From contig JAXHNL010000002.1 of assembly GCA_034520565.1 (NCBI GenBank), positions 1,536,001 through 1,600,000 on the forward strand: a stretch of 64,000 nt of DNA. Direction: 5' to 3'. Below are positions 1-64,000 of the stretch, piece after piece. Source of the stretch: Halodesulfurarchaeum sp. (lineage in GTDB: Archaea; Halobacteriota; Halobacteria; Halobacteriales; Halobacteriaceae). A program made the position numbers and the translations under genes. The notes under the pieces are model-generated. The model was given only the letters and a program-made list of their open reading frames with translations. It was not told where the DNA came from and searched no databases. Position 1 is the stretch's first letter. Every line of letters begins with the position of its first letter.

Positions 1-1
1 G

Positions 2-247
2 CTCCTTGTGACGTTGCTCGTGACCCTTCCGGCACTTCCCTCGATCGGTGATCCGGAATCGGCTGTCGTCGTCGGCGACGTGACGACGTATTACCTCCAA
101 AACGCCTATCCAGAAACCGGCGTCGAGAACGTCGTCACCGCAGTTCTCGCGGCGTACCGTGGATTCGACACGCTCGGCGAGGCGACAGTCGTCGTCGCCG
201 CCGGAATCGCCGTCTTGCTCGTCCTCAGACGGGAGGTGTACGTATGA
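2..247 (+). CDS. Mrp/Mnh Na+/H+ antiporter subunit B-related (5' truncated by window edge)
   Basis: NVVTAVLAAYRGFDTLGE motif typical of the MnhB/MrpA C-terminal region; first gene of a tightly overlapping mrp operon. Confidence 0.8.
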   Translation, partial: LLVTLLVTLPALPSIGDPESAVVVGDVTTYYLQNAYPETGVENVVTAVLAAYRGFDTLGEATVVVAAGIAVLLVLRREVYV

Positions 248-699
248 GTAGCTCCCGTCCGCACCGGACGTACGTCGAAAGCACGATCATTATGACGACG
301 GTCCGGCTGGTTGCCCCCTTCGTCTTTACGTTCGGCCTGTTCGTGATGTTCCACGGGGCCGAATCCGCAGGCGGTGGGTTCCAGGGCGGGGTCATTGTGG
401 CTGCCAGTCTCATCCTCGTCGCGTTCGCGTTCGGGATCGAACCGACCCGCGAGTGGATCACGGACCGGCCGGTGCGGCTGGTAATCGCCGGCGGGGCGTT
501 AACCTTCGTTCTCGTCGGTCTGGGAGCGCTCGTATCAGGTGGGTTGTTCCTCCAGTACGATGCCTACGAGATCCATCACGGGACGAAATACGGCATCGAA
601 CTCGTGGAACTGGGTATCGGGGCCATCGTGTCCGGTGTGATCCTATCGCTGTTTATGAACCTGGCCGCCGGTCTCACCGAGGGAGGTGAGGAGGAATGA
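244..699 (+). CDS. mrpB: Mrp Na+/H+ antiporter subunit B (MnhB domain)
   Basis: HGAESAGGGFQGG motif, hydrophobic, ATGA overlaps with neighbours. Confidence 0.88.
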   Translation: MSSSRPHRTYVESTIIMTTVRLVAPFVFTFGLFVMFHGAESAGGGFQGGVIVAASLILVAFAFGIEPTREWITDRPVRLVIAGGALTFVLVGLGALVSGGLFLQYDAYEIHHGTKYGIELVELGIGAIVSGVILSLFMNLAAGLTEGGEEE

Positions 700-1055
700 T
701 CGAACTCCTGATCACCCATCACACCTACGTCGCGGCGATGCTCCTCGTGGTAATTGGGCTCTATGGGGTGATCGCCAGCCCGAACTTCGTCAAGAAGGTT
801 GTGGGCCTGAACGTCTTCCAGGTCGGTATCTTCCTGTTTTTCATCAGCAGCGGGTACATCGAGGGAGGAGCGCCACCAGTCGCTGGGCACGGGACTGAGA
901 CCCTCGTGAGTCCCCTTCCACACGTGCTTATCCTGACCGCCATCGTCGTCGGGGTGAGTCTCACCGCCGTGGCCCTCGCCCTCATCGTCAGGATCTACGC
1001 CGAATATGGCTCTCTCGACGAGGACGTCATCCGGGAGGTGAGTATCGATGACTGA
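696..1055 (+). CDS. mrpC: Mrp Na+/H+ antiporter subunit C
   Basis: SPLPHVLILTAIVVG motif, 119 aa, three TM segments. Confidence 0.92.
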   Translation: MIELLITHHTYVAAMLLVVIGLYGVIASPNFVKKVVGLNVFQVGIFLFFISSGYIEGGAPPVAGHGTETLVSPLPHVLILTAIVVGVSLTAVALALIVRIYAEYGSLDEDVIREVSIDD

Positions 1056-2532
1056 CACGCTCGTCCTCCTCGTCGCGGCACCGATATTTGCCGCCCTCGT
1101 TCCGATACTGTCCGGGCTCGTGGTGGAGCGATCAGGTCGATACGTGGCACTCGGATTGGCAGGCCTCCAGGTCGTCCTCGCGGGATCCGTACTCGACCAG
1201 GTACTTCGATCCGGCCGGTTCACCTACGAAGTGGGTGGGTACGTCCCGCCCTTCGGCATCGAACTCGTGGCCGACGGCGTGTCAGCGCCACTGCTCGTGC
1301 TGATCGCGTTGACGACGCTGGGGGTCGTGGTGTACTCGTTCCGGGCCGGACCACATTCTGACGCCTTCTACAGCGAGTTGCTGTTGCTGGTCGCAGGCCT
1401 TTCCGGGCTCGTTGCGACCGGGGACGTGTTCAACCTGTACGTATTTCTGGAAATTACGGGACTCGCGACCTACGCCATCGTTGCGAGTGGACAGTCTTCG
1501 GGAGCGGCATACGCCGCACTCAAGTACCTGATCGTGGGGACGATCGGGGCGTCGTTCTACCTGCTTGGTGTCGGATATCTGTTCGTCGCGACGGGCACGC
1601 TAAACATGGCCGACCTTGCACAGTCGCTCCCTGCGGTCGGATACTCGTCGCCACTGGTGCTCGCAGGCTTCGGCTTTATCGTCGTCGGACTGGCGGTGAA
1701 GGTGGCACTCTTCCCGCTTCACACCTGGCAACCGGACGCGTACGCTGAGTCCCCGCATTCGGTCAGTGCCTATATCGCTGCACTGGTCTCGACCGCGGCG
1801 GCGTATGCACTCTTCCGGATCGTCTACGGCGTGTTCACGCTCGACTTCCTGGAGGCCGTTCCACTGGCCCGGAACGCGATCCTCGGATTTGCGACGATCA
1901 GTATCGTGGTTGGCGCCGTTCTCGCGGTCCTGCAGACTGATCTCAAACGGATGCTCGCGTACTCCTCTGTCTCGCACTTCGGGCTCGTCGTCACGGCGCT
2001 CGCGATCGGGAACGAGACTGCCGTAACCGGGGGACTCATTCACCTGGTCGGTCACGGAATCATGAAGGGTGGGTTGTTCCTCGCCGTCGGCATTTTCGCC
2101 ACTGTCGCTGGAGCCAGGCGGATCGACGACTTGGCCGGGCTGGGCACCCGTCTTCCAGTCACGAGTGCGGCATTCGCAGTCCTCGCGTTCAGCATGGTCG
2201 GTGTCCCACCTGCCATCGGCTTTCCCGGGAAGTGGAACATCGTTGTGGGCGCCGTCGAAGGGGGTGAATGGGCTGTCGCGGTGGTCGTCGTCGCGAGTAC
2301 GTTGCTCACGCTCGGCTACTTCGGCCGTCTCGTCGAGCGCCTGTACTTCACACAGCCGAATTCGACGAGCGAACGGGGGATCGAGGCCGTCGCTGATGGG
2401 GGCGAGGGAATCGACCCGTCCGCACTCATGCTCGCGGTCGTCGCGGTGACTGCAGTCGTCGCCGTCGGTCTCGGGCTCGGCGTGTCGAACTTGATCGACG
2501 CCTACGAGCCCGTCCTGGAGGTGTACTTCTGA
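1048..2532 (+). CDS. mrpD: Mrp Na+/H+ antiporter subunit D family
   Basis: GDVFNLYVFLEI, KVALFPLHTWQPDAY, LKRMLAYSSVSH motifs of NuoL/M/N-MrpD proteins. Confidence 0.9.
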   Translation: MTDTLVLLVAAPIFAALVPILSGLVVERSGRYVALGLAGLQVVLAGSVLDQVLRSGRFTYEVGGYVPPFGIELVADGVSAPLLVLIALTTLGVVVYSFRAGPHSDAFYSELLLLVAGLSGLVATGDVFNLYVFLEITGLATYAIVASGQSSGAAYAALKYLIVGTIGASFYLLGVGYLFVATGTLNMADLAQSLPAVGYSSPLVLAGFGFIVVGLAVKVALFPLHTWQPDAYAESPHSVSAYIAALVSTAAAYALFRIVYGVFTLDFLEAVPLARNAILGFATISIVVGAVLAVLQTDLKRMLAYSSVSHFGLVVTALAIGNETAVTGGLIHLVGHGIMKGGLFLAVGIFATVAGARRIDDLAGLGTRLPVTSAAFAVLAFSMVGVPPAIGFPGKWNIVVGAVEGGEWAVAVVVVASTLLTLGYFGRLVERLYFTQPNSTSERGIEAVADGGEGIDPSALMLAVVAVTAVVAVGLGLGVSNLIDAYEPVLEVYF

Positions 2533-4220
2533 TGAGTAGTGTCACGTCGCTCCTGCCCCTCGCGGCAGTCGGAACGCCGATCGTCGGTATCGTCGCCATC
2601 ATCGCTGCACGCCGACAGCCGAACGTCCGTGAGGGTTTCACCATTCTCACGGCCGTCACCACGCTGCTTCTCGTGGCGAGTATGGTTCCAACCGTGCTGG
2701 CCGGGAACGTCCCGACTACTTCGTTGGGGTCGTTCGTCCCCGGCGTGGAATTCGTGCTCCGAGCTGACCCGTTGGGAATGGTGTTCGGATTGCTCGCCAG
2801 TTTCCTGTGGCTCGTCACGAGTTTCTACAGCATCGGGTACATGCGGGGACTCGACGAGCACTCCCAGACCCGGTATTACGCAGCATTCGCGGGCAGTATT
2901 GCCTCTGCAGTCGGGGTGGCGTTCGCGTCGAATCTGATCGTCCTCTACGTGTTCTACGAACTGCTGACCGTGGCGACGTATCCGCTGGTTGCCCACGACG
3001 AGACCGAGGAGGCCCGAACTGCCGGTCGGAAGTACCTCGCCTACACCTTCGGTGGCGGGGTTGCGGCACTGGCCGGGACGGCGCTCCTGTTCGTCGCGAC
3101 TGGGACGATCGCCTTCACCCCGGGCGGGATCGCGGAGTTGGGTGTCGTCGATCCGGTGATGGGAAAGGTTATCTTTGCCTTGCTCGCCGGTGGATTCGGC
3201 GTCAAGGCCGCGCTCATGCCAGTTCACTCGTGGCTCCCCGACGCGATGGTGGCGCCGACCCCCGTCTCGGGGCTGCTCCACGCGGTGGCGGTCGTCAAAA
3301 GCGGCGTATTCGCGATCGCGCGGGTCGTTCTCGACGTCTTCGGCCCGGTACAGATGTCCGAGTTCGGGCTCGGTTTGCCGCTGGCCATCGTCGCGGGACT
3401 GACGATCGTCATCGCGAGCGTGATCGCCTTGCGACAGGACAACCTCAAACGCCGGTTGGCCTACTCGACGATCAGTCAACTCTCCTATATCGTCCTTGGA
3501 CTGGCGCTGCTCTCGCCGGCCGCGCTCGTGGGTGGGTTGCTCCACATTCCCGCTCACGCGTTCATGAAACTCACGCTGTTCTTCGCTGCCGGTGTGATCC
3601 ACGTCGAAACCCACACCGACGACATCAGCGACATGGTCGGGATCGGCCGGCGAATGCCCTTGACGATGATCGCCTTCGGCGTGGCGAGCGTCGGCATGGC
3701 TGGCTTGCCACTCGTTGCCGGCTTCGTCAGCAAGTGGTATCTCCTCATCGGGAGCGTGGACGCCGGTAAAACGGTTTTCGTCCTCGTGCTCCTCACCTCC
3801 GGACTGCTCAATATCGCGTACTTCTGGCCGATCGTCTACCAGGCGTTCTTCCAGACGCCCGCAACCGCCGATTCCAAGCCGGTCATCGAGGGCCCCTTCG
3901 GCGGGAACCCCACGCGGACGGACGGTGGTTCCCCCGACCGGCCGGAGGCAGGAACCTATGCGGTCGATCGAAACCCGAGCGATATTGATCGGGACGATGG
4001 GGCTGGGGGAGACGCCGAACATCACGACGACCACCACGGCGGTGCCCCACCCGGCGGGTGGGAATCACGCTCGATTTTCACCGAGAGCACGTGGTTCATG
4101 CTTGGCCCGATCGTCGTCGCCGTGAGCGGTGCCGTCGTGCTCGGGATCGTCCCCCACGGGGCGATCTTCCTCGAGTTGATCTTTGACATCGTCGCGAACG
4201 CGACGGGGGTGGCCTTCTAA
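2532..4220 (+). CDS. mrpD: Mrp antiporter subunit D family (second paralogue)
   Basis: KAALMPVHSWLPDAMVAPTPVSGLLHA, LKRRLAYSTISQ; long acidic/His-containing loop near the C-terminus. Confidence 0.88.
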   Translation: MSSVTSLLPLAAVGTPIVGIVAIIAARRQPNVREGFTILTAVTTLLLVASMVPTVLAGNVPTTSLGSFVPGVEFVLRADPLGMVFGLLASFLWLVTSFYSIGYMRGLDEHSQTRYYAAFAGSIASAVGVAFASNLIVLYVFYELLTVATYPLVAHDETEEARTAGRKYLAYTFGGGVAALAGTALLFVATGTIAFTPGGIAELGVVDPVMGKVIFALLAGGFGVKAALMPVHSWLPDAMVAPTPVSGLLHAVAVVKSGVFAIARVVLDVFGPVQMSEFGLGLPLAIVAGLTIVIASVIALRQDNLKRRLAYSTISQLSYIVLGLALLSPAALVGGLLHIPAHAFMKLTLFFAAGVIHVETHTDDISDMVGIGRRMPLTMIAFGVASVGMAGLPLVAGFVSKWYLLIGSVDAGKTVFVLVLLTSGLLNIAYFWPIVYQAFFQTPATADSKPVIEGPFGGNPTRTDGGSPDRPEAGTYAVDRNPSDIDRDDGAGGDAEHHDDHHGGAPPGGWESRSIFTESTWFMLGPIVVAVSGAVVLGIVPHGAIFLELIFDIVANATGVAF

Positions 4221-5959
4221 TGGAACTCGTTTCTGTCGTGCCACCGGCCTTCGTCGTCCTGGCGGTGGCCGTCCTGTTGCCGTTTCTTCCCCGTCGGTTC
4301 GGTCACGCACTTGGGGTCATCGCGACGGCGGGCGCGTCGGTGTGGTCGCTGCTGGTTCCAGCGGGTATCCACGTCCCGATGCAGTTCCTCGGGTTCGAAG
4401 CGATCCTGTTGCAGGTCGACACGCTCTCCCGGCTCATGGGCGTCATTTTCGGCCTTATCGGGGCCGCAGCCGTCCTCTATTCGTACTCGTCGAACGCCGA
4501 GAACCGACAGACCGCGTTCGCCCTGGGCTACGTCGGGACCAGTCTCGGCGCAGTCTTCGCCGGCGACTGGCTGACGATGGTGTTCTTCTGGGAGTTGATG
4601 GCGGTGACGAGCACGCTCCTGGTCTGGGATTACGGTGGCGAGGCTGTCAGGGCGGGCTTTCGGTACGCGATCTACCACGGTCTCGGCGGGAGTTTGCTGA
4701 TGGCCGCGGTCGTGTGGCACTACACCGAAGTGGGCTCGTTCCTCTTCAGCGCGAGTGACGGAATCGTCCCCGGCGTCCCAACCGCGCTCGCGGCAATCGG
4801 CATCGGGGTCAACGTCGGATTCGTCGGGCTGCACACCTGGCTTCCGGACACGTATCCGCGGCCACACGTCGCCGCGAGTGTCTTCCTCTCGGTCTACACG
4901 ACGAAGACCGGCGTGTACGGACTCGCTCGCGCCTTCCCGGACGGCCAGATCGCGATCGCCTACATGGGCGCGGCGATGGCCATGATCGGCGTGATATACG
5001 CGCTCCTCCAGAACGACATGCGCCGGCTGCTCTCCTATCACATTCAGTCACAGGTCGGGTACATGGTCGCCGGGGTCGGGATCGGGACCGCGCTGGCGAC
5101 GGCCGGTGCCTTCGCGCACGTGTTCAATCACATCCTCTACAAGGCGCTCCTGTTCATGACTGCGGGCGTAATCATTGCACGGACTGGTAAACAACACCTG
5201 GACCAGTTGGGAAAACTCCGGGGATACCTCCCCTTCACGGCCCTTGCCTTCACGATCGCCGCACTTTCGATCAGTGGGTTCCCCGGGTTCAACGGCTTCG
5301 TGAGCAAGGGGATGATCACGGCTGCCGCTCACGAGGAACACCTCACGGTGATCTACTACTTGCTCATGGCCGCCGGCGTGGGTACCTTCATGTCGTTCAT
5401 CAAGTTCGGCTACTACGCCTTCTTCCACGACCACGGACAGACCTACGACGTCGAGTTCTCGGCGTGGGGCCAGCGGATTTCGATGCTTTTCGTCGCCGCG
5501 CTGACGATCCTCTTCGGGCTCTTCCCGGAGTACCTCTTCCAGATCCTCCCGGGAAGCACGGCCGGTGCCCATCCGTTCACGACGAGCCACATCACCGAAG
5601 GCCTGATTCTGGCAGGACTGGGGGTGCTCGGTTTCGTCCTCGTCAAAAAGCCACTTTCGAAGATCGGTCGGGTGCCGGACGTCGATCGGCTGATCAATCC
5701 GACCGCCTTCTACGGAACACGAACCGTCGTCCGCGGGGTCACTGAGACCTACGCCGCCGTGGATCGAGTCGTCGCCGGTGGTGCTTACGGCATCGCGGGG
5801 ACGCTTTCGAACCCGTATTCACTGCTCACGCACCTTCGCCGCTCGCTCACGGAAATGGAGCAACCGGTCAAGCCGGGCAGTTTCCGGTCCACCATCGCGG
5901 CGAGTATCGTGCTGCTGGTCGTCGTTCTCAGTGGTGTCTTGATCGGACTGCTTCTCTAA
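4220..5959 (+). CDS. mrpD: Na+/H+ antiporter subunit D family (third paralogue)
   Basis: LHTWLPDTYP, MRRLLSYHIQSQVGYM, FNHILYKALLFM. Confidence 0.88.
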   Translation: MELVSVVPPAFVVLAVAVLLPFLPRRFGHALGVIATAGASVWSLLVPAGIHVPMQFLGFEAILLQVDTLSRLMGVIFGLIGAAAVLYSYSSNAENRQTAFALGYVGTSLGAVFAGDWLTMVFFWELMAVTSTLLVWDYGGEAVRAGFRYAIYHGLGGSLLMAAVVWHYTEVGSFLFSASDGIVPGVPTALAAIGIGVNVGFVGLHTWLPDTYPRPHVAASVFLSVYTTKTGVYGLARAFPDGQIAIAYMGAAMAMIGVIYALLQNDMRRLLSYHIQSQVGYMVAGVGIGTALATAGAFAHVFNHILYKALLFMTAGVIIARTGKQHLDQLGKLRGYLPFTALAFTIAALSISGFPGFNGFVSKGMITAAAHEEHLTVIYYLLMAAGVGTFMSFIKFGYYAFFHDHGQTYDVEFSAWGQRISMLFVAALTILFGLFPEYLFQILPGSTAGAHPFTTSHITEGLILAGLGVLGFVLVKKPLSKIGRVPDVDRLINPTAFYGTRTVVRGVTETYAAVDRVVAGGAYGIAGTLSNPYSLLTHLRRSLTEMEQPVKPGSFRSTIAASIVLLVVVLSGVLIGLLL

Positions 5960-7102
5960 AGAGCGCCACCGAGTGCTTCGGCGATTCGAAGCCCGAGATC
6001 GGCCTTCGACCCCTCGAAGGATTGTGTCTCCCCGTCGAAAACGAGTTCCGCGCCGGTCGACGCTGCACCCATCGCTTCGATTTCGTTCGCGACGACGAAC
6101 GCCATTTCGACCCGATTCAACAGTTCACGAGCGGTCTCGGGGAGTGCGTCCGGGTCGCTCTCCAGTTTGAACCCGACGATCGGAAGTGATGGCCGAGCCT
6201 CCCGCACGGCGTCGACGAGTTTTCTCGTTGGTTTCAGTTCCAGCGTTCGTTTCCGCCCCGAAGGCAACTTTTCTGGGGCCGTTTCAACCGTGTAATCCGA
6301 AATCGCCGCCGCCGAAACGAGTGCGTCGGCGTTCTCGACGGCATCGAGTGTCGCCGCAGTCATTTCCGCGGCCGTTTCGACCGAACGGACTGTCGCATAC
6401 GAGACCTCGCCGTCGGGATGAACGAGCGTGACGTCCCCACCCATGGCGTAGATTCCCCGGGCAACGGCCCGGCCAGTTCGCCCACTTGCGCGGTTCGTGA
6501 GGACCCGAACTGGATCGATCGGTTCTGCAGTTGCGCCACTCGTGACGACGACGTGAGACCCGGCGAGCGGAGACGGTGGAGTGGCCCTGGCGGTTTCGAG
6601 GGCGATCGTCTCCGCCGCGGCGATTTTCGCCTTCCCCTCCTCGACACGGGGTGGAATCACGGTGACGCCCCACCGCTCGAGGGTTTCGAGGTTCTCGTCC
6701 ACGCCGGGGTGGTCGAACATTCCCTCGTGCATCGCCGGGGCGAGGACGACCGGGATGCCCGCACCGAGGGCGGTGGTGACCGCCGTGGTCACCGGCGTGT
6801 CGTCGATTCCGCCGGCGATCTTGCCGATGGTGTTGGCCGTCGCCGGGGCGATCAGGCAGACGTCGGCCCAGCCGTCCTTGCCACAGAGTTCGACGTGCTC
6901 GACGTTTCCGGTGAGTTCGGTTACCACCTCCGCGTCGGTCGCGTAGGTAACCGCGTCCGGGTGAACGATCCCCCGTGCGGCGTCGGTCATGACGGCCCGG
7001 ACCGTCGCGCCGCGCCGCCGGAGTTCGTGGCGCCATTTCGACGACCGTCACGGCGGCGACACTCCCGGTAACCCCCAGTGCCACGTTCGTCCCGTCGAGC
7101 AT
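5956..7102 (-). CDS. coaBC: Bifunctional phosphopantothenoylcysteine decarboxylase / phosphopantothenate-cysteine ligase; apparent 1-nt frameshift near 7030
   Basis: N-terminus MLDGTNVALGVTGSVAA in one frame, continuing in a second frame with APATANTIGK, PAMHEGM, TSGATAEPIDPVRVLTNRASG. Confidence 0.92.
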
Positions 7103-7210
7103 GATACGACGGCTTGGAGTTCGTGGGGGATAAATCTGCGCGAAAGCCGGCAGTCGACTCGGCCGAATCCGTCGGCAGGTTCTTTGGGCCCCGATCCGGT
7201 AGGACCGACC

Positions 7211-7690
7211 GTGAAACGAATCGAGGTCTCCCGACAGGTGAATCGGTCACCTGCCGTCGTTTTTGCTGCAGTTCGGGATTTCAGCACATATCCGGCGTAT
7301 TCCGACTATTTGAAAGATGTCACACCGGACGGTGACGGAGCGCCCGGGACGGAGTACGATCTCGCGGTCCACGTTTTGGGCCTCTCGTTCGACGTCCGGA
7401 CTCGACTCGACCAGTTGGAGCCACCTCGACGGATCGAATGGTCGGTTCTCGGCGATGTCGAAGCCGTCGGCCGGTGGCTCGTCACGCCGGTCGGTGATGA
7501 AACCGCCTCGAAAATCGATCTCGTTCTCGAGTACGACCCGAATTCCATCGATTCGAGCGTCGTATCGCTCCCGCTCGGAATGACTTTTTCGTGGCTCACG
7601 GACAGGGCCGAGGCGCTTGCCGAGCGAGAAGCTGGAGCCGTTCTCGATCGGCTCGTGGCCGATATCGAACGGGAAGGGGTTCGAGATTAA
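7211..7690 (+). CDS. SRPBCC / polyketide cyclase-like protein
   Basis: GTG start at 7211; VFAAVRDFSTYPAYS...PPRRIEW pattern typical of haloarchaeal SRPBCC proteins. Confidence 0.75.
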   Translation: MKRIEVSRQVNRSPAVVFAAVRDFSTYPAYSDYLKDVTPDGDGAPGTEYDLAVHVLGLSFDVRTRLDQLEPPRRIEWSVLGDVEAVGRWLVTPVGDETASKIDLVLEYDPNSIDSSVVSLPLGMTFSWLTDRAEALAEREAGAVLDRLVADIEREGVRD

Positions 7691-8751
7691 CGATCGCGCT
7701 CGATGACGTAGTGGGTGAAATCGTCCAGCGAGGCTTTGACCTCGGGATCGAGGTCCAGGCCCTTGAGGTGTGATCTGGCATCCGCGGCCAGTTCCTCGGC
7801 CGTTTCGCGGGCGTGGTCGACACTGTTCGTCTCCTGGAGTAGTTCGAGAACCGCCATGATTTCGTCGTCCGTGACCGATTCGGCATCCAGCGTCGATTCG
7901 AGTCGCTCGCGGTCCCCCGGATCGGCGTTCCGGAGCGCGTGAATCACGAGCAGCGTTCGTTTTCCCTCCCGGATGTCGTTGCCGAAGGCCTTCCCGAACT
8001 CGCCGGCCTCGTCGAGCGAGTTTTTCACGTCGAGGATGTCGTCGCCGATCTGGAAGGCGATCGAGAGCGATTCGGCATAAGCCGCAAAGGCGTTTTCGAC
8101 GGTGTCGGGTTGGTCCGTGACGAGTGCGGCGAGTCGGCCGGCGATTCGCCCCAGGCAACCGGTCTTGCACGCGCTCATTTCGAGGTACTGCTCTTCACTG
8201 ATCCGGACGTTCGGCGTGTTGTGCCAGACGATGTCGGTTCCCTGTCCGAGATGTGTGCGGTTGAGTTCGAAGGTCAGCATCTCGTAGATCGCCAGCTGTT
8301 GGGTGGGTTCGAGTTCCGCCGGGTTCTGGGAGACGATCTTGAGGGGGACGAAGTAGAGGGCGTTACCCGCGTTTAGCGCGATGTCAGTCCCGTACCGAAG
8401 GTGGATAGCCTCCTCGCCGCGTCGGAGGGTGGCGTCGTCCTCGACGTCGTCGACGATGATGGTTCCCGTGTGGAGGATTTCCGGGATCGTCGCATAGGGA
8501 AGGTACTGCTCGGGATCCGCCCCGAGCGCGCGGACGAGTTCGAGAAAGAGCACCGGCCGCCACCGCTTTCCGCCTCGGTCGAGCAGGTCCCAGACCGGTT
8601 CGAAGAGGGCCTGCTCGATCGCGGTCGTGTCGTATTCGAACCGGGGCTCCCCGAACAACTCGGCCAGCTTCTCGTCGGTGATCGTCCGTGGCAGCAACGT
8701 GGCGATCTCTCGATCCACGTCCGTCCGCCACGCAGTCAACGCATCCCGCAT
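7687..8751 (-). CDS. trans-polyprenyl diphosphate synthase (possibly C25 or longer product)
   Basis: GGKRWRP, first Asp-rich motif DDVED, RRG, GQ, KTG, second Asp-rich motif FQIGDDILD, GNDIREGKRT. Confidence 0.92.
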   Translation of the reverse strand: MRDALTAWRTDVDREIATLLPRTITDEKLAELFGEPRFEYDTTAIEQALFEPVWDLLDRGGKRWRPVLFLELVRALGADPEQYLPYATIPEILHTGTIIVDDVEDDATLRRGEEAIHLRYGTDIALNAGNALYFVPLKIVSQNPAELEPTQQLAIYEMLTFELNRTHLGQGTDIVWHNTPNVRISEEQYLEMSACKTGCLGRIAGRLAALVTDQPDTVENAFAAYAESLSIAFQIGDDILDVKNSLDEAGEFGKAFGNDIREGKRTLLVIHALRNADPGDRERLESTLDAESVTDDEIMAVLELLQETNSVDHARETAEELAADARSHLKGLDLDPEVKASLDDFTHYVIERDR

Positions 8752-8863
8752 GTCACGGAAGTGGCCTGCAGTGACCAAAAAACTTGAGTTCCCCGTTTTC
8801 CGATGTCGACTCCGTTCCCGACCGTTTCACAATTCTTTTTTGATTGGGCCGGAACTCGGGTAT

Positions 8864-9118
8864 ATGACCGTTGAAGAGGATCTCCGTGCGGAATTCGTCG
8901 CAGCGTTCGAAGACGCCGAGTACCCGGTCACGGGCCAGATGGATCTCGTCCCTGCATTGCCAAAGGGTCCGCGAACCACGTTCGAGGCCGGTGAGCGATC
9001 CTTTTCGGTTATGGAACTCGCGACGAAACTCGGCGCTCACGCCGACTTTCCCTACGACGACGTGGACTCGCTCGTCGACGATATTATGGCTGCACTCCGG
9101 GAGGAAGGCGAACTGTAG
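8864..9118 (+). CDS. MTH865 family protein
   Basis: AFEDAEYPV...MDLVPALPKGPRTTFE...FPYDDVDSLVDDI. Confidence 0.85.
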   Translation: MTVEEDLRAEFVAAFEDAEYPVTGQMDLVPALPKGPRTTFEAGERSFSVMELATKLGAHADFPYDDVDSLVDDIMAALREEGEL

Positions 9119-9159
9119 TCCCATTCACGGACTCGGTCCGGTGCTGGCCGGATGACCGG

Positions 9160-9900
9160 CTACCAAAAGACGCCGTTTGACTGCTCCAGCACGGCGAATT
9201 CGACTGGGGAGCCCCACGCGAGTCGCAGGGACGTATTCGCCGGGATCGTTTCGACCTCCCGATCGTCGACGACGAGCGCGATCGGGACGGTCTCACGGAC
9301 GACTTCGATTTCGATCGGTGGAGCGAGCACCCATCGCGGGTGAGCCGTTCGGAACTGACCGACCGGAACGACGCTCAGGCCGTCAACTGATGGATCGAGG
9401 ATCGGCCCGTCCACTGCAGTCCCGTAGCCGGGTGTACCGCCCGGTGCGGATATCACGACGCCGTCAGCACGCACGGTATCAACGACCGTTCCGTCGCCCT
9501 TAGTCGTCCGGAACTCGGATATCCGGGCCGGCTCGGCCGTCACGGCCATCACGTCCATGAGGGCACGGAACTCTTCTTCGCCCAACGAAACGTCGATGGT
9601 AGGGATTGCAACCGACTCGATCACGCCGTTCGTCAGCGATTCGAGGCTGGCTGCGAACGCTGTTTCGGGCACCGACGGCACGCCTGCACCGATCCCCACC
9701 GGGACAATTCCCGAGTTGATACCCGCCCGAAAGACGGAGAGTAGTGCGGTTTCTCCAACCGGCAGCACGTACTCGAGTTCGCTCTCCCGTTTCACAGCGT
9801 CTTCGGCAGATTTCAGATGGACGAGTTCGGGACCGTCGGCTGTCCGACTGAAGCGATCGTGACCGGTCCGGTTTTCCGGATCGAATAGCCCGACTTTCAT
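9160..9900 (-). CDS. ATP-NAD kinase-like protein (divergent haloarchaeal paralogue)
   Basis: VRADGVVISAPGGTPGY resembles the NAD kinase DG..TPxGSTAY motif; GGDG and NE motifs are degenerate. Confidence 0.7.
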   Translation of the reverse strand: MKVGLFDPENRTGHDRFSRTADGPELVHLKSAEDAVKRESELEYVLPVGETALLSVFRAGINSGIVPVGIGAGVPSVPETAFAASLESLTNGVIESVAIPTIDVSLGEEEFRALMDVMAVTAEPARISEFRTTKGDGTVVDTVRADGVVISAPGGTPGYGTAVDGPILDPSVDGLSVVPVGQFRTAHPRWVLAPPIEIEVVRETVPIALVVDDREVETIPANTSLRLAWGSPVEFAVLEQSNGVFW

Positions 9901-9979
9901 CAAACGCCCTCCCCGTTCATTGCTGGTGGTTTGATTCCGCCCGGCAAAAGGCTGCGGGGTGCTGTCACGTGTTGCACGA

Positions 9980-10640
9980 TCACTCGGCCTCCTCGCGTGG
10001 CGATGCCGGACAGATGTCTTCGAGGAACGCAGTCCGTACAGTCCGGCGAACGGGCCGTACAGACCGCCCGTCCGTGGGAGATCAGCCAATGGGTGAACAA
10101 CTTCCAGTCGGATTCCGGAACGAGCTCGAGGAGATCCTGCTCGATTTTTTCCGGGGTAGTCTCCTCGGTGAGCGCGAGGCGACGTGAGAGCCGCTGGACG
10201 TGGGTGTCGACGGCGATCCCCGAGGCGATGTCGTGCCCGTGTTGCAAGACGACGTTCGCCGTTTTTCGCCCCACTCCAGGCAAGGTCGTCAGCTCATCCA
10301 TCGTGTCCGGCACCCGTCCGTCGTAGTCCTCCAGGAGCCGGTCGCCGATACCGACGAGATACGACGCTTTGCTGTTGGGGTACGTGCAGGAACCGATGAC
10401 GTCCGCGACGGTTTCTTCCTGGGCGGTGGCGAAATCCTCGGGCGTTCGATACGCCTCGAACAGTGCGTCCGTGATTTCGTTCACCCGATCGTCGGTGCAC
10501 TGAGCCGAGAGCACCACCGCAATCAGTAGTTCGAATCGGTTCGAGAAATCCAGCGAAATGGTCGCGTCGGGATACGCCTCCCGCAGTCGCTCGATCACGA
10601 CGGCCGTCTGTTCGCGTCGATCGTCCAGCGGCGTGCCCAT
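9980..10640 (-). CDS. nth: Endonuclease III; apparent frameshift near 10025 inside the 4Fe-4S motif
   Basis: LLIAVVLSAQCTD, HhH motif LPGVGRKTANVVL, VDTHV; removing one base restores CTARSPDCTDCVLEDICP. Confidence 0.93.
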
Positions 10641-10763
10641 ACCGGGGCGTGGGCAGGGGGCAACTTGAGCCGTTCGACACGGGCCACCGCCGCGGATTGT
10701 TGGTTGGAGACCGTCTGCAGCCGGGTTGGGAATGCTTAATGGGTCGGCCGGAAAAGTCCCGCT

Positions 10764-12065
10764 ATGGGACTGCGAACCGTCTTGTCGGGGTCGGCGGTGA
10801 CGAGACTCACCGAACCGGTCGACCCCAGATTCGAACTGGCCGCACTCGCCGGGAAAGACGAGTCACGTCCACTCGTCTTTGAGTCAGTGGCTGGCTATCC
10901 GGACGTCAGTGCCGTGACGAACGTGGTCTCCTCACGGGACCGGATTGCCGAGTCGCTGGAAATCGACCCGGGTACCATCATCGGGGCGTTGACTCAGGCC
11001 ACGACGGATCCTCGCCCGCTTGCAGCACCCACGGCCCCCCGGTTCGAACACGTCGCCGATTCGCCGAACGTGGCGGAGTACGTTCCGATCCCGACCTATT
11101 ACGCCGAGCACGAGCGTCAGTACGTCGCTTCCGGTATCGTCATTGCCAGGGATCCGGACACGGACGTTCACAATCTCTCCTTCCATCGGCTGATGTACGA
11201 TGGCGGTTCCGAGTTCGTCATGCGGCTGGTCGAACGCCACCTCCACGACATCCGGGAGCGGACCGACGGCCCCCTCGATGTTGCCATCGTCGTCGGGGTT
11301 CATCCGGCCGTCGAGCTCGCTGCTGCGACGTCGGGCAGCCCCGACATGAGCGAGCTGGAGGTCGCCAATGCGCTTCTCGACGGCGACCTGAAAACGACGA
11401 CGGTGAATGGCATTACCGTCCCCGCCGAGGCCGAGTGGGTGATGACCGGACGGATTCTCGACGAAACCCGGGCCGAAGGGCCGTTCGTGGACCTTTCCGA
11501 GACCTGGGACACCATCCGCCAGCAACCGGTCGTGGAAATCTCGGCGCTGCACCTGCGACCGGATCCCATCATCAGGGTCGTCGTTCCGGGCAGGCGGGAG
11601 CACGCACACCTGATGGGTCTCCCGCAGGAACCGCGCATCCATCGAATCGTCCAGAACACCGTTCCGACCGTGCAGGAGGTCGTGCTCACGCCGGGTGGCT
11701 GTTCCTGGCTCCATGGGGTCGTCTCGATCGAGAAGCGGACCGAGGGCGACGCGAAGAACGCCGGCATGGCCGCACTTGCCGCTCACCCGTCGATGAAACG
11801 CGCTGTGGTCGTCGACCACGACATCAATCCCGCCGATCCGGATGCCGTCGAATGGGCGATTGCGACACGAGTACAACCGGACCGGGACATCACGACCATC
11901 GAAAACACGAAGGGATCCTCGCTCGATCCGTCACAGGACTTCGAGACGGGTACGCTCACCAAGTGGATCGTCGATGCCACGATTCCCGAGAACCGGGATC
12001 GGGCCGATTTCGCTGAAGCGACCGTCCCGGGGGTTGAAGACGTCTCGCTCGAAGCGTACCGATGA
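10764..12065 (+). CDS. UbiD-family prFMN decarboxylase, probable trans-anhydromevalonate 5-phosphate decarboxylase
   Basis: NLSFHR, EGPFVD, EHAHLMGLPQEPRI, VVVDHDI...VEWAIATR, GSSLDPS; clustered with aconitase X and UbiX. Confidence 0.85.
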   Translation: MGLRTVLSGSAVTRLTEPVDPRFELAALAGKDESRPLVFESVAGYPDVSAVTNVVSSRDRIAESLEIDPGTIIGALTQATTDPRPLAAPTAPRFEHVADSPNVAEYVPIPTYYAEHERQYVASGIVIARDPDTDVHNLSFHRLMYDGGSEFVMRLVERHLHDIRERTDGPLDVAIVVGVHPAVELAAATSGSPDMSELEVANALLDGDLKTTTVNGITVPAEAEWVMTGRILDETRAEGPFVDLSETWDTIRQQPVVEISALHLRPDPIIRVVVPGRREHAHLMGLPQEPRIHRIVQNTVPTVQEVVLTPGGCSWLHGVVSIEKRTEGDAKNAGMAALAAHPSMKRAVVVDHDINPADPDAVEWAIATRVQPDRDITTIENTKGSSLDPSQDFETGTLTKWIVDATIPENRDRADFAEATVPGVEDVSLEAYR

Positions 12066-12090
12066 TACCATATTACACTCCCCACTAACG

Positions 12091-13278
12091 ATGTCAATGG
12101 ATCTCACGACCGAGGAGGAAGCACTGCTCGAATCCGACGTTCCGGCGGTTCGAAAGTCGATGGAACTGCTCGTGCGGCTCGGTGATATCTACGGGGCCGA
12201 GGAGTTCGTCGAGATCGGTTCGGCCCAGGCCTCCGGGATCTCCTACAAGTCGATCGGCGACCCCGGCGTCGAATTTCTCGAAGGATTCGCCGAAGAAGGT
12301 GCAACGGTGCAGGTCCAGACCTTCGCAAACCCGGCCGGAATGGACATCGAGCGCTGGGAGGAGATGGGCGTCAGCGAGGAGTTTGCCACCCAACAGCGAC
12401 GGATCGTTGCCGCGCTGCGGGAGATGGGCGTGACCGTCTCGTTTACCTGCACCCCCTATCTCGCGGGGAACCTTCCCGGACCGAACGAACACATCGCGTG
12501 GGCCGAATCCTCCGCGGTTTCGTTTGCAAACAGCGTCATCGGCGCCAAAACGAACCGGGAAGGAGGTCCGTCAGCGCTCGCGGCGGCGATCACCGGGCGG
12601 ACGCCGAAACACGGGCTCCACCTCGATGAAAATCGGGAGCCGACCTACCTGATCGAGGTCGATGTTCCACTGGAGACGCAGGCGGACTTCGCCGCGCTTG
12701 GCTCCTGGACCGGACGAATCGTCGAAGACGGCAAGCCGTTCTTCGCCGGCGTAAACGGGGCGACGACGGACCAGTTGAAGTCCCTCGGCGCTGCAATGGC
12801 CGCGACTGGCGCGGTCGCCCTGCACTTCGTGGGCGGCGTGACGACTGAAAAAGCCCCGCCCGAGGACGTCGAAACCCTCCAGTTCGGGGCGGCGGAGCTC
12901 GAAGGGGAGTACGGTGACCTCTCGGCTACCGAGGACACCGACCTCATCGTGTTTGGCTGTCCCCACGCCTCGGTCGACGAGATCGGGACGGTCGCGGATC
13001 GACTCGACGGCGAATCCCTCGACCGGGACCTCTGGGTCTGCACCAGCCGCTCGGTGAAATCCCAGGCCGATCGGATGGGCTACACCGAATCGATCGAAGA
13101 CGCGGGCGGAATGGTCCTCAGTGACACCTGTAACGTCGTCGCACCGATCGAGGAGTTAGGGTACGAGTCCTCTGCGACAGATTCGGCGAAAGCCGCGAGT
13201 TATCTCCCCGGATTCGGGAACCAGACGGTGCGCTTTGACGACAAGCTCTCGCTGCTCGAGGAGGCGATCGAGGAATGA
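12091..13278 (+). CDS. Aconitase X large (catalytic) subunit, probable phosphomevalonate dehydratase large subunit
   Basis: SGISYKSIGDPG, TCTPY, WAESSAV, NREGGPSALAAA, GCPH, DTCNVVAP, TDSAKAASY; Fe-S-ligating Cys residues present. Confidence 0.88.
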   Translation: MSMDLTTEEEALLESDVPAVRKSMELLVRLGDIYGAEEFVEIGSAQASGISYKSIGDPGVEFLEGFAEEGATVQVQTFANPAGMDIERWEEMGVSEEFATQQRRIVAALREMGVTVSFTCTPYLAGNLPGPNEHIAWAESSAVSFANSVIGAKTNREGGPSALAAAITGRTPKHGLHLDENREPTYLIEVDVPLETQADFAALGSWTGRIVEDGKPFFAGVNGATTDQLKSLGAAMAATGAVALHFVGGVTTEKAPPEDVETLQFGAAELEGEYGDLSATEDTDLIVFGCPHASVDEIGTVADRLDGESLDRDLWVCTSRSVKSQADRMGYTESIEDAGGMVLSDTCNVVAPIEELGYESSATDSAKAASYLPGFGNQTVRFDDKLSLLEEAIEE

Positions 13279-13704
13279 GTTCGGATACCGACGCCGGGAC
13301 GACCGCCGAGGGACGAACCATTGCAGAGGGCGTCGGCGAGGGGGAGGTACTCGTCTCTCCAGAGCCGATCAGTTTCTACGGGGCAGTGGACACGAAGACC
13401 GGCGAGTTCATCGAGGAAGACCACCATCTGACCGGGAAGAACATCGCCGGCAAGGTGCTCGTCTTCCCGAAGGGGAAGGGCTCGACTGTCGGCTCGTACG
13501 TCATTTACGGGCTCGGCACAGGAGGGCACTGCCCCGGCAGCGATAGTCAATCACGAAACCGAGACGATCGTGGCCACGGGGGCGATCCTCGGCGAGGTAC
13601 CGTGTCTCGACGGTATCGAGGATGCGGTCTCTCGGTTCTCGGACGGGGATCGCGTCCGGGTGGACGCGAGCGAAGGGACGATAACCAGACTCGACAATGA
13701 GTGA
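13275..13704 (+). CDS. Aconitase X small (swivel, DUF126) subunit; apparent 1-nt frameshift near 13515
   Basis: ISFYGAVD...GKVLVFPKGKGSTVGSYVIY; the shifted frame continues APAAIVNHETETIVATGAILGEVP...DGDRVRVDASEGTI to a stop at 13702-13704. Confidence 0.88.
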
Positions 13705-14296
13705 GTCACCCCCCGAACGCGAACGTCTCGTTGTCGGCCTCTCGGGAGCCTCGGGGATCCCGCTCGGTGTCGAAACGATTCGGGCCCTGAGCGACCACTT
13801 CGCCGTGCACACGGTCGTCACGGACGGCGCACGAGCGGTTATGGAACACGAGACCGATTCGGAAGCGGCGACGATGGAAACCATCGAGGCGGCCTCGGAA
13901 CGCGTCTACGACGGCTCGGAACTGGCAGCGCCGATATCATCGGGGACAGTAGACACAGCGGGGATGGTGGTCGTCCCGGCATCCATGAAATCCGTCGCGG
14001 CGATCGCCAACGGCTACGCCGAAAACCTGCTCGTGCGGGCGGCTGACGTCACGCTCAAGGAGGATCGGCAACTGGTGGTGGTTCCCCGCGAATCCCCGCT
14101 CAACGAGGCCCATCTCGAAAACCTGCTCGCGCTCCGGAAGCGGGGAGTGGCCGTCGTTCCGCCGGTACTCGGCTTTTACTACGACCCGGCGGGAATCGAC
14201 GACGTCATCGACCGGATCGTTGGGACGGTCCTGGATCGTTTCGACGTGAATCACGATCGGTACGTGGCGTGGAATCCGGACGAGACGTCCGAGTAA
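13697..14296 (+). CDS. ubiX: Flavin prenyltransferase UbiX
   Basis: VVGLSGASG, AAPISSG, PASMKSVAAIANG, RAADVTLKE, VPRESP, PPVLGFY. Confidence 0.93.
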   Translation: MSESPPERERLVVGLSGASGIPLGVETIRALSDHFAVHTVVTDGARAVMEHETDSEAATMETIEAASERVYDGSELAAPISSGTVDTAGMVVVPASMKSVAAIANGYAENLLVRAADVTLKEDRQLVVVPRESPLNEAHLENLLALRKRGVAVVPPVLGFYYDPAGIDDVIDRIVGTVLDRFDVNHDRYVAWNPDETSE

Positions 14297-14375
14297 TCGT
14301 TCTCCGGTCCCTTCGAAACGAGCAGCGGTTCAGGCATGCGTGATGTTTATGCGCCGTCCGCACCCCTCACCGAGC

Positions 14376-15356
14376 ATGAAGGCCACCGCCCGGGCACATC
14401 CCATTCAGGGGCTCGTCAAGTATCACGGGCTCCGGGATATGGCGCTTCGGTACCCGTATCACGACAGCATCAGCGTGGCAACTGCACCAGCCGAGACCGT
14501 TACCACCGTTTCGTTCGACACCGATCTCGACGCCTCGCGGTACGTCGTCGACGGCGAGGAACTCACGGGAGACGGCGCGTCCCGGGTAACGCGAGTCATC
14601 GACCGTGTTCGGGAGATTGCCGAGGACCCGGCTCTGGACGGACCGGTAAAACTGGTCAGTCAAAACACGATGCCGACGAACGTGGGTTTGGGCTCCTCGT
14701 CCTCGGGCTTTGCTGCGGCCGCGATGGCCGCCGTCGAAGCCGCCGGACTCGATCTCTCGCTGCCCGAAATCTCGACGATCGCCCGGTTGGGATCGGCTTC
14801 GGCTGCCCGTTCGGTGACCGGTGGCTTTTCGGACCTCCGGGCCGGAACGACGGACGAAGATTGCCGTTCGGAGCGCATTCGGTCGCCACTCGAGGACGAT
14901 CTCGAAATCGTGGTCGGAATCGTTTCGGCCTACAAGGAGACGGGATGGGCCCACGAGGAGGCGACCGAAAGCCACCTCTGGCAGTCCCGACTGGCTCACG
15001 TCCACGACCAGTTGGCCGCGATGCGGCAGGCACTCCGGGAGGGCGATTTCGGGACGGCTTTCGAGGTCGCAGAACACGACACGTTGAGTCTCGCCGCGAC
15101 GACGATGACCGGGCCCGAGGCGTGGATCTACTGGAAGCCGCGAACGCTGGAGATCTTCGAGCGCGTTCGAACCCTTCGCGAGGACGGGATTCTGGCGTAC
15201 TTCTCGACTGATACGGGGGCGACCGTGTACGTGAACACGACGAGCGAGTACGTCGATCGGGTCGAACAAGCGGTCGCGGAGGTTGGCGTCGAAACCCGCA
15301 CCTGGGCGGTTGGTGGCCCGGCGACGGTGCTTCCCAACTCGGAAGCACTCTTCTGA
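14376..15356 (+). CDS. mvaD: Haloarchaeal phosphomevalonate decarboxylase (GHMP family)
   Basis: MKATARAHPIQGLVKYHG..D...PYHDSIS, PTNVGLGSSSSGFAA, YFSTDTGATVYVN, matching the Haloferax-type enzyme. Confidence 0.93.
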   Translation: MKATARAHPIQGLVKYHGLRDMALRYPYHDSISVATAPAETVTTVSFDTDLDASRYVVDGEELTGDGASRVTRVIDRVREIAEDPALDGPVKLVSQNTMPTNVGLGSSSSGFAAAAMAAVEAAGLDLSLPEISTIARLGSASAARSVTGGFSDLRAGTTDEDCRSERIRSPLEDDLEIVVGIVSAYKETGWAHEEATESHLWQSRLAHVHDQLAAMRQALREGDFGTAFEVAEHDTLSLAATTMTGPEAWIYWKPRTLEIFERVRTLREDGILAYFSTDTGATVYVNTTSEYVDRVEQAVAEVGVETRTWAVGGPATVLPNSEALF

Positions 15357-15443
15357 AAATCCGACAGTCCCTTTGCGAAGGCACGTTCGCGAACCCGCAC
15401 CGGCCCGAACGACCTTTTGCTATAGAGGTCATACGGACGCCTA

Positions 15444-16497
15444 ATGTCGTCACCGACTGCGCCCACTGAGGACATCGAGGGCGTGATGGCGACCCTCGCC
15501 AGAGATCGGGACGGTGATATCGTCGAGTGTACCGCCTGTGCCCACCGGTGCAAACTCGACCCCGGTCAACGCGGCATCTGCCGGGTTCGGCAGAACGTCG
15601 ACGGGGCATTTTGGTTGCTCACCTACGGGAAGGTGTACGATACGCCGTTCGGCCCCGCTGGAACGATCGATCCCGTGGAGAAAAAGCCGCTCTATCACTT
15701 CAAACCGGGATCTGACGTCTTGAGCTTCGGTGGAGCGTCCTGCAATTTCGCCTGTCAGTTCTGTCAGAACAATCATCTCGCGTTCAGTCCCCCGGAGGAG
15801 CTGGAACTGCGGGACGTCTCGCCCGAAGAGGCCGTCGAAAGTGCGATCGAACAGGGGGCAGACGGCCTTGCGTGGACGTACAACGAACCGACCATCTACG
15901 CGGAGTACGTTCGGGATGGCGCGAAAGCCGCTAAAGCGGCCGGGCGCTACACCGCACTTGTTTCGAATGGCTACTTCACCGAGGAGTTTCTCGAGGAAGT
16001 CGGCCCCCACATCGACGCGATCAACATCGACGTCAAGGGATTCCGGGAGGGCCCGCATCAGAAGTACATGGGAAGCCAGTTGCAACCGACCCTGGATTCG
16101 GTCGAACGGGTCGCCGAGCGGGATATCCATCTCGAAGTGACCTATCTCGTCATTCCGGACCTCAACGACGATCCCGAAGAGCTGCAGGAATTCGCCGACT
16201 GGGTACGGGGAATCGATCCCTCGATTCCGGTCCACTTCTCCCGATTCCATCCCGATCACGAGATGCGGGATCGACCACCGACGCCGATGTCGACCCTCGA
16301 ACGAGCCCACGAGATCGCGGTCGATGCCGGTCTGGAGTACGTGTACGTCGGGAACATCAGAGACCAACGATTCAACTCGACGCTCTGTCCCGACTGTGAC
16401 CAGACCTGGGTCAGGCGGGCTGGCTTCGATTCAGACGGCTGTCGTGAATCTCGACGAATCGTGTCCCTGTGGCCGGGAGATCGACGTCGTCACGTGA
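15444..16497 (+). CDS. amrS: AmmeMemoRadiSam system radical SAM enzyme; apparent frameshift near 16434
   Basis: CTACAHRC...GICRVR, DPVEKKPLYHF, CNFACQFCQN, YNEPTI, HFSRFHP, YVYVGN; corrected tail ends ESCPCGREIDVVT. Confidence 0.9.
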
Positions 16498-16549
16498 TCG
16501 GCGTCTTCCCGTTCGGGTAGCCTAACAACCCGGGTGTCGTAGTGAACCC

Positions 16550-17248
16550 ATGAGCGATTCGGATCCGGACCGAGCGGCACCACACTCGGCCGCCGAACTG
16601 CGAGCAGCAGTCGTTTCGGGGCTCCCGGACCTGGCGGAGCTGACACCGGGCCGGACTGGAAACCTGAGCGTTCGGTCCGGGGCAACGATCGCGGTCACTC
16701 CATCCGGTGTTCCGTATTCCGAAATCGAGCCGAGTGACGTTCCGCTGCTCACGATCGATGGGGACCGACAAGCTGGCGCGCTCGAGCCGAGTTCCGAGAC
16801 GCCGATGCATCTCGGAATCTATCGATCACTGGCTGTGGGATCGATCGTTCACGTCCATTCCCCCTGGGCGACGACCCTGGCCGTCCTCGGCGAGGAACTT
16901 CCCCCGGTCCACTACCTGCTCGCGGCTGCCGGCGGAACGGTTCCTGTCGCACCCTATGCACCCTTCGGCTCGACGGAACTCGCCGGGAACGCGGTCACAG
17001 CAATGGAAGCTGCTGGCACGACCGCCTGCCTGCTCGCGAATCACGGGTTGATCGCTGGGGGCACTGACATCGATGACGCACTCGAGACGGCGATCGCCGT
17101 CGAATCGACGGCTCAAATGTTTCTGCAAGCCGCGTCTGTCGGCGATCCAGTCGAGTTGACCGACCGGGAGATGGAGGAAGCAATGAAACGATTCGAAACC
17201 TACGGCCAGTCCGAATCGACTCCCCAGCACGGGACCGACGTCGAGTGA
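16550..17248 (+). CDS. Class II aldolase/adducin family (FucA-like)
   Basis: GNLSVR, TPSG, PSSETPMHLGIY, HVHSP, LLANHG. Confidence 0.9.
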   Translation: MSDSDPDRAAPHSAAELRAAVVSGLPDLAELTPGRTGNLSVRSGATIAVTPSGVPYSEIEPSDVPLLTIDGDRQAGALEPSSETPMHLGIYRSLAVGSIVHVHSPWATTLAVLGEELPPVHYLLAAAGGTVPVAPYAPFGSTELAGNAVTAMEAAGTTACLLANHGLIAGGTDIDDALETAIAVESTAQMFLQAASVGDPVELTDREMEEAMKRFETYGQSESTPQHGTDVE

Positions 17249-17318
17249 GCGGAGCCATTTCGCGTCGATCTCCGGTCGAACGTGTACATTGATACATGGA
17301 GGCAGGAAATTTGGGAGT

Positions 17319-18373
17319 ATGCGAACGATCTCCTGGGACGCCGACTGTGCCTGCATCGAGATGGTCGATCAGACGGCGCTTCCGGTGGACTTCAAACGGA
17401 TTCACGTCGAAACGATTCCGGATCTCGTCGAAAGCATCGACGTGTTGCGCGTCCGAGGAGCGCCTGCCCTGGGCGCTGCCGGCGCCTATGGAGTCGCGCT
17501 GTCGGCCCATCGCCGATCGGAGTCGGATCGAGCATCGCTACTTGCGGCCATCGAATCGGACGCCGAGGTGATCGCGACGGCGAGGCCGACGGCTGTCAAC
17601 CTCGAAAAGGGCGTCGAGGAGGCACTCTCGGCTGCCCGAGCAGGGACGCCCCCCAGCAGATCCGGCGGTTGGCACTTGATGCCGCCGAGGCCCTTGCGGA
17701 CCGGGACGTCGAGCGAAACAAGGCGATTGGCGAGCACGGTGCGGAGCTGCTCGGCGCCGGCGACACGGTCATGACCCACTGTAACGCCGGTGCCCTGGCG
17801 ACGGTCGACTGGGGCACGGCACTGGGGATCGTGTATTCTGCTTGCGAGGCCGGAACGGACATCGACGTCGTGGCCAACGAAACTCGACCGCTCAACCAGG
17901 GGGCGCGAATCACGACGACGGAACTGATGGAGCGGGACGTACCGACGACGTTGATCCCCGACAACGCGAGTGGCCTCCTCATGCAGGAGGGGGAGATCGA
18001 CGCGGTGGTCGTCGGGGCCGATCGGGTGGTTCTCGACGGTGGATCAACCTTCGGGGACCAGGGTGTCGTGTTCAACAAGATCGGGACGTACAAACACGCA
18101 GTACTGGCCGATCGCCACGACGTCCCCTTCATCGTCGCTGCCCCCATCGCCACCGTCGATACCGACCGGGACGCCGATGCGGTCGAAATCGAGGAGCGGG
18201 ATTCGACCGAACTCCGGAAGATCTATGGAACGCAGAACGCCCCCGAGAACGTCCCCGTGCGAAACCCGGCCTTCGACGCGACACCGATGGAACTCGTCGA
18301 TTACTTCGTGACCGAGGCTGGCGTCCATGAGCCACCGCTTGCAAAATCGCAGTTCGAAACCGAGTTGGCCTAA
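17319..18373 (+). CDS. mtnA: S-methyl-5-thioribose-1-phosphate isomerase; apparent frameshift in the C-run near 17650
   Basis: DQTALP, VRGAPALG, ARPTAVNL in the first frame; THCNAGALAT, ETRPLNQGARIT, VGADR, NKIGTY, NPAFDATP in the second. Confidence 0.9.
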
Positions 18374-18438
18374 TTGTTGGAAGACGAATCCGAACCGATC
18401 CCGGCAGGTACAAGGTGAAAACCCGACGAGTATGGGGT

Positions 18439-19413
18439 ATGCTCGGAAAAGTGCCGCCGGAGGCTCTCGCGGCACACGTTTTCGACCGCCACGGGGCAAC
18501 GCTGGACTCGGTTCGACAGGGCCCAGCCTACGGCGAAGACGCGGCGGCGATCCAAGTGGAGGACGGGACGTTGGTCGTCAGTTCCGACCCGCTGTCCCTC
18601 GCTGCGGATCGGGTTGGAACCCTTGCGGTCCACGTGGCCTGTAACGACGTCGCCGCTGCGGGGGGTGACCCGACGTGGTTGACGAACATCGTATTCCTCC
18701 CCGGTGATGCGGATTCGTCGGTGCTCGAGCGAATCACGAAACAGGTGGACGAGGCGGCTGCCGAGATGGGCGTCGCCGTCGTTGGAGGTCATTCGGAATA
18801 CAACCCGAGCCTCGACAGACCGCTTCTGACGATGACCTGTCTGGGAATGGGAGATCCGTTCGTTCCGACCGGGGGCGCAAATCCCGGGGACGCTGTAATC
18901 CTCACGAAAGGGGCTGGTATCGAGGGGACGGCGATCCTTGCGACGGATTTCGAAGCTGAACTCCTCGAGGCGGGCGTGAACCCCGAAATCATTGCCCGAG
19001 CAGCGGACTATTACGACGATATCGGCGTCACACCTGAGGGCAAGATCGTCCGTTCGTGGGCCACGGCCATGCACGACCCGACCGAAGGTGGGCTGATCGA
19101 TGCGCTTCTCGAACTGGCGAGCGCGTCCGACGTGGCCCTCGAGGTCGATCCTGACGCGATTCTCGTCAGGGAGCCGACAGCGACTCTCACCGACGCGATG
19201 GACGTCGATCCCCTCCGTATTTTCGGATCGGGGGCGCTCCTGGCGACGGTGCCGGAGCCCGATCTCGAGACGGTTCGCTCCGCGCTCGCTGAAGCAGATA
19301 TCGAAGCCGCCCACATCGGACGGGTCACAGCGGGTGAGTCGGGAGTGCTCACGCTTGGCAGTAAGCGGTTTACCGAACCGGTCCGCGACGACATGTATCG
19401 GCTCTGGGAGTAG
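18439..19413 (+). CDS. AIR synthase-related (PurM/HypE/ThiL superfamily) protein
   Basis: GEDAA, VACNDVAAAG, VGGHSE, MHDPTEGGL. Confidence 0.85.
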   Translation: MLGKVPPEALAAHVFDRHGATLDSVRQGPAYGEDAAAIQVEDGTLVVSSDPLSLAADRVGTLAVHVACNDVAAAGGDPTWLTNIVFLPGDADSSVLERITKQVDEAAAEMGVAVVGGHSEYNPSLDRPLLTMTCLGMGDPFVPTGGANPGDAVILTKGAGIEGTAILATDFEAELLEAGVNPEIIARAADYYDDIGVTPEGKIVRSWATAMHDPTEGGLIDALLELASASDVALEVDPDAILVREPTATLTDAMDVDPLRIFGSGALLATVPEPDLETVRSALAEADIEAAHIGRVTAGESGVLTLGSKRFTEPVRDDMYRLWE

Positions 19414-19553
19414 CACCGCTGGGGGGGGGGGGTGGCCACAAGCCATCGATCGAGACGGTATCCGAACTGTTCCGGGTTGGGAAGATAGATCCGGTGGATT
19501 TGCCCGAACTGTCCACCGATGTGGCTACTACTGAACAGGAGACGAGAGAGAAG

Positions 19554-19628
19554 TAGCGGGAGGTGGATTTGAACCACCGCTCTCCGGCTCATGAGGCCGG
19601 CGGAATCTCCAGGCTATCCCATCCCGCT
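19554..19628 (-). tRNA. tRNA-Met (CAT), initiator-type scaffold with an atypical anticodon stem
   Basis: Reverse complement AGCGGGA-TG-GGATAGCCTGGAGATTCC-G-CCGGC-CTCATGA-GCCGG-AGAGC-GGTGG-TTCAAAT-CCACC-TCCCGCT-A; full cloverleaf with A1-U72. Confidence 0.93.
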
Positions 19629-19846
19629 ATCACTTCGTATGGTGGGGGGTGGAAAGAGGGTTGTGATTTCATCCCGAGTGTGTCAGACAGACACGAGGTC
19701 GTGATTTCGACACGAATCACCCGACTGAACCCCCTCGTGAGGACTCGATACACTGATTTGTCACGGTGAACCCGGAACTGAACGCGTGGATTGACTTCGA
19801 CCGGTTTTGCACAACGACGATATACCGGGCTCACAAATCCACCGAT

Positions 19847-20359
19847 ATGGAATCGGACCCGGACGTCGACGCCTTCGAGGCGGCCGTCGAGGCTCACGAC
19901 GGGACTGTGTCCCGGTCTCTCGCGGCCGAATTTGGCGCTGCTATCGAGGCAGTGATCGAGACGCCTGCAGTGGGAGTGGCCGTGTCTCTATCGGGAGTCT
20001 CATTGACGGATTCGAACGTCGATCTCACCCCGTCGCCGTCAGCACTCGACGCGGCGAGAACCGGGATCACACCGGCGAAGTTCGGCATCGAAACGCTCGG
20101 GACCGTGTTTCTCGAATCTCGATCAGCCGGTGACGAGCCGGTGAGTCTCTTTCCGGAACGCCACATTGCCGTGCTCGCCGCGAGCGATATCGCTCCCGAT
20201 CTCGAAACGGCCTTTGATCGGCTCGAGGAGGAGTTTGCGAATGGTTCAATGAGTGGCGTTTTGGCCTCCGGACCGAGCGCGACGGCGGACATGGGAGCGA
20301 CCGTCCAGGGCGTCCATGGCCCGAGTGAGGTTCACGTACTCGTGGTGACCGATCGATGA
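19847..20359 (+). CDS. LUD domain protein (LutC/LldG-like lactate utilisation protein)
   Basis: SLFPERHIAVL, SGPSATADM...GVHGP. Confidence 0.87.
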   Translation: MESDPDVDAFEAAVEAHDGTVSRSLAAEFGAAIEAVIETPAVGVAVSLSGVSLTDSNVDLTPSPSALDAARTGITPAKFGIETLGTVFLESRSAGDEPVSLFPERHIAVLAASDIAPDLETAFDRLEEEFANGSMSGVLASGPSATADMGATVQGVHGPSEVHVLVVTDR

Positions 20360-22579
20360 GTGGCCGATCGAGACGGGAAACCGCTGCACGAATCAGGGAG
20401 GTATTGAAAACTGAGGGGGCGGCTCTCAACGAGCAGGTCACCCATCACAACGACCAGCATTACGCGGCTATCGAGAACTTCGACGACTACGAACGATACC
20501 GCACGGCGGCTCGCAAAATCAAGGAACGGGCCATCGACCAGTTACCAGAACTGATCGAGCGGGTTCAAGCACAGGTGGAGGCAAACGGCGGTCAGGTTTA
20601 CCTTGCGGCTGACGCGGCCGAAGCGAACCGGTACGTCGAGGGAGTTCTCGACTCGACGACCGGGGAGCGAGTCGTCAAGTCGAAATCGATGACGACCGAG
20701 GAAATCGGCCTCCGCGAGCACCTCGAAGGGGGCGGCGCAGACGTCTACGAAACCGATCTCGGAGAGTTCGTCGTCCAACTGGCCGAGGAGTCGCCATCAC
20801 ACATCGTCGGGCCGGCCCTCCACAAGTCCCGCGAGGAGATCGCCTCGCTGTTCAACGAAACGTTCGATCCGGAGGAACCGCTGGAAACCCCTGCCGAACT
20901 GACGGACTTTGCACGGTCATATCTCGGTGAGCGAATCAAGGCGGCCGACATGGGCATCACTGGAGCCAATTTCGTGCTCGCGGAGAGCGGGACGATCGTG
21001 CTCGTCACCAACGAGGGAAACGCTCGGAAGTCGGCGGTCGTCCCGGACACACACGTTGCCGTCGCCGGGATCGAGAAACTCATCCCCTCGATTGGCGACT
21101 TGCATCCCTTCATTGAGTTGATCGCCCGGTCGGCGACCGGCCAGGACATCGCCCAGTACGTTTCGCTCCTGTCGCCCCCGGTCGACACGCCCAGGATCGA
21201 TTTCACCGACCCGGATACCGGCATCGGAACCGGCCACGGGACTGGGGATCGGGAGTTCCACCTCGTCCTGCTCGACAACGGCCGGATGGCGATGCGCGAG
21301 GACGACGCAACTCCGCGAGACGCTCTACTGCATCCGCTGTGGGGCGTGTTTGAACTCGTGTGCGAACTTCCAGCACGTCGGCGGCCACGCCTTCGGGGGC
21401 GAAACCTACTCCGGCGGAATCGGGACCGGGTGGGTGGCCGGGATCTCCGGAACGGCGGCGACGAAGGACTTCAACGACCTCTGTACAAGCTGCTCCCGAT
21501 GCGTGGAGAATTGCCCCGTCAAGATCGACATTCCGTGGATCAACACGGTCGTTCGGGACCGGCTGAATCGGAGGCGTGCCCCGGATGCAATCGACTCCTT
21601 GATCGACCCGCTCGTTCCTGACGAGGAACCATCGGGCATCGATCGACAGAAGCGATTTTTCGGAAACGTCGATCGGGTGCTCCGACTCGGATCGGCCCTT
21701 GCCCCCCTCACGAATTGGGCGCTTTCTGCCCCCGGTGTCGACCGTATCCTGGAAACCGTCCTCGGAATTGACCGGAGAAGATCGTTCCCTGACTTTGCGG
21801 AAGAAACCCTTACAGCCTGGTGGAACAGCCGGGACGGAAGTGAAGTGATTGACGCCCGAGAGGCAGTGACGCTTTACAACGACCCGTACACGAACTACCT
21901 CTATCCCGATCGGGGACGAGCGGCAATACGAGTGCTCGAAGCACTCGACATCGAAGTCACGTTGTCCCCGGTGCTTCCCTCGGGCCGGGCACCGCTCTCA
22001 CAGGGGATGATCTCGACCGCCGAAAAACAGGCCCAGGGTGTCGTCCAGGAACTCGACCCCGCGCTTGCGGCGAATCGGCCGATCGTCGTGATCGAACCGA
22101 GCGATATCGCGATGTTCCGGTCGGCGTACGAGCGGCTCGTTTCCGAAGAAACCGCAAAACGGCTCGCCGATGGAACGTATGAGGTACTGGAATTTCTTGC
22201 CCCGCGACTCGCGGAGGTGGCCGATCCAGCACAGTTCGACGCGTCCGACGTGCTCTTTCACAGCAACTGCCAGCAGCGAACGGTGGGTTTGGAAGCGCCG
22301 ACGATCGAGGTGTTCGATTCGCTGGGGTACGACGTCGCGACGACCGACGTCGAGTGCTGTGGGATGGCTGGCAGTTTCGGCTACAAGGAGCAGTACTACG
22401 AATTGAGTATGGCCGTCGGCGAGGATCTCGAACCACAGCTGGAACCGGTTGCTGGGGAGGACGTCGTCGCGAGTGGCACGTCGTGTGTCTCCCAACTCGG
22501 TGCCCTGTCCCTCGGTGTGGATCCGTCCCATCCCGTCGAACGACTCGACCGGGACTGGTCAGCAACTGAATCGAGGTGA
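20356..22579 (+). CDS. LutB/LldF-type LUD + 4Fe-4S protein fused to a Cys-rich (CCG) Fe-S oxidoreductase domain; apparent frameshift near 21307
   Basis: KSKSMTTEEI, ETDLGE, TNEGN; shifted frame YCIRCGACLNSC, CTSCSRCVENCP, CCGMAGSFGY. Confidence 0.87.
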
Positions 22580-22716
22580 ACCGACGCGTTTGGCGGTTCG
22601 AATCGTAGTGCTGAAGGCACGTTCCTCCATGAATCACGTCCGAACAGCATTCGGCTACCGGTGGAATCGAGTCCGAAGTTTGTATATTCACCAGTACCGA
22701 GACCTGTACACAGAGA

Positions 22717-23484
22717 ATGGTTGACGTAAGTATCATCGGGTGTGGGCACCTTGGCAGTGCCGTGATCGAGGGACTCGCGCGTGCCGATTCGCACTCGGTT
22801 ACGGCCTGTGACGTGAGCGAAGCGGCCCTCGAACGGGTCGAAGACCGCGTCCACCGGACGACGACCGACCTCGCGGTGGCCGCAGAGTCGTCAGTCGTTA
22901 TCGTGGCAGTGACACCCGACGCGGTCGTCGATGTCCTCGAGGATCTCGACTTGACGCCGGAGCAAACGCTGCTCTCCTTTGCGGCGGGGGTCCCGATGGA
23001 CGTTCTCGAGTCACGGACCGATGCGACTGTGGTCCGGGGCATGCCGAACCTGGCGGCCGAAACAGGGACGATGGCCTGTGCGATCACTGCCGGAGCCGGG
23101 AGCGACATCGAGACGTTGCTCGCCGATCTCGGCGAGTTCGTCGAGATTTCGGAGGCGCAGATGGACGTCGCGACGGCGGTCAACGGAAGCGGCCCGGCCT
23201 TCGTGTACTACCTCATCAAGGGATTACAGGAGGCCGGCGTAAACCGGGGCCTCGATGGAGACGACGCCCGGATCCTCGCGGCCCAGACGTTCAAGGGAGC
23301 CGCGGAGACGGTTTTACAATCGGAGTCGGATATCGAGGAACTCATCGATTCGGTGGCTACCGAGGGCGGCACCACGATCGAAGGAATGGAGGTGCTGTGG
23401 GACAGTGACGTAATCGAGACACTCGATGCAGCCGTCGGGGCTGCAACGATGCGGTCGGAAGCACTTGCAAAAAAATTACAATGA
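22717..23484 (+). CDS. proC: Pyrroline-5-carboxylate reductase
   Basis: [28 protein letters not shown]. Confidence 0.95.
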
Positions 23485-24344
23485 CCGAGATTTCATCAGA
23501 AGGGGCAGACGCCCCATCCGAAAACGCAGTGAGAGAGACCCGTCGACTCGCGGCCGAGGCAGATCGTGTCGTCGTGAAGGCTGGCACGAACTCGTTGACC
23601 GACGAAACCTCGAACGTCGACGACGACAAACTCGACAAACTCGTCGACGACATCATGGACCTCCGGGAGCGAGGCAAGGAGGTCATCCTCGTTTCCTCCG
23701 GTGCGATCGGGGCCGGTAAAGGCCGCGTCGATCAACCGGCGGAAACAGTCGAAGACATGCAGGCCGCTTCGACGGTGGGCCAGAGCCATTTGATGCGTCG
23801 GTACACCGAAAGCTTCGAACGCTACGACCAGAAGGTCGCCCAGATCCTGCTCTCTCAGGAGGATCTCGTCGACTCGGACCGGTTTTCGAACTTCCGCACC
23901 AGCGTCGAGACCCTTCTCGAGTGGGAGGTCGTCCCGATTATCAACGAGAACGACGCCATCGCGATCGAGGAGATCAAAATCGGCGACAACGACATGATTT
24001 CGGCGTCTGTGGCCGTGGGCGTCGAGGCGGATCTGCTCGTGACTCTCACCGACGTCGGGGGCGTCTACACGGGGAACCCAAAGGAGGATCCCGGGGCGGA
24101 GAAAATCGATGCCGTCGGCCGAAACTACGCCGAAGTCCAGCAACTCGTCGAGCGAAGCTCCAGGGCGGAGTTCGGTGGGATCCGAACGAAAGTCGAGGGC
24201 GCTCGGGAGGCTAACGAACACGGCATTCCGGCCATCATCGCCGAATCGACCGAACCGGGCATTCTGGAGAAAATCGCCTCTGAGGAGCCGGTGGGAACGA
24301 TTTTCCTCCCCGTCAACGGGGACATTCCGGACACAGACATCTAA
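23481..24344 (+). CDS. proB: Glutamate 5-kinase (no PUA domain)
   Basis: VVVKAGT, LVSSGA, VGQ, PIINEND, GDND, GGIRTK. Confidence 0.95.
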
Positions 24345-24347
24345 CCC

Positions 24348-25679
24348 ATGACCGAATCCGAAACAGTTGCCAAAGTCACAGCAGCACAGGACGCGGCACT
24401 CGAACTGGTACAGACGACGGATGAGACCCGAAGCGAGGCACTGTACGCCATCGCCGAGGCGGTGCTGGAACACGAAGCCGAGATCCTCGAAGCAAACGAG
24501 AAGGACGTGGCCGAGGCGGAGGCGATGCTCGAAGCCGGGGAGTACAGCCAGGCCCTCGTCGACCGGCTGAAACTCGATCGGACCAAACTCGAGAGTATCG
24601 CCGAAATGGTCCGTAGCGTCGCCGAGCAGGGAGATCCACTCGGAAAGACGCTTTCGGCCCGCGAACTCGACGACGACCTCGAACTCTACAAGGTGGCCGT
24701 CCCAATCGGGGTCCTCGGGACTGTCTTCGAGTCCAGGCCGGACGCCCTGGTGCAAATCGCTGCACTCAGTCTCAAATCTGGAAACGCGGTCATCCTGAAG
24801 GGCGGCAGCGAGGCGCTGCATTCGAACCGCGTTCTCCACGAGATCATCGAGGACGTCACGAGCGAAATCGCCCCCGGGTGGGTGCAGCTCATCGAGGCCC
24901 ACGAGGCGGTCGACACCGTCCTCGAAATGGACGACGCGATCGACCTGCTGATGCCCCGCGGGAGTACCGAGTTCGTCCAGTACATTCAGGAGAACACGAA
25001 GATCCCGGTGCTCGGACACACCGAAGGCGTCTGTCACGTGTACGTCGACGACGACGCGGACCTCGAGATGGGTGTCGACATCGCGTTCGACGCGAAGGTC
25101 CAGTACCCGGCCGTCTGCAACGCCGTCGAGACCCTCCTCGTCCACGAGAGCGTTGCCGCGGACTACCTCCCCGAGATCGTCTCACGCTACGAAGACGCGG
25201 GCGTCGAGGTTCGCGGCGACGAAGCTACACAAGAAATCGTCGACGTGGAGCCAGCCAATGAGGCGGATTGGGAGACCGAATACGGCGATCTGATCATTTC
25301 GATCAAGGTCGTCGACTCCCTCGAAACGGCTATCGATCACGTCAACACCTTCGGTTCGAAACACACCGAGTCGATCGTTACCGAGAACGCCGACGCAGCA
25401 GGCGAGTTCATGCAGCGTATCGACGCCTCGAGCGTGTTCCACAACGCCTCGACCCGGTTCGCAGACGGCTTTCGGTACGGGTTGGGCGCCGAGGTCGGCA
25501 TCAGTACGGGCAAAATTCACGCCCGCGGTCCGGTCGGTCTGGAGGGGCTGACCACCACCAAGTACTATCTGGAAGGTGACGGCCAACTCGTGGCAAGTTA
25601 CGCCGGGGAGGACGCATTGCCGTTCACCCATGAGGAGTTCGACGGCGACTGGATCCCGGGGACTCTCTCGCGGAAATAG
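24348..25679 (+). CDS. proA: Gamma-glutamyl phosphate reductase
   Basis: VPIGV...FESRP, LKGGSEA, CNAVETLL, NASTRFADG, GAEVGISTGKIHARGPVGL. Confidence 0.96.
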   Translation: MTESETVAKVTAAQDAALELVQTTDETRSEALYAIAEAVLEHEAEILEANEKDVAEAEAMLEAGEYSQALVDRLKLDRTKLESIAEMVRSVAEQGDPLGKTLSARELDDDLELYKVAVPIGVLGTVFESRPDALVQIAALSLKSGNAVILKGGSEALHSNRVLHEIIEDVTSEIAPGWVQLIEAHEAVDTVLEMDDAIDLLMPRGSTEFVQYIQENTKIPVLGHTEGVCHVYVDDDADLEMGVDIAFDAKVQYPAVCNAVETLLVHESVAADYLPEIVSRYEDAGVEVRGDEATQEIVDVEPANEADWETEYGDLIISIKVVDSLETAIDHVNTFGSKHTESIVTENADAAGEFMQRIDASSVFHNASTRFADGFRYGLGAEVGISTGKIHARGPVGLEGLTTTKYYLEGDGQLVASYAGEDALPFTHEEFDGDWIPGTLSRK

Positions 25680-25741
25680 CCTGCCGTTTCACCGGTGAGT
25701 GGGGACCACGAATTTTGGCTCTCCGCGGGGAACGGGTTTGC

Positions 25742-26126
25742 ATGGGAACTCCTCGTCGACACCGAAAGCCGTCTGTCCGTTCGTGACGTGACCGATCGGG
25801 TCAGGGCCGAATGACCGTCTGACGCGTCGGGAACGTCGATTGTATTCAGCCGGCACACGACGACTGCAGTGACCATCAACGAGGCCGAGGCTTGCTTGTT
25901 GCGGGATTTCGAGGACGCCCTCGAGGAACTGGTACCCGTGACGGGTTGGGCCCACGACGAGGTCGATGACAACGCCGACAGCCACGTCCGAGCGATGCTG
26001 ATCGGCCCGAGCGAGACAGTCCCCGTTCGCGACGGCGAGTTGCAACTCGGGACCTGGCAGTCGATCTCGCTTGTCGAGTGTGACGGTCCCCGATCGAGAA
26101 CGGTGATAGTCGTCGTCACCGGATGA
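25742..26126 (+). pseudogene. yjbQ: YjbQ (UPF0047) family gene with a frameshift right after the ATG and an in-frame TGA at 25812 (pseudogene or sequence error)
   Basis: HTTTAVTINE, HD..DDNADSH, LGTWQ...ECDGPR motifs; the N-terminal part ELLVDTESRLSVRDVTDRV is in frame but separated by TGA. Confidence 0.75.
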
Positions 26127-26185
26127 AAACCACGTTTGGGTCGAGTGGGCGAAGAACAAAGGCCACGCGTGCGGAAGGACTCGGT

Positions 26186-27421
26186 ATGGCGATGGAACAC
26201 GTTCGGGCCCTCGAGTGCCCGCTTTGCGGTGAGACATACGATCCCGATCGGGAGATGTACACCTGTCCGAATCACGAGGGCGTGACCGGCATTCTCGAAG
26301 TCACCTACGACTACGGCGTGATTGACGAGCGATTCGACGCCGATCTCGACGGTTCGATCGACAGTCAGTGGAAATACGAGGCGTTTCTGCCGGTCCACGA
26401 CGACGCGGACATCGTGAGCCTCGGTGAGGGTGGGACTGCGTTGCTCGAGGCCCCGAATCTGGGGGAGCAATTGGGTGTCGGGACGTTCGTCAAAGACGAC
26501 GGCCGGAATCCAACCGGCTGCCTCAAGGATCGGGCGACGAGCATTGCGGTGACGAAAGCCCGGCACGCCGGTAACGAAACCGTGACCTGTGCGTCGACCG
26601 GCAACGCCGCAGCCTCGCTTGCCGGCTATGCAGCCCGTGGTGGACTCGACGCGCGTATTTTTGTGCCCGGGGATGCACCCGTGGAGAAACTCGCTCAGCC
26701 CCTCGTGTACGGAGCCGACGTACTCGCCGTCGAGGGGAGCTACGACGAGGCGTACGACCTCAGTATGGAGGTAACCGAGGAATACGGTTGGTACAACCGG
26801 AACGCCGCGATCAATCCCTTCCAGGTCGAAGGCAAGCGGACCGTCGGCCACGAGATCGCCGAGCAAACGAGTGTCCGGGGTGGAATTCCCGACTGGGTCG
26901 CCTTCTCGATGGGCGATGGATGTACGATCGCCGGCGCGTGGAAGGGCCTTCGTGAATTCGCCGAACTCGGATACGTCGATGCGACGCCGAAAATACTGGG
27001 TGTGCAGGCCGAAGGCGCACCTGGTATTCACGACGCTTTCCACGGAAACACGGACACTTCGGAGGTGGCGGACACGCTCGCAGATAGCATCGCCGTCGGA
27101 CAGCCCAGAAATACCAGGAAGGCGGTTCGGGCACTCGAGGAGAGCGGTGGAACGAGCGTCCTCGTTTCGGACGAGGACATCCTCACAGCAGAGACGCTTC
27201 TGGGCAGCACCGAGGGGATCTATACTGAGCCGGCCGGGGCAACAGCTGTGGCCGGGGTCAAACAGGCGGTCGAATCGGGAACCATTGCATCGAACGACAC
27301 GGTCGTCATCGTTTCGACCGGATTCGGGCTCAAGGACACCGAAAGCGCACAACAGGCCACTGGTGGGGTGCATCGAATCGAACCCGAACTGAGCGAGATT
27401 CAACGCCTGTTTTCATCGTAA
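26186..27421 (+). CDS. thrC: Threonine synthase (PLP-dependent)
   Basis: SLGEGGT, NPTGCLKDR, CASTGNAAAS, EGKRT, TGFGLKD. Confidence 0.88.
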   Translation: MAMEHVRALECPLCGETYDPDREMYTCPNHEGVTGILEVTYDYGVIDERFDADLDGSIDSQWKYEAFLPVHDDADIVSLGEGGTALLEAPNLGEQLGVGTFVKDDGRNPTGCLKDRATSIAVTKARHAGNETVTCASTGNAAASLAGYAARGGLDARIFVPGDAPVEKLAQPLVYGADVLAVEGSYDEAYDLSMEVTEEYGWYNRNAAINPFQVEGKRTVGHEIAEQTSVRGGIPDWVAFSMGDGCTIAGAWKGLREFAELGYVDATPKILGVQAEGAPGIHDAFHGNTDTSEVADTLADSIAVGQPRNTRKAVRALEESGGTSVLVSDEDILTAETLLGSTEGIYTEPAGATAVAGVKQAVESGTIASNDTVVIVSTGFGLKDTESAQQATGGVHRIEPELSEIQRLFSS

Positions 27422-27456
27422 TCTCCAATAACGCGCTCGATCCGCTCGACAATCGA

Positions 27457-27509
27457 CGGACGAACGTTTCGCACCGTTCAGAGCTCGGACGAACGTTTCG
27501 CACCGTTCA
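27457..27509. repeat. Perfect 24-bp direct repeat (period 29), each unit containing the inverted repeat GAACG-N8-CGTTC
   Basis: CGGACGAACGTTTCGCACCGTTCA at 27457-27480 and 27486-27509. Confidence 0.85.
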
Positions 27510-27564
27510 AAGATCGATTTGACCCTCCAAAACCATATTTATCCGGCCGGCGCAAAGCGAGCCA

Positions 27565-28191
27565 ATGCCCTCGTTGACCCGCCGCGAGACACTCGCTGCT
27601 GCCTCGTCGAGTCTCGTCCTCCTGGCCGGCTGTGCCGGCTCCGATCGGTCCAGCCATTCGGAACCCCCGGCGGAATCCGAACCCGTCGAGTACGAGTTCG
27701 AACGTGTCCGGACGACCACGGAATCGGTGCTGTTCAGGACGGGGGACGAGACTGATCGAACCGTGAGCGAGCGCCGGGAGCGGTATGATGCCGACTTCGT
27801 TTCGCGCGAGTCGAACTTCGAATCGATCGAGTTCGCATCCACCGAGGGCGGGACCCAACTGCAGTCCTTCGCAAACGCGACCGACTTCGAAACGGAATCG
27901 GTGTTTCTGTACTCGACAGGCGTGAGTGAGTGTCACGATATTAAACTCGAATCGGTGACCCTCGACGGGAACGACGGCGATCCACATCTCGATTTCTGTC
28001 GGTTCGTTCGGCCGGCCGACGTGGAATGCGACGCGGACACGATGCATACCGTCGGCTACGCGGTTCGACTCCCAATTGACGGCCGTGACACGTCTGGTTA
28101 TGGAACCGGCATGAGTCACGGCTGTGCCGGTCGTCCGGACCCGGACGTGTTCGAAACGACGGTCACAGTCACAGGGGGTGGGAAAGAATGA
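27565..28191 (+). CDS. Hypothetical Tat-exported lipoprotein
   Basis: TRRETL twin-arginine signal, LAGC lipobox, acidic, four further Cys. Confidence 0.8.
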   Translation: MPSLTRRETLAAASSSLVLLAGCAGSDRSSHSEPPAESEPVEYEFERVRTTTESVLFRTGDETDRTVSERRERYDADFVSRESNFESIEFASTEGGTQLQSFANATDFETESVFLYSTGVSECHDIKLESVTLDGNDGDPHLDFCRFVRPADVECDADTMHTVGYAVRLPIDGRDTSGYGTGMSHGCAGRPDPDVFETTVTVTGGGKE

Positions 28192-29483
28192 CGACCAGAC
28201 GCCAGTTCCTGGCCGGGTTGGGAACGGCGGCCGTCGGTTCGCTGGCAGGCTGTGGGGCACTCGACGGATCGTACGGTAACTCGGAAGACCCACTCGAAAA
28301 AGCGGATTTCGAGGGGTGGACCCCAGCGACGCTCGTGGAACCGTCCGCTCTCCCCTTTGAGCTTCCGGAAACCCTCTTCGGGTCCCTCGAAGGACGAACC
28401 CGTGATCTTCTCACGGCCGTTCCGGAAGACCCGGCGATTCCGAATGCGACGATACGACAGGAAATTCGGGCGGATCGATCACACGTTCAGAAACGGATCG
28501 AGGATGGCGTCGACGCAGACACGGCTATGGGGCGGCTCAAACGGTTGCACGGCAATCTGAGGGATGCGGCGGAACTGTTCGGTTCCTACCGGGCGGCCTC
28601 CGGACAAAACGACGGCGCCATCGTCGCCGACAGACGCGAGCGGATTCGAGAGGATCTGGCGATCTTCGAGTCGTCGATGGACTATGCGGCGCCCTCGACC
28701 CTCGAAGCAGTGCTCGTGTATGCACCCGTCGAAGACCGTCTCGAGCGGGCCAAGCACGAACTGCCGCCCCGTGAACCGTATCCCGACGACCCTGTCGCGA
28801 ACGTCGAGCAGGCGGGACGCGCCTACCAGGGGGTCGAATCTGCTGCAGCGGCACTCGAAGCGGCACGGGGAATTCGAACCGCACAGCACTCGGATCTGGA
28901 GATCGCAGAGTCGAGATGGAGCGAACTCGCGACGGCGACACGCTGGCTGGATATCTCGGTCGGCCGGACCCGAAGCTCTCGAGTTCCCTACCCGGAGACG
29001 GCCGATTCGGCGGATGTGTTCGAATTCGAACTCTCCGGGGTCAAACAGGAAGTATACCGATTCGCGCGCCGTGACACACAGCACACGATCGACTCGTTCA
29101 ATGAGGCAGTTGACACCAACCGATTCGGGACCGCTGCGGTTTTGGCCGGGCAGAGTCTGGCTAGCATCGCAGCCTTCGAGGGAGTCATCACCGCGATTCG
29201 GCAGGGCACTCTCGCGGACGAACCGTCGGTCGAATCCGTCCGAACCGCTGCTGACGGGGCCCACGAAACCCTCCAGGAGATTCCGATGGGCGAGTACCCG
29301 TTCTTGAGCGCGGCAATCGGCCAACCGGCAGTTTTCGAATATCGAAGTGGCGTTCGTTCGGCCGGCGAGGAGCTGTTCGATCCCGATTACGCCGAAGCCT
29401 CCTTCCGACACGCGGGCCTCTTGGGGGCGGCGACGAACGAGGCTGCAGCCTTCGTCGTCGAGCAACTCGAGGGGCATCCGTAA
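28188..29483 (+). CDS. Hypothetical Tat-exported lipoprotein (alpha-helical)
   Basis: TRRQFL signal, LAGC lipobox, ATGA overlap with the upstream gene. Confidence 0.8.
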   Translation: MTTRRQFLAGLGTAAVGSLAGCGALDGSYGNSEDPLEKADFEGWTPATLVEPSALPFELPETLFGSLEGRTRDLLTAVPEDPAIPNATIRQEIRADRSHVQKRIEDGVDADTAMGRLKRLHGNLRDAAELFGSYRAASGQNDGAIVADRRERIREDLAIFESSMDYAAPSTLEAVLVYAPVEDRLERAKHELPPREPYPDDPVANVEQAGRAYQGVESAAAALEAARGIRTAQHSDLEIAESRWSELATATRWLDISVGRTRSSRVPYPETADSADVFEFELSGVKQEVYRFARRDTQHTIDSFNEAVDTNRFGTAAVLAGQSLASIAAFEGVITAIRQGTLADEPSVESVRTAADGAHETLQEIPMGEYPFLSAAIGQPAVFEYRSGVRSAGEELFDPDYAEASFRHAGLLGAATNEAAAFVVEQLEGHP

Positions 29484-29782
29484 CTTTTCGAGGGAAGCGG
29501 TGTGGGGAGGGATCAAGTAGCCGGAATCGGGTTCCGAATGCGAAAACCGGATTCAGTCACCTGACGGTGAAGCTGACAGGGTTGACCGACGGCTCGTCAG
29601 AAGACGACGAGCCCGATACAGACGACGGTGAGTCGTCAAATAACGACGGGAAAGCTGGGCCTCCGGTTATCGAGCCATGAGGCCCCACCGAACACGCGGA
29701 TGGTCGATAAGAGACCCTTCCAGCACCGTTTGAACGATTCAGGTTCCGCTTCTCGTTTTCAGACCCTTGAACGGAAAACGCA

Positions 29783-29856
29783 AGCCGGTGAAGGGATTTG
29801 AACCCTTGACCTAATCCTTACGAAGGATTCGCTCTACCAGTCTGAGCTACACCGGC
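29783..29856 (-). tRNA. tRNA-Thr (CGT)
   Basis: Reverse complement GCCGGTG-TA-GCTCAGACTGGTAGAGC-G-AATCC-TTCGTAA-GGATT-AGGTC-AAGGG-TTCAAAT-CCCTT-CACCGGC-T. Confidence 0.97.
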
Positions 29857-29936
29857 GCGGACACTGCTCCGTATTCGCAGTGGATGAATAAGACTTGCGA
29901 TCGGTCGAGACCCCAAGCAGGCACCGGGATCGGGAA

Positions 29937-30933
29937 TCACCGCCCGGTTGATCGCTTCCGCAATTCGACGTCGAGGACGACGTTCAACTCGTGGGGCGCG
30001 TAGGTTCGCACCTCGTGGCGGGTCAGCACCTCGACATCATAGGTCGGTTCGGCCGCCGCTCGGATGGCCTGCTCGCCTGGCTCGAACGGGGCGGACTCGT
30101 GTTGGATGTCGTAATAGTGGAGCACGGCTCTGTCGCCGGCGAGTTCGACGGCCGTGTCGAGAAATTCGTTTGCGGAGTGTGGCAGGTTCATGACGATCCG
30201 ATCGGCCCAGTCCCCGTAGTCGAACCGCGACCGTCTCGAACGTCTCCAACGATTCCCGTCACGCGGTCTTCGACGCCGTTGCGCGGGCATTTTCCCGGAG
30301 ATACTCGATGGCCGTCCCGTTCACGTCAGTCCCGACGACCGTGGCACCCATTTGGGCCATCGGAATGGCAAACGGACCGACGCCGGCGAACATGTCGAAG
30401 ACGTGCTCGCCGGGTTCGACCTGCTTGACGACCCGGTGGCGTTCGGTGGCCAGTCGGGGCGAGAAATAGACGTCGTCGAGATCGAGTGCGAACTCCGCGC
30501 CGTATTCGCGATGAACCGTCTCCGTGGTCGATCCCCGAAGGATTTCCCAGTCGCGAGTTCGCGTCCGGCCCTTGATCTTGGAGGCGCGGTTGAGGACCCC
30601 TTCGATCGGAAGATCTGACTTCCAGAGCGCCGCGGCGATCGCTTCGGCGCGGTCCGGATCGTCCTCGTCGATGATGGCCAATCCGCCGAGTCGCTCGTAA
30701 CTCGGTTCCTCACCGAGAATATCCGCCGGCATGGTCTGTGTTTCGCGTTCGGGCGGGTCGTGAGAAACGACGGTCAAGTCGGATGGGACAGCCGTTGGAT
30801 CGGTAATCGGAATAAAGACGAACTCCTCGTCGACGTCGAGATCCCACTGCTCGGCGAGCAGATCCGCTTGTGCGAGTCGCTTGCGCGTGGACTCCCCATC
30901 CGCGCGTTCGACCCGCACGCAGGGAACCGACAT
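29937..30933 (-). CDS. trm5: Trm5/TYW2-family tRNA (guanine-37-N1) methyltransferase; apparent frameshifts near 30285 and 30230
   Basis: VYFSPRLATERHR, DMFAGVGPF, then ADRIVMNLP and LHYY in another frame. Confidence 0.85.
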
Positions 30934-31018
30934 GAGTCATGCTGCGGTCCGGGTCGGCTTACAAATGGCGCTTTCCCGGGGTCGAAACGCCTACCCCGAT
31001 CCCCGTCGGAGGTGAGGT

Positions 31019-31789
31019 ATGCTCACCTTCGTCGGTCTCGGCCTGTACGACGAACGGTCGGTCACGATCGAGGGCCGGGACGCGATCCGGAACGCCGACA
31101 GCGTCTTTGCCGAGTTCTACACGAGCGAACTGGTCGCCGCGACGGTCGAAGATTTGGAGGAGTACCACGCCGTCTCGATTCGGGTTCGTGATCGTGTTGG
31201 AGTCGAACAGGAACCGGAACCGATCCTCGACGCTGGAGCAACCGGCGAGGCAGTGTTTCTCACCGCGGGCGATCCCACGGTCTCGACGACGCACGTCGAT
31301 CTGCGCCTCAGGGCTTACGAACGTGGAATCGATACCCGAATCGTCCATGCTCCAACCGTACAGACGGCCGCGAGCGGGTTGACCGGCCTCCAGAACTATC
31401 GGTTCGGAAAAGCAACGACGATTCCCTTTCCCTGGGCACACGGCGGCGACGGCGTCCCCGAATCGGTAATCGAGACGATCGAGGAAAACAGGAAACGAGG
31501 ATTGCACACCGTCGCGTACCTGGACATCAAAGCCGAATCCGATGCGATGCTGAGCGGGGAAACCGCCGCGGGCCTTCTCGCCGACCACTGGCGAGGCGAC
31601 GTTCTGGGAGTTGTCGTTGGCCGGGCGGGAAGTCCCGAACCGGTCGTCCGAGCCGACCGACTCGATGAGCTCTCAGCGGGCTCGTTCGGTCCGCCGCCGC
31701 ATCTATTGGTGATTCCCGGTGACCTGCATTTGATCGAGCAAGAAGCGGTCGTCGCGTTCGGCGACGCTCCCGCGGTACTGTTCGAATAG
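31019..31789 (+). CDS. dph5: Diphthine methyl ester synthase
   Basis: MLTFVGLGL, EFYTS, GDP...TTHVDL, GLQNYRFG, GLHT..YLDI. Confidence 0.95.
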   Translation: MLTFVGLGLYDERSVTIEGRDAIRNADSVFAEFYTSELVAATVEDLEEYHAVSIRVRDRVGVEQEPEPILDAGATGEAVFLTAGDPTVSTTHVDLRLRAYERGIDTRIVHAPTVQTAASGLTGLQNYRFGKATTIPFPWAHGGDGVPESVIETIEENRKRGLHTVAYLDIKAESDAMLSGETAAGLLADHWRGDVLGVVVGRAGSPEPVVRADRLDELSAGSFGPPPHLLVIPGDLHLIEQEAVVAFGDAPAVLFE

Positions 31790-31802
31790 CGCCGAGTTCA
31801 AC

Positions 31803-32916
31803 TCACCGGCGGGCGACGATGCGAAGGATATCTTCGTCCTCGAGGACGTGATCCCGGCCGACCTGTTGATCGTCGTGTTTTGCACTCGGGCCGGTCACGC
31901 GAGCGAAGCGAAACCGGTTGTCGAAGGATCCACCGAGCTTCGAGAGGCCGTCGTCGACGGTCTGACCGCGACGGAGTATGAGTGGCTCCTCGTAATCGAT
32001 TCCCCTTCCGGGTTTGTCCATGTAAATTCTGATGAGCTCCAACTCCTCCCACAGCCGTTCTTTCAACGTCTCGAGGCCTCGTTCTTTCTCCGCGCTGATG
32101 AAGATCGCCGCCTCGGGATCGATGTTGTGCGTCCAGGAGATCCTCCCGCATCGTTTCCGCGTAGGACTGATCGATTAGGTCGACCTTGTTTACCACGGTG
32201 AGGGACGGGAGATAGACTCGATTTTGCATAATTCCGTCGACGAGCGTGTCGATGTCTGGGTCGCCGCGAATGGTTACCGACGCGTTGACGTAGCCGTGCT
32301 CTCGGAGCACGCTCTTGATGGTCGCCTCGTCGAGAGAGAGGTCAGCGGAGGCGTTGACGTCGATCCCGTCTTTTCCTTTTTTCCGAACGTTGATCGGGGG
32401 CGGATCGGTGTCGACACGAATGTTGTTCCGGTAGAGTTCCTCGGCGAGGGGACCGTACTGTTCGATTTCGAACGCCGAAAGCATGAAGACGACGAGGTCG
32501 GCGGTTCTGATGACCGAGAGAACTTCGCGACCGTCACCCCGACCTCCGGCCGCACCTTCGATCAATCCCGGGACGTCGAGCAACTGGATGTTCGCCCCCC
32601 GATAATCGAGCATTCCCGGGTAGACATCGAGAGTCGTGAAGTCGTATGCTCCGACTTCGCTATCGGCGTTCGTGAGGGCGTTGATCAAGGTGGACTTCCC
32701 GACGCTCGGAAAGCCGACGAGGGCGACCGTGGCGTCACCGGTCTGCTCCACGCCGTATCCACCGCCGCCGCTGCTCGATTCCTGCTGGGTGTCGAGTTCC
32801 TCGCGCTTCTCCGCGAGTTTGGCTTTGAGCCGACCGATGTGAGCTTCAGTGGACTTGTTGTAGGGAGTTTCGGCGATCTCCTCCTCGATTGCCTCGATCT
32901 CCTCCTCAAGTCCCAT
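31803..32916 (-). CDS. DRG/OBG-family GTPase with C-terminal TGS domain; apparent frameshift near 32128
   Basis: NKSTEAHIGRLKAKLA, GFPSVGKST, DVPGLIEGA, NKVD; C-terminal QVGRDHVLEDEDIL. Confidence 0.92.
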
Positions 32917-33041
32917 TACCTGCCGATATTCGACAGCCGCCGAAAAGCTTGTCCAATCCGTTTGGGAGCCATCAGTGGAGTGGCCGCCGACACTTCCCGG
33001 AAAAGACAAGGGTTAAACCCGATCATCGACTGGCTGCCAAT

Positions 33042-33518
33042 ATGGCTGACACGATCGAAATCCTCGTTGCTGGCGGCGAGGCCGATCCGGGCCCGCCACT
33101 CGGGCCAGAGCTGGGACCGACCCCCGTCGACGTCCAGGCGGTCGTCCAGAAAATCAACGACGAGACTGCCGCGTTCGACGGCACGGAGGTCCCCGTCACT
33201 ATCGAGTACGAGGAAGACGGGTCCTTCTCCATCGAAGTGGGGGTCCCTCCGACGGCGGCACTGATCAAGGACGAAGCGGGCTTCGAGACGGGAAGCGGCG
33301 ATCCGGATACGAACTTCGTCGCGGACCTCTCGGTCGAACAGGTGAAAACGATCGCCGAACAGAAGCTTTCGGACCTTCTCTCCTATGACCCAAAGGCCGC
33401 GGTGAAGGAAGTCGCCGGAACCTGTGTCTCCCTCGGTGTGACTGTCGAGGGCGAGGACGCCCGAACGTTCAAACAGCGCGTCGACGACGGCGAGTACGAC
33501 GACGTTCTCGAGGCCTGA
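33042..33518 (+). CDS. rpl11: 50S ribosomal protein L11 (uL11)
   Basis: GGEADPGPPLGPELG, VPPTAALIK. Confidence 0.97.
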   Translation: MADTIEILVAGGEADPGPPLGPELGPTPVDVQAVVQKINDETAAFDGTEVPVTIEYEEDGSFSIEVGVPPTAALIKDEAGFETGSGDPDTNFVADLSVEQVKTIAEQKLSDLLSYDPKAAVKEVAGTCVSLGVTVEGEDARTFKQRVDDGEYDDVLEA

Positions 33519-33574
33519 AACGGCTCCCCGACGGTTCGACGGGTTTAAGTTGGCTTCGACACCTTTCTCCACCC

Positions 33575-33648
33575 GAGACAGGCATCGCCTGTTTCACTGA
33601 CCCGTAGGAGATCTGACCTGAGAGGGTCGTGGACTACGGAGGTGAAAA
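33575..33648 (+). promoter_or_regulatory. L1 operon 5' leader, probable uL1 autogenous-control structure; TATA-like TTTAAG at 33544-33549
   Basis: Hairpin ACAGGC-ATC-GCCTGT, then CCGTAG...CTACGG enclosing GACC/GGTC helices next to the SD GGAGGTGA; consistent with the described halobacterial L1-L10-L12 leader. Confidence 0.65.
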
Positions 33649-34287
33649 ATGGCAGACTCTGCTATCGAAGAGGCCGTGAATCGCGCACTCGAGGAGGCCC
33701 CGGAGCGTGCGTTCCGGGAGACGGTGGACCTCGCTGTAAACCTGCGCGACATCGACCTGAATGACCCATCGAATCGTATCGACGAAAGCGTCGTCCTCCC
33801 GGAGGGGACCGGTCAAGAGACATCGATCGTGGTGTTCGCGACCGGCGAAACTGCCGTCCGGGCCGCTGACGTCGCCGAGGAAGTGCTCGACGGAGACGAT
33901 CTCGAGGACCTCGGTGACGACGACGATGCTGCAAAAGACCTGGCAGACGCTACCGACTTCTTCGTCGCCGAAGCGTCGATGATGCAGGACATCGGTCGAT
34001 ACCTCGGGACCGTCCTGGGTCCCCGGGGAAAGATGCCGACGCCGCTGCAACCTGACGACGACGTCGTCGAAGTCGTGAACCGAATGAAAAACAGCGTCCA
34101 GCTTCGCAGTGGCGACCGACGCACGTTCCACGCACGCGTCGGCGCCGAGGACATGAGCGCAGAGGAGATCGCCGACAACATCGACGTGATCCTCCGTCGT
34201 CTCCACGCAGACCTGGAAAAGGGCCCACTTAACGTGGATTCCGTGTACGTGAAGACCACGATGGGACCCGCCGTGGAGGTGGCCTAA
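33649..34287 (+). CDS. rpl1: 50S ribosomal protein L1 (uL1)
   Basis: [26 protein letters not shown]. Confidence 0.97.
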
Positions 34288-35331
34288 ATGACGGCCGAAG
34301 TCGACCACACGACCGAGCACGTTCCCGAGTGGAAAAAGCGGGAAGTCGAGGACCTGGTCTCGGTGATCGAGTCCTACGACAGCGTGGGTATCATCGACGT
34401 CGAGGGCATCCCGAGCCGACAGCTCCAGGAGATGCGGGCCGAACTTTACGGAACGGCCGCACTCCGGATGAGCCGCAATACGCTGCTCGAGCGTGCCCTC
34501 GACCAAGTTGACGAAGGGCTGGAGGCGCTCGTTCCGTACCTCTCGGGCCACGTGGGGCTCGTCGGGACGAACGAGAACCCCTTCACCCTGTACCAGCAAC
34601 TCGAACAGTCCAAGACTGCGGCCCCGATCAGTGCTGGTGAGATCGCCCCGAAAGACATCGTTATCGAGGAGGGCGACACGGGGATGGACCCCGGCCCGTT
34701 CGTCGGCGACCTTCAGAACGTGGGCGCCGCCGCTCGCATCGACGAAGGGTCGATCAAGGTTCTCGAAGACAGCGTCGTTGCGGAGGCCGGAGACCGTGTC
34801 TCCCAGGATTTGGCCGGCGTGCTTGGCGAACTCGGCATCGAACCGAAGGAGGTCGGACTCGACCTCCGTGCCGTGTATGCTGACGGCGTCCTCTTCGAGT
34901 CCGAGGAACTCGAAATCGACATCGAGCAGTTCCACGCCGACTTCCAGTCCGCGGCCGCAGCGGCCCACAACCTGGCCGTCAACGCCGCCATCCCGACGAC
35001 GGACTCGATGCCCGCCCTGCTCGCGAAAGCCAGCGGCGAGGCGAAGAGCCTCGGCCTGCAGGCCGCTATCGAGAGCCCGGATCTCGTGGACGATCTGGTC
35101 TCGACTGCAGATGCCCAGGTTCGGGCGATCGCGTCCCAGATCGAGGATACGGACGCCCTGCCCGAGGAACTGGCTGACATCGACGCCCCGGCCGCGGGCG
35201 AGACAGCCGAACCGACGGAATCGACCGACGACCAACCCGACGAGGCAGACACCGACGAGGAAGATGAAGACGTGGACGATGACGACGACGAAGACGCTGG
35301 TGGCGAAGGCCTCGGAGAAATGTTCGGATAA
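34288..35331 (+). CDS. rpl10: 50S ribosomal protein L10 (P0)
   Basis: [20 protein letters not shown], acidic tail ending GLGEMFG. Confidence 0.97.
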
Positions 35332-35336
35332 CACCC

Positions 35337-35669
35337 ATGGAATACGTATACGCAGCACTCATCTTGAACGAAGCCGACGCAGAGATCAACGAAGACAACC
35401 TGACTGACGTACTCGAGTCCGCCGGCGTGGACGTCGAGGAATCCCGTGTCAAGGCCCTCGTCGCCGCCCTCGAAGACGTCGATATCGAGGAGGCCGTCGA
35501 GCAGGCCGCCGCAGCCCCGGCTCCCGCCGCTGGCGGTGGCGCTGCCGAAGAAACGACCGAAGCAGACGAGGAGGAAGCAGACGAAGAGACTGCCGAAGCG
35601 GACGAGGAAGAAGCCGAAGAAGAAGAGGAGGAAGCCTCGGGCGAAGGCCTGGGCGACCTCTTCGGGTAG
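35337..35669 (+). CDS. rpl12: 50S ribosomal protein L12 (P1)
   Basis: [10 protein letters not shown], Ala/Glu hinge, GLGDLFG. Confidence 0.97.
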
Positions 35670-35770
35670 ACCCGCAGGTCACCACGAGGCTCGGGTAGAC
35701 CGGCAGTCACAACGAGGCAGTTTTTCGTTTATAGCCCGTTCGAAGCGACGGCGCTGACCCGGGACGAACG

Positions 35771-36475
35771 TCAGTTTGTACAATCCCAAACGTCATCGTC
35801 AGGAAACGCTGCGATTTCCACCCGCCACCCATCGAGAACCGCAAACCGTTCGTTTCGTCGACGTTCGAGGCAACGCAGCAAGCGGGCTGCCCATTTGAGC
35901 TTCCGCCGCTTTGTCCCTGAAACCGATTCGTCGCCGAACTCCCACCCCGGGAAGGACAGTGATCTACCCCCGAAGTGATCTGCGAGAAACGCGGCCCGAT
36001 CCCCGTCCGTGAACCCGCCGAAGTTGAAGACGGATTTCAGGGGTTCGACCTGCGTCGTCCCGATCACGGTTTCGAGTTCGAACCGAGGGAGATACGTCCT
36101 GAGCGCCGCCACGTTGTCCCCGTGAGCGTGTATCGCGACCGGGACGCCATCGGTAGCGAGGGAAATGGCCGTCTCCGGCGTTCCATCGAGGTCGGTGACG
36201 ACGAGATCGGGGCGAATCCCGGCCGCCTCGAGCACGGCGGCTGCGTTCGAAACAGCGATTACTCGCTCTGCCTCTCGGACGAGCGAAATTTCGGCTTCGA
36301 GGGTCCGACTCCCTCCGGCAATCGCAACCGTTCGATCCGCGAAGTCGAGATCGGCAAAATCGAAGGGCATCACGAATTGGGCCAGCAGGTCCCGTGCCTG
36401 CCGGTCTGCGGCGGGATCGTATCCGAAGTCGGCCACGATCCGTTCGTAAATCGGCTCCCACGCCTCGTATTCCAT
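35771..36475 (-). CDS. mptE: 6-hydroxymethyl-7,8-dihydropterin pyrophosphokinase MptE
   Basis: WEPIYERI..DFGY, VVTDLDG, HAHGDN, NFGGFTDGDRA, KLKWA. Confidence 0.9.
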   Translation of the reverse strand: MEYEAWEPIYERIVADFGYDPAADRQARDLLAQFVMPFDFADLDFADRTVAIAGGSRTLEAEISLVREAERVIAVSNAAAVLEAAGIRPDLVVTDLDGTPETAISLATDGVPVAIHAHGDNVAALRTYLPRFELETVIGTTQVEPLKSVFNFGGFTDGDRAAFLADHFGGRSLSFPGWEFGDESVSGTKRRKLKWAARLLRCLERRRNERFAVLDGWRVEIAAFPDDDVWDCTN

Positions 36476-36695
36476 GGCTTTCGCTATGCGGTCAAAATAT
36501 GTAGGAACCCTGGTTCGAGCCGGAGACCCCGACCGTTTGTACCCCTACCCAAGGGGTCCGGCCTCCAATCACCGCTTTAACCCCATCCGGTATAAGTTTT
36601 CTTGTTGTCAGGGGACGATCATGGGTGATGTGGGCCCGATCGACCCACAGTCTCGGGTGCCTTTTTGGTTCGGGCCCGCCTATCTGGGCACGATC

Positions 36696-37694
36696 ATGGA
36701 ATTTCTGAGCCAGATCCAAACGGCGACGTTTTACAACCCGCTCGAGGACTTCGCCGAAACCGACGTGGAGATCGAAGTCCGTGAGGACCCCTTGACTGGT
36801 CGCCAGACGAGGATCGTCCCGGACTCGTTTATCGAACCGGAGGAGACCCCGGACCTCCCAGCGTCGGTCATCGATGGCGAGGGGTGTTTTTTCTGCCCCG
36901 GAACCGTGGCGGAAGCCACGCCAAAATACCCCGATTTCGTCGGCTTCGATCGGGGTTCGGTTGGCGAAGCGACCTCATTTCCGAACCTGAACCCCTACGG
37001 CGCGCATTCGAACGTCGTCGTTCTGACCGAGGATCATTACGTGCCACTCGGCGAGCTTTCGGCCGAGGTGCTCGCGGACGGCCTTGTCGCTGCGCTCGAA
37101 TACGTCACGGCCGTCTTCGAGGAAGACACCGACGCTTCCGTCGCGTCGGTCAATATGAACCTCCTGCCTGCAGCCGGTTCGAGTATTATTCACCCCCACG
37201 TGCAGACCCTCGTCGACGATCGGGGGACGAACAGTCAGCGGGCTCGAATCGACGGTGCTCGGGAATATTCGGAGGGGACTGGAGCCGAGTATTTCGGGGA
37301 CCTGCTCGACTCGACTCGGAATACCGAGCGCTATATCGGCTCGACCGGAGACGTCGAGTGGATTGCCCCGTTTGCCCCACGGCATCACCGTCACGTCCAG
37401 GGAATCGCCCCGGAACCTGGACTCCTCGAAGCCGATTCCGACGTCGTGGCATCCGTCGCGGCGGGCATTGCCAACGTGGCCGCCCAGTATGCCGACCTCG
37501 GGCTCAACAGTTTCAATTTCGGGCTGCATCTGGTTGACGACGAGGCGGTCAGACCGCACGTCGACGTCGTCGCCAGAGCCGCTTTCGACGAGTACGGATG
37601 GAGCGATGCCACCTTCTTCGAGACGATTCACGACGAAAGTGTCATCGACGTCCCACCGGAGGCGTACGCGAATTCGGTCGCTGCGTTCTTCTAA
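36696..37694 (+). CDS. GalT-like (HIT superfamily) nucleotidyltransferase
   Basis: EVREDPLTG, CFFC, FPNLNPY, AGSSIIHPHVQ (HxHxQ). Confidence 0.8.
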   Translation: MEFLSQIQTATFYNPLEDFAETDVEIEVREDPLTGRQTRIVPDSFIEPEETPDLPASVIDGEGCFFCPGTVAEATPKYPDFVGFDRGSVGEATSFPNLNPYGAHSNVVVLTEDHYVPLGELSAEVLADGLVAALEYVTAVFEEDTDASVASVNMNLLPAAGSSIIHPHVQTLVDDRGTNSQRARIDGAREYSEGTGAEYFGDLLDSTRNTERYIGSTGDVEWIAPFAPRHHRHVQGIAPEPGLLEADSDVVASVAAGIANVAAQYADLGLNSFNFGLHLVDDEAVRPHVDVVARAAFDEYGWSDATFFETIHDESVIDVPPEAYANSVAAFF

Positions 37695-37762
37695 CGCGTC
37701 AGCCTGACCGGGTACTGATAGAATGACCGCGGGTTTTTGGCTACTCGCTTCCAGTACTTCGT

Positions 37763-38515
37763 ATGGTCGAGCAGGACGGAACCGCGGGACCAGACCCCCC
37801 CGCCGTGGTGGTCGTGGACGCGCAGACTCCGGGTAACGTCGGCACTATCGCCAGGGCAATGAAGAATTTCGGGTTCACCGACCTCCGTCTCGTCGATCCG
37901 CCGGAACTGGACCCGGAGGGAGAAGCCTACGGCTATGCTGGACAGGCGAGAGCGGACGTGTTACCGAACGCCTCCGAGACGACCCTCGAGGACGTCGTCG
38001 AAACGTTTCATACGGTCGGGTTCACGGCCGTGACCAACGAAGACGGTTCGAGTCACGTCCGGTACCCGTTCAAAACCCCCCATGAACTGGCCGAATCGCT
38101 GGAGGAGTTCCCCCGGCGAACGGCCCTGGTTTTTGGTCGAGAACCGACCGGGTTGCATAACGACGAACTCGCCAGGCTCGACGAGATCTGTGCGATTCCT
38201 GCGGACGCGGACTATCCGGTATTGAACCTCGGCCAGGCCGCAACGATCGCGTTGTACGAACTCCGTGACGTGGCCGTCCAGGAGACCCAATTGCCGGACC
38301 GGAAGCCAGCGCTCGCGGAACCGGCCGAAATCGAGCGGTTTCACGACCACGTAGCACGGTTTCTCGTCGAAATCGGTCATCCAAAGGAAAAGCGGTCGAA
38401 GACCCAGCGGCTCGTCCGTCGGGTAATCGGACGGGCGAATCCGACCGGTCGAGAACTCGTGACACTTCGAGGCGTGATGCGGCGAGCCGGCAGCGACCGG
38501 AACGAAACGGAGTGA
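37763..38515 (+). CDS. trmJ: SPOUT RNA methyltransferase (TrmJ family)
   Basis: PGNVGTIARAMKNFG, LVFGRE..GL, YPVLNLGQA. Confidence 0.88.
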   Translation: MVEQDGTAGPDPPAVVVVDAQTPGNVGTIARAMKNFGFTDLRLVDPPELDPEGEAYGYAGQARADVLPNASETTLEDVVETFHTVGFTAVTNEDGSSHVRYPFKTPHELAESLEEFPRRTALVFGREPTGLHNDELARLDEICAIPADADYPVLNLGQAATIALYELRDVAVQETQLPDRKPALAEPAEIERFHDHVARFLVEIGHPKEKRSKTQRLVRRVIGRANPTGRELVTLRGVMRRAGSDRNETE

Positions 38516-39541
38516 TTACCGCTTTCGACCGCGGTTCGGGTGTTCCGATTTGCCGTACGTCGGCCCCGTCTCCGTTATCGTCTCATCGATATCGCGAAGG
38601 ACACCGAGCATTTTGGCGTAGGGGGCATCCAATATCTTGACGACGAGATCCCGACGGATCGCGGTGAACCCGAGCATAATCAGGACGAATCCACCAATCA
38701 TCGTTGGCGTGATAGCCTGACCGAGCAGGATCCAGGCCACCAGCGCGGCGGTCATTGGTTCGAGATACCCGACCAAATTGAGCTGCGAGGGGCCGACACG
38801 GTCGAGCAGCGTGAAATAGATCAAGTAGGCGACGATTCCCGAAAACAGAACCAGATATCCCAACGAGATCCACCCTGTACTGGTAATTTCGAGCCCGGTC
38901 ATCGATTCGCCGCGGAGCTGTCCGACGGTGAGCAGAATGGTCGATCCGCCCAACATGGCCCAGGCCTGGACGGTCTCGATCGGCAGCCCCGACCGAACCG
39001 TCCGGGAGAGGACGCCACCGGCCGCGAAACTCGCCGCGGCGAGGAGCACGAGACCGATTCCTTGCAGGTGTTTGACGTCCAGGGTTCCGGGATCGGGCTG
39101 GGCGATGACCACGACGCCGACGAGTCCCAGGACGAATCCGACGATCTCGTGAACTCGCGGGAACCCACGCTCGAGAGTGAGACTGGCGAAGACGAGGGTT
39201 AGCACCGGTGCGAGGCTGAGCACGATCGAAGCGACTGCTCCGGAAACGATCTGCTCGCCGAGGTAGAGGAACGCGTGATTGGCGAAGATCATGAAGACGG
39301 CAACGATGCCGATCAGTGTCAAATCCGTCCGGTTCTGCGGGAGAATAACCGGTGCGGACATGACTGCAACGGCCATGATGAGCCCCCCGGCAAGGAGGTA
39401 CCGAATCCCGGCGAAGTGGAGTGGCGGAAATTCGTGGAGGCCGACTTCGATAGCGACGAACGAACTACCCCAGAAGAGTGCCAGGAGGAGGAACAGTGCG
39501 ACCGTTCCCCTGGGACCGCGGAGGAAATGAGAGACGTTCAT
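38516..39541 (-). CDS. DMT/EamA family transporter
   Basis: FWGSSFVAI...PPL..AGIR; about ten TM segments; YLEP. Confidence 0.9.
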   Translation of the reverse strand: MNVSHFLRGPRGTVALFLLLALFWGSSFVAIEVGLHEFPPLHFAGIRYLLAGGLIMAVAVMSAPVILPQNRTDLTLIGIVAVFMIFANHAFLYLGEQIVSGAVASIVLSLAPVLTLVFASLTLERGFPRVHEIVGFVLGLVGVVVIAQPDPGTLDVKHLQGIGLVLLAAASFAAGGVLSRTVRSGLPIETVQAWAMLGGSTILLTVGQLRGESMTGLEITSTGWISLGYLVLFSGIVAYLIYFTLLDRVGPSQLNLVGYLEPMTAALVAWILLGQAITPTMIGGFVLIMLGFTAIRRDLVVKILDAPYAKMLGVLRDIDETITETGPTYGKSEHPNRGRKR

Positions 39542-39816
39542 TGTATGAATACGAAATTCACGGTGTCTTTTAAGGCTTTCTACAAAACATCATAGAAATC
39601 TCAAGGTACATTCGGGATAATGAATAACAGTAATAGATTAATGGCAGTGGGGGCGGATTATGGTCCGGATTTCGAACCTGACCCAATCACAGGAGGCGAA
39701 CGAACGCCGACGGACCCCAATTTTCGTCGATAGATCGACTCCGCGCTTGGAAATCACGTCGTTCATCGGTGAAAGAGACGACAGGTTAACTAAATGGGGC
39801 CGTATACAGAGCCAGC

Positions 39817-40299
39817 ATGGACGAACGCGACGTCGCCATTCTCAAGGCGATCTCCGATCTCGGCACGGGGAGTCCCGATCGCATCCACGAGGAGACCGAC
39901 ATCCCGGTATCGACGATTCACTATCGGCTCAAGAACCTCCGGGAGGAGGGGATCATCGAAAACGACCTCTATGACTTCGATCACGAGGCCCTGGGACTCG
40001 GCGTGACGATCATCGTCGAGGTCCTGGCGAATTACGACGGGACCTCCGAGGAGGTCCAGGAAGCGCTCTTCGACATCGAAGGGGTGACTCAGGTTTTTTT
40101 CACGATGGGAGAGACGGACTTCATCGTGCTCGCGAAACTGCCCGATTCGGACAGCGTGGAGCGTCTCATCGCGGATTTCGAGTCGATCCCGGAAGTAGAT
40201 CGAACCACGTCGACCTTCGTCGTCTCCACGATGCGAGACGAGTCGCGGGCGCCCGCGACCTACGATCTCGAAACGCTCACGGACGCATTAGTCGAGTGA
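39817..40299 (+). CDS. Lrp/AsnC family transcriptional regulator, divergent from the EamA gene
   Basis: MDERDVAIL...STIHYRLKNLREEGII HTH, MGETDF. Confidence 0.9.
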   Translation: MDERDVAILKAISDLGTGSPDRIHEETDIPVSTIHYRLKNLREEGIIENDLYDFDHEALGLGVTIIVEVLANYDGTSEEVQEALFDIEGVTQVFFTMGETDFIVLAKLPDSDSVERLIADFESIPEVDRTTSTFVVSTMRDESRAPATYDLETLTDALVE

Positions 40300-40782
40300 G
40301 ATGTCCGCCGTGGACAGTTTCCGCTCGACGAAGAGCAAGCTTACCAGCCCGAGCATGATGACCGTATAGGCGATCGCCGCGAGCAACGCGTCGTTCACGC
40401 TCGGATATTCCGAGGTTCTGAAGATGATGACTTTTCGAACCATGGCGATCACGCCGGTGTAAATCACCAGGCGAACGATCTGACGCGTCTCGTTCTGTTT
40501 GACGTAGGCGACGACGGTCTGATACACCTCGACAATGATGAGGAGCAACAAGCCAGTCTCGATAAACCCGATAACCACGAGCGGATCGGTAATCCCGCCG
40601 GTTGGGACCGTCAACGCGATCTGGTAAGCCAGATCGATCACACCGATGCCGAACAGGAGCGCGAAAAGAGCGGCGGCTGCCAGTTCGACGACCTGGACGA
40701 ACTGGCCGATTCCGTTTGAGACCTGGTGTGCCCGTTCACCGGTCTTGATTCGATCGTGGTCGCTCGAACCTTCCTTTGACAT
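40288..40782 (-). CDS. PsiE-like (phosphate-starvation-inducible E family) membrane protein
   Basis: LLLLIIVEVYQTV, VIAMVRKVI. Confidence 0.8.
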   Translation of the reverse strand: MSKEGSSDHDRIKTGERAHQVSNGIGQFVQVVELAAAALFALLFGIGVIDLAYQIALTVPTGGITDPLVVIGFIETGLLLLIIVEVYQTVVAYVKQNETRQIVRLVIYTGVIAMVRKVIIFRTSEYPSVNDALLAAIAYTVIMLGLVSLLFVERKLSTADISLD

Positions 40783-40883
40783 GTCGTGGTGCTTGAACGG
40801 GATAACGGAGGCCCCCCTCCTAAAAGGGTGGGTCGAGAATTACGTGTGGATCGAAATAGGTCTTCCGTGACGATTGAACCGGG

Positions 40884-42752
40884 TCAGTCGAACTGCTGGA
40901 TCTCTTCTCGGAGGACGTCCGAAACGACCTCCCCGTCGGCTTTTCCCCGCAGTGCCCCCATCGCTTCGCCCATGAGACCGGAAAACGCGCCCATTCCTTC
41001 TGCCTTCACCTGCTCTGCGTTCCGCTCGAGGACTTCTTTGACGGCTTCGCGCACTGCCGATTCGTCGACGCCGCCGACCCCCGCTTCATCGATGGCCGCC
41101 GCCACGTCGAGATCTGGAGTGTCAGCGAGTGTTCGCAACACGGACTGGACGCCCTCCTTGGCGAGGTCTCCGTCGCGAACTGCCCCGAGGACGTCGAGGA
41201 AGTGGGCGGTTGTCAAGTGGTCCACTGGTACGCCGTCCCGTCGGAGTTCCGTCGTCGTCGATTCGATGGTCGTCGCCGCGAGAGCCGGATCGACACCCGA
41301 TTGTACGGCCCGTTCGAAGGCCGGGAAGTTCCGCCCGAACGCGACCTGTTCGGCCAGTCCCGGGTCCAGGTCGTACTCCGCCACGTATCGGTCGACCTTT
41401 TCGTCGAGGAGTTCCGGCGTCTCTATTGTCCCGCGCTCGATTTTGACCGGCGGAACGTCCGTCTCGGGGTACATTCGCGCGGCGCCCGGAAGCGGCCGCA
41501 GATAGGACGTCGTCCCGTCCTCGAGTGCATCTCGGGTCTCCTCCGGGACGCCTTCGATGGCAGTTTGGGCCCGTTCAACTACGGCTTCGATCGCCAGTTC
41601 GGCGGTTTCCGTGCCGGCTGCGACGAGCGCGACTGCATCGTCATCAGTTGCTTCGACGGCGTCCCTGAGAGCTGTTACTTCAGCCGTCGTGATTCCGTAA
41701 GCCGGCAATTCGTCCGTGTGGAAAATGCCGCCTGCCCCGCTTCGCTTCGCGTGATCGGAGAGTTCGGTGCCGAGTCTGCGATCCGGTTGCACTTCGCGAC
41801 CCAACAGACCGTCGAAGCCGGCCAGTCGGACGGCTTTGACGGTGCTCCCGGACGAGAGTGCACTTGCGATGACGCCCGATTCGGTCGCTTCGAAAACTGT
41901 GGCGACATCCTGGGGCTCGTCGACGGCGGCGTCTCTGTCCTGAAGTTCCGCGGCGATTTCCAGGAGTTTCGCCTGTCGCTTTGCCTCTCCACGGACGATG
42001 TCCTCGATGCCGTCCAGGTCCTGGACTCCTTTCACTTCGACGCGTGCCCCTTCTTCGATGGACACGTTGACGTCCTGTCGAATGGTCCCGAGACCCCGTT
42101 TGACCGCCCCGGTAGAACGAAGGATCATCCCGATGTGCCCGGCGGCTTCTCGTGCCTGCTCCGGGCTCGTGATATCCGGTTTCGTTCCGATTTCGACCAG
42201 CGGCACACCCAGTCGGTCGAGGGAGAATACCACCCCCGAATCGGTTTCCTCGATCCGTCTCGCCGACTCCTCCTCGAGCATCAGATCCTCGATGCCGACA
42301 GTCCCCTCCGTCGTCTCGATCTCCCCGTCAGTGGCGATCAACGACGTCCGCTGGAAGCCCGACGTGTTCGACCCGTCGATCACGACCTTCCGCATTGGAT
42401 GGGCCTGATCGACCGGCGTCATCGAAAGCATGGTTGCGATTTCGAGGGTCGTCTCGATCGCCTCCTCGTCCATCGGGTGTGGCGGCTCGTCGTCCTCTTC
42501 GACCAGACAGGTGGTGTCGTAGCTCAGATATTCGAATTCGCGGTCAAGGCGGCTCTCCTCGAGCGCCGCATCGTCTATCTCGCCGAGTTCGCTCGCAGTC
42601 GGGTGAAGGTAGCGATGGAACTGACGGACTGCTTCGGATTCCTCTCGCTGGGTTGTCGGACAGCTACAGAAGAGCTTCGTGTCGGTGTCGAGTTGCTGGT
42701 GAATCTCGAGACCGGCGACCAGCCCCAGGTCCGCGGGATCGAAATCGGTCAT
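40884..42752 (-). CDS. gatE: Glu-tRNA(Gln) amidotransferase subunit E
   Basis: GLEIHQQL, DEEPPH-like DDEPPH, IDGSNTSGFQRT, RGLGTIRQDVN, RPLPGAARMYPETD. Confidence 0.97.
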   Translation of the reverse strand: MTDFDPADLGLVAGLEIHQQLDTDTKLFCSCPTTQREESEAVRQFHRYLHPTASELGEIDDAALEESRLDREFEYLSYDTTCLVEEDDEPPHPMDEEAIETTLEIATMLSMTPVDQAHPMRKVVIDGSNTSGFQRTSLIATDGEIETTEGTVGIEDLMLEEESARRIEETDSGVVFSLDRLGVPLVEIGTKPDITSPEQAREAAGHIGMILRSTGAVKRGLGTIRQDVNVSIEEGARVEVKGVQDLDGIEDIVRGEAKRQAKLLEIAAELQDRDAAVDEPQDVATVFEATESGVIASALSSGSTVKAVRLAGFDGLLGREVQPDRRLGTELSDHAKRSGAGGIFHTDELPAYGITTAEVTALRDAVEATDDDAVALVAAGTETAELAIEAVVERAQTAIEGVPEETRDALEDGTTSYLRPLPGAARMYPETDVPPVKIERGTIETPELLDEKVDRYVAEYDLDPGLAEQVAFGRNFPAFERAVQSGVDPALAATTIESTTTELRRDGVPVDHLTTAHFLDVLGAVRDGDLAKEGVQSVLRTLADTPDLDVAAAIDEAGVGGVDESAVREAVKEVLERNAEQVKAEGMGAFSGLMGEAMGALRGKADGEVVSDVLREEIQQFD

Positions 42753-42786
42753 TGTATGTGGATCCGTGGGGCAGGGTTAAAATCGT

Positions 42787-44310
42787 TCAGACTCCGGACT
42801 CTCCGGAATTGGCGTCGGGTTGTTCCGCTCGTATTCCAAGCGAGACTAACAGCCGATCTGCAACGGTTTCCCGGAGTCGTTCGGCATCCTGGTCTGCAAT
42901 ATCGATTGCCTGGGCTTCCTGAGAGACGAATCCGGCCGAACTCGCCGTGTCGACGATGATCGTCCCGAGTTGCCACCGTCGCTGGAAGAGTGTCCGTCGA
43001 TCGATCACCGTCTGGACTCGGTCCGCCGGAACGACGTGCGTGCGTCGGCGCCAGAACCCGGTCCGGGTGACGATGTAGTCCGCGGGGAGTCCCCAGCCCC
43101 GATGCTGCCATTTCTTCCGTGCAGCGACCGGGACCGCCGCGTAGAGCATCCGTTGACCACGGAATCGGGGTCACGAGTCGGCTCACGACGAACCCGATTC
43201 CGAGCACCACCGTCACTGCGATCGCATACCTGAACGTGTATCGCCGTTTTGCCGCGGGCGCTGGACGGTCGAACGCGAGTTCGCCGAAGTGTTCGACGTC
43301 ACGGGCCAGTTCGAGGAGGTCCGCACGCTTTGCCAGGGGAACGGCAGATTCCGACCCGCTCGCGGACCCGGGACCGTACCCGGCCGTCTCGATCGAGAGC
43401 GAGGCGTACTCGAAATACCGCATCAGGAGGTTTTCTTCGACGACGACCGTCTGGATCTTCCCCTCCGGGATGCTTCCGTCGTACCGCTGAAGGAGGCCAC
43501 GTTCGTATCGGAGCTCTTCGCCGACCCGGACGAGGGTAAATCCGTAATAGCCGACGAACCTGGCAAACGCACTGAGAAGCCATACGCCGAGTGCGGCAGC
43601 CAGGACCGCAAGAAGGCCGAATAAGACGAGGAGCGTCGGTGCGAGTCCGTCCACGTACTCGGAAAAGAACGGAGCCCCGAACGGAACCACGACGAACAGG
43701 ACCGAGGCGACGCGGGGGTCAAAGGAGAGCAAACTGTAGAGGACGAGGGATTCGTCGTCGAGTTCGAAGATCACCTCCGCCTCGGATGGCTCAACTGATT
43801 TGCCCGTGGCAGACTCATCGATCTGTTCGCGTTCGTCGGACGCTCCTTCGAGCTGTCGCTTGCGGGTTCTAATCCCCTCTTGAAGACGCTTGGCTTCCGA
43901 AACCGAGACGAACTGGAGGGAGGCCTCCGTCGAACTTCCGCCGGCCGTTTCGATGCCGACTGCGGTAATATCGAGGGCACGCTGGACGATCGAACGTGTC
44001 ATATCCACGTTTTGAATGCGCCCGAGTGGAATTTCGCGCTCCCGGCGAAAGAGAACTCCCGACTCGATGTTCAGCGTCGCGTCGGTTAGTTCGTAGGTGA
44101 ACAGCCGATACCGGAGGACTTCGTAGCCGATCGCCCCCAGCCCGAAGAGCACTGCCAGAACCAGGCCCACTGGAAGCCACCGTGGAGCAATATTCATCGC
44201 TCGGAGCGGCGTTTGCGCCATCGAGCCGAGCACCGAGCCTGCAATCGCGAGTCCAAGTGCTCTGGCCCCGCCCTGATCGGGACGGTGAGGGGATGGAGTT
44301 TAGACGCCAT
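42787..44310 (-). CDS. Membrane protein with bacterial PH (bPH_2) domains, YdbT-like; apparent frameshifts near 44268 and 43150
   Basis: Start MASKLHPLTVP; RIQNVD...IETAG repeats; final PH domain TGFWRRRTHVVP..RVQTV. Confidence 0.8.
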
Positions 44311-44756
44311 CGTCTGCGTCGTGTTCGCCCGCGAGCGAGCGGAGTTGTTCCTGGAGAGATTCGGCCCGTTCCGGAACGAGTCCCGGAATCGTCACATCTG
44401 CGCCGCGCGAGCCCGCGGACACACGACGACCGGCTCGAACCGATAGTGCGTTCGAGTGGATTTCGCTGGGTGTCGACGTGCTGGACCCGCACGAACGGGA
44501 CAACCGTCCTCACCCGTGTTAGGACGCCCCGATGGAGGAACAGGGCGTCGGACTGGACTTCGAAGCGCCACAGGCGAAATCGGAGGTGTGCGTGGACGAG
44601 GAGCACTCCGGCCACGACGACGAGGACGGCGAGCGCGAGGGAGGGATCCCGGTTGAACCAGAAGAGGCCTCCTGCGACGATGGCTGCGAGGACCACACCG
44701 GTGAACAACGCAAGGAGGCCCCAGATGATTTGAACGTGGGGGTTGAGTCGTTCCAT
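44300..44756 (-). CDS. Small bPH_2 domain membrane protein, YdbS-like; apparent frameshift near 44430
   Basis: MERLNP, RGVLTRVRTVVPFVRVQHVDTQRNPLER, then AGSRGADVTIPGL in another frame. Confidence 0.82.
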
Positions 44757-44869
44757 ACGTGTGGTGGCGGTGTGCTCCCTCTTCAAAGAACGGGTCACGG
44801 AGTCAGACGCATGGAGGTAATTCGCGATGGGCCGAGACCCACCCGGCCGAAATCGAAACGTCGCCGTTT

Positions 44870-46280
44870 TCAGTCTGTCAGGATCCCCGGCTGCGGTCAT
44901 CGCCAGCGGATCGATGACCTCATCGGCCTCGCTCTCGGTAAGGTAGCCACGAGACACGGCCGCCTCGTGGATCGAAACGCCCTCCTCGAGGGCAGCTTTG
45001 GCCACTTCGGCGGCGGCGTCGTACCCGATTGCGGGATTCAATGCCGTCGCGAGTGCCAGGCTCCGTTCGACCTGTTCGGTACAGACGTCTTCGTTCGCCT
45101 CGAGTTTGGCGACGAACCGGTTCCCGAACGTTTCCGCACCGTTCGCAAGCAGGCGAGCGGACTGGAGGAACGTCGTCGCGATGACGGTCTTGTAGAGGTT
45201 GAGATCGAGTTGTCCGCCAGCACCGCCCTTCGCGACTGTCGCGTCGTTGCCGACGATCCGTGCGTGAATCTGATTGACGGATTCGGCCACCACCGGGTTG
45301 ATCTTTCCCGGCATGATCGATGAACCGGGCTGGTTCTCCGGCTGGGAAAGTTCGCCGAGGCCGTTCCTCGGACCGGACGCCAGCAATCTGAGGTCGTGGG
45401 CGATCTTGTCGAGTGAGCCCGACACGGTCCGCAGCGCTCCGTGGGCCTGGCCCATCGCGTCGTGGGCTGCCTGGGCTTCGAAGTGATTGTCCGCCTCGCG
45501 GAATTCGATTCCAGTCTCGTCGCTGATCTGCTGGATAGCTCGCTCGGCGAATTCCGGATGCGTATTGAGTCCAGTCCCAACGGCGGTTCCCCCGAGAGCC
45601 AGTTCCGCGAGGTCAGCCGTGATGGCGTCGATCCGATCGATCCCCTTCTCGACCTGTGTCCGGTAGCCCCCGAACTCCTGTCCGAGTCTGACAGGAGTCG
45701 CATCCTGGAGGTGCGTGCGCCCGGTTTTAACGATCCCATCGAATTCGGATTCCTTTTCGGCGAGTCGGTCTCGAAGGGTTTCGAGTGCCGGTTCGACAGC
45801 GTGCTCGACGGCTTCGAGGGCGGCGACGTGCATTGCCGTGGGAATCACGTCGTTCGATGACTGGCCGAAGTTCACGTGGTCGTTGGGATGGACAGTTTTG
45901 CTCCCGACCTCGGCCCCCAGAAGCTCGCTCGCCCGGTTGGCGATGACCTCGTTCGCGTTCATGTTCGTGGAGGTACCCGAGCCAGTCTGGTAGACGTCGA
46001 CAGGGAACTGATCGTCGTGTTCGCCGTCGATTACTTCCGTGGCGGCTGCCTGGATCGTTTCAGCAGTATCTTCCGGGATCAGGCCGAGGTCGGCGTTGGC
46101 CCCGGCCGCTGCCTTCTTGACCACGCCGAGGGCGCGCACGAATCGCCGGTCCATCGGTTCGCCGCTGATCGGAAAGTTTTCGACCGCCCGCTGGGTCTGT
46201 GCCCCCCAGTACGCGTCTGCCGGGACGGCGATCTCGCCGAGACTGTCGGTTTCGATCCGTTCCTCGTTGGAGTCTGCCAT
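44870..46280 (-). CDS. fumC: Fumarate hydratase class II; apparent frameshift near 44893 creates a spurious 803-aa fusion ORF
   Basis: YWGAQTQRA, QTGSGTSTNMN, GRTHLQDA, GSSIMPGKINP; removing one base gives the tail MTQPGILTD-stop. Confidence 0.95.
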
Positions 46281-46342
46281 GGAGGGGCTTCGACGAGCGG
46301 CGACGTAAATCCCGTTGACTTGCAGAGCTTGGGGTCACCTGG

Positions 46343-47326
46343 TCAGGTGAACTGATCGAGCCCGGTCTGCGTGAGCGCCTCCTCGAGACGATCGAAGCCT
46401 CGAGTTACTTCGTCGGCTGGAATCTCCCAGGTGTCCGTGACGTATTCCCGGGCGGCCCCGAGGTCGGGGTCGACGTCGAGATCGATGTCGTAGTCCTCGG
46501 TCACGTTCGGATCCAGGAACAGTTGTCGAATTCGGTCTGCGTGCTCGATGTACTCGTCTTCGGCCTCGAGGACACCCCAGAGGTCGCCGTGTTCCGTAAC
46601 GGCCGAGAGGGCGGTCTTGGGCCCGAATCCGAGCAATCCCTCGTTGAAGTCAGTCCCACAGAGGATTCCGACGTCCACGAGTTGGCTCCAGGTGATCTCG
46701 TGTGTGGCGAGCGTCGCTTCGAAGTCCATCACCTCGGGATCGTCGCTCGTGGTCAACTTACGGAGCGTCAGTGGAGCCCCCAACAGAAGCGTGTCGTAAT
46801 CTTCGCTGCCCGCGTAATCAATCGCGGGATCGTTTCGAACCATTGCAGCTGCCTGGGCCTCCCCTTCTGCCGGGGCCTCGACGATCGGGACGTCGAGTCG
46901 TTCGAGCAATTCCCGGGTCGTTCGGTGAATCACGTCAGTTAGCCGCTGAGTACGGGATTCGAGCCGGGCGGCCGCGATCGAATCGCCGGCCGCTTTCGCT
47001 TCTTCCATCCGGGTTTCGGCCTCCGCTCGCTTCTCGCGGCGTCGTTCGACCTCTTCGGACTTGAGTTCAGTCACACCACCGTCGAAGACGAACACGGGGG
47101 TGAGATCGTTCTCGAAGAACTTCGGGAGTCCCTGCACCACGCCAATGAGGTTCGCCACCTCTACCCCATCCGTCGTGGTGTAGACGTCCTCTCGCGTGAA
47201 CTTGACCGTGGTCGTGAGATAGCGATAGAGCCAATTGTGGGCGTCGACAGCCACCACAGTTCCCTCGAGGTCCTCGGAGGGCACCTCGGAGATGACAGCC
47301 AGTTGTCGAAGATCAGCGAGTCCCAT
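46343..47326 (-). CDS. fen: Flap endonuclease 1
   Basis: [39 protein letters not shown]-terminal PIP-like QTGLDQF. Confidence 0.95.
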
Positions 47327-47882
47327 TATCCTCCCGTTCGGTCGAGGGGGCAAAAGGAATACCGTTCACCGTGGGCGGAAGCTCGGCTTCTTCGAGCCAG
47401 GACGCTACCGGTTCCTGTTCGCGTTCGGGAAGGTCCCGGTTGGCAAAGAGCGTCAATCCAGCCCGGTAGGAGTCCGGATCCCGCTCGCCGGGTGCTTCGA
47501 GGACGAGTTCGGCGACCCCGGTTTCCCGGCCGGTAAAGTGATAGCCGGCCTTGGAGAGTGCCCGGTACGCGATCGGGTTGTTGACGGCGATCGTCACTCG
47601 TTCGTACTCGTGGTCGAAAAGCGTCTCCGTGAGCCTTCTTGCCAATTCGGTGCCGAGTCCCTCGCCCTGGCGTTCCGTTTTGACGGTCATGTAGCGGATC
47701 CAGGCCTGTTCTGGGGTCTCGCGGTCACCGTTGAACGCTGCTGCAGCGACGATTTCATCATTTGACCGCAACACGGCCTTTCCCGTGTTCGTCATCTCGA
47801 ACTTCCCGGCGTAGCTGAACGCCTGCCAGTCGAGAGTCAGTGACGGCCCGTCCGGGGGAAAGCCCAACACCTCGTACTCCAT
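47313..47882 (-). CDS. GNAT family N-acetyltransferase
   Basis: WIRYMTV...RQGEGLG, AVNNP, KAGY. Confidence 0.8.
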
Positions 47883-47933
47883 CGATTCGCCGTTAGCGGG
47901 CGACTCATAAGGTTCCATCCCTTGCCTGTCAGC

Positions 47934-48501
47934 GTGCACGACGTCCCGTACTTCGATCGGTTTGCCCCGCTGTATGACCTGGTGATGCCCGAAACGGATG
48001 CGGCACCACTCGACGCGGGATCTTGGGCTGGCCGATCGCCGAATAGCGACCGTTCTCGACCTCGGTGGCGGGACTGGTCGAGCCGGGCGAGCGATCGGAC
48101 CGGAAACCGTGATTTTCGACGCGAGCGAACCGATGCTCTCCAGGGCGACGGCAAACGGGTATCCCGCGGTTCGTGGAGACGTTCGTTCGCTCCCGCTCGA
48201 TTCGGAAAGCGTCGACGCGGTCGTCTCCGTCGACGCGATTCACCACTTGCCGGCGATCGAGTCGGTCATCGCGGAGGTCGAGCGGGTACTCCGACCGGGC
48301 GGCGTATTCGTCGTTCGCGACTTCGACCCCACGACGGTTCGGGGGCGAGGACTGTCACTTGCGGAACGGGTCGTCGGCTTCGAATCGACGTTTTTCCCCG
48401 TCGAAACCGTGGTCGATCGCTTCGAAGAAGCCGACCTCGTAACCACGGTTCTGGGGTCTGGATTCGTGTACACCGTCGCCGGTCGGAAGCTACGCGAGTG
48501 A
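47934..48501 (+). CDS. Class I SAM-dependent methyltransferase; apparent frameshift near 48017
   Basis: FDRFAPLYDLVMP, then VLDLGGGTG, DAIHH, RVLRPGG. Confidence 0.82.
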
Positions 48502-48503
48502 AT

Positions 48504-49613
48504 TTACACGAGGAAGGGACCCAGTCCAAGCGCCTCGACGAGTGTGAGTCCACCAGCTACCGCCCCGAGCAGATATCCGAGAATTGCCCCGCCGTTGAGT
48601 AACGGCAGTCCGGCGTGTGGTCTGCCTTTCGTGACGAAATAGAGCAGCGCAAGCAAGCCGAGGAGCGTCCCGATCATGGCACCGAGAGCGGCGTATTCGA
48701 GACCGAGAACCGTCGGCATTTCGAGGAAGGTCGCGGCGCTAACGACGAGAATCGTCGGGATCACCACGTCGCCGAGGCCGATGAAAAAGGCGTCGCGGTC
48801 GAGCGGGTTATCCGGGTCCTCCGTCGCCGATCCCCCCGCGTCCGCAGGATCTGCCGACCCCGCGTCCGCAGCATCTGCCGACCCCGCGCCCGCAGCATCT
48901 GCCGACCCCGTGTCAACAGCATCTGCCGACCCCATGTCAGCAGGATCTCCCGTCTCAGATTCGCCTGGATCCGTCGTCTCCTCGGCGGTGTCGAGGTCCG
49001 CGGCCATCTCCCGAAACGAAAAGGAGCGGGTCGTCGGGAGGATGATCAAGACGGGAACACGGAGTTCCATCACCCCCGAAGCGAGTGTCAGCATGTGTTC
49101 GGTGCCGTAGACGCTGATCGCATCGTACACGGCAAGAACCGTCAGGAGGAGCAACACCGGAAGCACGTCGAGACTGATACCGAAGAGGGCGGCCGCACCC
49201 ATACCCATGACGAGGCCGGCCGCGTCGATGACCCACCATTCCGGATAGAGGGCCAGTCCGAGCACGATTACCGCTCCGCCCAGAAGTGCACCCAGATGAA
49301 GCGTTCCCGGTTCGCCCACGATCGGTGGCACGAAAATCGAGAAGACGTAGGCGCTAATGAGGCCGCTGGTCAGCACGATGAACGCCCGAAGGACCCGGGT
49401 CAAGTCGTACTTCATGAGAAGGAGCATGCCGACCGTCGCGACCAGCAACACCCCGATGTAGAGGATCGAATTGGCCGGATCGGTGGGGTCCTCGACGGCC
49501 TGGTATTCGGCAACAGTGAAGGGTTCCTGCAACCAGAGCGCACCGATTTGGACGGCGAGGAAAAATCCAACGGCCCCGAGCATGGCCGCGGCAATCCGGC
49601 GTCGAGAGGTCAT
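48504..49613 (-). CDS. Presenilin-family intramembrane aspartyl protease (PSH)
   Basis: YD motif (AVYDAISV), GLGD motif, HAGLPLL. Confidence 0.92.
   Translation of the reverse strand: MTSRRRIAAAMLGAVGFFLAVQIGALWLQEPFTVAEYQAVEDPTDPANSILYIGVLLVATVGMLLLMKYDLTRVLRAFIVLTSGLISAYVFSIFVPPIVGEPGTLHLGALLGGAVIVLGLALYPEWWVIDAAGLVMGMGAAALFGISLDVLPVLLLLTVLAVYDAISVYGTEHMLTLASGVMELRVPVLIILPTTRSFSFREMAADLDTAEETTDPGESETGDPADMGSADAVDTGSADAAGAGSADAADAGSADPADAGGSATEDPDNPLDRDAFFIGLGDVVIPTILVVSAATFLEMPTVLGLEYAALGAMIGTLLGLLALLYFVTKGRPHAGLPLLNGGAILGYLLGAVAGGLTLVEALGLGPFLV
48826..48948. repeat. In-frame 24-bp tandem repeat (about 4.5 copies) in the PSH loop
   Basis: GCAG(G/C)ATCTGCCGACCCC.. units starting at 48844, 48868, 48892, 48916 and a partial one at 48940, encoding GSADAADA-like octapeptides. 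Confidence 0.9.
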
Positions 49614-49730
49614 GGGGAATGCTACTGTCGAGGACTCCTTTGTACTTCCGAACGCTCCATCCACGGTTATCGCTTCGAATTCACGACGGGTTCCGCCGTG
49701 AGCAATTCAATCCACCCACCCACCCACTCT

Positions 49731-49967
49731 TTACCGATCCGGACGCCAGTAAAGCGGCTTTTGAAGCAGGGGGGCCGTTGCGACCGAACCGTTCGGCGAG
49801 ACGGCCAAATACGGGTTTTCGATGGGTCCGAACACGTCGACCACGCGACCGACAGTCTCGAGGGATTCGTCGATTGCGGCCGCCCCGATCGGGGCAGGAT
49901 CGGTCGATGCCGCGCTGAGGACGAGGAGATTGCCGGCGATCCTGGTGACCGTGCCGAGTCGTTCCAT
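49731..49967 (-). CDS. gar1: H/ACA RNP complex subunit Gar1
   Basis: VGRVVDVFGPIENPYLAV; directly downstream of srp19. Confidence 0.88.
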   Translation of the reverse strand: MERLGTVTRIAGNLLVLSAASTDPAPIGAAAIDESLETVGRVVDVFGPIENPYLAVSPNGSVATAPLLQKPLYWRPDR

Positions 49968-50248
49968 CAGTCCCTGAGCACCTGAACGTACGCTGCGACG
50001 CCCTGTAACAGGTCGCTCTTCCCGGAGTCGTCCGCGTTTTTGACGGCGACTCGACCAGTGCGCTCCTGTGGAGAACGGGAATACGCCAGGTCAGGTTCGA
50101 TGACGGCGTCGTAGCCGACCTGCTGGACCGCCTCCGCGATCTCCTCGACGGTGGGGTCGGGAACTGCCAGCGATTCCGGCACGCGACGCCCCTCGCTCCG
50201 GGAGCGGGAGGCGTCGAAGTAGGCCGGCCAGATGATGTTTTCCACCAT
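49967..50248 (-). CDS. srp19: Signal recognition particle protein SRP19
   Basis: [12 protein letters not shown]...RSEGRRVP...AV.DPT. Confidence 0.93.
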
Positions 50249-50341
50249 TTGGGAGTTACTATCCGGCCGAACGGGAAACCGTTGACGGAGTTCGCTACAT
50301 CGAACGGACCATCTAAACGCCCGGCCAGCATACTGGCTCTC

Positions 50342-52466
50342 ATGAATATGCGCTCGGTCACAGCGATATTCGTTGCCGTCCTCCTTGTCGGTTCGCTTGG
50401 CGGTCTCTCGTTCCCTGTCGGAGCCGAATCGGGACCGGCCGATCCGGCACCCGTCGTGGGACACAACGCCGATCTGGTATCCGCAGATCCGACGGACTCG
50501 CTCTCGGGTGAGACCGTCGGAGCGACCACCGACGAAAACACGCTTACGCGGACCGTCACGTTCGCGTTGCGACCGGCCGAACCCGGCATCGTCACCGCTG
50601 AAATGCAGTTCGAGATTCCGGACCAGGTAGTCGAGTTGAAAACGGCCATTCCGACGAACGCGAGCGTGGAGGCGACCACGGGCTTCGAGCCGACCGGAGA
50701 CGGGAACTATTCCTGGGACGAAACCACTGCCAATCCGTCGGTGAGCCTCGCGTATTCGGTGAATCGGACCGGTGCCTATCAACGAAGCCAGACGAGAGAA
50801 ATCCGGCACCAACCGACAAATCAGGTCACTGATACGGACCCGGGTTACACGTTCGTCGGTACGGGCGACTGGGCAATTGCGTCAGTTCCGGGAGCTGCGG
50901 TCTGGTGGTCGTCGTATCGGAACTCCCCCCGGGTAACGTTCGAAGGACAGACGGCAGTCGACGGGGCTGGTGTCGCCGGGGACAGGATGGTGTTTCTCGG
51001 CGAGCATTCGAGCGTGACGAGGACGGTCGACGGGGTCCCGATAACGCTGGTCGTGCCTGCCGCTGCAACGCTCGAACCCACCGAAGCGGCCGTGCTCGAT
51101 TCGATCGAGGCTGCCTCCCCGTACCTCCCTGACAGCCCGAACGATCGAAGCGTCGTCATTGCCGCCCCAACGAACGTCGATTGGGGACCGTACGGCCTGG
51201 CTGACCGAAGCGACACGTGGGTGCGAGCCGACGAGCCACTCGACGTTCCAGGAAACGTCTGGCTCCACGAATTCGTTCACCTCCGGCAGGATTTTCGCAC
51301 CGAGTTGGACGCACGGTGGATCAGCGAGGGGATGGCCGAATACTACGCCGGGTATCTGACACTCGAACAGGGTCTCATCGACTTCACCGAGTTTCGCGAG
51401 TACCTCGATCGTGGGACCAGATCACGGTATGACGAGACGATCCTCTCCGAACCCGAGACGTGGAATTCGCTTGGAAACTACGTCAAAGGAGCACTCGTCT
51501 ACGGGACGATCGACCGGCAGGTTCGGGTCGACACTGATGGTGCCTACACTGCACGATACCTCTTCGAGCGGATGAACGGGCGAACGACCCGGATCGACCA
51601 GTCGTTCCTGAACGCGGAAATCGAGGATCTCGTGGCGCCTGGAACCGCAACCGAACTGGAGGCTTTCGTGACGACGACACAGACCCCTGAAATGTGGTCA
51701 CGCTCCGATCACCGGGCCGCGTTTGGGACGGAACCACCCGAAATAGTGACGACAGTCGAGACTCCGATGGAATTGACGGGTCCGTACCGGAACCAGTCGG
51801 TCGACTCGATCCCGACACTCGTCCCGGAAGAACGACTTTCGATTCCGGTCACTGTGACGAACGACGGGGGCGAAACCGGGACGTACGAGGTGCAGTTGAC
51901 CGTCGATGGCGTTCCTGTCGCAAACGCGACTGGGACCCTCGAAGGCGGCCAGTCTGATAGCAGTCACTCTCGACTACACGTTCGAGAACGACGGGACGTT
52001 CGACCTTGCGATCGGGGAGGAGTCCTGGACGGTCTCCGTTCGTGAGCCGGCGACACCGGTTGTGGACAGTCTCCACGTGTCTCCCACCGAAGTCGAGGCA
52101 GGCTCGACGATTTCCGTTACTGTCACGATATCGAACCCGGAAGCCTGGCCCGCCACGGGCGCGATCACCTCGTCGGTGGACGGAGCGCAAATCTCGACCT
52201 GGACCCTGAACCTCGACGTGAACGAAACCGTCGAACGAACTGCGGAGGCAACGTTGAGCGATCCCGGCGAGTATATCGTGGAAGCGGGATTGATGACAGA
52301 ACCGGTAACCGTCCTCGACTCTCAGGCGACGACAGTCGCCGAAACGACGCCGGGAGGGTCATCACCGACGACTGGTGAACGGACGGTCGAAACGACGACC
52401 CCCGGGTTTACCCTCCTGACTACGGTCCTCGCCCTGCTGCTCGCCGGCGGCCGCCTCGTCCGGTGA
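50342..52466 (+). CDS. Secreted zinc metallopeptidase-like protein with CARDB/Ig-like domains and a PGF-CTERM anchor; apparent frameshift near 51960
   Basis: Signal peptide; HEFVH...[10 protein letters not shown] gluzincin-like motif; VTVTNDGG beta repeats; Thr-rich linker, TPGF, TM segment and basic tail. Confidence 0.8.
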
Positions 52467-52536
52467 AACCGGCCTCCAAGTTGCCATACGTTCCGCAACG
52501 TTTATTATGTATCACAATTCTACCTTCCGATGACAC

Positions 52537-54108
52537 ATGAGCCAGCGAATGAGCGGTGGACAGCCGATATTTATTCTCAACGAGGACAGCGAGCGAACAC
52601 AGGGGAAAGACGCCCGGACCTCCAATATTACGGCCGGAAAGGCCATCGCCGAATCGGTCAGAACGACCCTCGGCCCGAAGGGAATGGACAAGATGCTCGT
52701 AAGCGACGCGGGTGACGTCGTCATTACGAACGACGGGGCGACCATTCTCGACGAGATGGACATCGAGCACCCCGCCGCCCAGATGCTCATCGAGGTCGCC
52801 GAATCCCAGGAGGAGGCCGTCGGCGACGGTACGACGAGTGCAGCGATTCTCGCCGGGCAGTTGCTTTCCGAGGCGGAATCCTTCATCGACGACGACATCC
52901 ATCCGACGACGCTCGTTGAAGGGTTCGCCCACGCCCGCGACATTGCCTTTGACGCCCTCGATGACCTGATCCTCGATGTCGACATCGACGACGACGTCCT
53001 CACCGACATAGCGCGATCGGCCATGACCGGGAAAGGAACGGGCGGCGTGACTGCCGAATCGCTTGCCGAGAACATCGTCTATGCAGTCAGGCAAGTCGAG
53101 GAAAACGGCGTCATTCACGACGAGAACATCCAGATCGTGACCCAGCCAGGCGAGTCCTCGAGCGCGACGGAAGTCGTCGATGGGGTCGTCATCGACGAAG
53201 AACCGCTCCGGGAAGATATGCCACGCAAGATCGAGGACGCGACCGTCGCCGTCGTTGACGCCGATCTGGACACTCGCGAAACCGAGGCCGACGTCGAATA
53301 CAACGTCCAGAGTGCCGACCAGTTGGATCAGGCGATCGCAAGCGAACAAAAGGAACTTCGCCAGTACGCCGACGCGCTTGCGGACGCTGGCGTCGACGTG
53401 GCCTTCGTGACGGGGGACGTCGCCGACATGACTGCCGGGTTCCTCGCTAACGCTGGCATTCTCGCCTTCGATTCGATCAGCAGCGACGACGCGAAATCGA
53501 TCACGCGAACGACTGGAGCTCGCTTGCTTGCGACTGTCGAGGACATCGAGGCAGGTGACCTCGGTCACGCCGAAAGCCTCTCAGTGAAGCGTTACGGTGA
53601 CGACGAACTCCTCTTCGTCTCCGGTGGCGCCAGCGCGGAGGCGGTGACGCTGTTCGTTCGAGCCGGCACCGAGCACGTCCTCGACGAACTCGAACGGGCC
53701 GTCCAGGACGGCGTCGACGCCGTCCTCGCGGCAGCGGATACCGGCCAGGTCGTTCCCGGAGCGGGCTGTACAGAAGTCAAACTCGCGAACGCTGTCCGGT
53801 CGGCAGCAGCCGGAATCGAGGGACGGGAGCAACTCGCCGTCGAAGCTTTTGCCGATGCGCTCGATTCGATCCCGCGGACGATCGCGGAAAACACCGGCAT
53901 GGACCCGATCGACGCTCTGGTGGAAGTCCGGGCGGCCAACGAGGACGGACGCGGCGGAATCCTCGCCCGTTCCGAGCGAGGGACCGTCGACGACCCCGTC
54001 GAATATGGCGTCCTCGACCCCGCAGCCGTCAAGCGCGAAGTGCTGTCCTCCGCGACGGAGGCAGCCACGATGATCGTTCGGATTGACGACGTGATCACCG
54101 CCAAGTAA
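52537..54108 (+). CDS. Thermosome (group II chaperonin) subunit lacking the GGM tail
   Basis: [34 protein letters not shown]. Confidence 0.95.
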
Positions 54109-54197
54109 CCGACGCGGTACCGCTTCTCCCGGTCCGAGGAGTACTGGCTGGAAATCGGTCCCCGTACTTCTTTGCCGGTCGGACCATAGGTTCGCCC

Positions 54198-54818
54198 ATG
54201 CGCTCAGAACCCGACGTCAAACTGGATAGATCTCAGGGGGTCTGGGCAGTCACACACGCACGGTCCGTCGTCGAAGCAGTCGTCGAAACCGGGGTCAAAC
54301 CGAAACGACCCGAGCCCGTCGATCCGGTTTTTCAAATCGACAGGGGCGCGTTCGTGACCCTGAAGCAGGCAGATAAGTTGCGCGGTTGCATCGGTCGTCC
54401 AACTCCGGAGCAACCGGCACTCAAAGCGATTCGTGCAGCCGCTGCCGACGCTGCCACAGCTGATCCGCGGTTTCAACCCGTACAACCGAGAGAACTTCCA
54501 CGTGTTCGGGTCGAGGTGAGTGTTTTGACGCCACCCCGACAACTGGATGCACCGAACCCCGAACTCGTAACCGTCGGGAAGGACGGATTGATCGTGTCTG
54601 GTCGGGGGAACGGTGGGTTGTTATTGCCGCAGGTTCCGGTTGAGCAGGACTGGGACGCGAAGACGTTTCTCGCCCAGACGTGCCGGAAAGCCGGTCTCCC
54701 CGCGGACTGTTGGAGGGAATCGGACGTTTCCATCCAGCGGTTTTCCGCCCAAATCTTCGAAGAACGGGAGCCGAGAGGCGAAGTCCAAATGCGACCCATC
54801 GAATCTGCGGAGCAATAA
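54198..54818 (+). CDS. amrA: AMMECR1-domain protein (AmmeMemoRadiSam protein A)
   Basis: GAFVTL...LRGCIG, DPRF, EVSVLTPP, GLLLPQVP, KAGL. Confidence 0.92.
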   Translation: MRSEPDVKLDRSQGVWAVTHARSVVEAVVETGVKPKRPEPVDPVFQIDRGAFVTLKQADKLRGCIGRPTPEQPALKAIRAAAADAATADPRFQPVQPRELPRVRVEVSVLTPPRQLDAPNPELVTVGKDGLIVSGRGNGGLLLPQVPVEQDWDAKTFLAQTCRKAGLPADCWRESDVSIQRFSAQIFEEREPRGEVQMRPIESAEQ

Positions 54819-54821
54819 CCC

Positions 54822-55661
54822 ATGTCCACACACCGATCACCAGCCGTCGCCGGCCAGTTCTATGCCGGTACCGAAGCCGGCCTTCGCGAGCAAATCGAAT
54901 CGGCCTTCGAACATCCGATGGGCCCGGGAAGTGTCCCGGTCGTGGAACCCACTGTGGGATTGCCCATCGCCATTATTTCGCCGCATGCCGGGTATCCGTA
55001 TTCGGGCCCCATCGCCGCACACGGGTTTGCCAGAATGGCTGCCGGTGGACGACCGGAGGCAGTTGTCATTCTCGGCCCCAATCACGGCCGCGGTGGTGCG
55101 CCGCTCGCGATTTCCGATGCAGATCGATGGGAAACACCACTTGGTTCGGTTCCAATTCACGATGAAATCCGTTCGTCCCTCGCGACGGCACCGGGGCTCG
55201 AACTCGACGAGCGGACCCACGACGGCGAGCATTCCCTCGAAGTGCAGGTACCCTTCCTCCAGTATCTCTACGACGACGTCCCGATCGTGCCCGTACTCAT
55301 GAGTCGACAGGACGAAAGCCGGGTCACCCAGGCTGTGTCCGCACTCACCGAGGTGTTTTCCAGTGACCGAAACGTGGTCCTGATCGCGTCGACGGACCTC
55401 ACCCATTATGAACCTCACGAGGTGGCAAAACGCGACGATGAACCGATTCGCCGGGCCATCCAGGATCTCGATGCGGACGGGATCATGGAGGCCGCGCGAT
55501 CGGGGCATACCATGTGTGGGTTTGGCCCGACGGCCGCAATTCTCCGGGCGAGTCACGAATCCGGTGGGACCGAAGGATCAGTCCACGCCTATGCAACGAG
55601 CGGGGACACGGCCGGCGGTACCGACTCTGTCGTCGGATACGTTTCGGCGGCAGTTACGTAG
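54822..55661 (+). CDS. amrB: MEMO1-family protein (AmmeMemoRadiSam protein B)
   Basis: PAVAGQFY, PHAGYPYSG, GPNH, EHSLEVQVPFLQ, STDLTHY, CGFGP, YATSGD, VVGY. Confidence 0.92.
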   Translation: MSTHRSPAVAGQFYAGTEAGLREQIESAFEHPMGPGSVPVVEPTVGLPIAIISPHAGYPYSGPIAAHGFARMAAGGRPEAVVILGPNHGRGGAPLAISDADRWETPLGSVPIHDEIRSSLATAPGLELDERTHDGEHSLEVQVPFLQYLYDDVPIVPVLMSRQDESRVTQAVSALTEVFSSDRNVVLIASTDLTHYEPHEVAKRDDEPIRRAIQDLDADGIMEAARSGHTMCGFGPTAAILRASHESGGTEGSVHAYATSGDTAGGTDSVVGYVSAAVT

Positions 55662-55753
55662 ATGAGTAAACAATGGGCGTCACTCTGTGGGCATATCGAC
55701 TCGCCGGGTGAATGTCATCGGATTTATGCTGGCGTAACCAACCCCTTGTAGGT

Positions 55754-56350
55754 ATGCAATCAACCCGCCGTCGCTTCCTCCAGATAGGGTCGCTCGCGAC
55801 AGTCGGTTCGATCGCCGGCTGTCTCGGCGGTGGCTCCGATACCCTCCCGGCACCGACTAAAGGTGATCCGGATGCTCCGGTTACCGTCGAGTCCTTCGAG
55901 GACTTCACCTGCAAGTACTGTCGACTGTTCGCTCTCGACATTCTTCCAAAAATCGATTCACAGTACATCGATCCCGGTTCGGTCAAATTCGTTCGGCACG
56001 ATTACCCGTTCCTGGATCCGGAATGGTCCTTCAAGGTCGCCAACGCGGCCCGTGCCGTCCAGGACAGTCAGGGGGACAGGGCGTTTTTCGAGTTCGAACA
56101 GGGGCTCTACGAAGCCTTCGGTTCGTACAGTCTGGAAACGTTCGAAACCCTCGCCGAATCGGTTGGGGCGGATCCCGAAACTGTTCGAACAGCAGCTGTC
56201 GAGGATACCTACCGACAGACACTGGAATCTGAACTCGAACTGGGCGAGGAAATGGGAGTCTCCGCCACTCCGACGGTGTTCGTCAACGGCGTCAAAGCTC
56301 CCTCGCCACGGTTCCGTGACGTCGCGAGTACGATCGAGGATCAGTTGTAG
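55754..56350 (+). CDS. DsbA/thioredoxin-fold Tat lipoprotein
   Basis: TRRRFL signal, IAGC lipobox, CKYC active site, GVSATPT. Confidence 0.88.
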   Translation: MQSTRRRFLQIGSLATVGSIAGCLGGGSDTLPAPTKGDPDAPVTVESFEDFTCKYCRLFALDILPKIDSQYIDPGSVKFVRHDYPFLDPEWSFKVANAARAVQDSQGDRAFFEFEQGLYEAFGSYSLETFETLAESVGADPETVRTAAVEDTYRQTLESELELGEEMGVSATPTVFVNGVKAPSPRFRDVASTIEDQL

Positions 56351-56396
56351 CTCCCACGAGCGGTATTTGAATCGGAGCGCACGTCCCTCCGGTGGT

Positions 56397-56424
56397 ATTG
56401 TGCGTCTATTACACAATCGTTAAG
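56397..56424 (+). promoter_or_regulatory. Candidate operator ATTGTG-N9-CACAAT abutting the TATA-like TTAAG of trxA
   Basis: 6-bp inverted repeat; a related copy has the same spacing upstream of the CoA-disulfide reductase gene. Confidence 0.5.
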
Positions 56425-56451
56425 TGTCCAGATGAGATATTTCGGCATACT

Positions 56452-56874
56452 ATGAGCGAAGCATCCGACAAAATCGACGAGATTCGCGAACGCAAGCGTC
56501 AGGAACTTCTGGGGGAAGATGAGTCGAAGGAAAGCTCGAGCGACACGGCCCCAGACGAGCCGATTCACATCCGTTCGGGCGACCACTTCGAGGAGGTTAC
56601 CGCTTCCTACGACGTCGTCCTCGCGGACTTCCACGCAGAGTGGTGTGGCCCCTGCAAGATGCTCGAACCGGTCGTCGAGGAACTGGCTGCCGAAACCGAC
56701 GCCGCAATGGCGAAAGTCGACGTGGACGAACTTCAGGGGCTGGCCCAGGCCCATCGCGTCCAGGGCGTGCCGACGATGATTCTCTTTTCGGACGGCGAAA
56801 TCGCCGAGCGGATCGTCGGTGTGCGCGAGAAAAGCGACATTCTGCGGCTCATCCAGCGGGAAGGCGGCGACTGA
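56452..56874 (+). CDS. trxA: Thioredoxin
   Basis: ADFHAEWCGPCK, VQGVPT. Confidence 0.95.
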   Translation: MSEASDKIDEIRERKRQELLGEDESKESSSDTAPDEPIHIRSGDHFEEVTASYDVVLADFHAEWCGPCKMLEPVVEELAAETDAAMAKVDVDELQGLAQAHRVQGVPTMILFSDGEIAERIVGVREKSDILRLIQREGGD

Positions 56875-56943
56875 GAGGACCGACAGCTCGCGGACTCAGG
56901 TCACAACAGTGACGCTTTCAATACCCAATTCACCTGCCCTCCG

Positions 56944-57354
56944 TTAGGTTACGGGCGGTGGTGATTCAGGGCTGTCCGAACCCTCGCCGTACTTCTCCCG
57001 GAACCGAGCGACGAGGTAGCCGATCTGGGCATACCAGTCGTTGACCTTTGTCTGCATTTCGTCGGCGATTTCGTCCGGGTCCGTGATTCGATAGACGTGA
57101 TAGTATCCGCCTCGATCGTAATTGACCTGGTCTTTCTGGACCAGACCGAGTTGCAGCAGTCGCTGGACGGATCGGTAGACCGTCGATCGTTCCCGATCGA
57201 CGGTGGTCGCCAGTTCGTCCACGGTTCGGGGCGCTTCCGCGTCAGCCAACACCCGGAAACACTGTCGGTCGAGGTCGTTCAGATCGTACAGACACTCCAG
57301 CAGGCTCTGGCACTCGAGATCCCGTTCCAGATGCCTGTTCAATGCCTCGACCAT
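56944..57354 (-). CDS. TrmB-like winged-HTH transcriptional regulator with Cys residues
   Basis: ECQSLLECLYDL, VDRERSTVYRSVQRL, GGYYHVY. Confidence 0.85.
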   Translation of the reverse strand: MVEALNRHLERDLECQSLLECLYDLNDLDRQCFRVLADAEAPRTVDELATTVDRERSTVYRSVQRLLQLGLVQKDQVNYDRGGYYHVYRITDPDEIADEMQTKVNDWYAQIGYLVARFREKYGEGSDSPESPPPVT

Positions 57355-57427
57355 ACGATTTGCTATTCAGGGTCCGGGGTCAAAAGTCTTGCTCGGTATA
57401 TCCAATATTGGACATTCACCTAAGGGA

Positions 57428-58783
57428 CTACTTCCGAATCGACCCGGCAAGGACTTTTGCGGCCGTCAGAACTGGATCCCACGTCGGGCCAAACGGCGGT
57501 GCATATGCCAGATCCAGTCGCTCCAACGTGTCGACTGTCATCTCTTCGTGAAGCGCTGTCGCGATAGTATCGATGCGTTTGGTTACCCCCTCGTTCCCGA
57601 CCATACTCGCGCCGAGGACCCTGCCCGATTCACGATCCCCGACCAGCGATACCGTGATCGGTGAACCGCCGGGGTAGTATCCGGCCCTGGATCGAGTAGT
57701 GACCGTTTTGGAAACTGGTTCGAATCCGGCCTCGCTGGCTCGATTTTCGTCGACGAGTCCGGTCCGTGCGGCCTCGAGATCGAACGCCTTGACAGCCGCA
57801 GTCCCCACGATCGATCCGACCGGTGTTGGAGCACCGGACACGGTCTGACCGATGGCTCGGCCGGCCCGATTGGCCGTCAGAGCCAGTGGAACGTGAACGG
57901 GGTTGCCCGTGACTGCGTGGGTCATTTCTGTGCAGTCACCGGCTGCATAGACGTCATTGGCGGACGTTCGTCCGTACTCGTCGGTCGCGATGGCACCGGT
58001 TTCACCGACCGCGATGCCGGCGGATTCGGCCACTGCAGTGTTTGGCTCGACACCGACGCCCACGAGAGCCATATCGACGGGAACGGACTCGTTTGGTGTT
58101 TGAATGGCCGTTACGTCCGATTCACCCTCGAACCCATTGACTGGTGTCTCGAGAAACAGTGACACTCCCTGTTCGCGGAGTTCCGTTTCGACGGCCGTGG
58201 CGACCGCCTCTCCGAAGGGATCCAAAACGTGGGACAACAGTTCGAAGAGGTAAACGTCGAGTCCTCGAGCGTCGAACGCCTCTGCCATTTCGATGCCGAC
58301 GTATCCTCCACCGACGATTCCCACCGAATCCGGTCCCTCGTCCCCTTCGATACGCTCGCGGATCGCCCAACCGTCCTCCATATCGTGCAGCGTATAGATC
58401 CCCGGAAGTTCGATACCGTCGATCGGGGGGACAATCGAACTCGCACCTGTCCCAACGAGGAGCTCACCGTACGACTGTTCGAACGTCCCGTCGGGACCTT
58501 CCACGGTCACCTTTTTCGCCCGCGTATCGATGGCGACCACTTCATGTTCGGTCCGGAGGTCGATGTCCCGTTTCTCGCGGAACTCGGTCGCCGGTATCGA
58601 AACCAGGTCTTCGAGCGCGTCGATTTCCCCTTTGACGTAGTACGGAAGTCCACAGGCCCCGTAGGAGACCCATTCCCCTCGCTCGAAGACCACGATCTCC
58701 CGGTCGGGCGCCTCTCGTCTCGCTTTGCTTGCGGCACTCATCCCGGCGGCGTCGCCACCGATGACGACGAACGGTTCACTCAT
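57428..58783 (-). CDS. FAD-dependent pyridine nucleotide-disulfide oxidoreductase (CoA-disulfide / NAD(P)H:sulfur reductase / Nox family)
   Basis: GGDAAGMSAA, single-Cys SYGACGLPY, GGGYVGIE, AAGD, LDLAYAPPF. Confidence 0.88.
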   Translation of the reverse strand: MSEPFVVIGGDAAGMSAASKARREAPDREIVVFERGEWVSYGACGLPYYVKGEIDALEDLVSIPATEFREKRDIDLRTEHEVVAIDTRAKKVTVEGPDGTFEQSYGELLVGTGASSIVPPIDGIELPGIYTLHDMEDGWAIRERIEGDEGPDSVGIVGGGYVGIEMAEAFDARGLDVYLFELLSHVLDPFGEAVATAVETELREQGVSLFLETPVNGFEGESDVTAIQTPNESVPVDMALVGVGVEPNTAVAESAGIAVGETGAIATDEYGRTSANDVYAAGDCTEMTHAVTGNPVHVPLALTANRAGRAIGQTVSGAPTPVGSIVGTAAVKAFDLEAARTGLVDENRASEAGFEPVSKTVTTRSRAGYYPGGSPITVSLVGDRESGRVLGASMVGNEGVTKRIDTIATALHEEMTVDTLERLDLAYAPPFGPTWDPVLTAAKVLAGSIRK

Positions 58784-58807
58784 GGCCGTGGGGAACACGA
58801 CTGCAGC

Positions 58808-58835
58808 AATAAGATTTGTGACGGTTTGACACTAT
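58808..58835 (-). promoter_or_regulatory. Candidate operator ATAGTG-N9-CACAAA abutting the TATA-like TTATT of the CoA-disulfide reductase gene
   Basis: Same half-sites, N9 spacer and 3-nt gap between CACAA and the TATA as at trxA. Confidence 0.45.
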
Positions 58836-58981
58836 TCGACCGTTGGAGACCATCCTGTCCACGTTCACCGATCCCATTAACGGTCGATCACGGTCGGCGT
58901 CGTCTTGGAGGTGGCTCGTGGGCCAGAGTTCGACGAAATCACTACATCCGAACGTCGCTTCGGGTCGCTCCACGTCGGTAC

Positions 58982-59395
58982 CTATTCCTCCGATATATTC
59001 GTGCGTGAGTCTTTTATATCGTCGTGTAGCGTCGCCTTCAGGTCTAGAACGGGCGATCCGTCCAACATATCGACACCTCGAATCTCGATGTCCGTCCCGT
59101 TGAGTGCTGTGACGGTACACGTGGTAATGACGACGGGATTCGGACGGGCCGGCGAGCGGGAAGCAAAGACTCCCCGCCCCGGTACCTTATCGAGGACGAG
59201 GAGGTCACGGTCCGCTTGATCGGCATACCAGACGACGACGAGTTCGTCTCCGACTTCGAGACCTTGCAGCCCCGGTTCGTACGCGGATCGGACCGATATC
59301 GTCCCCTGAATGTCGTCTTTGCGTCCCTGACTCGGGGCATCTCGCGTCGTCTCGATCGGCGTCGATACCGTTCCGATCGGTTCGAGTTCGATCAT
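58982..59395 (-). CDS. TrmO/TsaA-like SAM-binding protein (tRNA m6t6A37 methyltransferase family, single domain)
   Basis: PIGTV, GVFASRSPARPNP, VDMLDGSPVLDLK. Confidence 0.85.
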   Translation of the reverse strand: MIELEPIGTVSTPIETTRDAPSQGRKDDIQGTISVRSAYEPGLQGLEVGDELVVVWYADQADRDLLVLDKVPGRGVFASRSPARPNPVVITTCTVTALNGTDIEIRGVDMLDGSPVLDLKATLHDDIKDSRTNISEE

Positions 59396-59544
59396 ATTCC
59401 CTGTTCATTTGGTACTCACTCAGCAGTTCCGATTGCCAACGATAGTCATGGACTACCGCAATCAGAAAATAAATTTTGCATAGACATAACTTTCACTTCT
59501 GAAAGGCAAACTTTTTCAATTCAGCGGGACAACCCACGATTGCA

Positions 59545-60222
59545 ATGGCAGAAGAACCCGAAGACACGACGTCTCGGCTGTCGCTTATCGGAGACCGGTT
59601 TCCCGATCTCACGGTGGAAACGACACACGGTACGTTCCGACTTCCAGCGGATTTCGAGGGCGAGTGGCTGGTCCTCTTCAGTCATCCGGGGGACTTTACG
59701 CCGGTCTGTACGACGGAATTCGTGGCGTTCGAGCAGCGGCGCGAGGAATTCGAGGATCTGAACGCGAGCCTGATGGGGCTCTCCGTCGACCGGGTCCACT
59801 CACACATCAAGTGGACGGACTGGATCGAGGAGGAACTCGGCATCGACATCGGTTTTCCGATCATCGCCGACGAAACCGGTCGAGTCGGGAGCAAACTGGG
59901 CATGATTCACCCGGGCGACGGAACGAGTACCGTTCGTGCGGTTTTCCTCGTCAATCCGGAGGGAGTCATCCGGCAGATCCTCTATTACCCGAAAGAGGTC
60001 GGCCGCAACATCGACGAAATCCTGCGCTCGCTCGAAGCACTGCAGTACAGTAACGCGGAAGGGGTCGCGACGCCCGCCGATTGGCCGGACAACGACCTCT
60101 TTGGCGAGCAAGTGCTTCTCCCGCCGCCCAGCACCGACGACGACGCAGCGGCCCGGATCGAGGAGGCCGAGGAGGCGGGGTATGACTCCCGTGACTGGTG
60201 GTTCACCCTCCGCGAGAAATAA
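59545..60222 (+). CDS. Peroxiredoxin (Prx6 / archaeal 1-Cys type)
   Basis: [28 protein letters not shown]. Confidence 0.93.
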
Positions 60223-60306
60223 TCGAAGCTCAGCAGTTCGTTGGACGCTTCTGAAACCGATTAACCCGGTGCAAACGTTTTCCAACCTGCCAACCCTTGG
60301 TGAAAC

Positions 60307-61713
60307 ATGCCGAATTCACCAGACGTCGTTTTCTGGCATCGACGGGATCTCCGGACCGTCGATAATCGAGGATTACAGACGGCCGCTGCTGCCGGCTCCG
60401 TGCTCCCCGTTTACGTCATCGACCCGGATCTGGTTTCGATGGCCGGTCCAGCCCGGACCGGTTTTTTCGTCGCCTCGCTCGCTTCGCTGCAGGAAACCTA
60501 TCGGGAGATGGGGACCGATTTGCTCGTGCGAGATGGGGACCCGACAGTAGTCATTCCGGAACTTGCTGACGAATTCGACGTCGATACTCTCGTCTGGAAT
60601 CGAGATTACTCGCAGTTTGCCACCCGACGAGATCGGTCCGTCACGGAAAACCTTCCCGATGCTGTCACTGCAGAATCAGTCCCTGATATGACCTACCACG
60701 AGCCCGGATCGATCCTGACCAACAAGGGGGAGTACTACTCGGTTTTTTCCTACTACTACAAGAAGTGGGCCGACAAGGAGCAAGAGGACGCAATCCCCCA
60801 ACCCGCGTCCGATTCATTCATCGAAGAGCGTCGGGAGTCTGTTCGATCGATCGTGGAATCTCCCGGGGAATCGTTGCCACTTCCCGCGGGCCGTTCGGCT
60901 GCCCTCGAACGGCTGCACAGGTTCACCGATGGACCGATTTACGAGTATGCAACTGCGAGAGACGTGCCAGCAAAAGCGGGAACATCGAGACTTTCACAGG
61001 ATCTCGCCTTCGGTTTGCTCGGAATCAGAGAAGTCCTCGAGGATATACGGGCTGCAACGAATTCCGCTTCCTCGGACACAAAGCGCGAGTCAGTCGAGGA
61101 GTTTCGTCGGCAACTCGCGTGGCGGGATTTCTACGTTCAAGTCCTCGCTGCCCATCCCGAAACGGTCGTGGAGAACTTCAAAGACTTCGAAAACCCCATT
61201 CAGTGGCGTGAGAACCCGGAACACCTCGAGGCCTGGAAATCGGGTAAAACAGGGTACCCGATCGTCGACGCCGGCATGCGGCAACTCCGATCGGAAGCAT
61301 ACATGCACAACCGCGTTCGAATGCTCGTCGCTTCGTTTCTCACCAAGGATCTCCAGCTCGACTGGCGAAAGGGGTATCGGCACTTTCGTCGCCATCTTCT
61401 CGATCACGAGACAGCAAACGACGTGGGTGGGTGGCAATGGGCCGCCTCGACCGGAACCGATGCCCAGCCGTACTTTCGGGTTTTCAATCCGATGACCCAG
61501 GGCGAACGGTACGATCCCGAGGCAGCGTACATCACCACCTACGTTTCCGAGCTGGAGGGAGTCGATCCCGAGAAGATCCACAATTGGCACGAACTCGAAC
61601 CGGATCGTCGTGCCCAAATCGCGCCCGAGTATCCCGATCCGATCGTCGATCACGGGGCTCGACGGGAATCGGCGATCGAGATGTTCGAGCGGGCGAGAGG
61701 GAACGACGACTGA
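60307..61713 (+). CDS. phr: Deoxyribodipyrimidine photolyase (class I CPD)
   Basis: WHRRDLR..DN, TSRLS, LAWRDF, TGYPIVDAGMRQL, MHNRVRM, GGWQW, FRVFNP. Confidence 0.95.
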   Translation: MPNSPDVVFWHRRDLRTVDNRGLQTAAAAGSVLPVYVIDPDLVSMAGPARTGFFVASLASLQETYREMGTDLLVRDGDPTVVIPELADEFDVDTLVWNRDYSQFATRRDRSVTENLPDAVTAESVPDMTYHEPGSILTNKGEYYSVFSYYYKKWADKEQEDAIPQPASDSFIEERRESVRSIVESPGESLPLPAGRSAALERLHRFTDGPIYEYATARDVPAKAGTSRLSQDLAFGLLGIREVLEDIRAATNSASSDTKRESVEEFRRQLAWRDFYVQVLAAHPETVVENFKDFENPIQWRENPEHLEAWKSGKTGYPIVDAGMRQLRSEAYMHNRVRMLVASFLTKDLQLDWRKGYRHFRRHLLDHETANDVGGWQWAASTGTDAQPYFRVFNPMTQGERYDPEAAYITTYVSELEGVDPEKIHNWHELEPDRRAQIAPEYPDPIVDHGARRESAIEMFERARGNDD

Positions 61714-61810
61714 GATTTCAGGCCCGACCTTTCGGCGTAAAGTGACCCTGAATGCCCCCTCCTAAACGTTTATCCGGACTCCGGGCGATGGTTCATGTGG
61801 TGTATTTCCA

Positions 61811-62425
61811 ATGAGCGAACGGTCCAATCCTGAGCTGCCGGAGTTGCCCTACGACTACGACGCCCTCGAACCGCACATCTCCGAGCAGGTTCTCGAGTGG
61901 CATCACGACACCCACCATCAGGGGTATGTAAACGGCCTCGACGGTGCCGAGGCGACGCTGGCGGAGAACCGCGCGGCCGGCGACACAGAGGGAACCAAGG
62001 CGGCCCTTCGATCGGTGAGCCACAACGGTTCGGGCCACTACCTCCACACGATGTTCTGGGAGAACATGTCCCCGAACGGAGGCGGCGAGCCCGACGGCGC
62101 GCTCCGAGACCGCATCGAGGAGGACTTCGGTTCGTATGCTGCCTGGAAGCAGGAGTTCAAGGAGGCAGCAGGCTATTCGGCCGGCGGGTGGGCGCTGCTC
62201 GTCTACGACCCGGTCGCAAAACAGTTGCGCAACCTCGCGGTCCAGAAACACAACGACGGTGCCCTTTGGGGGTCCCATCCGATCCTCGCCGTCGACGTCT
62301 GGGAACACTCCTACTACTTCGACTACGGCCCCGCTCGCGGTGACTTCGTGGACGCCTTCTTCGAGGTCGTCGACTGGGACAACGTCGCCGAGAACTTCGA
62401 GAAGGTCAGCTCGCGCGTCGAATAA
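61811..62425 (+). CDS. sod: Superoxide dismutase (Mn/Fe)
   Basis: LPYDYDALEPHIS, HHDTHHQGYV, DVWEHSYY. Confidence 0.97.
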   Translation: MSERSNPELPELPYDYDALEPHISEQVLEWHHDTHHQGYVNGLDGAEATLAENRAAGDTEGTKAALRSVSHNGSGHYLHTMFWENMSPNGGGEPDGALRDRIEEDFGSYAAWKQEFKEAAGYSAGGWALLVYDPVAKQLRNLAVQKHNDGALWGSHPILAVDVWEHSYYFDYGPARGDFVDAFFEVVDWDNVAENFEKVSSRVE

Positions 62426-62467
62426 TCGACCGGTAGCCTTACAAGTCCGAGCGTCGCCCCTTCGGGC

Positions 62468-62743
62468 ATGCCCGTCCCGAAATCCGAGTTCGAACACCTT
62501 CATCCGGCCACGTTTTACGAGCCGAAGGATCTGCTCGAGGCCGACCAGATGTACACGGTTTACGAGATCGCCCGGCTTCTGCAGGAGCTCAAGCCCGATG
62601 CCGAACTCGATCCGGAAACTGAAGCCGTGCTTCTCGACTGGGCGATCCCGTGGATCATGGTCAACGCGGACGATTTGGTCGTCGCCGAACCCAGAACGGA
62701 CGACGAACCCGGGCATTACGGGCTTGCAACTGAATCGACGTAG
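62468..62743 (+). CDS. Conserved haloarchaeal protein (DUF5827-like)
   Basis: MPVPKSEF...MYTVYEIARLLQ...LLDWAIPW; located downstream of sod. Confidence 0.7.
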   Translation: MPVPKSEFEHLHPATFYEPKDLLEADQMYTVYEIARLLQELKPDAELDPETEAVLLDWAIPWIMVNADDLVVAEPRTDDEPGHYGLATEST

Positions 62744-62850
62744 CGACCTTTCATGCGTTCGGAGATCCAGTCATCCCTCGCTATTTCTTCGCACGGGTCG
62801 AGCGAAACACAACCGTTAAACGGAGGTGGGAAATAGAATCGGGTGCACAC

Positions 62851-62925
62851 GCTCCGATAGTGTAGTCCGGCCAATCATATTGCCCTCTCGAGGCAATGAC
62901 CAGGGTTCAAATCCCTGTCGGAGCA
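62851..62925 (+). tRNA. tRNA-Glu (CTC)
   Basis: GCTCCGA-TA-GTGTAGTCCGGCCAATCAT-A-TTGCC-CTCTCGA-GGCAA-TGAC-CAGGG-TTCAAAT-CCCTG-TCGGAGC-A. Confidence 0.97.
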
Positions 62926-63211
62926 TTGCAGCGACCGAGTTTTACGAGGGAGCGAAACGCGTACGAAGGGATTTGAAGTAGAGAAGTGCGAGCGAAGCGA
63001 GCTCTTCGCGTGGTTCAAATCCCTGTCGGAGCATGCGAGACACGAGCGAAGTGAGTGTCTCGATTTTGCGAGCGGTGAAACCGCGAGCATTGCAGCGACC
63101 GAGTTTTACGAGGGAGCGAAACGCGCACGAAGGGATTGAACCCTATCAGTCGCGCGCAGCGAACGGAGTGAGTGAGCACGTCTGATTTCGGTTCAAATCC
63201 CGTCGGAGCAT
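62904..63211. repeat. tRNA-Glu-associated repeat array with three copies of the tRNA 3' end and a duplicated block of about 57 bp
   Basis: GGTTCAAATCCC(T)GTCGGAGCAT at 62904, 63012 and 63190; block 62921-62977 repeated at 63085-63140. Confidence 0.88.
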
Positions 63212-63298
63212 TCCTTATTTCGCTCATTCGGAAGCGGTTCCCGCCACCGGAATCGACTCGAAAACAGTCCCGTAGGCAAAAACGTCAGTTTTCTTAAC

Positions 63299-64000
63299 TC
63301 AGTGCCAGCGTAATAGGATCGGGAGCGTGAGGAGTGCAATCGCAATCTCCGCACCGGCTGCGGTCAGAAACGCGGCGAAAAAACTGACGTTCGAGGCGAC
63401 AGTCCCACCGACGAGAATTCCTGCGAGAAAACCTGCACTCCCGAACACGTTGAACCCGGCCATAGCGGTTCCCCGCTCGGTTGCTGGCGCGATGTCGGTA
63501 ACCAGTGCCATCGTCGCCGGCGACATGAGGGCACCGAGAACGCCCGAGACGGCCATCATGACACCCGCGAGTTTCGGAGTGGGTGACAGTCCCACCCCCA
63601 AAACCCCGAAGCCGTAAAGGACCGATCCGGCGACGACGGGCCCCGTCCGACCGATTCGATCCGACAGGATTCCGAAGGGATACTGGAGGAGGGCAAACGG
63701 AACGAAAAACAGTGCGAGAAAGATGCCGGTCGCCCCCGGACTGAGTCCGAAAACGGTTCGAAAATACAGGGTCCCGACGAGGGCGAAAAATCCGGCGGTG
63801 AACCGATCGATAAACCCGTAGGCATAGGGAACGCTCAATCTCCGCTCGTTGCGGATCGTTTCGATGACTTTTCCGATGGTTTCCCGTCCCGTCGGTGTCG
63901 TCCGATCCGAAAGCCCCACCGAGAGCACCCCCACCCCGAGAAGCAGGCCACTTGCACCGTACAACGGGACGAAGGGGCCGATCTCGTAGAGTTGTCCACC
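63299..64000 (-). CDS. MFS transporter (5' truncated by window edge)
   Basis: GILSDRIGR motif A, ERGTAMAGFN, multiple TM segments. Confidence 0.88.
   Translation of the reverse strand, partial: GGQLYEIGPFVPLYGASGLLLGVGVLSVGLSDRTTPTGRETIGKVIETIRNERRLSVPYAYGFIDRFTAGFFALVGTLYFRTVFGLSPGATGIFLALFFVPFALLQYPFGILSDRIGRTGPVVAGSVLYGFGVLGVGLSPTPKLAGVMMAVSGVLGALMSPATMALVTDIAPATERGTAMAGFNVFGSAGFLAGILVGGTVASNVSFFAAFLTAAGAEIAIALLTLPILLRWH

Follow-up and report, generated by a model that had tools for sequence, protein, structure and literature searches.

Two predicted routes from phosphomevalonate to isopentenyl phosphate encoded at one locus of a Halodesulfurarchaeum genome

Why should a haloarchaeon encode, side by side, two different ways of making isopentenyl phosphate from mevalonate 5-phosphate? 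The question is raised by positions 10764-15356 of the window (the whole stretch of 64,000 nucleotides analysed here, from Halodesulfurarchaeum sp.), in which a ubiD-like gene, acnX large, acnX small, ubiX and mvaD follow one another in a single orientation. Halobacteria are given as an exception to the archaeal modified mevalonate pathway in the available part of PMC10040528. The original prediction had recognised the same co-oriented set of five genes, at coordinates close to ours, and a spacer of 79 nt between ubiX (stop codon TAA at 14294-14296) and mvaD; both were recovered. The locus comprises the following features.

9900-10640, minus strand: endonuclease III gene (242.2 bits with TIGR01083, cut-off 211.7); bounds the cassette on the left
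10735-10740, plus strand: TATA-like box CTTAAT, spanning -29 to -24 relative to the ubiD start codon; putative promoter
10764-12065, plus strand: ubiD-like gene, 433 aa, predicted anhydromevalonate phosphate decarboxylase (AMPD); UbiD_N, UbiD and UbiD_C domains (Pfam); TIGR00148
12091-13278, plus strand: acnX large, predicted large subunit of phosphomevalonate dehydratase (PMDh); PF04412, 473.9 bits
13275-13704, plus strand: acnX small (swivel) subunit; PF01989 over two frames; one extra G at 13514/13515
13697-14296, plus strand: ubiX, flavin prenyltransferase; TIGR00421, 194.6 bits against 108.9; NF004685, 196.9 bits against 188
14346-14351, plus strand: TATA-like box TTTATG, spanning -30 to -25 relative to the mvaD start codon; putative promoter for mvaD on its own
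14376-15356, plus strand: mvaD, ATP-dependent phosphomevalonate decarboxylase (PMD); NF040704, 543.4 bits against 475

The start of ubiX overlaps the end of acnX small. Both routes would lead from mevalonate 5-phosphate to isopentenyl phosphate. In the one encoded by ubiD-acnXL-acnXS-ubiX, an Fe-S AcnX dehydratase would form trans-anhydromevalonate phosphate, which a prFMN-dependent UbiD-type enzyme, its cofactor supplied by UbiX, would decarboxylate to isopentenyl phosphate free of ATP; in the other, MvaD would accomplish the same conversion in a single ATP-dependent step. Mevalonate kinase, which would provide the common substrate, and isopentenyl phosphate kinase, which would take up the common product, are needed by both routes and both are encoded in the genome, with mvk (274.6 bits) and ipk (172 bits) adjacent to each other elsewhere on the same contig.

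The four-gene module shares its protein families, a two-subunit AcnX (type IIb), the PMDh cysteine pattern and the ubiD-acnX order of many archaeal phyla with the archaeal modified mevalonate pathway of the Aeropyrum/Methanosarcina type; unlike typical cases of that pathway, it resides in a member of the Halobacteria and coexists with PMD. In profile searches the ubiD-like protein, product of the sole UbiD-family gene in the genome, reaches 315.7 bits with TIGR00148 (cut-off 244.85), and its UniRef relatives, 65-81% identical, carry the name "Anhydromevalonate phosphate decarboxylase". Its top solved-structure match is the furandicarboxylate-decarboxylase-like 6h6x (273.6 bits, residues 12-432). 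HmfF-like UbiD decarboxylases (6h6v/6h6x) are the nearest solved structures in a copy of the PDB that holds no AMPD structure, but the window gene is linked to acnX and ubiX and not to genes of furan metabolism. Synteny and the automatic UniRef names suggest that it encodes a prFMN-dependent AMPD.

The acnX large gene, the single AcnX gene of the genome, has a reading frame open from 11842, with the true start at ATG 12091 or 12097, and ends at 13278. The top solved structure for its product is 7cnr_A, matched over the full length (339 bits, residues 3-391 of 394) and with the three cluster-binding cysteines aligned. This is the putative PMDh of Thermococcus kodakarensis (7cnr/7cns), crystallised without demonstrated activity according to the available part of PMC10040528; the window system differs from it in a small subunit that is frameshifted in the assembly. 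The cysteines of TCTPY, GCPHAS and DTC, all three cluster ligands, are retained and the second cysteine of CxC is absent, a PMDh-type pattern as described in the same part of PMC10040528. With AcnX Type I (hydroxyproline dehydratase) the window protein has the superfamily fold and the swivel domain in common, but a Type I enzyme is one fused polypeptide (579 aa) whose ligands include a CxC pair, whereas here there are two subunits and DTCN instead; the score against solved cis-3-hydroxy-L-proline dehydratases is 189-194 bits, and that against NF051439, 245.9 bits, lies well under the cut-off of 700. Of 80 related loci, 45 show the ubiD-acnXL-acnXS order, among them loci of Aenigmatarchaeota, Micrarchaeota, Nitrososphaeria, Bathyarchaeia, Asgard archaea and some Myxococcota. 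We interpret acnX large as a candidate for the large subunit of PMDh. The 7cnr match, the cysteine pattern, the ubiD-acnX linkage and the UniRef names agree with the module of archaeal lower mevalonate type that had been predicted, and the comparison with AcnX hydroxyproline dehydratases proposed alongside it places AcnX-large on the side of 7cnr. A hydroxyproline or aromatic-acid system was rejected on AcnX structure scores, cysteine pattern and gene order.

It is, in the same vein, hardly credible that the cassette works on some other substrate (e.g., a hydroxy-acid or heteroaromatic acid) and adjoins mvaD by accident. The label "2,5-furandicarboxylate decarboxylase" given by JGI to some relatives, the similar identity of the best solved UbiD structure and the fact that the nearest NCBIfam AcnX model is the hydroxyproline dehydratase, albeit far below its cut-off, would speak for such a substrate. 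However, AcnX-large, with its PMDh cysteine pattern, is far nearer to the T. kodakarensis protein, whose structure contains mevalonate 5-phosphate; the identical gene order is found in archaea without any other lower mevalonate route; and the placing of mvaD beside the cassette takes two forms, tandem in family f1 and divergent in locus L036.

The mvaD product aligns end to end with the equivalog NF040704, whose score bears out the prediction of an intact haloarchaeal gene. The same equivalog matches the Haloferax volcanii control genome, and mvk and ipk are present as in the Haloferax volcanii-type pathway (PMD/MvaD plus isopentenyl phosphate kinase). What sets the locus apart from this haloarchaeal pathway is that a complete alternative to the mvaD reaction sits upstream of mvaD.

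The PF01989 domain of acnX small is split: positions 1-47 of the profile match in the frame of 13275, positions 51-79 in that of 13276. DNA alignment with four relatives locates one extra G at 13514/13515 (CTCGGCA here, CTC-GCx in the relatives), exactly at the frameshift that had been noted at 13515. The gene is unbroken in the loci of all 17 other haloarchaeal genomes, as it is in 8 MAG loci, all those that extend to it. The assembly consists of 2 contigs (genome completeness 80.7%), and three other window genes have Pfam domains divided between frames; one single-base frame break of the assembly falls in a run of C. Compared with an intact relative, 8 of 63 neighbouring genes have frame breaks, a figure that includes some ambiguous cases, as the reverse control, on 61 ORFs of the relative, yielded 4 junctions, of which two mirror the same places. 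The contigs of the best-holding run end either side of the 13515 site and none spans it. Because the assembly has other domain-splitting frameshifts, the extra G is probably an assembly error.

The alternative is a cassette in decay, in which the frameshift is real, the dehydratase is without a working swivel subunit and only MvaD operates in the population. We consider this rather improbable, even though the extra G is present in the assembly, the halt of the run contigs on both sides of the site could mean heterogeneity there, and mvaD alone is enough in 383 of the 401 sampled Halobacteria. The wholeness of acnX small in every relative examined, the several further places where a single-base frame break cuts a Pfam domain in two and an out-of-frame tail free of further damage argue against it, as does the dN/dS of 0.05-0.08 in the flanking cassette genes on the branch to the nearest MAG. 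In this comparison (window vs L028) dN/dS is 0.075 for UbiD, 0.046 for AcnXL, 0.059 for UbiX and 0.093 for MvaD, at a dS of 0.63-0.77; within the genus, purifying selection acts on all four of these genes, the testable ones.

An AcnX-large orthologue is present in 18 Halobacteria genomes, our own included, out of 401 sampled, and the mvaD family in 401 of 401, so that the survey of Halobacteria suggested with the original prediction finds the dual set in a minority. All sampled genomes of genera g1 (3/3), g5 (1/1) and g30 (7/7) carry AcnX-large; in the same survey an AcnX match is absent from at least one g41 genome (G198). The named carrier genera are Halodesulfurarchaeum, Halanaeroarchaeum, Halapricum, Halorhabdus, Halalkaliarchaeum and Halococcoides. 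The last of these is aerobic although it carries the module, which counts against a low-oxygen reading. Nevertheless, carrier genera cover three of the four species called microaerophilic or strictly anaerobic in the available part of PMC10999741, where Halodesulfurarchaeum is among the strictly anaerobic or microaerophilic species and is described, like Halanaeroarchaeum, as strictly anaerobic. The predicted tie of the module to anaerobic growth is upheld to the extent that these 18 genomes belong to lineages including such haloarchaea. Gene order would fit an insertion: in two family-mates without the module (L139 and L140) endonuclease III, on the minus strand, and mvaD, on the plus strand, are 106 and 209 nt apart, and in our genome and two others (G010, G113) the four-gene module stands between them. 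No publication on the co-occurrence of both routes was found in the literature searched, but the find is somewhat less new than had been supposed, since UniRef already names haloarchaeal UbiD as AMPD.

The origin of the cassette was approached through trees built without characterised AMPD or PMDh sequences (Aeropyrum, Methanosarcina). In a quick AcnX-large tree (88 rows) all 26 sequences from haloarchaea fall into a single clade (SH-aLRT 100), which joins 5 DPANN rows (SH-aLRT 100) apart from 26 rows of the same phylum, and the joint clade is nested among other DPANN (SH-aLRT 98). The UbiD tree (96 rows) agrees, with support of 98 and 100. In a careful tree of 37 rows the haloarchaea plus DPANN clade has 99/100; the wider DPANN nesting has 86/86 there and no resolution in the UbiD tree. 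AU tests, their groups chosen after tree inspection, reject a clade of haloarchaea with same-phylum sequences (p 3.5e-13) as well as haloarchaea, near DPANN and same-phylum sequences together (p 3.7e-4), the latter also without bacteria and the long outgroup (p 3.3e-3). Identity of the haloarchaeal AcnX-large is 63-68% to the DPANN copies and at most 49% to same-phylum ones, which are present in 125 of 132 genomes. The window proteins are strongly acidic and, unlike those of the archaeal modified pathway in the same phylum, cluster with sequences of hypersaline DPANN (3 of the 5 DPANN MAGs are from hypersaline soda-lake sediment). Net acidity is 11.7% in haloarchaea, 6.2% in the near DPANN and 5.0% in same-phylum sequences; by these values the grouping is not a product of protein acidity.

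The cassette thus seems to have been acquired horizontally rather than inherited; we infer a direction of transfer that is weakly resolved. An intermediate stage of pathway replacement, one of the possibilities raised originally, finds no support: both trees place the cassette with hypersaline DPANN, away from 20-26 same-phylum copies, and vertical groupings fail the AU tests. We favour instead an acquisition that saves energy. We regard as improbable this vertical reading, by which the ancestral archaeal pathway was kept in a few haloarchaea after the arrival of PMD and lost in the rest, the related DPANN copies having been taken from haloarchaeal hosts. DPANN archaea do often acquire host genes, the haloarchaeal copies form one clade that divides into two main branches roughly along family lines (f1 vs f4 plus f2), and nearly all of the remaining phylum has the archaeal module. 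Yet the AU rejection persists with the five near DPANN copies inside the group, the identities favour DPANN, the joint clade is nested in other DPANN in the 88-row tree, and the reading demands that roughly 95% of the species sampled, in all families, lost the cassette. A horizontal origin would mean that the cassette is no remnant of the ancestral pathway and that it and the cassettes of hypersaline-sediment DPANN go back to a recent common source. It would have arrived in few haloarchaeal lineages, inserting between endonuclease III and mvaD in the family of Halodesulfurarchaeum and Halanaeroarchaeum.

What, then, might keep two routes together? The TATA-like boxes lie where they had been predicted, and they are separate and conserved: a (C/G)TTA(A/G/T)(T/A) box stands at the same distance from the ubiD ATG in 10 of 10 related loci, the remaining spacer varying, and a TTTAT(G/C/A) box at the same distance from the mvaD ATG in 11 of 11. 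The former is a putative promoter of a leaderless ubiD-acnX-ubiX transcript, and cassette and mvaD may be regulated separately. Two conserved promoter boxes would suit a switch governed by oxygen and not by energy, with the Fe-S/prFMN route for anoxic growth and MvaD for exposure to O2. We regard this as somewhat unlikely. Facultative anaerobes are found among the carriers (Halapricum, Halalkaliarchaeum, Halorhabdus); on the other hand, Aeropyrum pernix, the organism in which the dehydratase route first came to light, is an aerobe. The cluster of the Aeropyrum PMDh is lost on air oxidation (available part of PMC10040528), in favour of such a switch. Against it, Halodesulfurarchaeum and Halanaeroarchaeum are described as strictly anaerobic and yet have mvaD under purifying selection, and PMD is the sole route in some strict anaerobes according to the available part of PMC11052028. 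Of the rationale first offered for the dual set, we prefer the saving of ATP; an "O2-tolerant route for air exposure" is weak in a genus listed as strictly anaerobic or microaerophilic in the part of PMC10999741 considered here.

Taken together, we hold it probable that both routes work, that the cassette is of horizontal, DPANN-related origin and is kept for ATP saving, and that the frameshift is an assembly error. Selection would retain the cassette in anaerobic or low-oxygen haloarchaea, most likely because one ATP is saved per isoprene unit in energy-poor sulfur respiration. Halodesulfurarchaeum would accordingly represent a sulfur-respiring haloarchaeon with both known routes from phosphomevalonate to isopentenyl phosphate at one locus.

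The genes expected at this locus from the original prediction, namely ubiD-like, acnX large, acnX small, ubiX and mvaD, are borne out by the ORFs and by the protein-family scans, and are arranged with their neighbours as follows.

10764-12065, + strand: ubiD-like gene, 433 aa; PF20695 + PF01977 + PF20696; TIGR00148 at 315.7 bits against a cut-off of 244.85
ATG at 12091 or 12097 to 13278, + strand: acnX large; PF04412 at 473.9 bits
13275-13704, + strand: acnX small (swivel), in tandem with acnX large; PF01989
13697-14296, + strand: ubiX, final gene of the cassette; TIGR00421 at 194.6 bits against 108.9, NF004685 also above cut-off
ATG at 14376 to 15356, + strand: mvaD; NF040704 at 543.4 bits against 475, profile positions 1-323 of 323
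Upstream neighbours, - strand: endonuclease III, a NAD-kinase-like gene, a polyprenyl synthase
Downstream neighbours: a radical-SAM gene, a ribulose-1-phosphate aldolase, an MtnA-like gene

A spacer of 79 nt separates ubiX from mvaD, and UbiD proteins of named Halodesulfurarchaeum are 81-91% identical to the UbiD of the window. The polyprenyl (IdsA/GGPP-like) synthase lies 2 kb upstream of the cassette (7687-8778, - strand), and the block of polyprenyl synthase, NAD-kinase-like gene, endonuclease III and mvaD is conserved across the family, whether or not the cassette is present.

The AcnX pair is predicted from its sequence to be of the phosphomevalonate dehydratase (PMDh) type. Its large subunit matches 7cnr_A, the putative PMDh of Thermococcus kodakarensis, over the full length with 339.1 bits, as against 189-194 bits to the fused hydroxyproline dehydratases 7cnp, 7cnq and 7d2r, and is therefore nearer to the archaeal enzyme. 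The separate, tandem genes for the large (PF04412) and small (PF01989) subunits are a trait of AcnX type IIb. According to the accessible text of PMC10040528, the cluster of PMDh homologues is held by three cysteines (C122, C297 and C356 in ApPMDh), the site-C cysteine of type I is missing, and mevalonate 5-phosphate is present in the T. kodakarensis structure 7cns. The three cysteines aligned to 7cnr_A are kept in the window protein, in TCTPY, GCPHAS and DTC (sites A, 1 and B), and its DTCNV has N at the position of the second Cys of CxC enzymes.

The UbiD protein is a candidate anhydromevalonate phosphate decarboxylase (AMPD) on the basis of its context; the best match among solved structures is a furandicarboxylate-decarboxylase-like entry. 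The genome has no UbiD-family gene other than the cassette ubiD. Among 80 related loci, drawn from many archaeal phyla, 45 have acnX large and acnX small directly after ubiD, often with ubiX near, and the window protein clusters with such acnX-linked UbiD genes in a tree that does not include the characterised Aeropyrum and Methanosarcina proteins. Haloarchaeal UbiD relatives carry the automatic UniRef name 'Anhydromevalonate phosphate decarboxylase', and the ubiX of the cassette is a candidate supplier of prFMN for UbiD. Mevalonate kinase (TIGR00549, 274.6 bits against 163) and isopentenyl phosphate kinase (NF040647, 172 bits against 120), both of which are required by either route, are encoded by adjacent genes elsewhere on the contig.

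In this assembly the small AcnX subunit is interrupted. The frame that starts at 13275 is open to about 13511 and the next frame takes over from 13516, and alignment of the DNA with four relatives identifies a single surplus G at 13514/13515. Both halves of the gene share one frame in each of the other 17 loci from haloarchaeal genomes and in all eight loci from metagenome-assembled genomes (MAGs) that reach the gene. Contigs of the public sequencing run X1, which covers the stretch with a share of 0.91, span 12800-13474 and 13532-14300, with none across 13475-13531, and a contig from a related organism in a second run, X2, crosses the site in an intact frame, the same as in the genomes of the relatives. 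Programmed frameshifting was considered and rejected, as the site is unconserved and absent from all relatives.

To survey how common such breaks are in general, ORFs of 150 aa or more were taken from 120 kb of another genome of the genus; of 96 such ORFs, 63 matched the genome studied here at 60% identity or above. Ten frame changes were found, in eight of these 63. When the comparison was run in reverse as a control, four junctions turned up among 61 ORFs, two of which mirrored places found in the forward direction; the method thus has a background, and four genes of the window were therefore checked against Pfam. In the MtnA-like gene, positions 2-61 and 76-280 of the IF-2B profile lie in different frames, with the break in a run of C at about 17650. 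The extension domain of a Drg-like GTPase ends at position 78 of 106 and TGS follows in another frame (break at about 32127), and a break at about 21305 divides an LUD/4Fe-4S protein. The check was ambiguous for a bPH_2 protein with a break at about 43157, so that the domain or standard architecture is clearly split in three of the four. All of these are single-base frame breaks relative to the same-genus genome, as is a second one in the Drg-like GTPase at about 32985. The assembly looks indel-rich. Given the split domains in other genes of the window and the low completeness (80.7%) of this 1.86 Mb assembly of two contigs, an assembly indel is the likeliest explanation of the frameshift at 13515, and we consider it a probable one.

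A survey of this synteny across Halobacteria, as proposed with the original prediction, recovered the cassette in 18 of 401 species-level genomes, in constant order and always together with mvaD. The 19 matches to AcnX-large comprise 18 orthologues (68-100% identity, own genome included) and one distant paralogue (38%). Carriers are all three sampled genomes of genus g1, the single one of g5, all seven of g30, four of g41 and one each in g10 and g90, and the order ubiD-acnXL-acnXS-ubiX is kept in 17 of 17 other carrier loci. MvaD was found in every one of the 401 genomes (398 above the cut-off), hence every carrier has both routes, which amounts to about 4-5% of the sampled haloarchaeal species. 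Named carrier genera are Halodesulfurarchaeum, Halanaeroarchaeum, Halapricum, Halorhabdus, Halalkaliarchaeum and Halococcoides. Anaerobic haloarchaeal lineages are among them: the carrier genera include three of the four species given as microaerophilic or strictly anaerobic in the consulted part of PMC10999741, and the fourth, Natranaeroarchaeum, is possibly outside the sample.

The best MvaD E-values of the carriers, about 1e-157 to 1e-180, fall at the weak end of the class, most of which ranges from 1e-176 to 1e-192; this may merely mirror their phylogenetic position. One locus (L019, 1043-2733, family f5, genome G333) has a distant AcnX pair without adjacent UbiD or UbiX, its large subunit at 32-38% identity, and probably represents a different AcnX type. 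Outside Halobacteria, MAGs of Myxococcota/'Deltaproteobacteria' (L045, L051, L056, L061, L064, L065, L072 and L095) have ubiD-acnXL-acnXS, the products being 42-56% identical to the window proteins; ubiX often follows about 0.8 kb beyond acnXS. These copies form a separate clade in the UbiD and AcnX trees and have the appearance of a bacterial lower mevalonate module of the archaeal type. A Promethearchaeota MAG (L077, 417-6267) combines ubiD-acnXL-acnXS with an MvaD-like GHMP gene (30% identity) about 2.3 kb further on, and possibly represents a further lineage in which the two kinds of lower-pathway gene share a locus.

The phylogenies of UbiD and AcnX called for earlier place the haloarchaeal copies with those of hypersaline DPANN archaea. 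AcnX-large is present in 125 of 132 genomes from other classes of the phylum, where its identity to the window protein does not exceed 49%; the identity of copies from MAGs of Aenigmatarchaeota, Micrarchaeota and Iainarchaeum is 63-68%, and three of these DPANN MAGs come from hypersaline soda-lake sediment. The gap between ubiD and acnXL is about 570-640 nt in four Aenigmatarchaeota loci (L037-L039, L044) and 10-30 nt in haloarchaea. The 26 haloarchaeal rows of the 88-row AcnX-large tree fall into a single clade (SH-aLRT 100) that joins five DPANN rows (SH-aLRT 100), and 26 rows from the other classes of the phylum make up a clade of their own (SH-aLRT 99). With 96 rows, the UbiD tree has a matching topology with support of 98 and 100, and places 20 rows of those other classes on its far side, grouped with Methanobacteria and Methanococci. 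A careful tree of 37 rows again unites haloarchaea and DPANN (99/100). L019 served as outgroup; L029 and L062 were excluded from the AcnX set for short HSPs, and in the UbiD set 15 rows with short HSPs or stops were excluded and eight Methanobacteria rows thinned.

AU tests were run on AcnX subsets of 37 and 34 rows, with groups that were chosen after the first tree, which weakens the p-values: a single clade of haloarchaea and the other classes was rejected with p 3.5e-13, the same grouping with the five DPANN rows inside with p 3.7e-4, and it was still rejected once the bacterial rows had been removed together with the long outgroup (p 3.3e-3). We also considered compositional attraction behind the grouping of haloarchaea with DPANN and rejected it, since in net acidic residues of AcnX-large the five DPANN copies do not appreciably exceed those of the other classes (6.2% and 5.0%, with haloarchaea at 11.7%). 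Nesting of the haloarchaeal clade among further DPANN copies received an SH-aLRT of 98 in the quick AcnX tree and 86/86 in the careful tree, and is not resolved in the UbiD tree. The cassette thus looks acquired rather than retained in haloarchaea, although the nesting support does not settle the direction of transfer. The suggestion that the locus is an intermediate stage of pathway replacement is not upheld, as the trees put the cassette with DPANN and the AU tests reject the groupings of haloarchaea with the rest of the phylum.

The site of the cassette can be compared within the family. Two family members without it have endonuclease III and mvaD side by side and divergent, separated by 106 and 209 nt; in the genome studied here, and in two further carriers from this family, the four genes occupy precisely the space between these two. 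The other carrier family has the cassette at a different location, and in one Halobacteriales MAG mvaD is divergent from ubiD, a second kind of juxtaposition. A TATA-like box is found 24-29 nt 5' of the ubiD ATG in 10 of 10 loci and a TTTAT(G/C/A) box 25-30 nt 5' of the mvaD ATG in 11 of 11, in spacers that are otherwise variable. Of the separate leaderless promoters proposed originally, the boxes are thus found conserved, and as putative promoters they fit two separate leaderless transcripts, to judge from the DNA.

Between the window and the nearest same-genus MAG (dS 0.63-0.77), dN/dS is 0.075 for UbiD, 0.046 for AcnXL, 0.059 for UbiX and 0.093 for MvaD, values low enough to indicate that both routes are under purifying selection within the genus. 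The original prediction offered both ATP saving and oxygen tolerance as reasons for keeping two routes. We favour the saving of energy as the reason for the cassette, because its carriers are energy-limited sulfur respirers and fermenters among the haloarchaea. That oxygen rather than energy explains the two routes is the weaker proposition: Aeropyrum pernix is aerobic. Moreover, Halodesulfurarchaeum is described as strictly anaerobic in the consulted part of PMC10999741, yet keeps mvaD, and PMD is the only route reported in some strict anaerobes in that of PMC11052028. The dehydratase route is described, in the source text available, as lower in ATP cost and typical of anaerobes.

In the consulted part of PMC10040528, Halobacteria are treated as an exception lacking the dehydratase/decarboxylase route, and PMD is treated as its evolutionary replacement in the reviews and primary papers, as far as their text was available. 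Our literature search, which covered PMC11052028 except its figures and supplements, found no description of the co-occurrence of both routes in haloarchaea; neither 'coexist' nor 'co-occur' appears in the text of that paper, the figures or supplements of which may show Halobacteria with AcnX/AMPD. The haloarchaeal genes themselves are already labelled automatically in databases.

We tentatively propose, as a possible scenario, that anaerobic or low-oxygen haloarchaea regained the ATP-saving cassette by horizontal transfer from or with DPANN archaea in hypersaline anoxic sediments, long after the ancestral switch to PMD, that in one family it came to lie immediately upstream of mvaD under a promoter of its own, and that the two interchangeable routes would be chosen by energy or redox state. 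The locus would also be a source of salt-adapted, co-located ATP-saving enzymes, of a kind that metabolic engineers are already attempting to use (PMC13198327 and PMC12547664, in the parts available). The occurrence of both routes in 4-5% of species, with anaerobic lineages among the carriers and a cassette apparently acquired, changes the picture of this pathway, and makes the alternatives of oxygen versus energy as driver and of one-way versus reversible replacement testable in cultivable organisms. If the proposed scenario is true, 'replacement' in mevalonate evolution would be reversible and driven by ecology, and cultivable facultative carriers such as Halorhabdus and Halapricum would be natural test cases for the reasons why the Fe-S/prFMN route gave way to PMD.
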